Part shown: positions 1 to 64,000 of the stretch, piece by piece
Numbering within the stretch: position 1 is the stretch's first letter
Layout: each line of letters starts with the position of its first letter
Assembly: GCA_951406725.2 (NCBI GenBank)
Contig: OX597826.1
Location: 25,606,001 to 25,670,000, forward strand
Length of the DNA: 64,000 nucleotides
Source of the DNA: Octopus vulgaris
Taxonomy: Eukaryota
Direction: 5' to 3'
Made by a program: the position numbers and the translations under genes
The notes under the pieces: model-generated
What the model saw: only the letters and a program-made list of their open reading frames with translations
Told to the model about the DNA's origin: nothing
Database searches by the model: none

Positions 1-108
1 ATGTTCCCTTTTGTCGAATCACTAAGTTACGGGGATGTAAACACTAAAACCGGTTGTCAAGCGGTGGCGAGGGACAAACATATACACTCACACACACGCG
101 CGAGCACA

Positions 109-169
<61 letters not shown>

Positions 170-1743
170 CTGTATGTATACAAAACAAAAAAAAATGTGT
201 ATTATATAGGCAGCAGTATGAAGTGCTCAGGTAGAGAACCCGAGATGCAAGATATAAATAATATTTAAGAGGAGAATTCAAGCAAGTTCAATCATTTATA
301 TAAACATATAGTCAGACATAAACCAATGTATATCAGTCATTAAAATATCAAAACATTAAAATTTTATGAATATATAAATATATAAAAATATAATATACAT
401 ATATGGATAGAAATATCAAACTGAGGTATACAAATGTTGATCTTTAAAATTATATATAAACATCTTAAACTACTATCCTGTTAATAGATTAAAAGCGTTG
501 TTAAAATCATTAAAGAATGAAAATATAAGTCCTTACGAAAAAGTGAATAAAAAAGTTGAAAGCATGGCGGTTGGAGTCTCCAAAGAACAGATATAGTTTA
601 AATAATTAGGTAGTAGTGTTCCAACGGCCGTTTCAGGGTTCAGCATGAAATAACCAGAAGAAGTCTAAATGAAAGAGAGACAATGACAGTGACCCGGCAG
701 AACGAATATATTCTTGCGCGCGCATGTGTTGGTGAGAATGGTGTATGTGAGTGTGTATGTGTGGATGGTGGTGAGTTTGTGAGTATGTATGGGTGAGCTG
801 AAAAATATGTAGACCTATGTGTGTGTGTGTGTATGTGTGTGTGTGTGCGTGTTTGTAAGTGACTCAGTGCGTACATTATGTGGTGTGATATGCGTTACAT
901 GTACTGGTATGTATGTGCGTGTGTATATGGATATACTTACTTTTTGTAAAGCCTGGTACTTACTCTTTCGGTATCTTTTGCCGGACAGCTACGTTATGGG
1001 GCCGTAAGCAAACAAGCAGCGGTTATCAAGCGGCGATGGGGGACAGGCACGTACACATACACACACGTACACTCGTACACGTATAAATGTGATGCTGTGT
1101 CATAATTAAACTGCATGATGTCCGTGGCAGTCCTTGAGTTTAGCGAATCCCTCGGGCCTCCACGATTATACAAGCTTATACGGCAGACCCAAAAGTGTCC
1201 CCCTCATAACACCTTCCCCACTAGTCACGCTGCTGTTCTGCTTTTATGGAAATAATCAAACAAATTATTTGCTGATGCGTCCTGATGTCTGTCAAATGGA
1301 TAATAAATCATCACGTGCACATAGAACAGCGAGGATAAAAACAATTGTATGCCTATTCAGCGATTGGCATATTCACGTCCGGGTCTACGGGAACATATTA
1401 AGAATGAATAACTAGGTAGATCAGTGCTTACCACGTTTATTTACATACACTTTGGTAAACTCCAAAGCGAAGTTGTCAGGTAATTGCCTGATTGTTCAGT
1501 TCAGCCGATCAAAGGTAATGTCAAGCTACCTCATTAATTCCTGCAACATCAATTTATGTTTTCTGTACCGCTTCGTTTAGAAAATAGATATTGACCAATC
1601 AGAATGTATTATTGCAGTTTAGCTGCTGTTCATTGATGTGACAGTAATTAATAGCCAATAGTTAGTAAACGATTGTGACTGAACAATGTCAAATTAAATG
1701 TGAGCCGCGATCTCAACATAATTTGTGCGTGTCTGTAAGCAAG

Positions 1744-1938
1744 AAATATGGAACTATGACGGTAGCAAAATAACGCTATGTAAAATTATGTAGGTGTGTG
1801 TATTTGCGACTGTGTGAAAAAGAGAGGGAAGACAAAGAAAAATATAGAAGACTGACAGTAGCAAGATACGCTATATGCATGTATTTGTAAAATTATGAGT
1901 GTATTTATTTGACTGACCGTATGCGAGAGCGACAAAAG

Positions 1939-1975
<37 letters not shown>

Positions 1976-2530
1976 GGAAGACTGACTGTAGCAAAACATG
2001 TTGTACATATGAATTTGTAAAGTTATGTGTTTCTGTATAATTTCATAATGTGTATAAGGGAGAGCAATGGAGGCGCAATGGCCCAGTGGTTAGGGCAGCG
2101 GACTCGCGGTCATAGGATCGCTGTTTCGATTCCCAGACCGGGTGTTGTGAGTGTTTATTGAGCGATAACACCTAAAGCTCCACGAGGCTCCGGCAGGGAA
2201 TGGTGGCGAACCCAGCTGTACTCTTTCACCACAACTTTCTCACACCCTCTCTTCCTGTTTCTGTTGTGCCTGTAATTCAAAGGGCCAGCCTTGTTACACT
2301 CTGTGTCACGCTGAATCTCCCTGAGAACTACGTTTAGGGTACACGTGTCTGTGGAGTGCTCAGCCACTTACACGTTAATTTCGCGAGCAGGCTGTTCCAT
2401 TGATCGGATCAACGGGAACCCTCGTCGTCGTAAGCGACGGAGTGCCAAAAATAAGGGAGCAAGTAACAAACTGAAATTATGGAGGACTGACAGTAGCATA
2501 ATACGTTATGTATAAGAATTGGTAAAATTA
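1744..2530. repeat. Degenerate ~110-bp tandem repeat (about 4 units), interrupted by the SINE
   Basis: AAATATGGAAGACTGACAGTAGCAAAA-like motif recurs near 1744, 1840, 1970 and 2476. Confidence 0.6.
2069..2450 (+). mobile_element. tRNA-derived SINE, family C (resembles octopus OR-type)
   Basis: A box TGGCCCAGTGG, B-box-like GTTTCGATTCC; imperfect TSD ATAAGGGAG..CAA; same head recurs at 41084-41377. Confidence 0.8.
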
Positions 2531-2741
2531 AAGATTCATTATGTTTCTCAGCGCAGATGTGCCTCCACAGGGTCTTAAATACCTGCGGTTCACGCCTACA
2601 ACTTTTTACGAACCTGTAGTTCACCTCTGGTGTTAAAATACTTCCCACCCATTGTCTGTGCAAACACAGAGATAAGTGTGTGAGTGACAGAGGCGTCTTC
2701 CTTCCTACTCGGAATTTTGGGCTAAATTTCTTTGTGTGTGT

Positions 2742-2789
<48 letters not shown>

Positions 2790-2850
2790 ACTCAGGCGTG
2801 CGTACTTGTGTGTGGATACACACACACACACACGCACATGGATATATACT

Positions 2851-3252
2851 GTTTTACTCTTTTACTTGTTTCAGTCATTTGACTGCGGCCATGCTGGAGC
2901 ACCGCCTTTAATCGAGCAACTCGACCCCGGGACTTATTCTTTTTGTAAGCCCAGTATTTATTTTATCGGTCTCTTTTGCCGAACCGCTAAGTAACGGGGA
3001 CATAAACACGCCAGCATCGGTTGTCAAGCAATGCTAGGGGGACAAATACAGACAAACAAACACACACACGCATATATATATACATATATACAACGGGCTT
3101 CTTTCAGTTTCCGTCTACCAAATCCACTCACAAGGCTTTGGTCGGCCCGAGGCTATAGTAGAAGACACTTGCCCAAGGTACCACGCAGTGGGACCGAACC
3201 CGGAACCATGTAGTTGGTAAACAAGCTACTTACTACACAGCCACTCCTGCGC
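2851..3252 (-). mobile_element. SINE family A (tRNA head, CORE-like ACCTTGGGCAAG, internal microsatellite, (GTAAAAGA)n tail)
   Basis: Full copy; further copies or fragments near 1-170, 950-1080, 15848-16200, 18603-19375, 19590-20000, 22465-22660, 34390-34740, 56180-56572, 57705-58080. Confidence 0.85.
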
Positions 3253-3257
3253 TGTGT

Positions 3258-3303
<46 letters not shown>

Positions 3304-3523
3304 CCCTTTAGTGTTCAGATTACTCTGTTAAATGTAATACTTTTTCACTCAAATTGTTTTGAATTAATCATGCATTATCTTATAGCTTTGAGGTTTCAAT
3401 GATGTGATTGTTTGTTTTTAGAATATCAATGTAGGTTAGGTGTGAGAGGCTAGATATTGCCCGTTTGAATGTAAAACATGTAGAATATCTGGGCCAGATA
3501 TGGCCGGTTTAAACACTAAAGGG
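3304..3523. mobile_element. piggyBac-like MITE
   Basis: TTAA-CCCTTTAGTGTT ... AACACTAAAGGG-TTAA. Confidence 0.8.
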
Positions 3524-3921
3524 TTAAACATACGCCTGCTCGCTTAGCCAGCGGGGTGGCGTCATTTGGAGGCTAAAACAATGCGAAGCGCATTGTGACC
3601 AGCGATGTGTAGCAACATCTGATAGCCTGGTCGGTCACGTGATCTGAGCTGAAACTAGAAAAAAAAATATATATATGTATGTACATATATAGTACATGTG
3701 CATACATCTCTCTCTCTCTCTCCCTCTCTGTCTCTCTCTCTATATATATGCGTGTGTTTGTACGTGTTTACATCCGAATACACGTAATTTATATATGTAT
3801 CAATGTTCTGCCTTCCATCAGTGACTCACAGCTCTGAAACAAATCTCTGCGCAAGTCAACAAACACACACACGCACACACACATACAGACACACACACAC
3901 ACACACACACATACAGACACA

Positions 3922-3981
<60 letters not shown>

Positions 3982-4452
3982 ACGGGCACTGTTCCAATCA
4001 GTGATTCAATGACTGACTAAATACTATTTTGCAATAGAAGACAGAATCTTTTGAAGATTTAAAGGTGGATTTTGCGGTTTGTCATTCCTCCTCTTATGTA
4101 TATTGTCTCTGTCTGTGCGTCTGACTGACTTTCTGTCTGTCTCTGTCTCTTTCTGTCTCTTTCTTTCTCTTCCTCTACCCATTTCTCTCTGTTTCTCTGC
4201 CCTGGTTTTTCTTTCCTACTTTGAATGTAAGTTCATGTATAAATGTATTTCTGTGTGTGCGTGTGTTTCTGTGTGTGTGTGTGTGTGTGTGTTTGTGTGT
4301 GCGTGCGTGTCCGTGTGTGCGTGTGTGTGTATGTGTACTTATGTCTGTGTATGTCTGTTGTGCGTACATGACTGTGGACGAATGCGTGTATGTGTACGTA
4401 TGCGTATGTGATATATTATGTATGCATGTATGAATCTGTGTATGTATATATA

Positions 4453-4498
<46 letters not shown>

Positions 4499-4556
4499 TA
4501 TACACATTCACAAATACATATATATATATACATACACGCACACATATATATATATC

Positions 4557-4595
<39 letters not shown>

Positions 4596-4744
4596 ATTGT
4601 ACTTATATATCCGCGACTGGCGCTCTCTAACGTGATAAGAGATTAAATGAGTAGAAAAATAGATGAGTGAATAAATAAATAGAGAAGAAAGGAAAGAAGG
4701 TGGTAATGAAAATATCAAAAACGTAGAGAGGAAAAGTTTAAGGA

Positions 4745-4745
4745 A

Positions 4746-4777
<32 letters not shown>

Positions 4778-4778
4778 A

Positions 4779-4851
<73 letters not shown>

Positions 4852-4864
4852 GGTGGTGGTGGTG

Positions 4865-4900
<36 letters not shown>

Positions 4901-4959
4901 AAAAGAAGAGGAAGAGGAAGACGAGAAGGAGGAGGAAGAAGAAGAAGAAGAATAATAAA

Positions 4960-4990
<31 letters not shown>

Positions 4991-5032
4991 AAGAAGAAGA
5001 AGAAGAAGAAGAAGAAGAAGAAGAAGAAGAAG
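4745..5032. repeat. Compound trinucleotide microsatellite (TAG)n(TGG)n(GAA)n
   Basis: Directly visible; explains the homopolymer ORFs. Confidence 0.95.
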
Positions 5033-5554
5033 AGTGGTGAAGGAATTGATGGAAACAAACTGAAAGAAAAACAAAGAGAAATGAAGTCACTTTTCTCTTG
5101 AGGAAAGAAAACGAGTAGACAAAAAGCTCATTCACCCGTACAACCGGTGGAATGGGGTGACGAAGTACGAGAGTGAACGAATGAAGATTAAAATAGAAAG
5201 AGAAACAAAGAAAAGTGGAGAGAATGAGAGGAAGGAGAACGAAAAGGCAACATAAAGTTAAAGTGAAGAGGCGGTGGAGTGCGTTGTGTGATAGGGAGTT
5301 TGGTTCCCTGCAACATGATTCCGGGTTCAGTCTCATTGCGTGGCACCTTGCCCAAGTGTTTTCTACAATATAATAAATAATACACACACACACACATACA
5401 TGCATATATGGGTAGATCCCCTTAGCATGCGCAGGCATTGCTGTGTGGTAAAAAAGCTTGCTTCTCATCCACATGGTTACGGGTTCAGTCCCACTGTGTG
5501 ATAAATGTCTTCTACTATAGCTCCGAGCCGACTAAAGCCTTGTGAGTTGGTTTG

Positions 5555-5831
5555 TGTGATAAGTGTGGTGAAAAGGAGCGTAACAGAACAAGGAAAAGAA
5601 TTAGAAGTGTAATTTGGTCTTACCTGTAGAGATGAAGCCGGATTCGCCTTGAGCCAACTTGCTAGCGTCTTGTCGTCTTGGCGTCGTTCTCGAGTCTGCC
5701 TGCCCTGGTCGATGCCGCACGTGCCTTCTGTCGCTGACTTCCGCTTCCGCCGGCGCATGCGCCCTGCGAGACCTGCAAGACCCACTTCCGCTCCCTCCCT
5801 CTCTGTCACACTCCCTCATCACCACACCACA
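5555..5831 (-). repeat. 3' LTR (277 bp)
   Basis: Copy of 9539-9815, preceded on the minus strand by a purine tract. Confidence 0.95.
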
Positions 5832-5841
5832 CGCCCCCCTG
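5832..5841 (-). other. Polypurine tract
   Basis: Minus strand CAGGGGGGCG immediately 5' of the 3' LTR. Confidence 0.75.
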
Positions 5842-5867
5842 ATATATAGATCATTGAACCGGCTTCC

Positions 5868-8780
5868 TCACTCGCTCCCGCACCTGAAACTGGTTTCGTA
5901 GTCAGCCAACCAGGGAGGAGGGTGCCGCTCCCTCTGTGGTCGCAGTGCGACCCTAGGACTTGTTTCTGGCGTGTTGCTGCCGACCTCGTCATCCTGTCTG
6001 TTGTTATCGTCTTGCCCACTGTTGCTTGTCCCATCCTCCGGGGCATGGACAATCCTCCGTATGTCCAAAACGTGGCGTGGCATACCATCTACCGAGATGT
6101 TATTCTTTGAATTTACGGAGGTTATTGTCCCCTTTCCCCATTGCGATGTACACCGTGCGTTCGGGGGTTTCACCCAGACTTCCTCCCCGACCTGCACGAA
6201 GGCGTGCTCTTCCTCTGCCCCGGGTCGCATTGATGTAGTACACGGATGCCTCCACTCGTACCTGAATATTGCCCTGTGTGGCGCCGACTCCTCGGCCTGT
6301 CCTGATCTGGGCGACATGTTGTACCAAAACACGGCCTCGACTGGTGAAATGTGACCCCTCTCAGCCATGGCCTTGATGGTACGATGATGCCTTTCCACCA
6401 CCCCGTTTCCACTTGGCCGGTATGCCGCCCTGAAGAAGCGGTTGACCTTCCACTCATCAAGCATTTCTCTCAGCGCCTCCGAGCGAAATGCAGTGCCGTT
6501 GTCCAGAAGCAGTTCATCCACGGGGCCTCGTTCCAGGAATATCTCGTTCAGCACTTTCACAATTTCTTCTGCGGTTCCTGACCTCATCTCCCTCCATATG
6601 GCGAACCGCCCCGGTCCGCAGTCAACCATTGAGAGGTATGTCCCCTGCCGGTAGTGTGTTATGTCCACCGCCAGTCGTCTCCAGTCCTGGTCCACTGGAA
6701 TACTTCCCGCTTCATGCACGACCGGAGCAGGGTCGATGGACTGGCACCTGTCACAACTGCTAACCACTCTCCGCACGCTCTGTCTTGTTACGTCGGAGTC
6801 GACTTTTCTGGCCAGGAACAACGTCCTGTCCACACCCATGTGATGCATGGTGTGCAGTCTCCGCAACTCCGAGTCGCTCAGATGGCATACTGCAGCTACA
6901 TCCTGCTTCGCGTCCTCTGGCACTTGCAACCAGGCTCGCTTAACCCTGGTCAGGACGTCTGCCCTGTTCTTCTCGGAAGGCACAAAGATCACGCTCAGCT
7001 TCAGATTGAACTCAGTGGTCAGTTCACGCAGTATCCCCAATCGACGCTTTACCAGCATCTCTGCAGCCCCTTTGGTCCGCACCCTCCGCTCATCGGTGAT
7101 GACTGCCGTCGCCCAACCAAGTACAGTGGCTGAATCAGTCCTGATTTCTATGGTGTGCAACCCCCACTTCAAGGCTAGGTTCACCCCCTTCAGCACGGCT
7201 TCCAACTCCGCCACGTTGATGTGACTGCAGTCATCCATCTTCCTGAGCCAGGCTGCATCTTCCACCGTGACACCTCCCACTTCCAAGACAATCCCTATTG
7301 CGATGCTACTGGCGTCACACCATACGATCCCGCTCTTTGATTTGGGAACGTACCAGCTGCCCCTCACCGGGTCCTCTGCTCTTACTCTGACCAGGACTTC
7401 CTGCATCATGTCGATCGTCCTCTCCCCCACTTTATCATTCCACTTCACTCCTTCGGCTCGTCTCTTGATGAAGCTGCATGCTGTCCGGAGCCAGCCTGCA
7501 ATCGGGTAGTGTCCCACCAGCTTCCCACACACAGAGAACAGCTCCCGTCTGCTCATGCTGGCGCCCAGTTCAGGGATCTCATTCCCTCGCCGGAACACCA
7601 AGGCGCCGGCTTTGTCTCTCCATAGCTTGAGGCCCAGTGCAGCACCTCCCTCCATAGCCTCTGGCGGCTTGGCGATCAGTCCAAAACTCTTCAGGTGGCC
7701 TATGACCTCCGTTGCTGGTATCACGGTTTCATCCACCAGAATGTCGTCGATGTATGAATTGGTGGCCCTTTTCACTCTGTCCACCTTCCCCAGGACGGCC
7801 TTGAGAATTGTTGCCATAATCTTCGGAGCTGAATTCAGCCCGAATCCCAACCTGGTCAGACAGTACGTCCGGCCCCTATACCTGACGAGCTGGTACCTCC
7901 ATAGTTTCTCAGCCACATGAACCTGAAGGTATGCCGACTTCAAATCGACAATCGTGGAGGCCCCCGCCGTCTGCCTCCACTCTCGCAAGGTGTCTCCGCA
8001 GACATCCGTGGCCTCGCCGCCTGTATGACACGACACGTGGTCATTCAGCTCTCGGAAGTCGAGCACTGGCCTGACCTTACGCTTTGTGGGCTGTATCACC
8101 GCCATCAGTGGCAGGACTCCGCTCTCTTCTTTTTCCCAGGGGATCAGTATGCCCTCCTTAATCCACCGCTCCACCTCCCCCTCGAACTCACTTCTGGCAT
8201 CTCCTTTTAGAGTATGCTGATAGCAGCCCACTTTGTTCTTTAACATCGGGGGCTCTCCCTTCCAGTCCCACTCCACTGTCCACCTCTCGCCATCAAAGAC
8301 AGCCCGAATATCCTGGTCTTCAATGGTGTGCGCCGCATCCATTTCCTCACGGTTGTCGTCGGTGCGTGGTGTCGCCCTACACGGCTTCCCTGCTAGCCCA
8401 AACGTTACGCCAGCCTCGTTGACGGTAACACCTCCCAGACGGGTGATCGCATCCATCCCCATCACCACGTCGATCTCGTCCACCAAGTGACCGACCACAA
8501 TCGCTCGCAACGTCAGCTGCAGTCCCTGCACCACGATCTGCGCATCCGTAACCCCTTCGCAGTGCACTTCTCTTCCGTCGACTGCCCTGACACTGCTTCC
8601 TCCACTCCACGTCTCTGCCACTTCTGTGGTCATCAGGGTCGTCGTACAGCCCGTGTCCACCAGGGCTCGCGACATCTTCCCCTTCACCAGAATGTCGACC
8701 ACAGGTAACGATGAGAAACGCGCCGCTACTAATCCAAAGGGACAACTACCGGCGCAGTAGTCTCCCGCGGTCCGTTTCCC
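5868..8780 (-). CDS. pol: Pol polyprotein (aspartic protease, RT, RNase H, DDE integrase), probably made as Gag-Pol by -1 frameshift
   Basis: ALVDTGC protease; LDFRELN, DLKSAY, FGLNSAP, YIDD (7743-7754) RT; CDASS, HINVAELEAV, RTDS, NRADVL RNase H; HH..CDRC zinc finger, LAVD, LLDNG, GNGVVER integrase; no internal stops. Confidence 0.95.
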   Translation of the reverse strand, partial: GKRTAGDYCAGSCPFGLVAARFSSLPVVDILVKGKMSRALVDTGCTTTLMTTEVAETWSGGSSVRAVDGREVHCEGVTDAQIVVQGLQLTLRAIVVGHLVDEIDVVMGMDAITRLGGVTVNEAGVTFGLAGKPCRATPRTDDNREEMDAAHTIEDQDIRAVFDGERWTVEWDWKGEPPMLKNKVGCYQHTLKGDARSEFEGEVERWIKEGILIPWEKEESGVLPLMAVIQPTKRKVRPVLDFRELNDHVSCHTGGEATDVCGDTLREWRQTAGASTIVDLKSAYLQVHVAEKLWRYQLVRYRGRTYCLTRLGFGLNSAPKIMATILKAVLGKVDRVKRATNSYIDDILVDETVIPATEVIGHLKSFGLIAKPPEAMEGGAALGLKLWRDKAGALVFRRGNEIPELGASMSRRELFSVCGKLVGHYPIAGWLRTACSFIKRRAEGVKWNDKVGERTIDMMQEVLVRVRAEDPVRGSWYVPKSKSGIVWCDASSIAIGIVLEVGGVTVEDAAWLRKMDDCSHINVAELEAVLKGVNLALKWGLHTIEIRTDSATVLGWATAVITDERRVRTKGAAEMLVKRRLGILRELTTEFNLKLSVIFVPSEKNRADVLTRVKRAWLQVPEDAKQDVAAVCHLSDSELRRLHTMHHMGVDRTLFLARKVDSDVTRQSVRRVVSSCDRCQSIDPAPVVHEAGSIPVDQDWRRLAVDITHYRQGTYLSMVDCGPGRFAIWREMRSGTAEEIVKVLNEIFLERGPVDELLLDNGTAFRSEALREMLDEWKVNRFFRAAYRPSGNGVVERHHRTIKAMAERGHISPVEAVFWYNMSPRSGQAEESAPHRAIFRYEWRHPCTTSMRPGAEEEHAFVQVGEEVWVKPPNARCTSQWGKGTITSVNSKNNISVDGMPRHVLDIRRIVHAPEDGTSNSGQDDNNRQDDEVGSNTPETSPRVALRPQRERHPPPWLADYETSFRCGSE
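8719..8780 (-). promoter_or_regulatory. -1 ribosomal frameshift signal: G_GGA_AAC + 7-nt spacer + H-type pseudoknot
   Basis: Heptamer 8780-8774 in gag frame; pol is -1 relative to gag; stem 1 GGGAGACUAC/GUAGUUGUCCC, loop UGCGCCG pairs with downstream CGGCGCG. Confidence 0.85.
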
Positions 8781-9484
8781 CGCAGACACTCGCTGGCCAC
8801 ATGCCCCGGCTCTCGGCACCGGTAGCAAATCACCTCGGGCTTGGGCGACGCGCAGTCACGGACCATGTGTGGGCCCTGGCACCGGAAACACTGTCCCTTA
8901 AACGACCGCACGCGTTCTTTCCCCAGCCCCTCTCCGTTGCTCCTAGCTGGGCCACTTTTCGACGTTGCAGTCGCTGCTACCGACGTCGACCTGCTGCACG
9001 ACACCAGTACACGTGCCCGCGATATAATCTCGGCCATCGGCATCGAACGCACGTTCGGGAGCTTCTGTAGCTCGACCGACATGATGTCGGGAAAGCCGGT
9101 CACGAACGCTAACCTGACCGTGCGTTCTAGCGACTCTCCCTCATATCCCGCAAGTTTTGCCAACCTTCTAAGCTCGCCGGCGAACACGTCCACCTGCTGT
9201 CCTGTCCACCTCATCCTACCCAGTCGAGTGTACGCTTCGAACATTCCTTCCGCGAAGGCCTCCATAAGTCGGATCTCCACCTTGTCCGCGCTGCGTTGGT
9301 CCGCTTCCTCCATCTCCAGATATAACGCCAACGCCGGGCCATCCAAATACAACGGCATAAAACTAGCCAGGTCAGCTATGCCGTGTAGCTTCGCCACCAA
9401 CTTCACCCTCCTCAACCAAGCGACCACGTCGGTGTCGCCGCAAAACGGTGTTATAGGGTCGCGTGAAATCATAGCAGTCTGCAT
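8729..9484 (-). CDS. gag: Gag, 251 aa, two C-terminal zinc knuckles
   Basis: ATG 54 nt after the 5' LTR; CFRCQGPHMVRDC (CX2CX3HX4C) and CYRCREPGHVASEC (CX2CX4HX4C). Confidence 0.92.
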   Translation of the reverse strand: MQTAMISRDPITPFCGDTDVVAWLRRVKLVAKLHGIADLASFMPLYLDGPALALYLEMEEADQRSADKVEIRLMEAFAEGMFEAYTRLGRMRWTGQQVDVFAGELRRLAKLAGYEGESLERTVRLAFVTGFPDIMSVELQKLPNVRSMPMAEIISRARVLVSCSRSTSVAATATSKSGPARSNGEGLGKERVRSFKGQCFRCQGPHMVRDCASPKPEVICYRCREPGHVASECLRGNGPRETTAPVVVPLD

Positions 9485-9526
9485 AATTTTTATTTTTTAT
9501 TTTCACGAAACCGAGTGATTATTTTC

Positions 9527-9538
9527 GCCGAAATAGCT
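9527..9538 (-). other. Non-canonical primer-binding site complementary to tRNA-Phe nt 1-12
   Basis: Plus strand GCCGAAATAGCT abuts the LTR edge and equals the 5' end of metazoan tRNA-Phe(GAA) (GCCGAAATAGCTCAG..., recalled sequence); no TGG-type PBS present. Confidence 0.8.
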
Positions 9539-9815
9539 TGTGATAAGTGTGGTGAAAAGGAGCGTAACAGAACAAGGAAAAGAATTAGAAGTGTAATTTG
9601 GTCTTACCTGTAGAGATGAAGCCGGATTCGCCTTGAGCCAACTTGCTAGCGTCTTGTCGTCTTGGCGTCGTTCTCGAGTCTGCCTGCCCTGGTCGATGCC
9701 GCACGTGCCTTCTGTCGCTGACTTCCGCTTCCGCCGGCGCATGCGCCCTGCGAGACCTGCAAGACCCACTTCCGCTCCCTCCCTCTCTGTCACACTCCCT
9801 CATCACCACACCACA
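9539..9815 (-). repeat. 5' LTR (277 bp)
   Basis: No difference from 5555-5831 found by eye; lies upstream of gag on the minus strand. Confidence 0.95.
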
Positions 9816-9870
9816 GTTTGGTAAGAATCTCGTTGTGTATATATATGTACATATTTGTGTGTATGTGTGT

Positions 9871-9916
<46 letters not shown>

Positions 9917-10667
9917 CATTGCCTGACAGCCGATGCTGGTGTGTTTATGCTCATATGACTTGCCGGTTCTACAAAATAGACCGATAAAATAAGTACTAAG
10001 CTAACAAAGAATAAGTCCTGAAGGCGATTTCTTCGATGAAAACCCATCAAAGTGGTGCTCCAGCATAGCCGCAGTTCAGTGACTGAAACAAGTGCGAGAA
10101 TAAAAGAATAGTGCTGCTTCTATTTCAGGCTTCAATTTATTCTTTTGTATACACTGTCCGGGCAAAACCGCATATAATTTGCATATAAATCGTGGACTGG
10201 CGAAATGATTCATCGCCGAAACTGTTCAGGTGCTTCATGTTGACAATCCACAAAAATGGCGATACATTGATGCTCATCACTCCTAAATGGGATTGGAGAT
10301 GAGTTATCCCGCTTTTCCATGAGTTTCAGGTGTTTTCTCCACCACGCTATTTGGCAGCGTACCGGCAGATACATACGGCATGTACATTAAGTATATGTGG
10401 TTGGTACACACACACAAGATTTTGCTTCCTGGTTGGCGACTGATTCAAACTCCATTGGAGAGTAATTTGTAATATGAAACCAGAACTGACGCACTGTAGT
10501 TACACACGCGCACACACACACACACACAAACGCACACACACACACACATACACAGGCAGAAACCCAGACATATACATGCAGGCTCGTACATACAAATATA
10601 TGTGTTCTTTAAAAATAGGTATATTTGTACATGCATACGTAAATACAGATTCATAGACACACACATC

Positions 10668-10780
<113 letters not shown>

Positions 10781-10973
10781 ATAGACAGACAGACACAGAA
10801 ATACAACGGAGCAGATGTATTGCTTTTATAAATGGACATTACTCGTCTGTGTTCATACATATGTTTTCACATTTCTAGAAATAAACGAAGTCACATATTT
10901 ACTTAGTCTGTACAATTTTATAGAAAGATGTATTTATTTTCACTCGTTTGTGCGTGTGTATATGTGTATATAT

Positions 10974-11007
<34 letters not shown>

Positions 11008-11225
11008 ATATGTATATGTATATATGTATGTATGTATGTATTTGTACATGTGCACACATACACATACACATATATATGTATGTGTGATTGTGTGTGTGCG
11101 TATACGTGTGCGTATGACTAGATACGTATTTATTATCCCCAATAACTTAATACATTATTCCCAATATACAATAGCTGGCTGTTTATTAATTCACACGAGC
11201 AAGCACACGCGATCTCTCTCTCTCT

Positions 11226-11292
<67 letters not shown>

Positions 11293-11381
11293 AGAGAGAG
11301 AGAGAGAGAGAGGGAGAAAGAGAGAGAGAGTGAGAGAGCTTGACAGACATACATATACGTTCATATACATACATATATATG

Positions 11382-11420
<39 letters not shown>

Positions 11421-11460
11421 ATACATTCAAACATATATGTGTAAATATGTATACATACCA

Positions 11461-11520
<60 letters not shown>

Positions 11521-11844
11521 TATTATTATTTTTATTTTTATTGTATTTTTGTATTTATATATCGTCTGTTTTTCCGTCCTTGTTTTCATATACATTGGAT
11601 GCTTTTTTCCAAGGAATCTAATGTTCTTAGCTTAGTTTTTCTTTGGAGCTGGCCAGATTGGAGCAATCTCAAGATTAATCAACCGAAATTGCGAGGATGA
11701 TCCGGTTCTTGACTGAGGATAAAAAGCTTCGAATGAACCGTCCTTGTTTTTTTGTATCGTCTATCTGGATGTTTTGTTGTCCCTTTTTGTATCACCTTGT
11801 TGTCTGGATGTTTTGCGTTCTTGTTCCATTTTGTATGTTATATA

Positions 11845-11890
<46 letters not shown>

Positions 11891-11920
11891 CACATATATA
11901 CATACATACATATATACATA

Positions 11921-13884
11921 CAGGATGCGATGGGTAAATTGTCGCTATTTTATATTTTTAATTTTACGCATGCGCATTGTTTGTTTTTGATTTTGTCACC
12001 TACACAGTATAGTAGGATCAGTTGGTCACCGTCTGTGAGAAAAACAGCACCATGACGTAATTCACTCTGCCAGAAATTTGGAAACGACATGCTGTGCTGC
12101 TTGGCATTCGCGCCGGAAGCTCCAATACGAACATTTCAGAGTGTTTGGTTGTCAATCTGAGGACAGTGCAGAGCAGTGGTGGCTTGTGTATATGCACGGC
12201 GGAACTGCAGTACCCATATTTCCACTCGATATTATCGATAACATTCAATATAATGAGTCCTTTTTTCTTTATACCTGTAAATTATATAATCCTTAAGCTT
12301 AATGTCAGTAGCCATCCCTTTGTCTATGAAAAAAATACAAAAGTTTTTGTATAGGACTGTGCGCTTCACAGTTCCAACGACGCGGTGTTTGGCTGTTGTG
12401 TGCATGCTCACATGTCCCAGAAAGGAAGCTTCACGCTAGGGAGAGAGAGCATTGCGGTTTACGCAGTGCTGGTGAAAGGTAGTGTTTAATTTTCATTCCG
12501 CGTGTGTTGTGTTTAAAAACGTGTTTATATTCTTGAATGTGATAAAGTGTAGAATTAAGATTATTATCCTGCTTCCAGCTACAACGTTGCCGCCAGGATT
12601 TGAAAAATAGGGCAGATTCCTCATCCTTATTTTGTTATTTAGAGGGGATGTTTGAAAAACAAGGGGGAATTCGCAGAGGTATTCAATGAAAAAATTAGAC
12701 ACATTATCCGAGAGCAGCTAAAACGCGAACCGATCAAGTTTATGTATAAATATTCTTTTTGTATGTTTGTTTCCTTTTACACAATATTAAAACAACGGCT
12801 AAAAATTTTCTGAAGCAGCACCCCAACTATTGTTATCTACGAGTCGCCACTGGTGCAGAGGATTCGCAAGGAGTTGGGTGAGTCTAATGTGATTACGAAG
12901 ATACGGCAGCTCGGAAAACTCACTCTGATCGTTCTGATGAGAAAAGAAATTCTGAATTTGTTGGTGAGATCCAGGCCATGATTGACAACGATCCCTCCAA
13001 GTCAATTAGATCCATTGCCAGGGACATGGGAGTGTCTGAGTTTCTTATCAGGCAGGTAGTGCATGAAGACATTCGGTAATCTCCATAAAAGATGAGAAAG
13101 GGTAAATTTTTATCTCAAGACATCAAGTTCAAGAGGAAAGACTGCGCTACAAAGCTTTTGAATAAACTCAAGCATCCCCTCCAACCGAACATGTATTGGT
13201 TTTTCTCAGACGAGAAAAAATTCTGCCAAGATCAGATGGTGAACAGACAGAACGACCGTTGGCTTGCCGTGCCCCAAAAACATGTACCGAGAGTGATAAA
13301 AATCAAACATCTAGTGAACATCCTGGTGTTTGGAGTGATCACTAGTAATGGCGCCGTTATGCCTCCATTCAGCTGCCCACACAGCCTCAGACTGAACACG
13401 GAGGTCTACATCAAGTGCCTGGAGGAGGTAGTGTTGCCCTGGGTCAAGGGGTAGCTACTGGAAGACCCTATGCCTGATAACAGGACTCTGCACAATGTCA
13501 CACGAGCAGGAGAACCCAGACAATTTCTGCGTCCACATCACACATAACATCAGGTCACCTAACCCCACCCCCAGACTGCTCTCCCCTTGATTATTATGTA
13601 TGGAGCGCAGTTGAACGAGAGACCAACAAAACTCCTTGTAACAACAAAGATGAACTGAAGGCAAGGATCATGGCAGTATTCAACAACTTAAACAAGAAGA
13701 CAGCCCAGAAGAGTTGCAGGAGATTCCGAAGTCGTCTGCAGGTCGTGATTGTTTTGAATAAATTTACTCTTTAGTATTTCAAGATATTTCTTTGTAATTT
13801 TGGTAAATATATCTGTTGAAATGAGATGTCAGTGCCATTTTCATTTTTGCATAATTTAGATGACAAGTTATTCACCACACCCTG
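11921..13884 (+). mobile_element. Degenerate Tc1/mariner-superfamily element, maT/DD37D-like (~1.28 kb after removing the hAT insert)
   Basis: TA-flanked imperfect TIRs CAGG(A/G)TG..TAA.TTGTC; transposase remnants WFFSDEKKFCQD, VFGVITSNG, QDSA.CH, PLDYYVW with stops and frameshifts. Confidence 0.82.
12174..12852. mobile_element. Non-autonomous hAT element nested in the transposase gene
   Basis: 8-bp TSD GTGCAGAG (12166-12173, 12853-12860); TIRs CAGTGG(T/C)G(G/A)CT(T/C)GT. Confidence 0.88.
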
Positions 13885-13914
13885 TATACATATATACATA
13901 TATATATATGTATA

Positions 13915-13953
<39 letters not shown>

Positions 13954-14005
13954 GTGTGTATGTATATATGTATGTATACATACACACATACATGTATATA
14001 TATAT

Positions 14006-14110
14006 AAAGACTTGTTTTATTTATATTTCCTGAGCGCCATACTAATACAATTGTTCGTTTGTTTTCCACCTGCCTTCGTCTTTTGTCTATTTTCATAAAG
14101 CTTCCCGTTA
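14006..14110 (+). mobile_element. Solo 3' terminus (pLTR fragment) of the Penelope-like family
   Basis: Near-identical to the reverse complement of 22811-22915; within (TA)n. Confidence 0.85.
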
Positions 14111-14277
14111 TATATTTTGACTATTTATTAAAATTTTATGTATTGATTCAGTCTTTCCTTGTTTGTTTTGCAAAATAGTGGTTTTGTCTCTAATAATATT
14201 TTATAATATTTTACTATAAAATTGGATTTAATCCTAAATCTGATTTTTTTCCCTGTAAATTTGGATTTATTCCCTAA

Positions 14278-14337
<60 letters not shown>

Positions 14338-14338
14338 T

Positions 14339-14373
<35 letters not shown>

Positions 14374-14975
14374 TATATACATAGATACACATACATATAC
14401 ATACATACAAATATATATGTTAGACGCCATTTGCGTCCTTTTATACTTACGCCACACCCGGAACCAACGCCACTATCGGATTTACCAATTACATCTCTAC
14501 AGTATCCTACCAGCACTTGATAGCCTAAACGCTGTTTACCTCACTGTGAACGCGATCTCGCTCTACCTAGCAATTTCTGGCGTAATACGCGTGGCTGTGC
14601 CTAGATTCTATTGAAGCCTACAACTAACACACACGCACACAAACACACACACACATATATACAGACCTTTCATTGTATGTCTCTTCTCTTTGTATCATAT
14701 TTATACCTATTATTGTACGTACATAAACGCACGCATACACACACTTCACATGCACTTTACAGACACAAAACACTCACATATATACGCGCATACACATGCA
14801 CACACAAACACACGCAGATAAGCACACACAAACACGCATGTAACTTAGCAGTTTGGCAAAAGATAGCGATAGAATGTGCACTAGGCTTACAAAGAATAAG
14901 TCTTGGGGTAGATTTGTTCCACTAAATCCCTTTAAGGCAGTGCTCCAGCATAGTCGCAGACTGACACAAATAAAA

Positions 14976-15025
<50 letters not shown>

Positions 15026-15144
15026 CATTATATGTTTATATATTATCCAATATGTATATATATATATACATATATATCATTATGTATATATATACATATA
15101 TCAATATGTATATATATACATATATATTATATATTATCCAGTAT

Positions 15145-15188
<44 letters not shown>

Positions 15189-15217
15189 GCACAAGCACAA
15201 ACACTCGCAGACAAACA

Positions 15218-15253
<36 letters not shown>

Positions 15254-16590
15254 CGCGCGTACACACACTCGCGAGCACAACAAAGACCACGCATATGTGC
15301 TCTCGGTATCTCTGGGTAAAGTAATCGGATCCTGGTGTTTTTTCAGTAAATTGTACCTTGTTCTCGGAATTAGCTCAACTATCAGTAATGGGGGTATCAG
15401 ATAAGGGTATATACCCCAGGTTGGCTCCCAGTGAAGGAACACCAGAAAGCGTCGTGGGTGAGGTAAGTGGGTGGGAAGGGGAGGAAGGGAAAGACGATTA
15501 CGACAAGGGAATACGCATCTGGTAGACCCCTATCGGAGGATTATTACATACATACTCAACTCGCTGTTGACTTTTCATCGTCACGGTAACTCGGAAGCGA
15601 CGTATAAAAACCTATACAGCTGATGGCGCGCGCGGGCATTTTATCTATTTATTTATTTATTTATTTATATATACATTATATATATCATGTCTTATAAGGG
15701 AATTTTTACCCGATCTTCTAAGCTGTCTTCACAGCTATTCTCCTGCTTTTGAGATTTCCTTAATTTCTAGAATAAAAATAACACCTCACACGACACTTCA
15801 ACGTTTGTTTATAAAGTGTATTCTCACATTCCAAAGCTGTATATATATTCTTTTATTCTTTTACTTGTTTCAGTCATTTGACTGCGGCCATGCTCGAGCA
15901 CCGCCTTTAGTCGATCCCAGGACTTATTCTTTGTAAGCCTAGTACTTATTCTATCGGTCTCTTTTGCCAAACCGCTAAGTTACGGAGGACGTACACACAC
16001 CAGCATCGGTTGTCAAGCGATGTTGTGGGGACAAACACAGACACACAAACACACACATACGACGGGCTTCTCTTAGTTTCCGTCTACCAAATCCACTCAC
16101 AAAGCTTTGGACCGCTCGAGGCTATAGTAGAAGACACTTGCCCAAGGTGCCATGCAGTGGGACTGAACCCGGAACGATGTGGTTGGTAAGCAACGCCTAT
16201 ATGTATGTATGTATTCTTTTTATTAATTAGTTTTTTTTCTTAGACAGACGGAGGTGGTTTCTATCTGAAAAACAAACTTGAATAACAACAAAGATAATTG
16301 TTACGTATTTAATGTTAAGAAAGTGTAGAATATTTTTACTGTTGAATCGGTATAAAGATTGAATCGGTATAAAGTGCAAGTTGTAAGTCATTGTCTTTGT
16401 TTGAAAATTCTTGTTTATCTTTAATGTCGCTCATATAGTTATGATCCTTTAACGTTCTAAATCCAAAATCCCACCGAAATGTCCATGTCTTTCATCCCTA
16501 CAGAGCCGAGAAAATAAAGTACCAGTCAAATACGCTGGGATCGAAACATCTTACTTTCTTACTAGCTTTTTCCTTACAAAATTGTACCTA

Positions 16591-17836
16591 CGAGGGGCGT
16601 TCAATAAGTAATGCCTCTGACCCACTTGCAGTTGTTTGATCTAGCTGAAATTTTGTATGTGCAATTATTTATATCTCTATAGATTAAGTGGCAAATTACA
16701 GCTCTGAACTAATTGTGGTTTCTGATTTACAGGTGTTTGAACTGAGTCAAGTGTGAAACGGAGCCTGTTGAGTGTCGAGCAGTGATGTTTTTGTATTTGA
16801 AAAGACGCACACCACGGGAGACTTTTGATGAAATAAAAGTAACTTATGGTAATGATGCCCCATCATATGACCTTGTAAAACGCTGGCATCGTGAATTCAA
16901 GCATGGTCGGAACTTTGTGGAAACAGCTCCCAGATCTGGTCGCCCCCTTCTGCCATTGATGAGGCATCTGTCCGTCAAGTTGAGGCTGCCATTTTGGAAG
17001 ATCGACGCATGACTATTCGCCAAATAGCCCATGAGGTCAAGATTAGTACCGGGTCTGTGGAAACTATCATTTCTGACCATTTGCATATGCAAAAGGTGTC
17101 TGCCAGATGGATTCCCAGGCTGCTCACACCTTTCCAGAAGCAAGAACGCGTCGATTGCGCGAGGATGAATTTGAAGATGTGCCAAGAAGATGAGTCAAAA
17201 TTTTTCAAAAGACTGATCACACAGGATGAAACCTGGGTCCATCACTATGATCTAGAGACCAAAGCCCAGTCAATACAGTGGAAGCACCGTGACTCACCTC
17301 CTCCAAAGAAGGCAAGGGTGCAGCCCTCCGCTGGCAAGGTCATGCTCACAGTCTTCTGGGACCAGGACGGAGTAGTGATGACAGATTTCTTGGCAAAGGG
17401 TGCCACAATTACAGGAGTCTATTATGCTTCACTTTTGAGGAAATGAAGAGAAGCTATCAAAATCAAGAGGCGGGGCAAGATCAGCAAAGGCATCCTCCTC
17501 CTGCAGGACAACGCTCCGATCCACAACTCATCCCTCATTCTCCCTACTCTCCTGACCTGCACCCTCTGATTTTCACCTCTTCCCAACCATGAAGTTGTTT
17601 TTGAAAGGAAAGCGTTTCCCAGATGATGCAGTCTTGATTTCTGAAGTCACGTCGTGGTTGGAGGACCAAGCTGGGGGTCTTCTACAAAAACGGTCTTCAG
17701 AGCTGCATCAAACGATGGGAGAAATGCGTAACTCTGGGTGGTTCCTATGTTGAAAAAGACTAATAACTGTGCCAAGTTTCGTTGCTCTACTGCTATGGGA
17801 AGTGGGTCAGGGGCATTACTTATTGAACGCCCCTCG
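16591..17836 (+). mobile_element. mariner (DD34D, irritans-like) with transposase pseudogene
   Basis: 37-bp TIRs CGAGGGGCGTTCAATAAGTAATGCC(T/C)CTGACCCACTT, TA TSDs; motifs WIPRLL, TQDETWVHHY, SAGKVMLTVFWD, QDNAP, YSPDL; frameshifts, a stop at 17444-17446 and an internal deletion. Confidence 0.93.
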
Positions 17837-18764
17837 TATGTGTGCATACGTTAATTTATGTAATGTGTGCGCACGTTAATTTATGTAATGTGTGCATAAT
17901 GATGAAAGAAAGTGTATTATACGCAACACAATAAATTCTTGATTTATTGAATAGATTTTCTATTGCAGAGAACGTATAACGATTGCTTGGTGTAAAGTGT
18001 GATTAACTTCAAATGAGAAGGGGAGATAATCCCAAGAACCTAAAGTACCAAAAATCTGAGGTGTTATTAAATAAATCGTAATCTGGTTATCTGGAAACAA
18101 GAGGGCAGGACGGGGTAGGTTTCTACCTCAATAAGCGTCATTAGTCCAGCGGTTACCCAATATACGATTCTTAAGATTATCACCACTTTTCCCTTGGAGA
18201 TAGTCTTGATAATCACCAAGCGATTATTCTACATTCTTTAGAAGTGGAGTTCATTTCAGCAAATCAAATATTTGTCTCGTGTGGTATTTGATATAGACTT
18301 ATTCCTCTTTGTTGTTCAAACATACACCGCAGGACACTCTTAACTCATATAGACTTCATTTATTTATATGAGTGCTTGTGAAAGAGTGCTTGCGTGGGTG
18401 TCTTTGTGTGCGCGTGTGTCTGTGTGTGTTTAAGTGTGTGTCTATTAAAGGCAATTTATTCTTGAGCACGGCAATGCCGCGCCCACCCGTTAAACAATAC
18501 AAATTGAGAATCCATGTAAAAGCAATTGCGAAAGTAAACATAAAGACGTGGCTGCGTGGCGAGAAGTGGCTTCTGAATCACATAGTTCCGGGTTCGGTTC
18601 CCTCAGGCATGGCTGTGTCGTAAAGAGCTTGCTTTCCAACCACATGGTTTCAGGTTCTGTCCCACTGCGTGGCACCATGGTCAAATGTCTTCTACTATAG
18701 CCTCGGGCCGACCAAAGCTTTGTGGATGGATTTGGTTGACGGAAACTGAAAGAAGCCCGTCGTG

Positions 18765-18860
<96 letters not shown>

Positions 18861-18866
18861 GACACA

Positions 18867-19087
<221 letters not shown>

Positions 19088-19110
19088 GTATATATTTATA
19101 TATATATATA

Positions 19111-19163
<53 letters not shown>

Positions 19164-19670
19164 GTGTGTGAGTGTGTGTTCCTCCATTACCGCTTGACAA
19201 CCGGTGCTGGTGTGTTTACGTCCTCATAATATAGCCGTTCAGCAAAACAGACTGATAGAATAAGTACTAAGCTTAAAAAAGTCCTGGGGTTGATTTCTTC
19301 GACTATAACCCTTCAAGGGGGTGCTCCAGGATGGTCGCAGTCAAATGACTGAAACAAGTAATAGAATAAAGGAATATACGTGTGTGTGAGTGCGCGCGTG
19401 TGTGTATGAATGAGTGTGTGTGTGTGTGTGAATGTGTGTATGTATCTTTGTGTCTTTGTTCACCCAACCCCTTGACAACCGGTGTTGGCCTGTTTATATC
19501 CCCGTAAGCTAGTGGTTCAGCGAAAAGAAACCAGTAACATAAGCAGCAGACAAAAAAAAGCAACATAAGTTCTAGAGTTGATTTCTTTTGCGTGGCACCT
19601 CGGGCAAATGTCTTCTACGGACAAATGCCTTGAGTGGATTTGGTAGACGGAAACTGAAAGAAGCCCGTCG

Positions 19671-19782
<112 letters not shown>

Positions 19783-20212
19783 TGTGTGTGTGTGTGTGTT
19801 TGTGTGTCTTTGTTTGTCCCCCCAACATCGCTTGACAACCGATGCAGGTGTGTTTACGTCCCCGTAACTTAGCGGTTCGGAAAAAGTGACCAATAGAATA
19901 AGTACTAGGCTTACAAAGAATAAGTCCTGGTGTCGATTTGCTCGACTAAAGTCGGTGCTCCAGCATGGATGCTGTCAAATGACTGAAGCAAGTAAAAAAG
20001 TAAGGCATTGCCCCAGTATGGGCGTAGACCAATGACAGAAGCAATCAAAGAGAAAATGTAAGATATAGACAATGGCTGTTATATACGATTGCAAAATTCG
20101 ACAAAAACTGAATGCGTCAAAGCAGAAATACTTGCGGTGGTGGCAGAGAGGGAGATTTGAGGCTTGGCGTTTTGAAAATGGCAATAAGAAAAATTATAAG
20201 ATTAAAATATTA

Positions 20213-21630
20213 ATTTTAAATTTTGGCACAAGGTCTGTATATTGTGGAGAAGGGGTATGTCAATTACATCGACCCCAGTGCACATCTGGTATTTATTTTA
20301 GCGATCCTGGCAGGATGAAAGACAAATTCGACCTCGGCGGAATTTGAACTCACAACATCCAAGTCGACCATATGCCGCTATGCATTTTGCCCGGCCTGCT
20401 AACGATTCTTATTTCTTTATTGCCCACAAGAGGCTAAATATAGAGGGAACAAACAAGGAAAGACAAAGGGATTAAGTCGATTACATCGATCCAAGTGCGC
20501 AACTGATACTTAATTTATCGACCCCTAAAGGATGAAAGGCAAAGTCGACCTCAGCGGAATTTGAACTCAGAACGTAAGGGCAGACGAAATACCACTAAGC
20601 ATTTTGCCCAGCGTGCTAACGATTCTACCAGCTCGCCGCCTTAAGAGAGTAAATTGATATTAGTTTCAAATTTTGGCACAAACCCAGAAATTTTTCCGGA
20701 GGAGTTAAGTCAATTACACCGACCCCCCCCCCCGTATTCAACTGGTATTTAGTTTATGACTCGGAAAAGATGAAAAGCAGAGTTGAACCTTGGCGGAATT
20801 TGAACTCAGAACGTAAAGACGGATGAAATGCCGTTAAGCATTTGAACCGGCGTACTGCAAACTCTCCACCCCAGCATAGCGGGGAAAACATACTGGTTTC
20901 CAATTTTTGGCAAAGGAACAGTAATTTTGGGGGAAGGGTTAAGTCGATTCCATCGACCCCAGTGTCCAATTGGTACTTCTTTTATCAACTTCGAAAGGAT
21001 GAAAAGCAAAGTCAACCTCGGCTGTAGTTGAACTCAGAACGTGCGCGGCGTGCTAAAGATTCTTTTCTACTCTAGGCACAAGGCCCGAAATTTTTGGGGA
21101 GGAGACCAGTCAATTAGATCAATCCCAGTAGGCAACTGGTACTTAATATATCGAACCCCAAAAGGATGGAAGGCAAAGTCGACCTCTGTGTAATTTGAAC
21201 ACAGAACGTAAAGATAAACGAAATACCTATTTCTTTACTACCCACAAGGGGCTAAACACAGAGAGGACAGGGCTAAACATAGAGGAGACAAACAAGGACA
21301 GACAAAGGGATTAAGTCGATTACATCGACCCCAGTGCGTAACTGGTAATTAATTTATCGACCCCGAAAGGATGAAAGGCAAAGTCGACCTTGGTGGAATT
21401 TGAACTCAGAACGTAACGGCAGACGAAATACGGCTGCGCATTTCGCCCGGCGTGCTAACGATTCTGCCAGCTCGCCACCTTCTAGGGAGGGTGGCCAGTC
21501 GATTAGATAGACCCCAGTGCGTAACTGGTACTTAATTTATTGACCCCGAAAGATGAAAGGCGTAAAGACACGAATTACCGCTAAGCATTTCGACCGGCGT
21601 TTTAACGTTTCTGCTGCCACGCCGCCTTAC
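20213..21630 (-). mobile_element. Head-to-tail cluster of SINE family B (GCCTTTCATCCTTTCGGGGTCGATAAA central domain, MetaSINE-like)
   Basis: At least 6 partial or complete units with B box GAGTTCAAATTCC; solo copies near 31065-31280, 33620-33805, 53670-53860, 61480-61650, 63920-64000. Confidence 0.82.
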
Positions 21631-22211
21631 GCAAGGTTAAAAATATTAATGAAATAAATAATGTGAACATATTAACTCGTCTGTGAAGCAATAAAGATTA
21701 ATAATATTATAATGAATGTACAATCATTTGTGAAAAAACACAGAGGTTTCATATGTAGAAGACATTAAAGGAAACTGAAGACAGTTCTTTGATATTAACT
21801 GAGAGCAATGAAAGGATAAGAAAGATGGTGTGGTTTATGATTTATATGAAGAGAATTATTTAGTTTCTTTGCTTTTATATGTATCTGAACCGGTGCCGCC
21901 GCTCTACCATTTTTTCCCCATCCTTCGCGGGGGCTCGACGCCACAGCAGCCTCACCGCCGTCCCTCGTTTGCGCCCCATCTCAAGTACAGAACGAAACAA
22001 TGTATGTATGTAAGCATGTATGTATGTATGCATGTATGTAAGCATGTATGTATGTGTGTGTGTGTATGAACTTATGCTCTCCCTTAGTATCTTGTTTTCT
22101 ATGCTCAATGTAAATATATTTGTATATAATATATGTATGTGTATGTGTGTGTGTGAGTTTATTCCTTTGAATATATGTAGTTATATGACTCTATGAATAT
22201 CTATATCTATC

Positions 22212-22301
<90 letters not shown>

Positions 22302-22664
22302 CATATATGTCAAGCTAAATTGTGTTTATCTGCATTACAATCTCTTTTTTCAAGGTAATGCCCCAGCACGGCCGCATACTAATGACTGAAGCAAGGAAAA
22401 GATAAAGATATATATACACACATATACTTACATATATTCTATATGTGCATATATATATATATTTTTTATTTTACTTGTTTCAGTCATTTAACCGCGACCA
22501 TGCTGGAGCACCGCTTTTAATCGAGCAAATCGACTCCAGGACTTATTCTTTGTAAGGCTAGTACTTATTCTATCGGTCTTGTTTGCCAAACCGATATACT
22601 ATGGGGCTGCAGACACACCAACATTGTTTGTCAAGCGATGGTGGGAGGACAAACAGAGACATAC

Positions 22665-22809
<145 letters not shown>

Positions 22810-22910
22810 ATAACGGGAAGCTTTATGAAAATAAACAAAAGACGAAGGCAGGTGGAAAACAAACGAACAATTGTATTAGTATGGCGCTCAGGAAATATAA
22901 ATAAAACAAG

Positions 22911-22948
22911 TCTTTAACGTTTCGAGCCTACGCTCTTCAACAGAAAGA
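22911..22948 (-). ncRNA. Minimal type I hammerhead-like motif in the PLE terminal repeat (variant core)
   Basis: UCUUU-CUGUUGAA-GAGC(GUAG)GCUC-GAAAC-GUU-AAAGA; second copy at 29565-29602; core deviates from CUGANGA. Confidence 0.6.
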
Positions 22949-23450
22949 TACACAGAGAGAGAAAAACACAGAAAGAAGGAGAGAAAAAAAATGCGTGCAG
23001 TAGCTAACGAATCAACATGGCGATCTGATTTCGGCCAGAGGTCAAAGATCAAACATGAGACGCGAGAGCGAAATAAGGGGAGATAATAGGGTTGATAAGT
23101 GGGTTGAGGGACCAGCTAAAAGTGCGTGGGAGGGGTCTGGATGTGTGTATGTATAGGGTTGGTGTATGTATTAGTATGTATAAGGGTGTGTGTGTGTGTG
23201 TGTGTGTGTATGAGAGAGTATTAGTGCGTAAGATTGGTCTGGACGTGCGTATGTATGGGGTTGGTGTATGTATTAGTATGTATTAGTATGTATTAGTACG
23301 TATTGGTATGTATAGGTGTGTGTGTGTGTGTGAGAGAGAGTATAAGTGCGTATGCGGGGTCTGGACGTGTGTATGTATAGGGTTGGTGTAAGTATTAGTA
23401 TGTACTAGTATGTATTAGTACGTATTAGTATGTATTAGTTGGTGTGTGTA

Positions 23451-24854
23451 TTAGTATGGCACATCATATGTGATGTGATGTGTAAAGTCATGTGGTGTAG
23501 TGAGGAGAAGAGGGGCAGGGGGAAAGAGGGGGGAGAGAAGGGGAGGGGAAGAAGGGGGGAGAGGAGAGGATGGGGGAGAAGGAAGGGGATGAGGGGGATG
23601 AAGGAGGAAAGAGGGAGAGGGGGAGAGAGAAGGGGAGAGAGGGAGTGAGGGAGCAGAGGGAAGGGGAAGAGGGAGGGAGAAAGAGGGAAGAAGGGAAGGG
23701 GAGTAGGGGGTGAAAGGATGAAGGACTGAAGAAGTAGGGGTCGGGGGGAGAAAGGATAGGTGAGGAGGGGGGAGAGGGGGGTTAGATGAGGAGGGGGGAG
23801 AGTTGAGACCAAATGGCGTATAAGAGCGAAGAGAGAAGATTAATTCCTGTTCACGGCGCAAACGGGAATCCGGATGGCCTCTGTGTAAGGACAAACCGAA
23901 CACAGATAGGTGTTGCAAGGAGTGACCGGTGGAGCGGAAATGGCGTGAGACCGGTGTGTCGTTCGCAAGGTGGATGTCACGAAGGTGTTCCGCGAACCGG
24001 TCAGCCAAGCGGCGTCCCGTTTGTCCGATGTACAAGGAATTGCAGAGAGAGCAAGAGATGCAATAGATAATATTGCTGGAGGTGCAGGTGAAGGAGTGGA
24101 TGATGGGATAGGGTCGATGGTGGGTGCTAGTGAGGCGGGTGGTGTTGGAGAGGTAAGGGCAAGTGCGGCAACGTGGGCGGGAGCAGGGGAACGAGCCGGG
24201 TTGGGAGGTAGGGTCAGGGAAGGAGCTATGGACCAAAAGGTCTCGAAGGTTGTGGGCTCGTTTGAAAGAGGGGAGGGGTCGGTTAGGGAAGAGGTGTGAA
24301 GTGGACGGGTCGGACTGGAGATGACGGAAAGCTCGAAGAATGGTGCGTTGGAGACGTAGGGTCGTGGGGTGGTAAGTGAGGGGAAAAGGGAGGCGGGAGA
24401 CTACAGGGCGGGTTCGGGGAGAGAGAGCAGATACACGGTCCACGGACCGTGCTCTGGCAAGGGCGGTGTGGATAGTGGTGAGGGGGTATCCACGTAGGGT
24501 GAAGTGGTGAGCCATACGTTGAGACTGAGTCTCAAAGTCATGGTCGTCACTACAGAGCCTACGTAGACGGAGGAATTGGGAATAGGGGATGGAAAGCTTG
24601 GTGTGTTCTGGGTGGGAGGAAGAGAAGTTGAGGTATGAGTGTGAGTCTGAGTGTTTGTAGTGAATGGAGGTGGTAAGAGTGGAGTGAAGAATGCTAACCG
24701 AAATGTCGAGGAAGGAGACAGAGGTGTTGGAGATAGTGGAAGTGAAGTGGAGGGCTGGATGGAAAGATTGGACGAAAGAGAGGAAGGAATCTAGATGTTC
24801 GCGGGAGAGTGAGGTGGCACCGATAATGTCGTCAATATAACGACCATATAGTTC
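23451..24854 (-). pseudogene. PLE polyprotein fragment: RT (YIDD) - CxxxxCxxC linker - GIY-YIG endonuclease
   Basis: Frame stays open upstream of the listed ATG: ELYGRYIDDII (YIDD 24828-24839), SFLDI, IPYSQFLRLRRLCS, CSRPRCRTC, NIIYCISC..LYIGQT.R..DRFAEH, GLN. Confidence 0.9.
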
Positions 24855-24875
24855 AATATATATATATTATATATT

Positions 24876-24908
<33 letters not shown>

Positions 24909-24994
24909 ATATATATATATATTATATATATATATATTATATATATTATATATATATATATTATATATATTATATATATATATATTATATATAT

Positions 24995-25028
<34 letters not shown>

Positions 25029-25036
25029 ATATTATA

Positions 25037-25075
<39 letters not shown>

Positions 25076-25242
25076 AAATGAGAAAATGGAGAAATATATC
25101 TAAATCAATCATCAACCATCAGATAATACCCAATCAATACTTTATCAAACCATTACATAATAGCAATGATATTATACATTAATATAGTACAAATATAACA
25201 AGACATAGAAATAGAAATAGAAAATACATTTACATTGTAGCT

Positions 25243-25347
25243 GACAGCTGTTTTGGCCGTGAAGACAGGTATGTCCCATTTAACCTATTAGCCATATAAA
25301 GCAGGTATAAATGAGACATTAACAAGAAGGTCTCACGGCCTCTTCAG
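25243..25347 (-). ncRNA. Degenerate hammerhead with long stem II
   Basis: CUGAAGA-GGCCGUGA...UCACGGCC-AAAA(for GAAA)-CAGCUG-UC; palindromic stem III typical of PLE hammerheads. Confidence 0.55.
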
Positions 25348-25734
25348 AGAATTTAATGCAAGTATGAAAAAAATTTACATATAAATATAAATATGTGTGC
25401 ATACACACTCATATTCCTACATATATATATATATACATAATAATACAATATAAACAATATATATCAATATACATTAACAAACACAATAATGTTCCATATT
25501 GAACTCCACAGTTCTATAACCAACATCAAGGAACTACAACATGTACACTCACATTTAAAGCAGGCATATATATTGAACAGTCCAATCTATTAAAATATGT
25601 CATTACACAAAAAATCAATAAAATGAATATTAATATTAATAACAATAATAATAATAACAACCACGATTGTACCATCCAAAGCAAGGGGACATCCACATAT
25701 TTACTCAATCAGTCGAATTCCTCTGCCCGCATGG

Positions 25735-26305
<571 letters not shown>

Positions 26306-27094
26306 CCAATAATAATAAGGGTAAAATTAATTAATTAGTAATTAATAATTTTTCCAAGCAGTGTTCAGTATGTAAAAGGACCATTTACGGTAAATTTAAA
26401 CATTACTTTAAATAATTAGGGTTCAGCAAAAAAATTTACTTTACCTCACACCGAACTTTTAGAAATTGCAGCCAAAGAATTTAGCTATTTCTCCTACTAT
26501 AAGAAGAGTCTCCCAGACAATGTATACTCAAAAACAATTCACGTAGGCATAGAGGGAAAAATAACGAAAGATCACTCGAAAATCGATTACTTGAGAACGC
26601 GTTTGTGGGTTAGTTAGATATAGACATGCTAGAAATACATACCTATTCCAACATTCCTGTCATCAGCTCAAGATTTCGTTAAATTTAAATTTGAGAGCAC
26701 TAAAAATCGAACATACCCGTCTGATTTGAGTAACCCCAGTTGAACCACCTTCGATATCCAGTATTAAAGAATTCAAAACGTACGAATGAGGCTTTGCTCT
26801 ATAACTCAAGTGGGTGGACAGAGGAGGATGCAAAGCCTCATTCGTACGTTTTGAATTCGCTAATACTGGATATCGAAGGTACCTTCGAAACACGCATTGA
26901 GTCGAAACAGGAGTAGCTGATGAAGGGGAATATTCCTTGTATTGTTTGTCTCGTACTCTGTTTTTTCGTTGTTAAAAAAAAGTCCGTTTCCTTGTTTGAT
27001 TTTATGTTTTCGTTTCTCGTTGTGTTCTACGTTTATTTGTGGTGTCCTGTACTCATATATGCATGTATATATACATATAGATGTCGGTATGTAC

Positions 27095-27127
<33 letters not shown>

Positions 27128-28176
27128 TGCATATGTTTTATTTATTAAATTGTTATATATATATATATGCTTGTATGTGGATGTGTATGTGCGTGTGTGC
27201 GTGCATGTGTAGATGCATATTTACAGATACTACATAAACATATGTATGCCTTCTTCCTCTAATAGCCACGCTCATCACAAGCCATTGTCTCATTCTAAAT
27301 TAGCTCAAGCCTTCCTTTCTCTATAGTAAATTAAATTAATTACTTCGTACGCTGACAACCAGCCAAACCACTTAATGTATTTAGCATCACGAACCGATAT
27401 CTCTCTTGACAACTCTAATTTAATATTAGAAAACAAAAAAAGAACCGTGCCTTTGCCCCCTAAATTCCCTTCTGTATAAGAAATCTTCGGTTTCAACAAA
27501 AGCCTTTAATCTTATATGTTTGTAATGTTTATAACACTCCAAACCTTGTACACATTGGATTATTTATTTCATTATTGTAGTATTCTAATTTTGCCTTTCT
27601 TTGTTATCGTTTCAACTGACCGTTGTAGGTGTTTTGCTCCTTCGGTCTTCATACATCAATTTATAATTCTATCCAAATGCCTTGTTTCATTTTAACATTG
27701 TTTCTGTTCAGGTCTTCACTCATTTCGATAATGTTTATCATTTACATTACATAAATACTTACATACATCATGCATGCATTATGTGTAGGCACACACGTAC
27801 ATATGCACGCGAGCACACACACACACACATACATATATATACACATATATAATATTATATATATATAATGTTTTAATATAAAGCATTACATAACTTTGCG
27901 TGCAATGTTATGTTTTGTATAAAAAATAATTAACCGATGTTGGTCAATTTGTTTGTTGATCAAAAAGTTTCTCCATTGTCTGTTTATTTAGATTTGATTC
28001 CTGATAAACTTTTGTTTATTCTGTCATTACTTGTACCCTATGAGCATAGTGTGCTTGCATACCCATGCCCAGGGTTAACATAGGCAAATAATACCGGTAG
28101 TAAGAACGGATATTCTTATTCATTAGACGGTTATTCCAACCGCTAGCTGTGCTTAACTATATATATATATATATAT

Positions 28177-28590
28177 ACTCTTTTACTCTTTTACTCTTTT
28201 ACTTGTTTCAGTCAGTTGACTGCGGCCATGCTGGAGCACCGCCTTTAGTCGAGCAAATCGACCCCGGGACTTATTCTTTGTAAGCCCAGTACTTATTCTA
28301 TCGGTCTCTTTTGCCGAACCGCTAAGTGACGGGGACATAAACACACCAGCATCGGTTGTCAAGCAATGCTAGGGGGACAAACACAGACACACAAACATAC
28401 ATGCACACACATATATATATATACATATATATGACGGGCTTCTTTCAGTTTCCGTCTACCAAATCCACTCACAAGGCTTTGGTCGACCCGAGGCTATAGT
28501 AGAAGACACTTGCCCAAGATGTCACGCAGTGGGACTGAACCCGGAACCATGTGGTTGGTAAGCAAGCTACTTACCACACAGCCACTCCTG
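28177..28590 (-). mobile_element. SINE family A, young full-length copy
   Basis: Close match to 2851-3252 along its length. Confidence 0.88.
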
Positions 28591-29407
28591 ACACAACGCG
28601 CCGCCTGGAATCAAACTCACGACCTTACGATCGTGAGCCGAATATCCTAATCACTAATTAACGCATCTATACTCACGTCTTGTACCAGTCAGGCGCTAGT
28701 GCAGCACCCACTTTCTCTCTCTCTCCCTCTCTGAAGTCATCACCTCTTGTATCAATCTAGCAACGGTGTTGCTTTCTCTCTCTCAAACTGTCACTTCCTG
28801 GATGCTCCACTGAGTCAACGATGTGAGGGTCGAGAAGAACTATATTTCTGCTCGCTACTACCCAGACACCTCAAACAATTCAGCGAGAACCTGGCTCATG
28901 CTATCAAGTAACGCTCACTTGCGAGTGACGGTGGAAGTTTTTCATTCTCATAATACCTAGGATTTATTGAGCACATTTATATATTTTGTACGACTTGAGA
29001 CATTATATAACAGCACATTAAGGTGTTACTACTGTACACATATTTAACGATATATTTAACAAGATGCCAGCCGAAAAAAAATGGATTTCTCCAGTAAAAA
29101 AGACTCTATCATTAACGATATAATTTCACCATGCTAAGAATGAACAGTAATTTCATCTCTCTCGTAAACTAGTATTAATCTTCCTGAAAACTCTTCTTTT
29201 ACAGATAGTTATAAAAGAAAAAAAAAAAACTCAAAGAAAACTAGATAATATATATCTCCTCAAGCTAGCGTAGGAAGTTTCATCACGACTACTCGACCTG
29301 CTAGAAATAGTAGTGAAATGTTTCGTAAATGACACTGCATTATTAAATAGAGTTATAGTCGTACATACATACAAATATGCAAACATGTATATTTAAGTAT
29401 GTATACA

Positions 29408-29450
<43 letters not shown>

Positions 29451-29470
29451 ATCTTTAAGTAAGTGTATAT

Positions 29471-29651
29471 ATAAAGGGAAAGTTTACGAAAATAAACAAA
29501 AGACAAAGGCAGGTGGTGTACAAACAAACAGATGTATTAGTATAGCGATCAGGAATAGAAAAAGTCTTTTACGTTTCGAGCCTACGCTCTTCTACAGAAA
29601 GATACACAGAAAAAAAACAAGGAGAGAAAAAATGTGTGTAGTAGATAACGA
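29471..29651 (-). mobile_element. Diverged PLE terminal-repeat copy
   Basis: Aligns with 22811-23010 including the hammerhead-like motif. Confidence 0.8.
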
Positions 29652-29652
29652 C

Positions 29653-29740
<88 letters not shown>

Positions 29741-31005
29741 ATATATATATATATATATGTATACTTACTTGGAAATGGATGCGTGGCGTTCAGTCATATA
29801 ATATGAATAATATATTAATATATATACATACATATATGTGCATACATATTATATGTATATACACATGCATATATCGGTACAGGACACCACAGAATGTAAA
29901 CAACATGAAATACGAAAACATGGAATACAGACTTTTTTCGAACAAGAAAATAACCAAATGGAAAACAAGACCAGCAGCATAAAACAAACGACCCTTCATC
30001 AATTGTCGGCTGTTTTTCGACTTCGTATTTCGAGCAATTCACGACAAGATAAGTTTTCGACAAAACAGTTGCTCCCGCAAAGCAAATTAAATAAAATTTT
30101 GGATTTTGCGGAGGATCAAAGTTGGTAACAAAAACAGGACAGTGAAAACAAACAAGAAGGACTGCTAAGCCTGAACGAGTTGAGTTGATGAACCCGGAGG
30201 AACAAGCTCTGGCAGGAGACAGACAAGTATGCGTCTTAACTCTGCGGTTGATCAGAGAGAAAGAAAGAAATTCAAGTTAGGAAAAGAAAGACGGCCGATG
30301 ATCACGTGCGAGCAACGAGAGCAAAGGCGGAAGAGTGAGGGAGAGAGGGGGACAGACAGGGAACGGCGAAGGCGAGAGGAAAAGAATTAGAGAAAGGATA
30401 AGAGAGAAAAAACAAGAGGGGGAGAAGGGGAGAGAAAAAGAATTAGAGAAAGGAAGAGAAAGGAAACGAAATATATATATATATATACACACATGCATAT
30501 TTGTATGTATGCATGTATATATATACTTCAAATGTTTATGTATGTATCTATGCATGTATGTATGTATGCATGTATATATTTATGTATGTATTATGCACAT
30601 CACAATGTAAAGAGAACTGAAATTAATTTAAACATTACAAAGCTTCACTGTAGGAGAATTAACAATGTAAATTCATCCTTACCATACTAGTGATAATTGG
30701 AAAACGAGGGAAGGAGTCTCTTGACGAACTGTTTCTTTGTTTGCTGATCTCGCCTCAGGGAAGATGTATCTGGCTTCGTTCTACAATCAATAACATATAC
30801 CAGTAGCGGTAGGAAGCAAGGGATAAGGTAGGATATACAGTAAAAGCAGCCTAATTTGCATATTTGTGGTTTTGACGGTTCGTCATTAAACAATATCAAC
30901 TGCATTTTTTTATTGCTCAAAACAGTATAAATCAGAAAAAGAAATGTAATAAATTGAAGTATTACATGGTTTCACAGTGAGTGAAATAAGAATGTAAATG
31001 GACTC

Positions 31006-31067
<62 letters not shown>

Positions 31068-32010
31068 TTTCAAATTTTGGCACACACCCAGTAAGATCGG
31101 GGAGGGGGATGATCAATCATGTCGATCCCAGTGCTTAACTGGTACTTATTTTATCGACCTCGAAAGAATGGGAGGCAAAGTCGACCACAGTGGAATTTGA
31201 ACACAGAACCTGAAAACGGGAGAAAAGCCGCGACACATTTTACCTGCTGTGATAACAATTCTGCCAACTCGCCGCCTTAATAATGATGATAATAATAACA
31301 ACAACAACAACAACAACGAAGATTTTAGCTTTGAGAACTCCTTCATTTGAAAATATAAAAAATTGAAATTCATAACGAAAAAATATTTATTGAAAAATAT
31401 TGAAAAAATATTTATCATTGAAAATATGATTTCAAATTTTATATTTGAAAATGTTGAAAGAAAGTCAGGAGATAGTAAATAGTTAAAAATAACTACAAAA
31501 ACAAAACAAAACAAAAACGATGCCTAAAAATACAAACTCTTATTTTATACAAAATTTAGCGAAAGAAAAAAAAAATTAAAAGTGAAGAAATTAAAAGACT
31601 ACAAGAAAGGATTTTGTAACTATTAATTTGAAGATTCTGAAAAACAAAAAATGTCTTCCATTCAAAAACGCTAGACATTAAACTACAAACAAAATCGATG
31701 ATTATTATTATTATTGTATTCTTGAATATCATATCTATTTTAGATTTAATAATCCGTCAGCCATTTTATTACTACTAATAACTTGTGTGTTTGTTCGTTA
31801 TATATTTTATATTGTCTTTGTTTACTTCTTTTGTGTTTTTTTAAAACTATTGTTTTGTTTCATGCGAAAGGAAAAGAGTCTTCAAATGGAAGGAAGTACT
31901 GTTCGAGTCTCTTTACTGTTATCTATCTATTTACCCACCTCTCTTTCTTTATTTATCTATTTATTTATCTATTTATTTATCTATTTATTCTATATGTCTG
32001 TCTACCTACG

Positions 32011-32087
<77 letters not shown>

Positions 32088-32088
32088 G

Positions 32089-32139
<51 letters not shown>

Positions 32140-32144
32140 GTTTG

Positions 32145-32251
<107 letters not shown>

Positions 32252-32259
32252 GTTTGTCT

Positions 32260-32997
32260 GATCAAACAGAGACCGAGGCTAGACGAATGGCACCGCGAGT
32301 GCTGCCTTGCTCAGAAGCAACTCTGCCGCCCGGAACCAAACGTGTGCAACTTCAATTCCACAAAGCGTTCTATAGAGGATTAGTGGAGAGGAGGTGCGAC
32401 GACGTTCTCGGACAGAATCTGGGTGTCGACGAGGAACACTGACCCGCTTGTTCAGGACAATTTTCTGACCGAGCCCTATGGACAATCACCAAAATCCCTG
32501 GCCTGGCAGTACTATCGAGAAGCATTACCTCTTCGGATAAGCTCTACAGGCACGGTTCGAGACACACTGGACTGACTTGACGAGATGCGGTCAGAGCGAC
32601 GAAACCGTTCTGCATGCACTCGTGCAGTGTCCAACCATTTCAGACCTGTGGGCTTATGCTGAACGGCTGCTGTCACATATGGGACGAGTCCGCCTGTCGG
32701 CCGAGTCTATCTTGAAAGTTGCTCCGCTACCTCCCCTCAAACGGGAAGACAAAGCAGTCTTCATCGTACTGGTGGCCATGGTGAAAGAATGTGTGTGGTG
32801 GACTCGAGCGAAAGGATTAGAGAAAAAACACTTACCTCTCTGGCCAAACGCTCATCAACTTTTTCAGGTACCACTTGAAAAGGAAGGTGAGAATGGAGAG
32901 GCAGGTTTTGTCTCGTGAAAGTTTCAAAAAAAGGTGGGTGAATGTAGCAAAGATGTAGCGTGCGTGTGACGAAGCCACTTTGAGCATGATCCTGTAT

Positions 32998-33041
<44 letters not shown>

Positions 33042-33380
33042 ACTTTGCTCTCATGTGTCTATTCCCCCCTACCTGAGGGAATAAACACATTTTCCGTAGG
33101 CTTTTCTTTCCCAGGATAATCCTAATCTTGCTTCTCCTCTTTCACCACCACCACATCCTCCTCCTCCCCCTCCTCCTCCTCCTTGCGATTCTTTTTCTCT
33201 CACATATGTGTGTGTGTAGCGCTCCTTTATTCATTGTCTCCTCTTTGTGATTCGTTTTTTCCCTCCTTTACTCGTTGCCCGTCACCAAGCCTAGTAATGT
33301 ACTCTTACTGTATCTCTTATGTTAACTCTTTCTACATCTTTATTCCACTCTTCCATTTCTCTTTCTGTAGAGTGTAATAC
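32260..33380 (+). mobile_element. 5'-truncated Tx1/L1-like LINE (ORF2 C-terminus + 3' UTR)
   Basis: YREALP, RCGQSDETVLHALVQCP zinc-knuckle remnant, frameshifts; 3' boundary approximate. Confidence 0.7.
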
Positions 33381-33467
33381 TTGACTAGGAAAACCAATCA
33401 ACCAGCTAAGCAACCAATATTTATAACCGCAAATAATATATATTCCTTTATTCTTTTACTAGTTTCA

Positions 33468-33603
33468 GTCATTTATCTCGACTTTGATAAAGTCAATCAT
33501 GGAATGATATGTCACAAACTGCGTGATCTTGGCATAGTTGGAAAATTGGGAGAATGGCTTCATGACTTTCTGAAGGATAGAAGTCAGGTGGTAGTAGCCA
33601 ATT
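33468..33603 (+). pseudogene. Short non-LTR RT fragment (CR1/L2/Jockey-like)
   Basis: IYLDFDKVNHG..KL..LGI.GKL..WL.DFL.DRSQ.V. Confidence 0.75.
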
Positions 33604-34188
33604 AACACGCAAATAGTGAGCGGTATTTCGTCTGTCGTTACGTTCCGAGTTCAAATTCCGCCGAGGTCGACTTTGCCTTTCATCCTTTCAGGGTCGATAA
33701 ATTAAGTACCACTTACGCACTGGGGTCGATGTAATCGACTTAATCCCTTTGTCTGTCCTTGTTTGTCCCCTCTATGTTTAGCCTCTTGTGGGTAGTAAAG
33801 AAAAAAAAAAAAATTATTATTATTAATTATTGATAATTTTTTATGGAAAATTTTCGAAGAAACGCCTGCATTACTTTATTTGCTGCCGACAAAAAACTGC
33901 GCTTGCGCGGTGGATTTGAAAAATCATGATGTATAAACACGGGGCACATGCTGGATTGCCTCATACTTATATATATAATCTAGGCGTACCTGTTGATGAA
34001 GACTTCGCCTAGCAAATTATTTTATTTGCTAAAAAATGACTGAAACCATGGTCCATGAGATAGATGGTAAATGTTTTTATTTTTCCCTCCCTTCGAAGTT
34101 TATACCTAATAGTGGTTTGGATTTTAGCTATTCCTTCTAGCGTGCAAGGAATCCTATGACGGATAGCTTTTATGTGTTTAAATATACA

Positions 34189-34222
<34 letters not shown>

Positions 34223-34550
34223 TGTATATATATTTGTGTATGCGTGTATGTGTGTGCATGTGCGCATGTGTGTGTGTATGCGTGCGTGTGTGCATCTGTG
34301 TATGCTCTCCACCACTGCTTGAGAACGTAGCGGTTCGGTTAGAAACACCGACAGAATACGTAGCAAGCTTATATATACTACTGTTATGCTGGAAGACCTC
34401 CTTGAAGGGTGTAGTGAAGCAAATCGACCCATAGTACTTATGCTATCGGCCTCTTTTGCCGATCCGCTTTTGCCGATCGTCATGAGTACGTAATCAAGCC
34501 ACCACCGGTTGTCGAACGGCGCTGAGGGCATACACAGACACAAAGACACG

Positions 34551-34582
<32 letters not shown>

Positions 34583-35771
34583 CAACGGGCTTCTTTCAGT
34601 TTTCGTCTACCAAATCCACTCACAAGGTTTTGGTCGTCTCGAGGCTATAGTAGAAGACACTCACCCAAGGTGCCACGCAGTGGGGCTGAACACGGAACCA
34701 TGTGATTGGGAAGCAAGCTTCTTACCACATAGCCACGCCTTATATATATATATAAGCGAGTTATATGTAGCATCATAAATCTGAGTACTTTACCAGCTTT
34801 CCACTAGGAGTTAAATGAATAGCTAGATGAAATGATTGATCATAGTAGTGTTATACACGGTGGCATAAAAACATTTCAAGCAAAGTTTATATGTAAATGT
34901 ACGTACATACATATAGAACGTGTAAATGTGTGTGAATTCTATAGTAAATCTATAGTATTTAAATGAGTGCTCAATACACAAATTACGTAGAGTGGATATA
35001 TCTATTAGATATCAACCCGACGGATGAGTTAGCTCGTCTCACGACTATAACACGAATAAAAAAGAGGAAGGTTGTGAGATAAGGAGGCAGCAAAAAACAT
35101 ATATGAGGCTGAACAAATAAAACCTAAGTGGAAAAGCGTTGAAAATATGAAATGAATTAAGAACACTCGAAGTATGTGCACAACATGTTTCGGGTTAGAC
35201 ACTTTAGCAAAAAGAAGGAAAATGAATAAGAGAGATAAGAGAAAAAGAAATAACAGAATCGAAATTACAGCGTCTCTTTCTTTTAGGGGTAAAGGGTTAA
35301 TGTAAATCTATGCATGTATACACATGTGTGTGTATATGTGCGTGTATTTGTGTGCGAGTGTGTATGTATTTGTGTGCGAGTGTGCTGTTATTCAAATGTT
35401 TATACTTATTATTCCATTAATTCTACCTCTATCAATGAGGACACAATTCCACGTCACAACGGCAACAACAATATAAATTTATATTGTTGCCGTTGTGACA
35501 AGGTTTCGTGCCCTGATTGATAGAGATAGAATTAATGGAATAATACCAATGTTTCCTTCGAAACACATGTCGGAAGTATAAAGATTTGAATAACAGCTAC
35601 GTTTAACACAATTTCTTTATTTATGTTATACAAAATCATTTCACTAAACCCTGGAATTTCTATCTTGTAACATCCTTGGTACTTATGTGAATTTTTTGCT
35701 TCCTCGGTAACAATTTATTTTTCCGTGTTGTTTGTAAACATTGAAAGATACACATACATTTATATATATGC

Positions 35772-35851
<80 letters not shown>

Positions 35852-35896
35852 GTATATATATATATATGTATATATATATATGTATATATATATATG

Positions 35897-35969
<73 letters not shown>

Positions 35970-36909
35970 ATATGTATGTATAAATGTATGTATGTACTAT
36001 AGATGAATATGTAGATGCCTACGTGTATTAACGTATAGAAATACAATACGCACACTCGCATATATGTGTGTATATATGTATATAAATTTGTATATGTACG
36101 TCTGTAAGTATGTGTACGCACATATGTAGGTGTATGTATATGCACGTGCGCATACATGCATACAGACATATATACTTATATATGTACATACATGTACACA
36201 CATATAGAATAAAGAATTGGATTCAGAAAATCATGACTACACACACACACACACATACATGCACATTTAGTGCTTTATGCGGTATATGCGTGTTCATAAA
36301 CTTTTTGAAAGTACACGTACATAGCTATACCCTATTAGCCCGCATACTCTTAAACATACAATATAGACATACATTAAACATACATACGATATACGCAACA
36401 CGCGCACGCAATATGTATACAACACACACACAATTCACCGGCACACTGCAGCAACACACAAAAATACTCACAAACTACTCATATATGCTACATATACCCC
36501 CCCACACACATATGCACGCAGAGTGAATAAAAATCGATATTATGTTTGATCGTATCCTATAATACTAAATTCTACAGTTATTCGATTATTTCGAGAACAA
36601 CCAGCCTAGATTATTATCGTTGCTCATCTTCTGGAACCGTCTTTGGCTGGCAAAAGAATGGAGCTGCTAAACTTACGTAATTCACTTTAATATCCAATAG
36701 TTCTTGTTTATGGTTAAAAATGCACGGCAGAAATAACATTTAGCTTCTCTTAATAACCCAGACATCAGCCATTTAAAGATAATAATTGCAATAATAATAA
36801 TAATAATAATAATAATGATAATAATAATAATAATAATAATAAATAATAAATAATAATAATAATAATAATTAATGATAATAATAAATAATAATAATAAAAT
36901 AAAAATAAA

Positions 36910-36984
<75 letters not shown>

Positions 36985-37509
36985 TATGATCAATACCACA
37001 GACTTGCGAGTCAGTTGTTTGAACTTAATCAGTTGAGCATGTCCCTTAGTGGCTGACGATATTTGCATCTCTGATCACGAGCAGAGGTAGTGGGGGAGCA
37101 TCATAACCATGTGTTGAGAGGAATTATTTGGGGTTAGAATTATTCACATTTGGAAACATGAGTGTTTTGTTCATCATCCTTAAACAACCTTTATTCAGGG
37201 TCCTTTTGAGCGGGATGAACTACTCGACCTGAAAAAAACTGGACCCCACCTGCAAGGTCATTCGCTGTTTATCTTGATATGAGATCACCATGTCGCGCAC
37301 TTATGGTTGTGACGCATGTGCCTGGTGTACCTTTGTCGGACGGATAGTCATGATGAATATACTGGCTTTGTATATTTTACCCCAGCGTCACTTTGATGGC
37401 ATGCGCTGCTCTCTCACTCGATAATAATAATGATGATAATAATAATAATACTACTAACAACAACAACAACAACAACAATAATAATGATAATAATAACAAT
37501 AATAGTAAG

Positions 37510-38690
37510 GTGTTAACCATAAATTCCTTTAAAGTTCAAGTTGTTACTTATAGCTTCAATGTGTTGAACTGGAATATCAGTGAATAAAGAAAATTGACAA
37601 GGAAATCCGTAAGCTGCTGACTTCTAATAAAATGTACAGCCCAGGGCCCAAGGAAGTCGAGGCTTGAACCAGTTCGAACTTTCTTGACAAACTACCGCAA
37701 TTTGACTGGCCAAATATCTTGAAACAACTAAGAACTGAATGCTAAAACCATTGAAAGTCACAAGAGGCATAAAAAGCTTCATTCTGTCTTGAAGAAACGC
37801 AAAAAATTATTTGCTATTGATTTCATGTATTATACCCAAGCTGATAAACCTGAAGATAGCGTGGCAACTGTTGCTTGCTAAGAAAGTAAAATTAGTAGCA
37901 AAGAAAAACGTGCATAAACAATTGGCTGATAGGTAGTTTGAGGAACCTCTGTGTGGCAAATATGTGTCCCGTAACAAAGAAACTGATGTTGGCCAGATGT
38001 ACACCCATCAGCGGCTAGGAAACTCGGGGCTGGAAGCAGAGAGCAAAGGCTTCATCTTAGCTATTCGAGATCAAAACTTATTGATCTGGAACTACCAAGC
38101 CAACGTGATGGAAAATGGAGTAGATACAAAGTGCCGTTTCTGCAATGATAAGATAGAAACAGTGGACCTCTTAATCTCGAGATATAAAGTTTTAGCACCA
38201 ACAGGGTATAAATCATAAATCAAGACATGACAGAGTTAGCCAATATCTACACTGGTTAATATGTCGGCATTATAAAATCAAAACTGTTTACAAGTTGTAC
38301 AAGCTTCACCTTGGGGTTGTAACTGAGGAAGAAAATGTAACTGTTCTTTGGGACTTTCTAGTACATATAGACAGAACTATCAAAGCTAATAAACCGTATG
38401 TTGTAAAAGACCAAAATAATAAAGTCTGTTTATCGATTGACATGAGTATCACTTGTGCTCATAATCTATCGCAGAAGAATTTGAAAAGCTCAGAAAATAT
38501 AAAGATTCGCTCATTGAAATCGAAAAATGTGGCATCTAATGGTGATTACAATACCAGTGATTGTAAGAGCATTAAGAATGGTAACAGACAGAACTGAAGA
38601 TTATTTGAGAGTGATCCCTGGTTTACCACTCCTGCAAGAAGTTCAAAATATTGTACATGTATTGAAAAGAGCATTGTCGCTGCGAGAAAT
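37510..38690 (+). pseudogene. R4/Dong-like RLE non-LTR retrotransposon, 3' portion
   Basis: GLEAESKGFILAIRDQ, KCRFC..ETVDL, RHD, VLWDF..HIDRTIKANKP, C.SIDMS; many stops and frameshifts. Confidence 0.8.
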
Positions 38691-39215
38691 ATTATCATCC
38701 ATATAAATAATTCTTTCCTCGAAAACTATTTGATTTTGGACGTGAACAACCTGGTGTGTTTATTTTAATTTCTTTTGACTCTTTACTTTCTGAGTTCAAA
38801 TCCTTGCGAGGTCACTTTACCTTTCATCCTTTCGTGGTTTATAAAATAAAGTACCAGTCAAGTACTGGGGGATGCCATCTACCCCAGTCAAGTACTGGGG
38901 TAGATGGCACCCCCGTCAAAATTGCTGGCCATTAACTCTGCGGCAGAATGGCGTCTTGTTCAAGGGAATGTTGTGATTCCGGTGATTTATACTTCATGGA
39001 AACCGGGTAACCGTCCTTATGAGGCCCAGAGCTCAACAAAACTAAAACATTATATTGGTTTTCAAAATTTCGGGTGAGGGGTTAAGTCGATTACATCGAC
39101 TGTAGTATGAAAAGGAAAGTAGAACTCGGAGGAATCTGAACTCACAACGTAAAGGCGGACGAAATGCCGCTAAGCAGTTTATTCGGCGTTATCGATTCTG
39201 CCAGATCGCCGTACT

Positions 39216-39385
39216 TTGTTTCAGTCATTTGACTGTGACCTTTAGTCGAGCAAATCAGCCCTAGGAATTATTCTTTGTAAGCCTAGTACTTATTCTGTCA
39301 GTCTATTTTGCCGAACCGCTAAGTTACGGTGACCTAACCACATCGGGTGTCAAGCGATGTTGGGGGGACAAACACAGACACACAA

Positions 39386-39460
<75 letters not shown>

Positions 39461-39615
39461 CGACGGGCTTCTTTCAGTTTCCGTCTACCAAATCCACTCA
39501 CAAGGCTTTGGTCGACCCGAGGCTATAGTAGAAGACACTTGCCCAAGGTGCCACGCAGTGGGACTGAACCCTGTGGTTGGTAAACAAACTACTTACCACA
39601 CAGCCACTCCTACAC
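39216..39615 (-). mobile_element. SINE family A
   Basis: Matches other copies. Confidence 0.82.
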
Positions 39616-41042
39616 CTATTAATATAAATATTATAAAAATATTATATTATTAATATCATATTACTATATTTTCTATGTATGCTCTGTTCTATGATTTATG
39701 TTTGATTTTGGTTCTTTGAAACCATTTTGTATGTGACCCGTTGCCAAATAAAGAAATCCGTTTTAGCGACTACGTAGATTCAAAAATAATTAGAGATAAG
39801 AGCTAACCACTCCAACACAGTTACCAGGGATTTTTGAACGACTAGAACTTGTGCTTCGATCGATGTTAGTACACCGATTACATAAGAACTCACTGTATAA
39901 TAGGATTTTCAAAAATATCAATCGATTTTACTTCTTAAATCCAAAGAACAGGAAATACGTGTGATGAAAGCTCAAGGGAATCAGAACAACATTCTGGAAC
40001 TGAAAACAACAACAACAACAACAACAGCAGCAACAACAACAATAACAATAACAGTAACAACAACAATAACAATAACAGTAACAACAACAGCAAGATGCAG
40101 CAGCAGCAGTAGCAACTGCAACAACAACAAAAACAACAATTACATTGCACATATCACAGCGTATGGCCATTTTTGCGGTAAAACATGGAAAAGAAAATAA
40201 TAATAAAAACTTCAAAGGATTTTTCGTATTTCCTCTACATGAATTCACCTCAAAGAATACCATTCCTTGAACTTTAAACATTCCAATGGCAATATGGAAG
40301 CCAATGAAGAAGCTTCTATTCTTGCAAGAAATAGCAACTAAATACCCCTCACAATGTATTGTAATGGTGGATTTGATAGTATAAAAGACGTATCAGCATA
40401 TTACACGCAAGCCCAAATTCAGCAGCGCATACTCCGACAAAAAAGTGAGAGTCGAGGACAAAATTAGCTTATGGGCAGCCCAACTTCGCAATATAGACAC
40501 ATAGATAGATACATACATACACACTTGCACACAAATACACGCACATATACACACACATGTGTATACATGCATATATTTACATTAACCCTTTACCCCTAAA
40601 AGAAAGAGACGCTGTAATTTCGATTCTGTTATTTCTTTTTCTCTTACCTCTCTTATTCATTTTCCTTCTTTTTGAGCCTTTGTTTAGGGGAGCAAAAAGT
40701 GAGACATATGTCATCATATGTAGTGCGTTGTAACCTTCGGAGCTCCTTTCAACGAAGTTTTTTTCGATCAAGGTTCGATGGTGGTGATCGGAGATAAGAA
40801 ACGTGAAATGAAGACATCGAAATGAAAGGATTTCCTTTGATTATATTTCAAAGTCATTGTTTTATTCTTTCACTCGTTTGAGTCATCAGACTGCGGTATC
40901 ACCGACGCAGCACCTCGAAGGATTTTATCGAGAAGATCGATCTATGTATGTATATGTATGTGTGCGCGCGCGCGTATGTGTGTGCGTTTGTGCGTGTGCG
41001 TATGTGTCTATATGTGTGTATATATATATATACATATGCATG

Positions 41043-41083
<41 letters not shown>

Positions 41084-41088
<5 letters not shown>

Positions 41089-41377
41089 CGTGACCGACCA
41101 GGCTATCAGATGTTGCTACACATCGCTGGTCACAATGCGCTTCGCATTGTTTTTTAGCCTTCAAAGGACGCCACCCCGCTGGCTAAGCGAGCAGGCCAAC
41201 AGAAGAAAGAGTGAGAGAAAGTTGTGGCGAAAGAGTACAGCAGGGATCGCCACCCACTGCCGGAGCCTCGTGGAGCTTTAGGTGTTTTCGCTCAATAAAC
41301 ACTCACAAGGCCCGGTCTGGGAATCGAAACCGCGATCCTACGACTGCGAGTCCGCTGCCCTAACCACTGGGCCATTG
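41084..41377 (-). mobile_element. SINE family C head with alternative tail
   Basis: Head matches 2069-2250; tail matches the orphan at 3535-3643. Confidence 0.8.
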
Positions 41378-41411
41378 TTCAGATAGTATTCCTACTATTT
41401 GCACCGGCCAT

Positions 41412-41456
<45 letters not shown>

Positions 41457-41572
41457 TATCGATACATGTATATATATATTTATATATACATATATACATA
41501 TGTATATATATATATATACACACACATATCGATACATATATATATATATTTATATATACATATAGACATATG

Positions 41573-41729
<157 letters not shown>

Positions 41730-41788
41730 GTATATGCCGGTGTAGATAGTATTAATACTATCTGCACCATTACACTATATATATATAT

Positions 41789-41843
<55 letters not shown>

Positions 41844-42593
41844 CACGTGTGTGTGTGTATATATATATACATACATATATATATATGCATACTATCTGTA
41901 CCAGGCACACGCATCAAGCATCATCGACCGGCATTGACTCTTATGTAAGTCCATCTTTTTTTCATCTCATCACCACCCATATTACATCTTCAAATCTTTC
42001 ATCATTACCATTGTGCTCTGCATTGATGTATTTATATTATCTTTTATTCATCTGAATAATACTTTCATTTTCTTTTTCTTTTCCATATAACAGGAACCTG
42101 CTTTCATTTCTTTATCAGCATCGATTAATAACCTTAGTAAAATAGGAAAAAAAAATTAATAATATCTCTCACATGTATATCAAATCTGACCCAATCTGCC
42201 CTCCAAATGCAAATTTAGCTCTTCTTTAACTCTCATTGATTTTAAATATTTTCGTGAAGAATATCAAGACATAAAAATCATCTGTTTTTATCTTATTTCA
42301 ACTCCTCGTATTACTATTTCAGTTATTGCTGCAATAAAATTAACTCATTGCCTTTCAAATGTTTCATTATACTGTCATGTGATATCGTGGTATCGGCTTG
42401 CTTTCGCGCTGGTACAACATCTTATTTCGCTTTCCACATTCGTTTTATTTCTCTCGTTCTTTCTATATTTTGTATACGTTTTTGCAGAATGGCTAGACTA
42501 AGATACATTCATGTCGTTTCCTTCTCCCCAACCCCTTATACATACATACATACATACATACATACATACATACATACATACACACACACATAC

Positions 42594-42648
<55 letters not shown>

Positions 42649-42761
42649 TATATACATTACACAGAAAGACCACAAAATGACGTACATAAAAGACATGGAC
42701 ACGCCCCTCCTTCAACAACTATTGACTAAGTCATAACAATTTTGTGCCATTATCAATAACC

Positions 42762-42828
<67 letters not shown>

Positions 42829-42999
42829 CATCATCATCCAGCCAGCCAGCCAGCCAGTCATCCGTCTACCTGTCCCTCTATTTGTCTGTCGTCTATGTAT
42901 GTATGTATGTATGTATGTATGTATGTATGTATGTATGTATGTATGTATGTATATATGTATGTATGTATGTATGTATCTGTCTGTCTGTCAGTTGTCTTT

Positions 43000-43741
<742 letters not shown>

Positions 43742-44025
43742 TTGTCTGTCTGTCTGTCTGTCTGTCTAAGAAAATGAAAAGACAAATGAACAAACGATTA
43801 TCTTATGAGCGTCATTCCACCAAAAAATGTCTACCCACTCTAGGAAAGAAAAATCTGTATAAATATTTAACTTGTATAAGTGCCTCTATAAATATAGGTA
43901 CTTCTTTCGGTGTTTTATCAAATTGCGATAAAACTGAATAAATTGCAATAACACTGAATTAAAATAATTACACAGATTTTTCCTTTCCTGAAGTATGTAC
44001 AACACTATTTTCGGTGAACTCTGTG

Positions 44026-44057
<32 letters not shown>

Positions 44058-44758
44058 TGTATGTATGTATGTATGTATGTATGTATGTATGTATGTATAT
44101 ATCAAAAAGCACCAAAAAGCACCAAAAAGCACCAAAAAGCAATTGTCTTCTAATTTACCTAAAATCCCATCCCATATCTCTGTTTCTATTCATTTATTCT
44201 ATTTATTCATTTATTTATTTTCTCACTGTTTCTTCTCATTTCAAAAAATACTCTGGCCTTTTGACCACTTCCCTAAGAACAATAGCTTGTACCCTGTTTA
44301 TCTCCTAAATACCAACCTACCCCAAAAACGTCCCCCACCACCACTCCATTAAATCTGCCTAAATGCATAAATGCCAGAACTTATTTTGACAGCCAGCTTC
44401 CTGAAGATTTCATCTGAATGAAACAGTTCTAGTCCTGTAGAAGCTCCTTCTATAAAATAAATAAATATATATATATATATATGTTTCTTTATTAGCCACA
44501 CAGGGCTGCACACAGACAGGACAAATTACAAGGTAGAGCTTTTCTTTTGGGGGTAAAAAAAGGGGGGTTGATTTTCCATCAAAAGGGATCGTAAAAGGAA
44601 AGAAAGAGGACAAAAAAGGGGGGATAAAATAAAAAAAATAATAAAAAATAAAAAAAGGGGGGGAAGGGAAAGGAAAAAAAATTGATCAAAAGGGATCGTT
44701 ATCACAGAAGTGTCAATATGAAGTGTAAAAGGGAGGACAGGTGAGGTTTACCCGTGGA

Positions 44759-44830
<72 letters not shown>

Positions 44831-45459
44831 AACTTAGTTGGAATAGGGTGCATGGCGTTCGATCATATAATAATATAAATAATATATAAATATATGCATG
44901 TATATACACATATATGTACATACCTATACATGTATATATACATGCATATATGGGTACAAGACATCAGAAAAACGTAGACAGAATGAGAAACGAGAACATA
45001 AATAACAAAAACATAGAAAACGAACTTTTTTTTCGAACAACGAAAAAAACAAACAGAGAAACGAGACAGGCAACATAAAGAACATTCTCTTCATCAGTTG
45101 TCCCCTATTTTATCTACTTCACGTTCGAAGGTAGAGACAAAACACGACTTCGTTAAAGCAATCCTTCCCGCAAAGCAGTTTGCGGAGGGTGAAAGTGGTA
45201 ACAAAAACAGGACAGTGTGAGAAGGATTGCTTTAACGAAGTCGCGTCTTGTCCTTACCGGTTTCTAACACAGATCCAAATCTCCTTCATTGGAATTTCAA
45301 CAACATCGACGTGGTATTTTTGCATGTATGTATGTATATGTGCAACATTCGGAGCCAGTGCATGAGCGAATTTGTATGTTTTGTTTTATGTATGTATTCT
45401 CATGCATATAGTTGCATGTCTACACATGTGCATATGAATATATACTTAAATGATGAACC

Positions 45460-45730
45460 TTTGGAAAGTTTAACAAACTTTTATAGTTCCAGTGATGGCT
45501 TGGATCTGAAATCTTCGAATTAGCTTTCTCCTTTCAGGTTTTGAGAAGCCTAATTTCTCAAGATTGGTATTTAGGCAGAGTGTAACAGATACCTCAGCGC
45601 TCCAGTAATTACAGGTATAAACTTGAACTTGTAATCTGGATAAAGTAACTGCAGACTTCTTAATAGTTCAGCGTAGGAGCTTTCTTTTTCGCTGATTTTT
45701 AGCTTTATGTTAACATTCGCTAGGCAGCTG
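45460..45730 (-). pseudogene. RLE non-LTR retrotransposon C-terminal fragment
   Basis: KISEKESSYAELL..LYPDYKFKFIPVITGAL resembles the K..KY..L...P...GA.G motif of RLE domains. Confidence 0.6.
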
Positions 45731-45854
45731 GTGTATGTATGTATGTATGTATGTATATATAGAACATACACAAATATATACATACATACATATGTATATG
45801 TGTGTGTGTAGGTGGGTTTCTGTGTGTGTTGAGATGCATGCACAAATATATGCA

Positions 45855-45893
<39 letters not shown>

Positions 45894-45903
45894 TTTATTT
45901 AGG

Positions 45904-45982
<79 letters not shown>

Positions 45983-46290
45983 TTACATATATACATAAGC
46001 GTGTGTGTGTGTTAGTGCGTGTGTGTGTGTGTGTGTGTGATATTTCTAGAAATGAGAAATTATGATATACGGAGAAGGCGAGATGTTCCCGCCGTGCACG
46101 CCAAAACTTTCATCGCAAAGAATTGCTCTACTGATACAAGATAACATAAACATTCTATATATACTCCGAGATTCTTCCATGCTACATCGTCGTCATTCCA
46201 AAGTCTTCAGAACATTCTTCACTCACTGTATGTGTATGTGTATGTATATATACATACACGCACGCACGCACACACACACACAGACACACA

Positions 46291-46361
<71 letters not shown>

Positions 46362-46485
46362 AGATAGAGAAACACATACATGTACATAGACATCCAAATA
46401 CACACCTACATATACTTACACACATGTATGTATTGACTGACGGAAAAGCAAAGTGCTCTCCATCTGGTATAAGTGATCTTGTGTT

Positions 46486-46541
<56 letters not shown>

Positions 46542-46542
46542 G

Positions 46543-46576
<34 letters not shown>

Positions 46577-47036
46577 GACTACTACTACTACTACTACTGC
46601 TGCTGCTGTTGCTACTGCTACTACTACTACTGCTGCTGCTGCGGCTGTTGCTGCTGCTGCTACTACTACTACTACTACTACTACTACTGCTGCTGCTGCT
46701 TCTGCTACTACAACTACTATTACTACTAGTAATACTACTAGTAGTAGTACTACCATAAGTACTACTACTACTACTACTACTACTAACAGTACTACTACTA
46801 CTAGTACTACTGCTGCTGCTACTACTACTTCTACTGCTGCTGCTGCTTCTTCTACTGCTGCTACTGCTACTTCTACTGCTGCTGCTGCTACTACAACAAC
46901 TACTACTACTACTTCTACTACTACTACTGCTATTGTTACTGCTGCTGCTACAACAGCAACAACAACAACTACTACTACTTCTACTACTACTACTACTGCT
47001 ATTGTTACTGCTGCTGCTACAACAGCAACAACAACA

Positions 47037-47075
<39 letters not shown>

Positions 47076-47082
47076 GCTACTG

Positions 47083-47138
<56 letters not shown>

Positions 47139-47140
47139 AC
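46486..47140. repeat. Compound (CTA)/(CTG)/(CAA) trinucleotide array
   Basis: Directly visible; includes an internal ~55-bp duplication. Confidence 0.95.
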
Positions 47141-47399
47141 GCGCTAAAGTAGTAGAATCCATAGTTAGAGCGACGGACAAAATGCTTTATCCGACTCCTC
47201 ATAGTCTATATAGAAATCCTACGGAGCTCGCCTTTGCGCTTCGTCTTTCCGGAGATCAATAAAATAAAATACTGGTTGAGCATTGGAGTCGCTGTAATCG
47301 ACTTGCCCCTCCCCCCCAAAACAATTGGTCCTGTGCCAAACTATGAAACCGTTATTGTACGAGTGAGGTGGATGGTAAGAACAGCAAATGACATTCTTT

Positions 47400-48410
47400 T
47401 ATCATTTATCTTTTGCTTGTTTCTGTCATTAGACTGCGGCCATGCTGGGGCACTACCCTGAAGAACACTTAGTCGAATGAGTCAACCCTAGTACTTATTA
47501 CTTTTTGTTAAGCCTGGTACTTATTCTATCGGTCTCTTTTTGTCGAACCGCTATGTTACCAAGAGGTTAACACAGCAACACCAGTTGTGAAGCTGTGGTA
47601 GCGGGGCAAACACACACACACACACACACATACACACACACATACGCACACATACAAGGGGCTTCTTTCAGTTTCAGTCTACCAAATCCATTCACAAGGC
47701 TTTGGTCGGCCCAAGGCTTTAGCAGAAGACACTTGCCCAAGATGCCACGTAGGGGGTCTGAACCCTGAACCATGTGGTTACGGAGCAAGCTACTTACCTC
47801 ACAGCTACGCCTGCAACAATTATCTATGTTTTCGTTCTGTGTTCTAATCTGATGTGACTTTGCTTTTTCGTATTCTTGGAGTCGCTAAAATAAAGAGCTG
47901 ATCATGTCATTGTGTAGATTTTATTGGGTAATCGCTCTCCTGAAATTTCTGTGTTTATACAGCTGTGGCTGTGTAAATAGGCGCAGGTGTGGCTGTGTGG
48001 TAAGAAGCTTGCTTCCCAACCACATGGCTCCAGGTTCAGTCTCACTGCGCAGCACCTTGGGCAAGTGTCTTCTACTATAGCCTCGGGCAGACCTAAGCCT
48101 TGTGAGTAGATTTGGTAGATGGAAACTGAAAGAAGCCCGTCGTATGTACATGTGTGTGTGCATATAAGTGTGAATATATTTATGTGTGAATGTCTGCGTG
48201 TATGCGTTGCCCCCCCCCATAATCGCTTGACAATCGGTGTTGGTGTGTTTATGTCCTCGTAACTTAACGGTTTGGCATAAGAGACCGATAATGTGAGTAC
48301 TAGGCTTTAAAATAAGTCCTGGGGTAGATCTGTTCGACTAAAATCCTTCAAGGTTGTGCTCCAGCATGGCCGTAGTCAAATGATTGAAACAAATAAGAGA
48401 ATGAAAGAAA
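47400..48410. mobile_element. Two head-to-head SINE family A copies (47400-47815 minus, 47980-48410 plus)
   Basis: Both match family A. Confidence 0.8.
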
Positions 48411-49294
48411 AAAGAACGCATGTGCAAAATCTTCTTCGAAGACTATGATGAGAGAAGTGGGGGGAGGAGAAGGAAGGAGGAGCTGAAGGAGAAGGAAAAA
48501 GTGAGAAAGAGAATGAGGTGGAGGAAGAAGGGAAGAAGTGGGAAAGAGGAAGGGGATAAGGGGGATGGAGAAGAAGGAGGGCAGAGACAACAGTGGAAAA
48601 GGAAGAGAGGAATAAGAGGAGAATAAGTATAAAAAGAAGAAAAGAAGAAAAAGTATACTGAGGAAAGTGATGATGATGAGAAGTAGAAGGAGGAGAAGAC
48701 GAAGAAGAAGAAGAAGAAGAAGAAGAAGAAGAAGAAGAAGAAGAAGAAGAAGAAGAAGAAGAAGAAGAAGAAGGAGAAGAAGAAGAAGAAGAAGAAGAAG
48801 AAGAAGAAGAAGAAGAAGAAGAAGAAGAAGAAGAAGAGAAAAAGAAGAAGAAATCGGGGAAACAATAAAAAATAAGAGTACAAACCCTGACGATGGGTGT
48901 CGGGGATCAAGTGTTTTGCGATGTGGTGCAGGTTTGTGAAATTTTATCAATTCGGTGGAGAGGCTTCAGTCACTTTTCGTATATTATTTTTCTCTTTTAC
49001 TTTTGCTGGTTTATGTTGCATGGTTTTCGCTTAACCGCTGTAGCTGCTGGTTGCAATATTTGTGAATATAACTGTAACGGCGTATAACATGTTTTGCTTT
49101 ACTTGGTGCCACCAGCTGTTGAGAAATAATCTTGTAATTATAGACTAATTAATGACAGATTTATTAAAGTGTACAATATATAAACATATATATTCGTACA
49201 AACCTAATTTTTAAAACATTTGACCTATACGTATAGTTAAATCGTCAAACATACTCCTACAGTTGGAGAATTAATTATTATTGCTGCACATTAG

Positions 49295-50530
49295 CGCGGT
49301 GAGGTGGCAGAATCGTTAGAACGCTGGGCAAAATGCTTCATCGGATTTTGTCAGTCTTTAGGTTATGAGTTCGAATTCCACCGAGGTCGACTTTGCTTTT
49401 CATCCTTTTGTGGGGGTGGGGGGTTTGATAAAATAAGTACCCGCTTACCCGAAATTGCTGGCCTTGTGCCAAAATTTGAAATTATTACTACTGTACATCA
49501 GAAAGCGGTGAGCTGGCAGAAACGTTAGCACGCCGGGCGAAATGCTTAGAGGTATTTTGTCTGCCGCTACGTTCTGAGTTCAAATTCCGCCGAGGTCGAC
49601 TTTGCCTTTCATCTTTTCGGGGTCGATTAAATAAGTACCAATTACGCACTGGGGTCGATATAATCGACTTAATCCATTTGTCTGACCTTGTTTGTCCTCT
49701 CTGTGTTTAGCCCCTTGTGGATAGTAAAGAAATAGGATAGTAAAGAAATAGGTATTTCGTCTGCCGTTACGTTCTGAGTTCAAATTCCGCCGAGGTCAAC
49801 TTTACCTTTCATCAATAAATTAAGTACCAGTTACGTACTGGCGTCCAGGTAATCGACTTAATCCGTTTGTCTGTCCTTGTTTGTCCCCTCTATGTTTAGC
49901 CCTTTTTGGGAAATAAAGAAATAAGAATCGTTAGAACGCTGGGCAAAATGCTTCATCGCATTTTGTCATTCTTTACGTTCTGAGTTCAAATTCCGCCGAG
50001 GTCGACTTTGTCTTTCATCCTTTCGGAGTTGATAAAATAAGTACCAGTTGTGTACTGAGATCGATGTAATCAACTTCCCCCTCTTACCCGAAATTGCTGG
50101 CCTTGTGCCAAAATTTGAAATGATTGCTACTGTACATCAGAAGGTGTTGAGGTGCCAGAATCGTTGGCACGTAGGGCAAAATGCCTCGCGGTATTTCGTT
50201 AGTTTTAACGTTCTGAGTTCAAATTCCGCCGAGGTCGACTTTGCACTTCATCGTTCCGGAGTCGATAAATTACGTACCAGTTGAGTACTGGGGTCGATGT
50301 AATCGGCTTATCTCCTCCTCCGAAATTGCTGGCCTTGTTTCCAAAATTTGAAACCAATATTACTGTACATGAAGAGGGTGAGCTGGCAGTTTCGTTGAGC
50401 GTCTGACGAAAAGTTTATTCCGGCTCTAATTTCAAATCCTGTCGAGGGTCAATAAAAATATTACCAGCCAAGTATTGGAGTCGATGTTATTGACTATGCC
50501 CGCCCTTTAAGGTTGCTGGCCTTGTGCCTT
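49295..50530 (+). mobile_element. Second head-to-tail cluster of SINE family B
   Basis: About 6 units in the same orientation. Confidence 0.82.
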
Positions 50531-50922
50531 AGTTAAGAAGAAAACAACAAAAACTTTTAAGGGTCATGGATGATATGTCATGGTGGGCAGATAGCAGAAC
50601 CATTACAGCGCCGGAAGAAATGCTTAGTGGTATTTATTCCGGATCTTTACATAATTGACATACCCCCACCCTTCAAAATTACTGGCCTTATGCCAAAAGT
50701 AGAAAGAATTATTACAGTAATCCCTCGCCATATCGCGGTTCACCTATCGCTGTTTATTATTTAAGCTTACGTCGATTCCTCTGTGGTGTTGTTTTGCATT
50801 TATAATGAAATAAATATATACAAATTATAAAAATAAATAAAAAAAAGTATACAATAGAGTACTGTTTCTACATCGCGGATTTTCACATATCGCGTGGGGT
50901 TTTGGATCGTAACACTCGCGAT

Positions 50923-52818
50923 AGGCGTAGGGGTAGCTGTGTGGTAAGTAGCTTGCTTCCGCATCTGCGCATTGGTGTTTTGCTTCAACACTTGAACAAG
51001 GAGGACATGCTCCGTCCGAAAACTGAAAATTAAGAAGTCCGTTCAAGGTAGGTGAATTTGTTTGTTTTGAGCTGGGCGTGATTTATTGTTTTGGAATTTT
51101 TTTTCAGTAAATTTCGTCCAGCTTTGGGACAATTTCGCCTGCTCTCGGCGACTATTGTGATTTTTGCTTGTTGAAAAAATGTTGGGGCGTATCCCCGCCC
51201 CAAAATTGAAGTTTGTTCCAGTCATTGAAAATTTTTGTGTTCCATTGTGGCGAAGATTCGTCTTTTGTGGATTTAAGATTCCAGCTCGGCGTACCAGCCA
51301 AAGAAGAGGGCCAGGAGTACCTGTGACCAGAATTGTGTAGTTGCCATTTGGAACAATATTTTTTATTTCTTCCGTATTTTTTCTTTTGTTTTTTGAACTT
51401 TTCTTTTCTGTTTTCTTTTGTCTTATTTTTTACTATTTATTTTTCGTTCGGACATTTTTTTTCTGTCTAGTGTATTTCTATTTTTGTGGACATTTGAACT
51501 TTCTTCCTCATGGCGATAAAGAATGGTGCCGCTGCTTTGGAGTGGGAGATTGTCCCACCCAAGCAGTGGTTAAAAGATATGGAGGAGAGGACGGTGGTGG
51601 TTAGAACTTATTCTAAAGTTCTTGATTCCATCACCGTCTTCCCCAAACCAGTTATAGAAAATGAACTGAAAGACTATTTCTCCTCTGTGAAATAAATATC
51701 CCGTATGGTTGCTGTTTGACAACCGGGAAAAGGCTCACAAATTTGCGAGTCAGCCCTTAGAGGACAACGAAATTCTGTTCTTCTCGCCGTACTGCAGGAG
51801 GAAATTAATAAGAGCCTGGGTATGTGGGTTATCCCCAGGCACCAAGGTGGGTTGGATTGAAGATACCATCCGACGGGGACTGGGGGATAGCGGGCCCAGG
51901 CTCTTCAACCCAAAAAGGATTAAAAAGGAAGAAGGTGGGCAACAATAGTTGCCCGCGGAAGAACCCTAATGCTTCGGGAGGTTGGGGAGAGACTCCGGAC
52001 AAAGCAGAAGAGCTCCACTCTCCTGAAATCAGGAAGAAAAGAAAAAAAGAAAGAAGAACCGGTCATCGCAGGGTGGAGATGATGTGCCATCTGCATGTCC
52101 CGAAGTTGTGCCACCCACGGGATGCCGAATGGCCTCCGCAGATAGCTGTGGAGGTCATAAGGTTTCCCTTGTGGGAAAGGCTTAAAGGATTTGGGGAGGA
52201 GTGTCGCATATGGCCGGGTGGCCCTTACACGACTTACATGTCTTACATGAATGAGGCATGGGAAATGGCGGGATACAGGAACTCAAGCGGCATTGAAGAT
52301 AATGATGAATATATCGATGGATATATCGATGGATATATCGATGAGTAGGAGGTGAAAAAGCCTCGTCAGAGGGTTTGAAAACTCATGTTATTGTATTATT
52401 TGTGAGGGTTTATAACCTCAATTGTGTGTTTAAAAAAAACATGTTAAGAAAGAGGTTTTAGTGCGTCCTTCTTGTAAGAGGTTTGAAACATCATATTGAT
52501 TTTTAATAAAAGAAAATACGTTTTCGAGAAAAATCCAATCGGCGGGTGTTGGGTTTCGTCTCTCATTTATTCATTCTATTTCGTTTTCATTCATTAATGT
52601 GTTTGTCCAGCCCGCAAAGCTACACAATCTTTGTACTGTCTATATGACAAATTTTATGAAATAAAGTAGCTTGCTTACGAACCACATGGTTCCGGGTTCA
52701 GTCCCACTGTGTGGCACCTTGGGCAAGTGTCTTCTACTATAGCCTTGGGCCGACCAAAGCCTTGTGAGTGGATTTGGTAGACGGAAACTGAAAGAAGCCC
52801 GTTGTATATATGTATATA

Positions 52819-52888
<70 letters not shown>

Positions 52889-53097
52889 TGTGTCTGTGTT
52901 TGTTCCCCCAACATCGATTGACAACCGATACTGGTGTGTTTACGTCCCCGTAACTTAGCGGTTCCGCAAAAGAGACAGATAGAATAAGTACTAGGCTTAC
53001 AAAGAATAAGTCCTGGGGTCGATTTGCTCGACTAAAGGCGGTGCTCCAGCCTGGCCACAGTCAAATGACTGAAACAAATAAAAGATAAAAGAAAAGA
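50923..53097 (+). mobile_element. SINE family A split by a 1.7-kb insert (50923-50961 + 52664-53097)
   Basis: Head resumes after the duplicated AAGTAGCTTGCTT(C/A)CG. Confidence 0.82.
50962..52663 (+). mobile_element. 1.7-kb non-autonomous retroelement with a single disrupted ORF (51510-52348), no RT
   Basis: 16-bp TSD with one mismatch (50946-50961, 52664-52679); AATAAA at the 3' junction; ORF broken by a stop and frameshifts. Confidence 0.7.
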
Positions 53098-53269
53098 GAT
53101 AGTCGAGGTATTACTGCATTCTTTTCAAAGCGATGAGCTGCAGAATTGTCAGTACATCAGACAAGGAAGCTTAGCGGCATTTCTTCCGGTTGTTTACATC
53201 CTGAGTCCAAATCTTGCCTATTCCCAAAGCATTTGTCCCAAAGACAAATTTTGTCTGGTTCCCAAAGCA

Positions 53270-53486
53270 TCAAGCGCCGAAAATGAACTTTCTTATCTTC
53301 CATTTTAAAGGGTTACAAAATTAACACAGTTTATAGGAATATAAACCTTCTTCCTCGAAAAGATATCTTATACTGTGCTCTAAATGGAGGTGTAGTCAAA
53401 TCCTATTTTATGGACTCAACCATGTTCTAAAATAAGTCGAAAGGTAAGCTACTATAAATCGGCACAAACTTTCCGGACAACCCAAT
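53270..53486. mobile_element. Possible mariner-like terminal fragment
   Basis: Reverse complement reads TATTGGGTTGTCCGGAAAGTTTGTGCCGATTT, like mariner TIRs; no partner end found. Confidence 0.4.
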
Positions 53487-55058
53487 ACAATTTGTACGAT
53501 GTTATCTGGAAAATACTTGGTATGTATGGCTAGAATATCTATGATCTTATATTTACTCTGTCAAGAATATCTCGGATTAAATAACGACAACAGCAACAAC
53601 ATATAAAAAGAATTCTGCGTGATTGAGAAACAAAGTGGGTTAACGAGTTCAGTGTTCAAGGTTCCAGTTATATTGGTTTCAAATTTTGGCGCAAGACCAG
53701 CAATTTCGAAGGTGGGGCAAGTCGATTACATCGACCCCAGTGTTCAACTGGTACTTATTCTATCGATCCCGATCAAAAACAAAGTCGACCTTCGTGGAAT
53801 TTGAATTCAGAACATAAAGGCAGACGACATGTCGGTAAACATTTTGCTAGCTCGCCGCCTTAGTTCACGCTTACATCAATTCCAGTATTTCATTGGTTCC
53901 TTATTTTTTCGACGTCGGAAAGAATGGTGTGAAGTTAACTGGTCAGGATTTGAACTCAGAACGCAATGAGCCGGAACAAATACCGAAAAGCATTTTGTTC
54001 GATGCCCTATTGATTGTGTTAATCTACCGCCTTGTAGTAGTAGTAATAATAATAATAATAATAGTAGTAGTAGTAGTAGTAGTAGTAACAGCAGCAGAGG
54101 CAACAGTAATAGTAGTAGCAACAGAAGTAATAGTGTAGGGGTGATGGTGGTAGAAGTAGTGGTAGTGGTGGTGGTGGTGGTAGCGTCTACATCGTTGTCA
54201 CCATCGTCGTCGTTGTCGTCGTCGTCGTCGTAGTAGTAGTAGTAGTAGTAGAGATGGTAGGTGGGATGAGAGGAGGAAGGTTACTACAGAGCCTTGGTAA
54301 TTCACACACACACACAGGAGATCAAGCAGGAAAGATAACTCCAAGCGAAAAACTATACTAAAATAAAAATAAAAATAAAAATAAAAGTTTAGTTTACCCA
54401 GCTGTTTGGAACGTGTACAAGATATTCCTATTCTATTGTGGAAAAATATTCCCACATCTTACCCTACCGCTACCAATACCACTACCACCACCACCGCCGC
54501 CGCCGCCTTGCTATCCCGCCATTCCTCTGTAAGGGTTGTAAAACTTTTGAAACAAGGACATACTGTTGTTCTCTCTTCTTCATTCCGCACCCCCACCCCG
54601 CATCCCAACACATACTCAGAGTCGCAGATTCACCTCGAAATCTAACTACATAAGCAAAGATCTAACTTATTAGATAAGTAAATGAAACGAAACCCTGGGT
54701 GGAAATACACTGGAGGATAAGCTGAGCCACCCATTTCTCATTACGTGAAACACCCACTTAACCAGCGAATTTCAACCGTTTCCATTATTTACTTACCCAA
54801 TATCACTAAACTAAAATTACATTCTTTGTATGATCAACGTCATATTATTCCCTCTCTTTGTCTGTCTGTCTGTCTGTTGGTTTGTTGGTTTGTTTGGTAT
54901 TCGCTTGTTTATTTGTTTCTTTATGTATGTATGTATGTATGTATGTATGTATGTATGTATGTATGTATGTATGTATGTATGTATGTATGTATGTATGTAT
55001 GTTTGTGTGTGTATGTCTATCTATCCACCCAACAATCTCCGTATCTATCTCTCTGTCC

Positions 55059-55126
<68 letters not shown>

Positions 55127-55210
55127 ATCTTCCTTTCTATCTACCTACATCTTTCTCTCTCTCTATTTACCTATCCGGCCATTTATGTCTATCTCCCCCT
55201 CTCTTCCCCC

Positions 55211-55259
<49 letters not shown>

Positions 55260-55408
55260 GCCTTTCTTTGATTTCTCTTACAACAGCAATGTTCTGGAAG
55301 ACAGCTAAGTAAATAGAAAGAATATTACCGTTTTGATTGTCTGACTAATTTCAGTACATTTATGTTTGTGTTTAACTTAACTTTATTTTTGCTTAGAAGT
55401 TGAGAGTG

Positions 55409-55468
<60 letters not shown>

Positions 55469-56732
55469 TCTGTCTGTCTGTCAGTCTCTCATTCTCTCTC
55501 TATGTGAATGTGAGACTGTTTTCTTTTGTAGCCGAAATGTAAGTGAAACAGGAGATTCCGAGTAAACTAGCAATGCTCACCATCAGTAAACACTAAGTAC
55601 AAAAACCTTCGTAAATTGCAATAAATTATCTTTGCTATTTTCAATTGAGAACTTGTTATTGTAAACTAAGATTTTGCAAAGCTATTACAATCTTTGAGAG
55701 TCATTGAAAATACCTCTGTTACCAAAACACCACCGTTTCCAAAATACCTGTGCTTCCAAAATAGGTTGTATTGAACCAGACGAGGATAGCTTAACGGATT
55801 AGATCAAGTTTCTTGAAAGAGCAGTGAAATCTCCCTCATAATCACAGTCATGGCCTAATGGTTACCATGTCGACCTCACAACTATAAGGTCACGAGTGCG
55901 ATTCTAGGACCTCTCTGCACCATGTACTTGAGCTAAGAACGTCATTTCTCGTTACTCCAGCCACCACCACCACAACCAGCAGCAACAACTCCTCTACCAC
56001 TACCGCAAGAAGTTCATAAGAGATGTTATCTCAGGGCAAACACTCCATGAATTGGCCTATTAAAGGTGTACATACATATAGTATGATACATGATTAGCAA
56101 TCATTTAAATGTTTCATTTGCACATTAACTAGGGATTGTCTTTGATTACGTCATTGATTCAGTGATTATATTATTTATTACTCTTTTATTCTTTTATTAA
56201 TTTTTTGTTTCAGTCGTTTGACTGCGGCCAATCTGGAGCACAGCCTTAAAGGATTAAAGGGTTTTTTAGTCCAAGAAATCAACCCCAGGACTTATTCTTT
56301 GTAAGTCTAGTACTTATTCTATCGGGCTCTTTTGTCGAACTGCTAAGTTGCGAGGACGTAAACACACCAACATCAGTTGTCAAGCGATGGGGTGGGCAAA
56401 CACAGATATAAAGACACACACGCACACACATATTTTCGACGGGCTTCTTTCAGTTTCCGTCTATCAAATCCACTCACAACCCGAGACACTTTATCCAAGT
56501 TGCCATGCAGTGGGACTGAACCCGAAACGATGAGGTTGGTAAGTAAGGTACTTACCACACAGCCACGTCCGCACCCATATATTGACTCATTAACAAAAAA
56601 GTGTATTGGCAGCAAGACGACGAACTGATGTGTTGTTAAAATGGCGGGTATAATGCCTTATTGTAATATCGGTATTAGATTCTTTTAGTTTATTCAGACA
56701 TCACCTTTGGTGGAAAAAAACTATGATGAAGT

Positions 56733-56890
56733 AACCCTTAGCTTAGCCTAGCCGTAATGTTAACCATAACTCTAGCCTTAACCTTAATCTACACCTAATC
56801 TTAATCTTAACCGTAAACTGAACCTTGGCATTAGCCCTAACCCTAACCTCAACCTTAACCATAACCCTGACCATAACCCTAACTATAACT
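56733..56890. repeat. Degenerate interstitial (CCCTAA)n telomere-like repeat
   Basis: 6-nt periodic CCCTAA/CCTTAA/CCATAA units. Confidence 0.7.
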
Positions 56891-57612
56891 CTGGTCCTAG
56901 GTTTAACATAATGATCTTCCAGTCTATCTATGAGTTATTTTAGATGCTCTTCTCTTTTAAACATAAAAAAGAAGGATTTGCAGGAAAACTAGCTAATGTT
57001 TTTTTTTATCTGGCCGAGCCCCTTTCATTTGCTCTTAAATTGAGTGTTTCCCTTACTTGATTAAGCACAAAAGTAGCTACATTCTAACAAAGCAAGAAAC
57101 GTAGTGTGGTGGTATTTGTGATATTCATCAAGGCAAAAGTGAAGTGACTTCAAGTGAGCGCTAAAAACTGCACAAGCATTTGCCGGAAGCTCATTGCTTT
57201 CTTTACGGTAAGCATCGAAGCGTGATGACGGTTTTGTACGTATTTCGTTCTTCGTAACATTTCTTTGCAGATAGTGTATGTGTGTGGTAGCCCATGTAAC
57301 CTGAACCCCCCCACCCCACAAAAAACCCAAACAAACAAACAAAACTAAACTAAAGAAAAGTGTTTCTTTTGTGAACATAAGCACGCACATACATATACAT
57401 GGGCTTAAAAATTTACACTACGAAGACTAAAAATAAAAATAAAAACGGCTGAAACAAATTGTAACCTGATATACGAATACAAAAAAAGCTATATAAACCA
57501 CAAGTACCTAAAGTATTGAGTTCGTTATTTAGTTTGTGAATTCTTTGTTCACAAGAAACGCATCCATAACTATATCTATATCTGTATCTGTCTATCTATG
57601 TCTATCTGTCTG

Positions 57613-57696
<84 letters not shown>

Positions 57697-58095
57697 TATA
57701 TATATTCTTTCTTTTATTCCTTTACCGGTTTCAGTCATTTGACTGCGGCCATGCTGGAGTACCTCCTTTAGTCGAACAAATCGAACCCAGGACTTATTCT
57801 TTGTAAGCCTAGTACTTATTCTATCGGTCTCTTTTGCTGAATCGCTAAGTTACGGGGAAGTAAACACACCAACATAGGTTGGTGTGTTTACACACACACA
57901 CGCACACGCGCACACATACGCACAACTAGCTTCTTTCAGTTTCTGCCTACCAAATCACTCACAAGGACAAAGTCGTCCTGGGATTATGGTAAAGGACAAT
58001 TGCCCAAGGTACCACGTATTGACTGAACACGGAACCATGCTGTAGGGGAAGCAATCCTCTTACCACCTCCACTACGGCTGATATATATATGCATA

Positions 58096-58513
<418 letters not shown>

Positions 58514-59199
58514 CACACACAATTAGTTAACTGTAAAACGGTATATATAATATATGATATTCATTTACATAGTTAAAAACCTAACCTGTTAAGCTAGCTG
58601 TACACTGAACTTTATCAATAAAAAACTAGTATATGCAAACATATCAGCTGGCTGTGACTGTGATATTCTTTTAACACTTTACTATACAAATAATAAGATG
58701 ATTTTGATCAGATGTACATAGGCTACAGCTTTGATATGGTGGACATTTATTGCAGAGCCAAATTTATGTGCTATCGTTGTAGTTGCTCAGCACACAACAC
58801 AGACAAGCCTTGGACAAACAGACATATGGTATGAGTGTAATCCGGTTAAGGATTGAAAGGAAGATATTTCGAACTCCTGCAAAAAGAAGGAAAATATTTA
58901 GAGCAGCAATATGAAAGAAGGTTGTCGAGAAAATCTGATTGGTCATTGAGAAGAGTTATTAGTTTTTTTCTCTCTTTTAGATGACTATATTTCAACAGAG
59001 AAAGCTAATGGTGATTTGACGATTCGATTATAAAGAACGCTCCTAAGTAAAGTTGCTATAAAAAGTCGTGACGGGAAATAATTGCTATCGAATGCTGTCC
59101 TCTTCATACAAATTCATAGAACTTCATATAAGAATTCTGGGGAATTTACTGGTGGAAAACGGAGAAAATTAAAATAAGATGACTAAGTAAACGCTCACG

Positions 59200-59243
<44 letters not shown>

Positions 59244-59363
59244 AATAATATATAATATGTATATTGCTGTAATTGTCTTTTTTAAAAAATAAATAAATAG
59301 GCATAATATAATATCTATAAGTTGATGAATACCAACTCTTGATCCCCTCCATTTTCTTATTGC

Positions 59364-59405
<42 letters not shown>

Positions 59406-60720
59406 CATACATACATTATCTATCTATCTATATACATACATACATACATGCATATATGGGTACAGGACGTCACCAACAGTGCAAATAACTACGTAAACAA
59501 CGTGAAAAAATGGAACGTCCGTGCAGGAAAAGAAAGATGGTCTAGTCCAGAGATTTCTTTATTTCTTCATATTGTCATTATGATGTCACAATAGCGGAAA
59601 AGTTTTCTCCAAGGACTTCGTTTCAGATAATATTCAGTCTGTTTCAACCTTTCGCGGTGATTAGAGGCTAGGGAATGTGTGCGTCGGGGGACGCACCCGG
59701 GCACCTGAAGACTAGAGTGAAATCAGAGTCATCTTCACCTTGTTTTTTGGTGTTTGTGGGGATATTTTGAGCAGGCCCTCACAAGTGCGCCCTTCACACA
59801 ATTGTTTCATCATAACTTTCAGCGAAAAAGAATATCTTTTAAGGAAATATTCTATAAATACCTCTCAGATAGCGTACATTACGATTATATCGGAATTTAA
59901 TGTGAAAAAAATAGAAGTCGCACACACATATATACTGACACACATCCCAATTTATTTTCAAAATTTCAAGTTCCATTTTGTGGATGTATATGTTATGTGT
60001 GTCAGCATAAGTTTTTTCTTTCTCGAAATTTTCTTTTTTTTTCACATTAAATTCCGATAAAATCGTAATCTACACCATCTGAGAGGTATTTATAGAAAAT
60101 TTGGATCTTTTCTATTCTGAAGCCAGTTTTTTCAAATTTTTCCTACTGAACCAAACAATTTGAAACTTCGTATACTGGTAGAATGTGTCAAAAGTAAACT
60201 TAATTGTAAACCAGAATGAAAACGGAATTGTAACTTCTAAGTTTAACGTTGTTTAATAATTAGAATTTTAACCAATGATATTCCGTCATTCGGCTTTATT
60301 TTATTTACTCCGTCTCGACCACCAATTTCGTGACGTATTAAACATCTTAAATGTAAACAAGCTATAGTCAGCCACCTTCTAATAACAAAAGTTTGTCTTT
60401 GAAGTTACCGTGCATGGGAAGCATTGATGTACATGTGTGTGTGTTTGATGGGGTGTGGGAGACAGTATGTTGTGTAAGTGAAGTGCTTCTGTTAGTGTGT
60501 GTGAAGAGACAGAGAGAGTAATGTGTGAAAGAGAGAGATAACTGAAATTTTTTACTCGGTGTATGTGTATATGCCTGAATGTATGTGTGTATGTATCTGT
60601 GTATGTGTATGTATGTATGTATGTATGGCCGATTCAATGTAATTTTTTACACATACTTACACACACACACACATACATACACACACACATGCAGACATAC
60701 ATATACACATACACCGAGTA

Positions 60721-60771
<51 letters not shown>

Positions 60772-62487
60772 AATAAATGTTTTTATATATAAAGAACGTG
60801 AAATACAGGAAGGGACGAACACGGAACACAGACAAATCATTCAAAGCCTTCAATCTTCAGTCAGACACCGAATCATCATAGCAAATTTCGGCTATATATT
60901 AATTTATAAAAATATGGTAAAGTAAAAAAATTACTTTACCACACACAAAGCTTTTTAGAAATAGCAGACGTCACAAAACTGCTTTCAACGTCACACTAAC
61001 AGATTGCAGTAACGTTTTAGATATGAAAACAAGCAATCTCATTGGTTAAAATTCGCAGTTTTAATCTACGATTAAAGTCATAAAATAGATTTTTCTCAAA
61101 TAAACTAGTTCCAACTGGCGAATAAACTAGTTCCACTCTATGAGTACACAAAGTTTCAAATTATTTAGTTAACTAGAAAGATCTGGGGTCCTGGCCACAA
61201 ATTTGAAAAGATCCGAAAATTTCTTTAAAAATAGACCGATTTTTCTGGTAGTTATATGTTGAGTAACCATTATTGTTCCTGCAACCGTATGAACTCTTAG
61301 CCAGGCAATTTCAGGACAGGAAACCCGGAGGTTCCAACCAGAAACGATACTTCACTCTCGATATATTCACACAGAATATTTCATTGTAAACAATCGTGTC
61401 ACTGTAAGGGGATATGATAGCAAGGATCGGTGAATAAAAATCGTACATGAAATATTCCTTTCTAGTATAGGAACAAGGTTTGAAATTTAGTGGAGTGAGT
61501 AGTCGATCATATTGACTCCAAAGCTTGACTGGCACTTATTTTATCAATATGAGGATCATGGGAACTATCGACCTCAGTGAAATTTAAGCTCAGATTGAAA
61601 AGATGCACGAAATACCGCTGGCGTGCTAACCGTTCTGCCCCTCATCGCCTTATGAACACGAATAATGGTTACTCAACATATAGACCACGGGTAGTTGTAG
61701 AGAGTAGTGTTATAAACTCGGTAAGTGTTTAAATAAAACACAAGTTTGCTGCTAGCTATTAAAATGTTTCACAATATTTTCTTTTGTGTCTGGGGAGAGT
61801 CATTTTCATTTTGTGCCTTATAATTTAACACACTCACCGGTAAAATTTCCACTTATTTCTTATTTTTATTTTCCTAAAATTTTCATTGCGTCTTGCAACC
61901 TTTTAAATAGTCTTGACTCTTTTACCCGTGAGTGTGTTAAATCAAGGCACAAAAAGAAAATGACTCTCCCCAGACACAGAATATGCTTCAACACACGAAC
62001 TCATATAAAGAATCTCGCAAACCAAATCCAAAAACGAAATACAATATTTTCTTGATATTTCTTTTATAATAAAGGCGAAATTGTCTGTCTGCGACAGCTG
62101 TATCTCAATTTACATTTGCTCTACATAGAAGTATTATACCTGTTTGGAATAAGAATGATCTCGAGATTGAAAATCTGCCCTTCATTTAGTTTTTGAACAT
62201 CCAGTATTGAGATCTAATTCAAAAGTATTTGGATTGCTATTTCTAGCAGGTAAGGCATGACTGATTCACGCCATCTTGCTTGGTGTTTGTCAGATAACTT
62301 CAATGATGAAGGGGAGATAAATGACATTCGCTTCGCAAATTTTACGTCCCGATAAGAACTTTAGAACAAATTGGCCAACAGGTGGAATTCAACTTGGTAC
62401 TGGAACGATAGAATGATTGCATTAGAGAATTAATTCTCATTCATCCTAAACCTCTGATCAAACACCAGCGTGGCGTTTAATCATTAT

Positions 62488-62682
62488 TCTTTTACTCTTT
62501 TACTCTTTTACTTGTTTCAGTCATTTTGATTGCGGCCATGCTGGAGCACCGCCTTTAGTCGAGCAAATCGACCCCAGGACTTATTCTTTGTAAGCTTAGT
62601 ACTTATTCTATCGGGCTCTTTGGCCGAACCGCTAAGTTACGGGGATGTAAACACACCAGCATCGGTTGCCAAGCGATGTTGG

Positions 62683-62729
<47 letters not shown>

Positions 62730-62910
62730 TGCACACACACATATATACATAAATATACGACAGGCTTCTTTCAGTTTCCGTCTACCAATTCCACTCACAA
62801 GACTTTGGTCGACCCGAGGCTATCGTAGAAGACACTTGCCCAAGGTGCCACGTAGTGGGACTGAACCTGGAACCATGTGGTTAGTAAGCAAGCTACTTAC
62901 CTCACAGCCT
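62488..62910 (-). mobile_element. SINE family A
   Basis: Matches other copies. Confidence 0.85.
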
Positions 62911-64000
62911 CTTATAGTTATGCCTCTAGCTCTCTTTAGTTTTGTGCCGTAGGCCCAATTAGTCCTCCGCAGGATCTATCTTAAAAGCCCGCACAGAGTG
63001 CAGCTTTTACGCTAGTCTCTAATAAAGTAAAGTTCGATAGCTTTCATTTAATTTCTATGGCTGCAAACGCAGTTTGCATCCTTAATCTCTGATCAAAGAC
63101 ACCAGTGGGGCATATTGTCATTATAGACATATTATAGTCATGTTAGATTAAATTCTCTTCAGTTTTGGGCTGCATGCTCAATTAACCCTCGACAGGAGCC
63201 AAATTCTTCAAGTAACTTTTGTCCATAAACGTTAGTTCATTTAAATTGTCCAATGTTTCTTCCTTATTTCCACTCTTATCAACCCTTATACACTGATGCA
63301 CCTACCTCGTGTACTTAAACTATTCGAAATAAGGAATATGAAATCACTGTCTGTCTCAGTAAGATAAGAACCCACTTCTTTGATCGTAAAAAAACCATCT
63401 GCACGCAACGAGTTGCAAGGTACTTTGCGCTCCGGAGTGATCTTCAACAGTTTTGACACACTTTTGAAGTCTCATACAAATAGACTTTCACTTGCCACAG
63501 AGTGTTTTGTGTGAGACAACAGAGAGCGCACATCTTATTTCTTAAGATAACCTTGTGATGTAAGAGGGAGCCCGCAACTCCTTCTTATCTTAAAAGGTGG
63601 ATCAAACAATCTGAGTTTTTTTTTCTGTTGTGGTATTCAGCATATCATCGACAATAAAGTATCGCCACAACCACAATAAATATATGAGTAGCAGCAGCCG
63701 TAGTTCTCAGCACACCAATATGTAGCCACGTTCTTTGTCGAAGTGCTGCGTAATCAATTATTGTCAGGATCTTTCTTGATTACAAATCGGTAAATATCTC
63801 TTATAACGTTAGACAGTGAACTTGTGTAGTGCTCAGTGTAATACTCATTGACGGCAATGGAAGATCTCCATTTTCGTAGCTTCAAGTATATGGAAGAAGT
63901 AGAATAAGTGGGAGCATTTGGCGGCGAGATGGCAGAAACGTTAGCACGCCGGATGAAATGCTTAGCGGTATTTCGTCTGCCGCTACGGTCTGAGTTCAAA

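What the first reader, a model, noticed from the sequence alone, without database searches (positions are those of the whole stretch)
5555..9815. Very compact, intact and probably active LTR element of unclear lineage
Seen: 4.26 kb, 54-nt leader, pol ending 36 nt before the 3' LTR, no LTR mismatch by eye, perfect TSD, GC- and CpG-rich among AT-rich decayed repeats. Domain order is Gypsy-like. The RT/RNase H motifs (DLKSAY, FGL..AP, CDAS..G, HIN.AEL, TDS, N.AD.L.R) and the short RT-RH link look to me closer to DIRS-type than to canonical Metaviridae, yet it has protease, DDE integrase and LTRs. Inference: a distinct lineage, possibly recently invaded or horizontally transferred.
Basis: partly seen in the sequence, partly recalled or inferred. 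Interest (0 to 1): 0.7.

Follow-up and report, generated by a model that had tools for sequence, protein, structure and literature searches.

The report
Retrotransposons primed by tRNA's front end
This young, intact jumping gene belongs to a large, little-studied lineage whose primer site matches the first 12 letters of a host tRNA instead of its tail, so these elements likely start copying themselves with a short piece cut from the tRNA's front end, a start I could not find described.

Summary
In detail: a 4,261-bp minus-strand LTR element with identical 277-bp LTRs, a 5-bp target duplication, and open gag and pol frames. It is not a recent stray. The genome holds at least 27 near-full copies and several old sister subfamilies, and relatives occur in sponge, arthropods and molluscs. 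All 22 Pol proteins scanned with Pfam carry DUF7047 and lack the Gypsy RNase H profiles. It fails the Troyka/Kuafuortervirus tests. Best trees put it outside five Gypsy families, near BEL, but nesting in Gypsy was not rejected and no DIRS reference was available.

The 12 bases right after the 5' LTR are the exact complement of nucleotides 1-12 of the host tRNA-Phe(GAA). The element has no 3'-CCA primer site and no self-priming complement. The motif sits upstream of gag in 39 of 46 distant relatives (control 3 of 476), and its variants match the 5' ends of other tRNA-Phe, tRNA-Lys(CTT) and tRNA-Met genes in the same register. Most likely a 12-nt 5' tRNA fragment primes minus-strand DNA, cut after nucleotide 12 by the element's RNase H as in Tf1, but in trans. 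The priming is inferred, not shown.

The parts
9816..9820 (.). target-site duplication, 5' side of the element
   Evidence: same 5 bases as 5550-5554
9539..9815 (-). 5' LTR, 277 bp, TG...CA
   Evidence: identical to the 3' LTR
9527..9538 (-). primer-binding site AGCTATTTCGGC, exact complement of host tRNA-Phe(GAA) nucleotides 1-12, abutting the LTR
   Evidence: kept across subfamilies and relatives
8729..9484 (-). gag, 251 aa: helical capsid-like region and two zinc knuckles (CX2CX3HX4C, CX2CX4HX4C)
   Evidence: Retrotrans_gag-like clusters, a lead only; single-sequence model unusable, pLDDT 44
8774..8780 (-). slippery heptamer G GGA AAC in the gag frame with a downstream hairpin; predicted -1 frameshift into pol
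   Evidence: hairpin -28.2 kcal/mol; heptamer kept in 5 of 5 copies from different subfamilies
5868..8855 (-). pol open frame (995 codons), -1 relative to gag
8439..8699 (-). aspartic protease (LVDTG)
7587..8243 (-). reverse transcriptase fingers and palm (DLKSAY, FGLNSAP, YIDD)
7374..7553 (-). DUF7047 (PF23088): three helices between the RT palm and RNase H, inferred to be the RT thumb; marks the lineage
   Evidence: E 5.6e-24; helices 436-447, 454-466, 478-494 in the model
6936..7334 (-). RNase H with D, E, D, D catalytic residues and no His loop; matches RVT_3/RNase_H, not the Gypsy profiles
6051..6875 (-). integrase: HHCC, D,D(35)E, beta-rich C-terminal domain without GPY/F
5832..5840 (-). 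polypurine tract AGGGGGGCG abutting the 3' LTR
   Evidence: kept in copies and subfamilies
5555..5831 (-). 3' LTR, 277 bp
5550..5554 (.). target-site duplication, 3' side of the element; the insertion interrupts a very high-copy SINE-like repeat
   Evidence: depth and loose ends

Best explanation
This is a young, intact copy of a widespread LTR-retrotransposon lineage whose primer site is the exact complement of the first 12 nucleotides of a host tRNA, and which likely primes minus-strand DNA with that 12-nucleotide 5' piece, probably released by the element's own RNase H. Shown by sequence: LTRs, target duplication, open gag and pol, the primer-site match to host tRNA-Phe(GAA) nt 1-12, and its register-preserving changes in relatives. 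Inferred steps: (1) The RNA is translated into Gag and, by a -1 frameshift at G GGA AAC, into Gag-Pol. (2) In the particle the primer site invades the acceptor stem and the 5' strand of the D stem of tRNA-Phe; the 12-bp duplex (-18.7 kcal/mol) outweighs the acceptor stem (-8.8). (3) The tRNA is cut between nt 12 and 13, where pairing ends at the LTR edge. This leaves a 3'-OH on the first base next to the LTR, as in Tf1, where RNase H cuts the element's own RNA between bases 11 and 12. (4) Plus-strand strong-stop synthesis runs off the primer's 5' end and so regenerates exactly 12 bases, which would explain the sharp end of conservation at tRNA nt 1 and the tracking of host tRNA sequence. (5) The DDE integrase inserts the cDNA with a 5-bp duplication. 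I put 5'-fragment priming at about 0.72, and the element's RNase H as the cutter at a little over half of that.
For: The 12-mer directly after the 5' LTR is the reverse complement of the first 12 bases of host genes that ARAGORN calls tRNA-Phe(GAA) in 12 of 12 loci checked. It is the only complementarity of 8 bases or more between the element and that tRNA. It is exact in 19 of 20 close copies and in 14 of 16 further loci that include subfamilies at 66-74% Pol identity, where the bases after it differ. The LTR end plus 12-mer occurs 279 times in the genome against 3 for the reversed control; 77 of 85 such sites fetched run on into gag. In metagenome relatives (29-55% identity in the best segment) the strict form A|AGCTA-NNNN-GGC lies within 300 nt upstream of gag in 39 of 46 loci, against 3 of 476 control windows; two of the seven misses had under 12 bases upstream. 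Variants keep the register: 10 and 9 sites match the two 5' ends found on tRNA-Phe genes (53 of 55 loci gave a tRNA-Phe call). L152 matches tRNA-Lys(CTT) nt 1-12 (6 of 6 such loci). L156 matches tRNA-Met(CAT) nt 1-12, including the change at nt 12 itself. In all, 32 of 44 sites match a tRNA 5' end seen here. One rearranged solo product (L349/L384, with a 5-bp duplication) holds an inverted segment that begins at tRNA nt 1 and runs 136 bases into the LTR. Precedent for an RNase H cut that makes a short primer: Tf1 (PMC7175516, passages).
Against: No primer, cut or strong-stop DNA was observed; all evidence is from sequence. The hosts of the metagenome relatives are unknown, so the covariation is with tRNA 5' ends that exist somewhere, not with each host's own tRNA. 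The tRNA-Phe hits are mostly archaeal and were searched with a Phe-like continuation. 12 of 44 sites matched no tRNA checked here: the three GCCGGGATAGCT sites found no gene, and the one host locus checked for GCCCGGATAGCT was not a tRNA gene. The motif was defined after seeing the data, and its relaxed form is common by chance (122 of 476). The 46 loci include near-duplicates, and 30 of 76 loci lacked the gag start. Of 8 rearranged sites only 1 breaks at nt 12; L347, which first looked like a strong-stop product, continues into 7 bases of normal leader. Nothing here shows which nuclease cuts.
Confidence: 0.72

Rival explanations
1. Same primer, host-made: the element captures a ready-made 5' tRNA fragment (tRF-5 type, recalled as mostly 14-16 nt, cut in the D loop) and the unpaired tail is trimmed to nt 12 before extension.
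For: All sequence evidence for the 5'-end match fits equally well. It avoids having to unfold a mature tRNA.
Against: The paired stretch ends at nt 12 in every matched variant across Phe, Lys and Met tRNAs, which suits one element-encoded ruler better than several host pathways (inference). It needs an extra trimming step.
Confidence: 0.3
2. The site binds the tRNA 5' end, or a protein, for another purpose (packaging, dimerisation, a DNA-level A-box-like signal), and reverse transcription is primed in another way.
For: No direct evidence of priming. The TAGCT part overlaps the start of the Pol III A box (recalled).
Against: The site abuts the LTR exactly where minus-strand synthesis must begin. 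No 3'-CCA site is there, and the longest self-complement in the element is 6 bases. The match covers acceptor-stem bases 1-7, which are not part of an A box, and stops before nt 13-19, which are. The tRNA 3' strand has the same sense as the site and cannot pair with it.
Confidence: 0.15
3. On classification: the lineage is a fast-evolving clade inside Ty3/Gypsy (Metaviridae), perhaps one already numbered in mollusc or annelid surveys (MolGy, PolGy, LGF), and not a separate family.
For: Domain order, TG...CA ends, 5-bp duplication, no tether and a CX2CX4HX4C knuckle all fit Gypsy. AU tests did not reject grouping it with each of three Gypsy subgroups on RT (p 0.122, 0.135, 0.078) or with all five on RNase H (p 0.369). 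The RNase H tree fell apart when one long branch was removed. The surveys give no sequences I could compare.
Against: 22 of 22 family proteins miss PF17917 and PF17919 and score weakly or not at all on RVT_1 (best E 1.6e-11), while 4 of 4 Gypsy controls score E 1e-25 or better on all three. RT identity to Gypsy is 14-21%, like BEL at 22%. The five Gypsy families group without it (98/97; 92/89). 0 of 105 integrase tails have GPY/F. None of the 418 reference RTs in the supplement of PMC11673190 holds LGFGL, and RPVLD occurs there only in DIRS-1.
Confidence: 0.35
4. One reading: this family entered the host recently by horizontal transfer.
For: The copy is very young (0 LTR mismatches). The closest database proteins (70-73% identity over RT-RH) have no host name, so a donor cannot be excluded. 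The lineage spans distant marine phyla.
Against: Copies form a graded series, dS 0.003-0.17, with sister subfamilies at dS 1.3-3.3 in the same genome. At least 150 DUF7047 loci are present. The nearest named relative in the RT tree is from Argonauta hians (97/95). Runs of three organisms hold over half of the sampled words. GC of 54-57% is common to all ten family frames checked and to one Gypsy family.
Confidence: 0.12

Closest known systems
Tf1/Tf2/Tj1 self-priming group (Ty3/Gypsy; PMC7175516, PMC4600332, passages read)
   Same: A short primer taken from the 5' end of an RNA, annealed next to the LTR and released by a cut at a fixed position (between bases 11 and 12 in Tf1, by RNase H).
   Different: In Tf1 the primer is the element's own transcript. 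Here no complement exists in the element and the match is to a host tRNA, in trans, 12 nt long.
Ty5, Drosophila copia and fungal Copia/Helenus half-tRNA priming (PMC10886601, passages read)
   Same: The primer is a 3'-truncated tRNA and not the CCA end.
   Different: Those sites pair with the anticodon loop region and are reported only for Copia lineages. Here the site pairs with nt 1-12 (acceptor and D stem) in a PR-RT-RH-IN element.
Metaviridae (Ty3/Gypsy; ICTV profile PMC7879559, whole text read)
   Same: LTRs, PPT, gag and pol, PR-RT-RH-IN order, 5-bp duplication, size within the stated range.
   Different: ICTV describes an 18-nt site complementary to the tRNA 3' end; this one is 12 nt and matches the 5' end. 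RT and RNase H miss the Gypsy profiles, and there is no GPY/F.
Belpaoviridae (BEL/Pao)
   Same: Domain order and 5-bp duplication. RNase H groups with BEL in one tree (99/91), and RT falls on the BEL side in another (82/94). By eye the RT motifs resemble Cer7.
   Different: No Peptidase_A17 (PF05380) hit in 22 proteins. The element is far more compact, with separate gag and pol. The grouping is unstable and rests on two broken copies.
Troyka / Kuafuorterviruses (PMC12440569 whole text; PMC11673190 parts 1-2 of 3)
   Same: Aquatic-animal LTR lineage outside canonical Gypsy, no env, no tether, no GPY/F.
   Different: Troyka has CG...CG ends, 3-bp duplications, I/V/LADD and CX2CX8-10HX4C. This element has TG...CA, 5 bp, YIDD and CX2CX4HX4C.
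DIRS-type tyrosine-recombinase retrotransposons
   Same: By eye it shares RPVLD, K.AYL.V.V and FGL..AP.I with DIRS_AAA70202.1 as printed. The HIN.LE RNase H motif is a DIRS resemblance recalled from memory.
   Different: It has a protease, a DDE integrase, direct LTRs and a target duplication, and no tyrosine recombinase. No DIRS sequence was available for trees.

Membership tests
LTR retrotransposons (Ortervirales-type) | direct LTRs with TG...CA, 4-6-bp target duplication, PPT | tested here: met
LTR retrotransposons (Ortervirales-type) | [quoted passage not shown] | tested here: met
Metaviridae (Ty3/Gypsy) | domain order PR-RT-RH-IN | tested here: met
   (shared with BEL and Troyka, so not diagnostic)
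Metaviridae (Ty3/Gypsy) | primer site complementary to the 3' end of a tRNA (ICTV profile) | tested here: not met
   the site matches tRNA nt 1-12; Tf1-group members also depart from this rule, so it does not exclude membership alone
Metaviridae (Ty3/Gypsy) | Gypsy-type RNase H (PF17917, PF17919) | tested here: not met
   0 of 22 family proteins, 4 of 4 controls
Metaviridae (Ty3/Gypsy) | GPY/F motif in integrase (absent in some Gypsy clades) | tested here: not met
   0 of 105 tails
Metaviridae (Ty3/Gypsy) | RT nests among Gypsy clades | tested here: inconclusive
   best trees outside five Gypsy families; nesting not rejected, p 0.08-0.14; thin sampling
Troyka / Kuafuorterviruses | CG...CG ends and 3-bp duplication | tested here: not met
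   TG...CA and 5 bp in 19 of 20 copies
Troyka / Kuafuorterviruses | I/V/LADD in place of YxDD; CX2CX8-10HX4C knuckle | tested here: not met
   Y/FxDD in 120 of 120 homologues; CX2CX4HX4C
Belpaoviridae (BEL/Pao) | Peptidase_A17 (PF05380) region | tested here: not met
   no hit in 22 proteins; the host's two BEL remnants score E 1e-34 or better
Belpaoviridae (BEL/Pao) | RT/RH nest among BEL clades | tested here: inconclusive
   only two broken BEL copies, long branches, unstable
DIRS/Ngaro/PAT | tyrosine recombinase; no protease or DDE integrase; no target duplication | tested here: not met
DIRS/Ngaro/PAT | RT/RH group with DIRS | not testable with these tools
   the host's recombinase frames are DUF3504 type with no RT beside them; no stored DIRS protein
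Tf1/sushi self-priming group | primer site complementary to the element's own 5' RNA | tested here: not met
   longest complement in the element is 6 bases, none in the LTR
MolGy / PolGy / LGF numbered clades | clusters with the surveys' RT-RNase H sequences | not testable with these tools
   the readable supplements of PMC6238403 hold none of three signature motifs and list families without sequences

The most novel reading that the evidence does not exclude
A family-level lineage of LTR retroelements, separate from Gypsy, BEL, Copia and Troyka, marked by DUF7047 and spread from sponges to arthropods and molluscs (perhaps also protists), that primes reverse transcription in a way I could not find described: its RNase H cuts a mature host tRNA after nucleotide 12 and uses the 5' piece as primer, and it can switch between tRNA-Phe, -Lys and -Met while keeping that register.
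Probability: 0.42. Interest if true: 0.9.

Novelty: new variant of a known kind. Interest (0 to 1): 0.8.

Why it matters
The priming modes I found described are the tRNA 3' end, a tRNA half cut near the anticodon, and self-priming. A lineage-wide site for tRNA nucleotides 1-12 would add another, joining Tf1's RNase H cut with a host tRNA. It would make a retroelement a dedicated tRNA-cutting agent and a source of short 5' tRNA fragments. It gives a sharp, cheap test: a 12-nt RNA joined to strong-stop DNA. It also suggests why a large lineage (508 protein clusters at 50% identity with E up to 1e-30) may have stayed unnamed: it misses the Gypsy RNase H profiles and 3'-end primer-site searches. 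It gives DUF7047 a likely role as the RT thumb. The motif, readable from raw DNA, tags the lineage and could hint at the host's tRNA.

Tried and rejected
Self-priming: longest complement of the site within the element is 6 bases; rejected. A Ty3-like second tRNA-binding site: no other match of 8 bases or more. Troyka/Kuafuortervirus: rejected on ends, duplication and motifs. Insertion polymorphism: four runs were laid as contigs on the element and its left flank. The site lies in a very high-copy repeat, only a few bases of right flank were covered and no listed contig bridged it, so there is no verdict. Expression: no RNA holder listed on record; no verdict. DIRS outgroups: the host's tyrosine-recombinase frames had no RT beside them. 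A search for longer homologues gave one fused gene model and one 24%-identical deep member, P0296, and a search from P0296 returned only itself. Viral contigs held no relative and no match to the tRNA pattern. Gag fold: pLDDT 44, not searched. Foldseek of the Pol model gave only 10-19% identity matches to retroviral and caulimoviral proteins; the best RT-RH fits were caulimoviral (8r0s rmsd 4.9), which shows no tether but not a nearest family. VIA-align jobs did not run. Dead-end products as proof of the primer length: 8 of 85 sites were rearranged, and only L349 breaks at nt 12. L347 was dropped as evidence after the leader check. L299 and L350 run on into the leader, L317 is an internal deletion, L356 an insertion, and L380 and L382 were not resolved. 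GC as a sign of transfer: rejected. The AU test of family plus L022 on RNase H did not finish. No integrase tree was built. Literature: ten full-text searches found no description of this lineage, of DUF7047 or of a primer site for tRNA nt 1-12. One search listed seven papers on other subjects, which I did not open. Subscription journals, Repbase Reports, GyDB and the Troyka Figshare data were out of reach and may bear on both novelty claims.


Full report
Observation. The element lies at 5555-9815 on the minus strand. Its 277-bp LTRs are identical and end TG...CA, and a 5-bp duplication flanks it. gag (9484-8729, 251 aa) starts 54 nt after the 5' LTR. The pol frame (8855-5868, 995 codons) overlaps it in the -1 frame and stops 36 nt before the 3' LTR. 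A heptamer G GGA AAC in the gag frame at 8780, followed by a -28.2 kcal/mol hairpin, predicts a -1 frameshift; the heptamer is kept in 5 of 5 copies from different subfamilies. Pol holds protease, RT, DUF7047, RNase H and an HHCC-D,D(35)E integrase. GC is 56.6% against 37.3% in the rest of the window; CpG observed/expected is 0.90 against 0.82.

The family in its genome. The genome has 2.8 Gb in 227 contigs, and the nearest named relative comes from Argonauta hians, so the host is probably an octopus (inference). A DNA search scored 31 of 791 candidates and listed 34 matches; 27 cover at least 4,100 of 4,261 bases at 90-100% identity. Of 20 fetched copies, 19 have a 5-bp duplication (16 distinct sites, because two and three loci share flanks), and 15 have an open pol frame of 974 codons or more. 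DUF7047 gave 150 scored loci of 522 candidates. Against the window's pol, 35 comparisons gave dS 0.003-0.06 for close copies, 0.08-0.17 for an older layer and 1.3-3.3 for sister subfamilies. dN/dS was below 1 in all of them and 0.06-0.21 in the older layers. All ten family frames checked are 54-57% GC, as is one of five Gypsy families. This is a long-resident, still-active family, not a sign of recent invasion. Polymorphism of this site could not be judged.

The lineage elsewhere. The RT-RH region found 835 proteins at E up to 0.001 among 7,987 candidates; the best 120 are 57-73% identical. Named hosts are Argonauta, Oratosquilla, Petrolisthes, Aplysia, Plakobranchus, Sycon and Nymphon. Among 50%-identity representatives 508 score E up to 1e-30, and one member is only 24% identical. 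The top Atlas clusters are mostly unnamed, with Euglenozoa commonest among the three members of known phylum, a lead only. The window's Pol and all 21 distant members scanned hit DUF7047, and none hits PF17917 or PF17919; 4 of 4 Gypsy controls hit both. In the model (pLDDT 72.6, pTM 0.47) DUF7047 is three helices between palm and RNase H, which I read as the thumb. The best RT-RH structural fits are caulimoviral, so there is no tether.

Placement. Troyka/Kuafuorterviruses are excluded by ends, duplication length, YxDD and knuckle (PMC12440569, whole text; PMC11673190, parts 1-2 of 3; tests). Trees used 14-23 family members, five Gypsy families, one or two broken BEL copies and non-LTR outgroups, all outgroups from this genome. 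On RT the Gypsy families grouped without the family (98/97; 92/89 after dropping ten rows). RT identity of the window's protein was 14-21% to Gypsy and 22% to BEL. On RNase H the family joined BEL (99/91), but that fell apart when five rows, among them the longest branch, were dropped. AU tests did not reject nesting in Gypsy (p 0.078-0.135 on RT, 0.369 on RNase H). No DIRS sequence could be included. By eye the RT motifs resemble both DIRS-1 and BEL Cer7 as printed in the supplement of PMC11673190. I therefore call it a deep, distinct lineage of unresolved rank. I could not exclude that it equals a numbered MolGy, PolGy or LGF clade (PMC6238403, passages and supplement file 3 parts 1 and 4; PMC8556966 and PMC8220671, passages).

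The primer site. The bases after the 5' LTR read AGCTATTTCGGC, with no TGG. They are exact in 19 of 20 close copies and in 14 of 16 further loci, including subfamilies at 66-74% Pol identity whose leaders differ from the next base on. Their reverse complement is the first 12 bases of the host's tRNA-Phe(GAA): a 15-base pattern gave 94 matches (control 0), and 12 of 12 loci checked are tRNA-Phe genes that begin at the match. It is the only complementarity of 8 bases or more between element and tRNA. The duplex is -18.7 kcal/mol against -8.8 for the acceptor stem. The element holds no self-priming complement. The LTR end plus site occurs 279 times (control 3), and 77 of 85 fetched sites continue into gag.

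Covariation. Of 76 metagenome loci, 46 include the gag start. The strict form A|AGCTA-NNNN-GGC lies upstream in 39, against 3 of 476 control windows. The relaxed form found 44 but is common by chance (122 of 476). Sharing with the window's letter is 0.89-1.0 at ten of the twelve positions, 0.27 at the two that face tRNA nt 5-6, and 0.16 at the first base after the site; the search pattern fixed nine of these positions, so only part of this profile is independent. Read from the tRNA side, 11 sites equal the host-type Phe start, and 10 and 9 equal two other starts that are carried by tRNA-Phe(GAA) genes (53 of 55 loci, mostly archaeal, searched with a Phe-like continuation). L152 equals the start of tRNA-Lys(CTT) (6 of 6 loci). 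L156 equals the start of tRNA-Met(CAT) (5 of 8 loci gave a gene call), including a change at nt 12, the base next to the LTR. That makes 32 of 44; 12 stay unmatched. The hosts of these relatives are unknown.

Mechanism. The site sits where minus-strand synthesis must start, and only a 3' end at tRNA nt 12 could be extended there. I infer that the leader invades the tRNA's acceptor and D stems, that the tRNA is cut between nt 12 and 13, and that the 12-mer primes. In Tf1, RNase H cuts between bases 11 and 12 of the element's own RNA to the same end (PMC7175516 and PMC4600332, passages), so the element's RNase H is my preferred cutter; a host-made fragment is the main rival. Plus-strand run-off from such a primer would rewrite exactly 12 bases each cycle. 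One rearranged product fits this: L349/L384 carries, between an LTR and a 5-bp duplication, an inverted segment that starts at tRNA nt 1 and runs 136 bases into the LTR. The other seven rearranged sites do not break there, and L347 was dropped after a leader check, so this support is weak.

What is known. ICTV describes an 18-nt site for the tRNA 3' end in Metaviridae (PMC7879559, whole text). Truncated-tRNA priming is described at the anticodon loop in Copia lineages (PMC10886601, passages), and a hairpin replaces the site in fungal GalEa (PMC5445492, passages). Ten searches found no 5'-end site and no account of this lineage; the library lacks most subscription papers and Repbase. Earlier notes of this scan list self-priming and palindromic sites in other genomes, none like this one, and three look-ups for this element found nothing.

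Verdict. Real feature; new variant of a known kind; interest 0.8. The compact intact element is ordinary. The lineage-wide match to tRNA nucleotides 1-12 is the surprise, and it is directly testable.

Noticed in passing
L291, L295-L298 (G000 C2, C5, C8): The host's tRNA-Met(CAT) genes that begin GCCTCGGTAGCG carry an intron of about 21-22 nt after the anticodon. From recall, introns in this tRNA are unusual in animals.
   Followed up: partly
G000:C18:30147732-30157146: About 45 matches to the tRNA-Phe start spaced 200 bp apart: a tandem tRNA-Phe-like array.
   Followed up: no
L299, L350, L349/L384 (G000 C1, C3): Inverted-LTR products flanked by 5-bp duplications, apparently aberrant cDNAs inserted by the integrase; L299 and L350 have a U3 end on both sides.
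   Followed up: partly
L347, L380: Minimal inserts made of one LTR, the primer site and 13 further bases ending ACACCACA, each with a 5-bp duplication.
   Followed up: partly
L302, L318, L344: In one subfamily the end of the primer site and the bases after it (GCCCATAAC) are complementary to the start of U3 (GTTATGGGC), a possible 5'-3' pairing of the RNA like Ty1 CYC5/CYC3 (recalled).
   Followed up: no
14 of 76 metagenome loci; copies in G000: GATC is kept just upstream of the G-rich polypurine tract across distant relatives. The window's copy has TATC there.
   Followed up: no
L188:2556-4304, L189:2621-4258: Open frames of 583 and 546 codons with DUF3504 and a tyrosine-recombinase domain, Crypton-like by recall.
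   Followed up: no
P0295: A Nymphon striatum model named eIF-2-alpha kinase GCN2 (2,466 aa) contains this lineage's Pol, probably a merged gene model.
   Followed up: no
window 5307-5554 and 9816-9833: The element is inserted in a decayed copy of a very high-copy SINE-like repeat.
   Followed up: partly
P0099, P0120 and others in alignment A1: Some relatives encode Gag and Pol in one frame, so the frameshift is not universal in the lineage.
   Followed up: no

Follow-up and report, generated by a model that had tools for sequence, protein, structure and literature searches.

An intact LTR retrotransposon of Octopus vulgaris carries, flush with its 5' LTR, 12 bases that are the exact complement of the first 12 nucleotides of host tRNA-Phe(GAA). 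Sequence comparison suggests that these 12 bases act as the primer-binding site in a widespread lineage of LTR retrotransposons, whose minus-strand synthesis would be primed by the first 12 nt of a mature host tRNA. That the primer is such a 12-nt piece from the 5' end of a tRNA is very probable; that the element's own RNase H cuts it out has roughly an even chance. The tRNA concerned would usually be tRNA-Phe and, in one subclade, tRNA-Lys. The position of the site, its complementarity, its conservation and its co-variation with tRNA starts were observed directly; from these we infer annealing, cutting and extension of the tRNA.

The element lies on the minus strand of the window (the whole 64,000-nt stretch that was analysed) at 5555-9815. 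It is complete, env-less and 4.26 kb long. The two LTRs (5' LTR, 9539-9815; 3' LTR, 5555-5831; both minus strand) are 277 nt each, have TG...CA ends and are 100% identical. They are flanked by the 5-bp target-site duplication GTTTG, found on the plus strand at 9816-9820 (the element's upstream side) and 5550-5554 (its downstream side). Straight after the terminal CA of the 5' LTR, positions 9527-9538 read GCCGAAATAGCT on the plus strand and AGCTATTTCGGC on the element strand. This putative primer-binding site is separated from the gag ATG by a short A-rich leader (9485-9526, minus strand), which diverges between families. The gag ORF, from the first ATG to the stop (8729-9484, minus strand), encodes a CCHC zinc knuckle. 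The pol ORF (5868-8855, minus strand; 995 aa from stop to stop) lies in the -1 frame and encodes a protease, an RT (YIDD), DUF7047 at the thumb position, a single RNase H and an integrase with HHCC and DDE. At 8774-8780 (minus strand) the gag frame contains the heptamer G GGA AAC, a candidate -1 frameshift site, and a hairpin with a predicted energy of -23.6 kcal/mol follows 8 nt downstream; the heptamer has the known form of slippery sites. The polypurine tract AGGGGGGCG (5832-5840, minus strand) adjoins the 3' LTR. An Rfam scan of the window gave no match.

In all 21 paired full-length copies of the family, a 5-bp target duplication comes directly after the 3' LTR, and the 12-mer occupies the same position behind the 5' LTR. 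The duplications represent many different insertion sites. They define the LTR edge without reference to the 12-mer, and there is therefore no spacer between the two. LTRs are identical in six of these 21 copies. The duplications and the identical LTRs together indicate that the family is young; the earlier note had called this element intact and young. The flanks of the other family copies were compared and no common target was found. Around the element of the window (5455-5554 and 9816-9835), the host DNA is a dispersed repeat of SINE-like appearance, with relatives at 3042-3249, 16011-16218 and 28383-28590.

The start of host tRNA-Phe given in the earlier note was checked in the 2.8-Gb genome. 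A 14-mer from the tRNA-Phe start gave 100 matches, against 2 for a control. Twenty of these loci were fetched; ARAGORN called tRNA-Phe(GAA) at 19 of them, with a start exactly at the motif in 18, which bears out that sequence. The claim of a 12/12 match that runs from tRNA nt 1 and ends flush with the LTR also held, the edge being set by the 21 target duplications, as did that of a missing anti-CCA: no TGG was found within 40 nt of the LTR. When mature tRNA-Phe was compared with the entire element, these 12 nt were the longest complementarity and the runner-up measured 8 nt. Pairing between the site and the tRNA ends at tRNA nt 12. The 12-mer occurs once in the window, and by chance alone a given 12-mer would coincide with the start of any of 100 tRNAs with a probability of about 6e-6. 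Elsewhere in the genome, a tandem array with a 200-bp period (G000:C18:30147733-30157146, about 48 units) has a match to the tRNA-Phe start 14-mer in each unit.

Conservation of the site was then assessed inside the host genome. The site was exact in 29 of 30 close copies and had a CpG-type change in the other, a count biased by the presence of the site in the query. CA plus the site gave 287 matches in the genome, against 14 for the control, and a gag match lay behind it at 25 of 30 fetched loci, down to 44-46% identity. For an unbiased set, 40 of 153 Gag matches (48-80% Gag identity) were chosen by Gag alone and read upstream. The site was present within 2 mismatches in all 40 (22 exact, 13 with one mismatch and 5 with two), compared with 0.9% for shuffled 12-mers at the same threshold, and it stood straight after CA in 38. 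Sites of the tRNA-Lys type gave one match in the host genome, against 4 for the control; as listed, that match is away from an element edge.

More distant relatives were obtained by a Pol-based scan of metagenome contigs, which yielded 36 loci. A site after CA was found in 19 of them, 16 through a search within 2 mismatches and 3 by eye, and these 19 collapse to 16 distinct elements whose RT-RNase H is about 44-63% identical to that of the window element. One further locus (L105) had no site in the 95 nt before a gag-like start, another (L114) had a one-mismatch site on the opposite strand and was left out of the count, and the remaining 15 were internal fragments, degenerate pieces or sequences ending in flank. 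The same search made in viral contigs and genome contigs returned no relatives, and a scan of viral contigs for eukaryote-type tRNA-Phe starts gave one tRNA-Thr only. In locus L108, at 1958-2160, the 3' LTR is followed by the 12-nt site once more, then by some 140 nt that lack gag, and finally by a purine tract and another TG start. The arrangement may be a non-autonomous, TRIM-like unit in which the site has been retained, or else an artefact of assembly joining; it was also considered as an integrated primer copy, a reading set aside because it looks like a short non-autonomous unit.

In all 16 distinct metagenome elements the site is preceded by CA and starts with AGCTA, and it varies mainly opposite nt 4-7 of the acceptor stem. 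Read in the primer sense, six elements have GCCGAAATAGCT, which is the host tRNA-Phe start, two have GCCGCGATAGCT, which is nt 1-12 of planarian tRNA-Phe(GAA) (PMC7962491 supplements), and one has GCCCGGCTAGCT, which is nt 1-12 of tRNA-Lys(CUU). A tRNA-Lys(CUU) with the GCCCGGCTAGCT start was called at 7 of 8 host-genome loci. A verified eukaryotic tRNA start is thus matched by 9 of the 16. Other variants were looked up in a prokaryotic proxy set, in which 80 of at least 122 matches were examined: GCCGGGATAGCT (two elements) starts tRNA-Phe in 14 of 16 cases, GCCGAGGTAGCT (one element) starts tRNA-Phe in 27 of 38 cases, and GCCGTGATAGCT (one element) has one match, a tRNA-Thr. The last three sites are imperfect against every verified tRNA start: that of L090 is one change away from the host tRNA-Phe start, that of L107 one change away from a tRNA-Lys(UUU) start (PMC7962491 supplements), and that of L100 is probably one base short. 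The two Lys-type elements form a sister pair in the tree (support 100/100). Pairing with the host's own tRNA is demonstrated for the octopus genome only.

The window element, the 16 metagenome elements and six families of its own genome were combined into a 23-row alignment. CA and positions 1-5 of the site are invariant, positions 7-8 are the most variable and positions 10-12 are nearly fixed. Conservation covers +1 to +12 and collapses at +13. Judged from the aligned sequences, this pattern is that of tRNA nt 1-12, in which UAGCU is fixed at 8-12 and the middle of the acceptor stem varies. The check proposed in the earlier note was thereby passed: the site is kept at the LTR edge of diverged relatives (Gag-selected copies, metagenome elements and aligned families alike) while the leader and the LTR diverge. 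Beyond what that note had seen, the sites co-vary with other tRNA starts, including a switch to tRNA-Lys.

Several other partners for the site were tried and rejected. Priming from the CCA end was discarded because TGG adjoins the LTR in 0 of the 23 rows. A pre-tRNA is a poor partner: A stands at -1 in 18 of 19 tRNA genes, yet of 52 exact sites only 6 have T as the next base. The pre-tRNA leader is thus not mirrored beyond the site, and the partner is therefore the 5' end of the processed tRNA. Additional pairing of U5 with the D arm or with tRNA nt 13-40 was at or below the level of shuffled sequences in 17 of 17 tests (lowest fraction 0.05). An extended pairing between U5 and the D arm had come from one co-fold in which the unmodified tRNA did not form a cloverleaf, and for that reason the co-fold energy is weak evidence.

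The leading model, reached by analogy, is the trans version of Tf1 put forward in the earlier note. Gag or RT would anneal the site to the 5' strand of the tRNA; in the acceptor stem this would push the 3' strand aside, and the D stem would be opened. The RNase H linked to RT would then cut the tRNA after U12 within the RNA:RNA duplex, counting from the recessed tRNA 5' end. This cut would parallel the action of Tf1 RT in cis on its own transcript and would leave a 3'-OH opposite the last base of the LTR. RT would extend the 12-nt primer into minus strong-stop DNA, and plus-strand synthesis would later copy the primer up to its natural end, tRNA nt 1. Copying to this end would regenerate exactly 12 bases, give the sharp edge at +13 and let the site track host tRNA variants. 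The primer might be slightly shorter, with its end at nt 10 or 11, should the site begin with a processed overhang; the invariance and complementarity of the first two bases of the site favour an end at nt 12, short of proof.

Whether the element's own RNase H would be the cutter of the tRNA is, in our estimate, evenly balanced. Tf1 RT frees an 11-nt self-primer from an RNA duplex by an RNase H cut, and RNase H rulers measure about 13 bp in Ty3 and 11 nt in Tf1. The acidic residues D514, E550, D574 and D633 of the RNase H are invariant in all 19 aligned Pol proteins. The element enzyme is favoured because Tf1 RT frees a primer of similar size, because these catalytic residues are invariant and because the compact Ty3-like layout would suit a short ruler. 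The conservation of the residues singles out no priming step, since every LTR element needs an intact RNase H. RNase H normally requires an RNA:DNA hybrid, and cutting of RNA:RNA is known mainly from Tf1. A further obstacle is that the acceptor and D stems hold tRNA nt 1-12 in pairing, so that these would first have to be unwound. The constant cut after U12 would be equally compatible with a host nuclease that reads tRNA structure. The full reading, in which RT-RNase H acts as a site-specific tRNA endonuclease 12 nt from the tRNA 5' end in an RNA:RNA duplex, is given somewhat less than an even chance. It would amount to Tf1 self-priming carried out in trans and would add a fourth class to the known modes of LTR priming, in an unclassified and very widespread DUF7047 lineage (octopods, crustaceans, a nematode).

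The close rival, possible and somewhat less likely, is that the same primer would be made by a host nuclease, either as a pre-existing 5' fragment with a 3'-OH that is packaged or by cutting of an annealed and refolded tRNA. All the sequence evidence fits this account equally well, including the constant cut in tRNA numbering for Phe and Lys, both of which have UAGCU at 8-12. The same host cut would be required across very different hosts. It also speaks against a host enzyme that most described 5' tRNA fragments exceed 12 nt and that the 3' phosphate left by many nucleases is unable to prime. RNase P has been proposed as the cutter for the copia half-tRNA. In favour of a host nuclease, 5' tRNA fragments are described as common small RNAs in the available part of PMC7472051. 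The other alternatives are minor. Initiation by RT at the 2'-OH of U12 in an intact tRNA would give a branched RNA-DNA, as with retron RTs; it would need no nuclease and would account for the exact coincidence of the duplex end with the LTR edge. The RT, however, has an ordinary Ortervirales-type fold, and no LTR element is known to use branched 2'-OH priming, so that this is quite improbable.

It is just as improbable that the site binds the tRNA 5' end for packaging, dimerisation or translation control while synthesis starts from a protein, from another small RNA or from the CCA end through a second site. Ty1 and Ty3 are known to bind tRNA in a bipartite manner, and an 8-nt complement to tRNA nt 68-75 does occur at element nt 996-1003. 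In 4.3 kb of sequence a match of 8 nt is no longer than chance would give, and this one is 700 nt from the LTR; moreover, the site occupies the start point of minus-strand synthesis, and both the missing TGG in the 23 rows and the U5 pairing with tRNA nt 13-40, no better than shuffles in the 17 tests, argue against such a role. The least probable of all, with hardly any chance, is self-priming of the Tf1 type or from a splice junction of the LTR, the tRNA match being coincidental. The site is short, flush and TGG-less like Tf1-type sites, and both a GT donor-like motif and a pyrimidine tract are present in the LTR. The best duplex between the LTR and the site reaches -10.7 kcal/mol, compared with -18.7 kcal/mol for tRNA nt 1-12, in agreement with the earlier note, which had seen no self-complement in the LTR. 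The best of 399 possible splice junctions gave -15.0 kcal/mol with mismatches and overlapped the site itself. When 17 sequences of 2-11 kb were examined, the would-be primer had a longest self-match of only 5-9 nt in every one, and the sites co-vary with independent tRNA starts. At the end of U5 (window 9537-9610, minus strand) there are the GT donor-like motif, CTAAT and the pyrimidine tract, and the next AG is formed by the first two bases of the primer site, so that splicing there would destroy the site. In the other families the donor-like motif is present only about 40 nt upstream. No splice joint was seen in contigs, and those of four sequencing runs (contigs only, all 30 bins covered) carried no information on primer, element ends or splicing.

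Three types of LTR primer are surveyed in the part of PMC6317226 consulted: a whole tRNA, a half tRNA cut in the anticodon stem and a self-primer. Half-tRNA priming is described there and in the corresponding part of PMC10886601 for Drosophila copia, yeast Ty5, plant Osser, Bryco, Gymco-II and Bianca, fungal Copia and Helenus, and PMC10886601 has further cases of anticodon-loop primers. As in these Ty1/copia systems, the proposed primer would be a 3'-truncated host tRNA, that is a 5' fragment, and the site lacks TGG. In those accounts, as far as the two papers were available, the tRNA is cut in the anticodon arm, the site pairs near the anticodon, and use is reported for copia lineages only, with tRNA-Met, Ile, Tyr and Asp; here the pairing involves nt 1-12 of tRNA-Phe and tRNA-Lys, the whole primer would be in duplex and the pol order is protease-RT-RNase H-integrase. 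The contrast with the copia half-tRNA drawn in the earlier note thus stands for the cut site and the pairing bases, and is to be softened in one respect, the half-tRNA being likewise a 5' tRNA fragment. We regard the present case as a variant of tRNA-fragment priming that is distinct enough for a fourth primer class. With Tf1/sushi elements (Ty3/gypsy) it shares a short RNA with a natural 5' end that pairs over its full length right after the CA of the LTR and must be cut free (10.1101/2022.12.06.519325 and PMC6317226, in the parts available). Unlike in Tf1/sushi, the primer strand would come in trans from a host tRNA instead of from the transcript of the element, the search for a self-complement or pretzel partner was negative, and no chromodomain matched. 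Priming by tRNA 3' ends, which includes the Phe-primed IAP (in the available part of PMC7472051), likewise involves host tRNA-Phe or tRNA-Lys, a site beside the 5' LTR and isotype switches within a lineage; here the opposite tRNA end would serve, there is no anti-CCA TGG and a cut would be required.

The element has the features of an LTR retrotransposon of the Ortervirales type: direct TG...CA LTRs, a target duplication, a polypurine tract, and gag and pol with a DDE integrase. The pol order protease-RT-RNase H-integrase is that of Ty3/gypsy (Metaviridae) and excludes the integrase-before-RT arrangement of Ty1/copia. The only complement to the anticodon arm was a 7-nt match deep inside pol, unlike the site expected for a copia half-tRNA. 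In a structure model, the single RNase H (508-640) comes directly after the thumb, an arrangement shared with Ty3 RT, and it overlays the connection region of retroviral RTs; the tether domain and second RNase H of Odin, lokiretroviruses and retroviruses were not found in it. Odin elements are likewise gag-pol LTR elements that lack env; they occur in marine invertebrates and show features of retroviruses. They differ from the present elements in having a tether and a second RNase H where the latter have one RNase H right behind the thumb (PMC9040795, in the part available). Model residues 189-624 aligned with Ty3 RT 4ol8_A with Z 19.1, rmsd 5.2 and 356 aligned residues, and the RT fold was tied among XMRV, CaMV, MLV, Ty3 and foamy RTs (Z 18.9-19.6). 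The modelled RT-RNase H layout is compact with a single RNase H, as in Ty3 and CaMV. Among 19 members, profile matches were RVT_3 in 19, DUF7047 in 19 and RNase_H in 8; the Ty3/gypsy profiles RT_RNaseH and RT_RNaseH_2 matched 0 of 19 at E<=0.01, and a chromodomain was matched in none of the 19 Pol proteins. The best PDB sequence matches of the integrase were retroviral. The element is thus Ty3/gypsy-like in domain order and a candidate member of that group.

Relatives are numerous, with 556 among 8000 scored candidates and 1274 representatives at E<=1e-30. The closest named protein comes from Argonauta hians (60% identity over Pol, 70% over RT-RNase H), and the named relatives are Argonauta, Petrolisthes, Oratosquilla and Trichuris suis, with Sycon as the sister group. 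The RT-RNase H tree comprised this lineage and the Sycon-type sister only. The sister group (P0219, P0221, P0227, P0229 and P0236) consists of single-ORF Gag-Pol proteins of about 1340-1420 aa, among them one cluster with the name of a sponge, Sycon ciliatum. These proteins share RT, DUF7047 and RNase H with the present lineage at about 37-41%, and their integrase is more gypsy-like. When this sister was sought in the host genome, the top matches were the element's own lineage at about 40% or less. An ESM Atlas search, which serves as a lead only, placed RT clusters on top and HBV P and retroviral Pol lower down. The lineage may be hidden among the MolGy or PolGy clades of molluscs and annelids; the accessible text and supplementary files of PMC6238403 (one file unreadable) gave no sequence match, and the term PBS is absent from the available texts of PMC6238403 and PMC8556966.

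Literature searches, in which the literal site sequences were included, returned no earlier account of tRNA 5'-end priming in sources other than Repbase, subscription journals and bioRxiv supplements. The first bases of a tRNA are not mentioned as a primer in the available parts of PMC6317226 and PMC10886601, and the Helenus supplement contains none of five site variants. An earlier description somewhere is considered unlikely. As far as the parts available of, for example, PMC13524379 and PMC4558846 go, current annotation checks tRNA 3' ends only, so that sites of the present kind would score as 'no PBS'. If the proposal is true, a 12-nt 5' tRNA primer would be a fourth type, conserved across a lineage whose RT-RNase H is as low as 44% identical, and the trans form of Tf1 priming could link tRNA priming and self-priming in evolution. 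A concrete role in replication would fall to very short 5' tRNA fragments, and 5' rather than 3' tRNA fragments would be predicted to compete with or silence these elements. In vitro, the system would also be a simple means of asking whether a tRNA held in an RNA duplex is a substrate for the RNase H of an RT.

Two other features of the window were recorded. An ORF at 16895-17446 (plus strand) reads as a transposase fragment, presumably of the mariner type. At 20215-21481 there is a cluster of at least six diverged copies of another dispersed repeat (families D16, D17 and D19).
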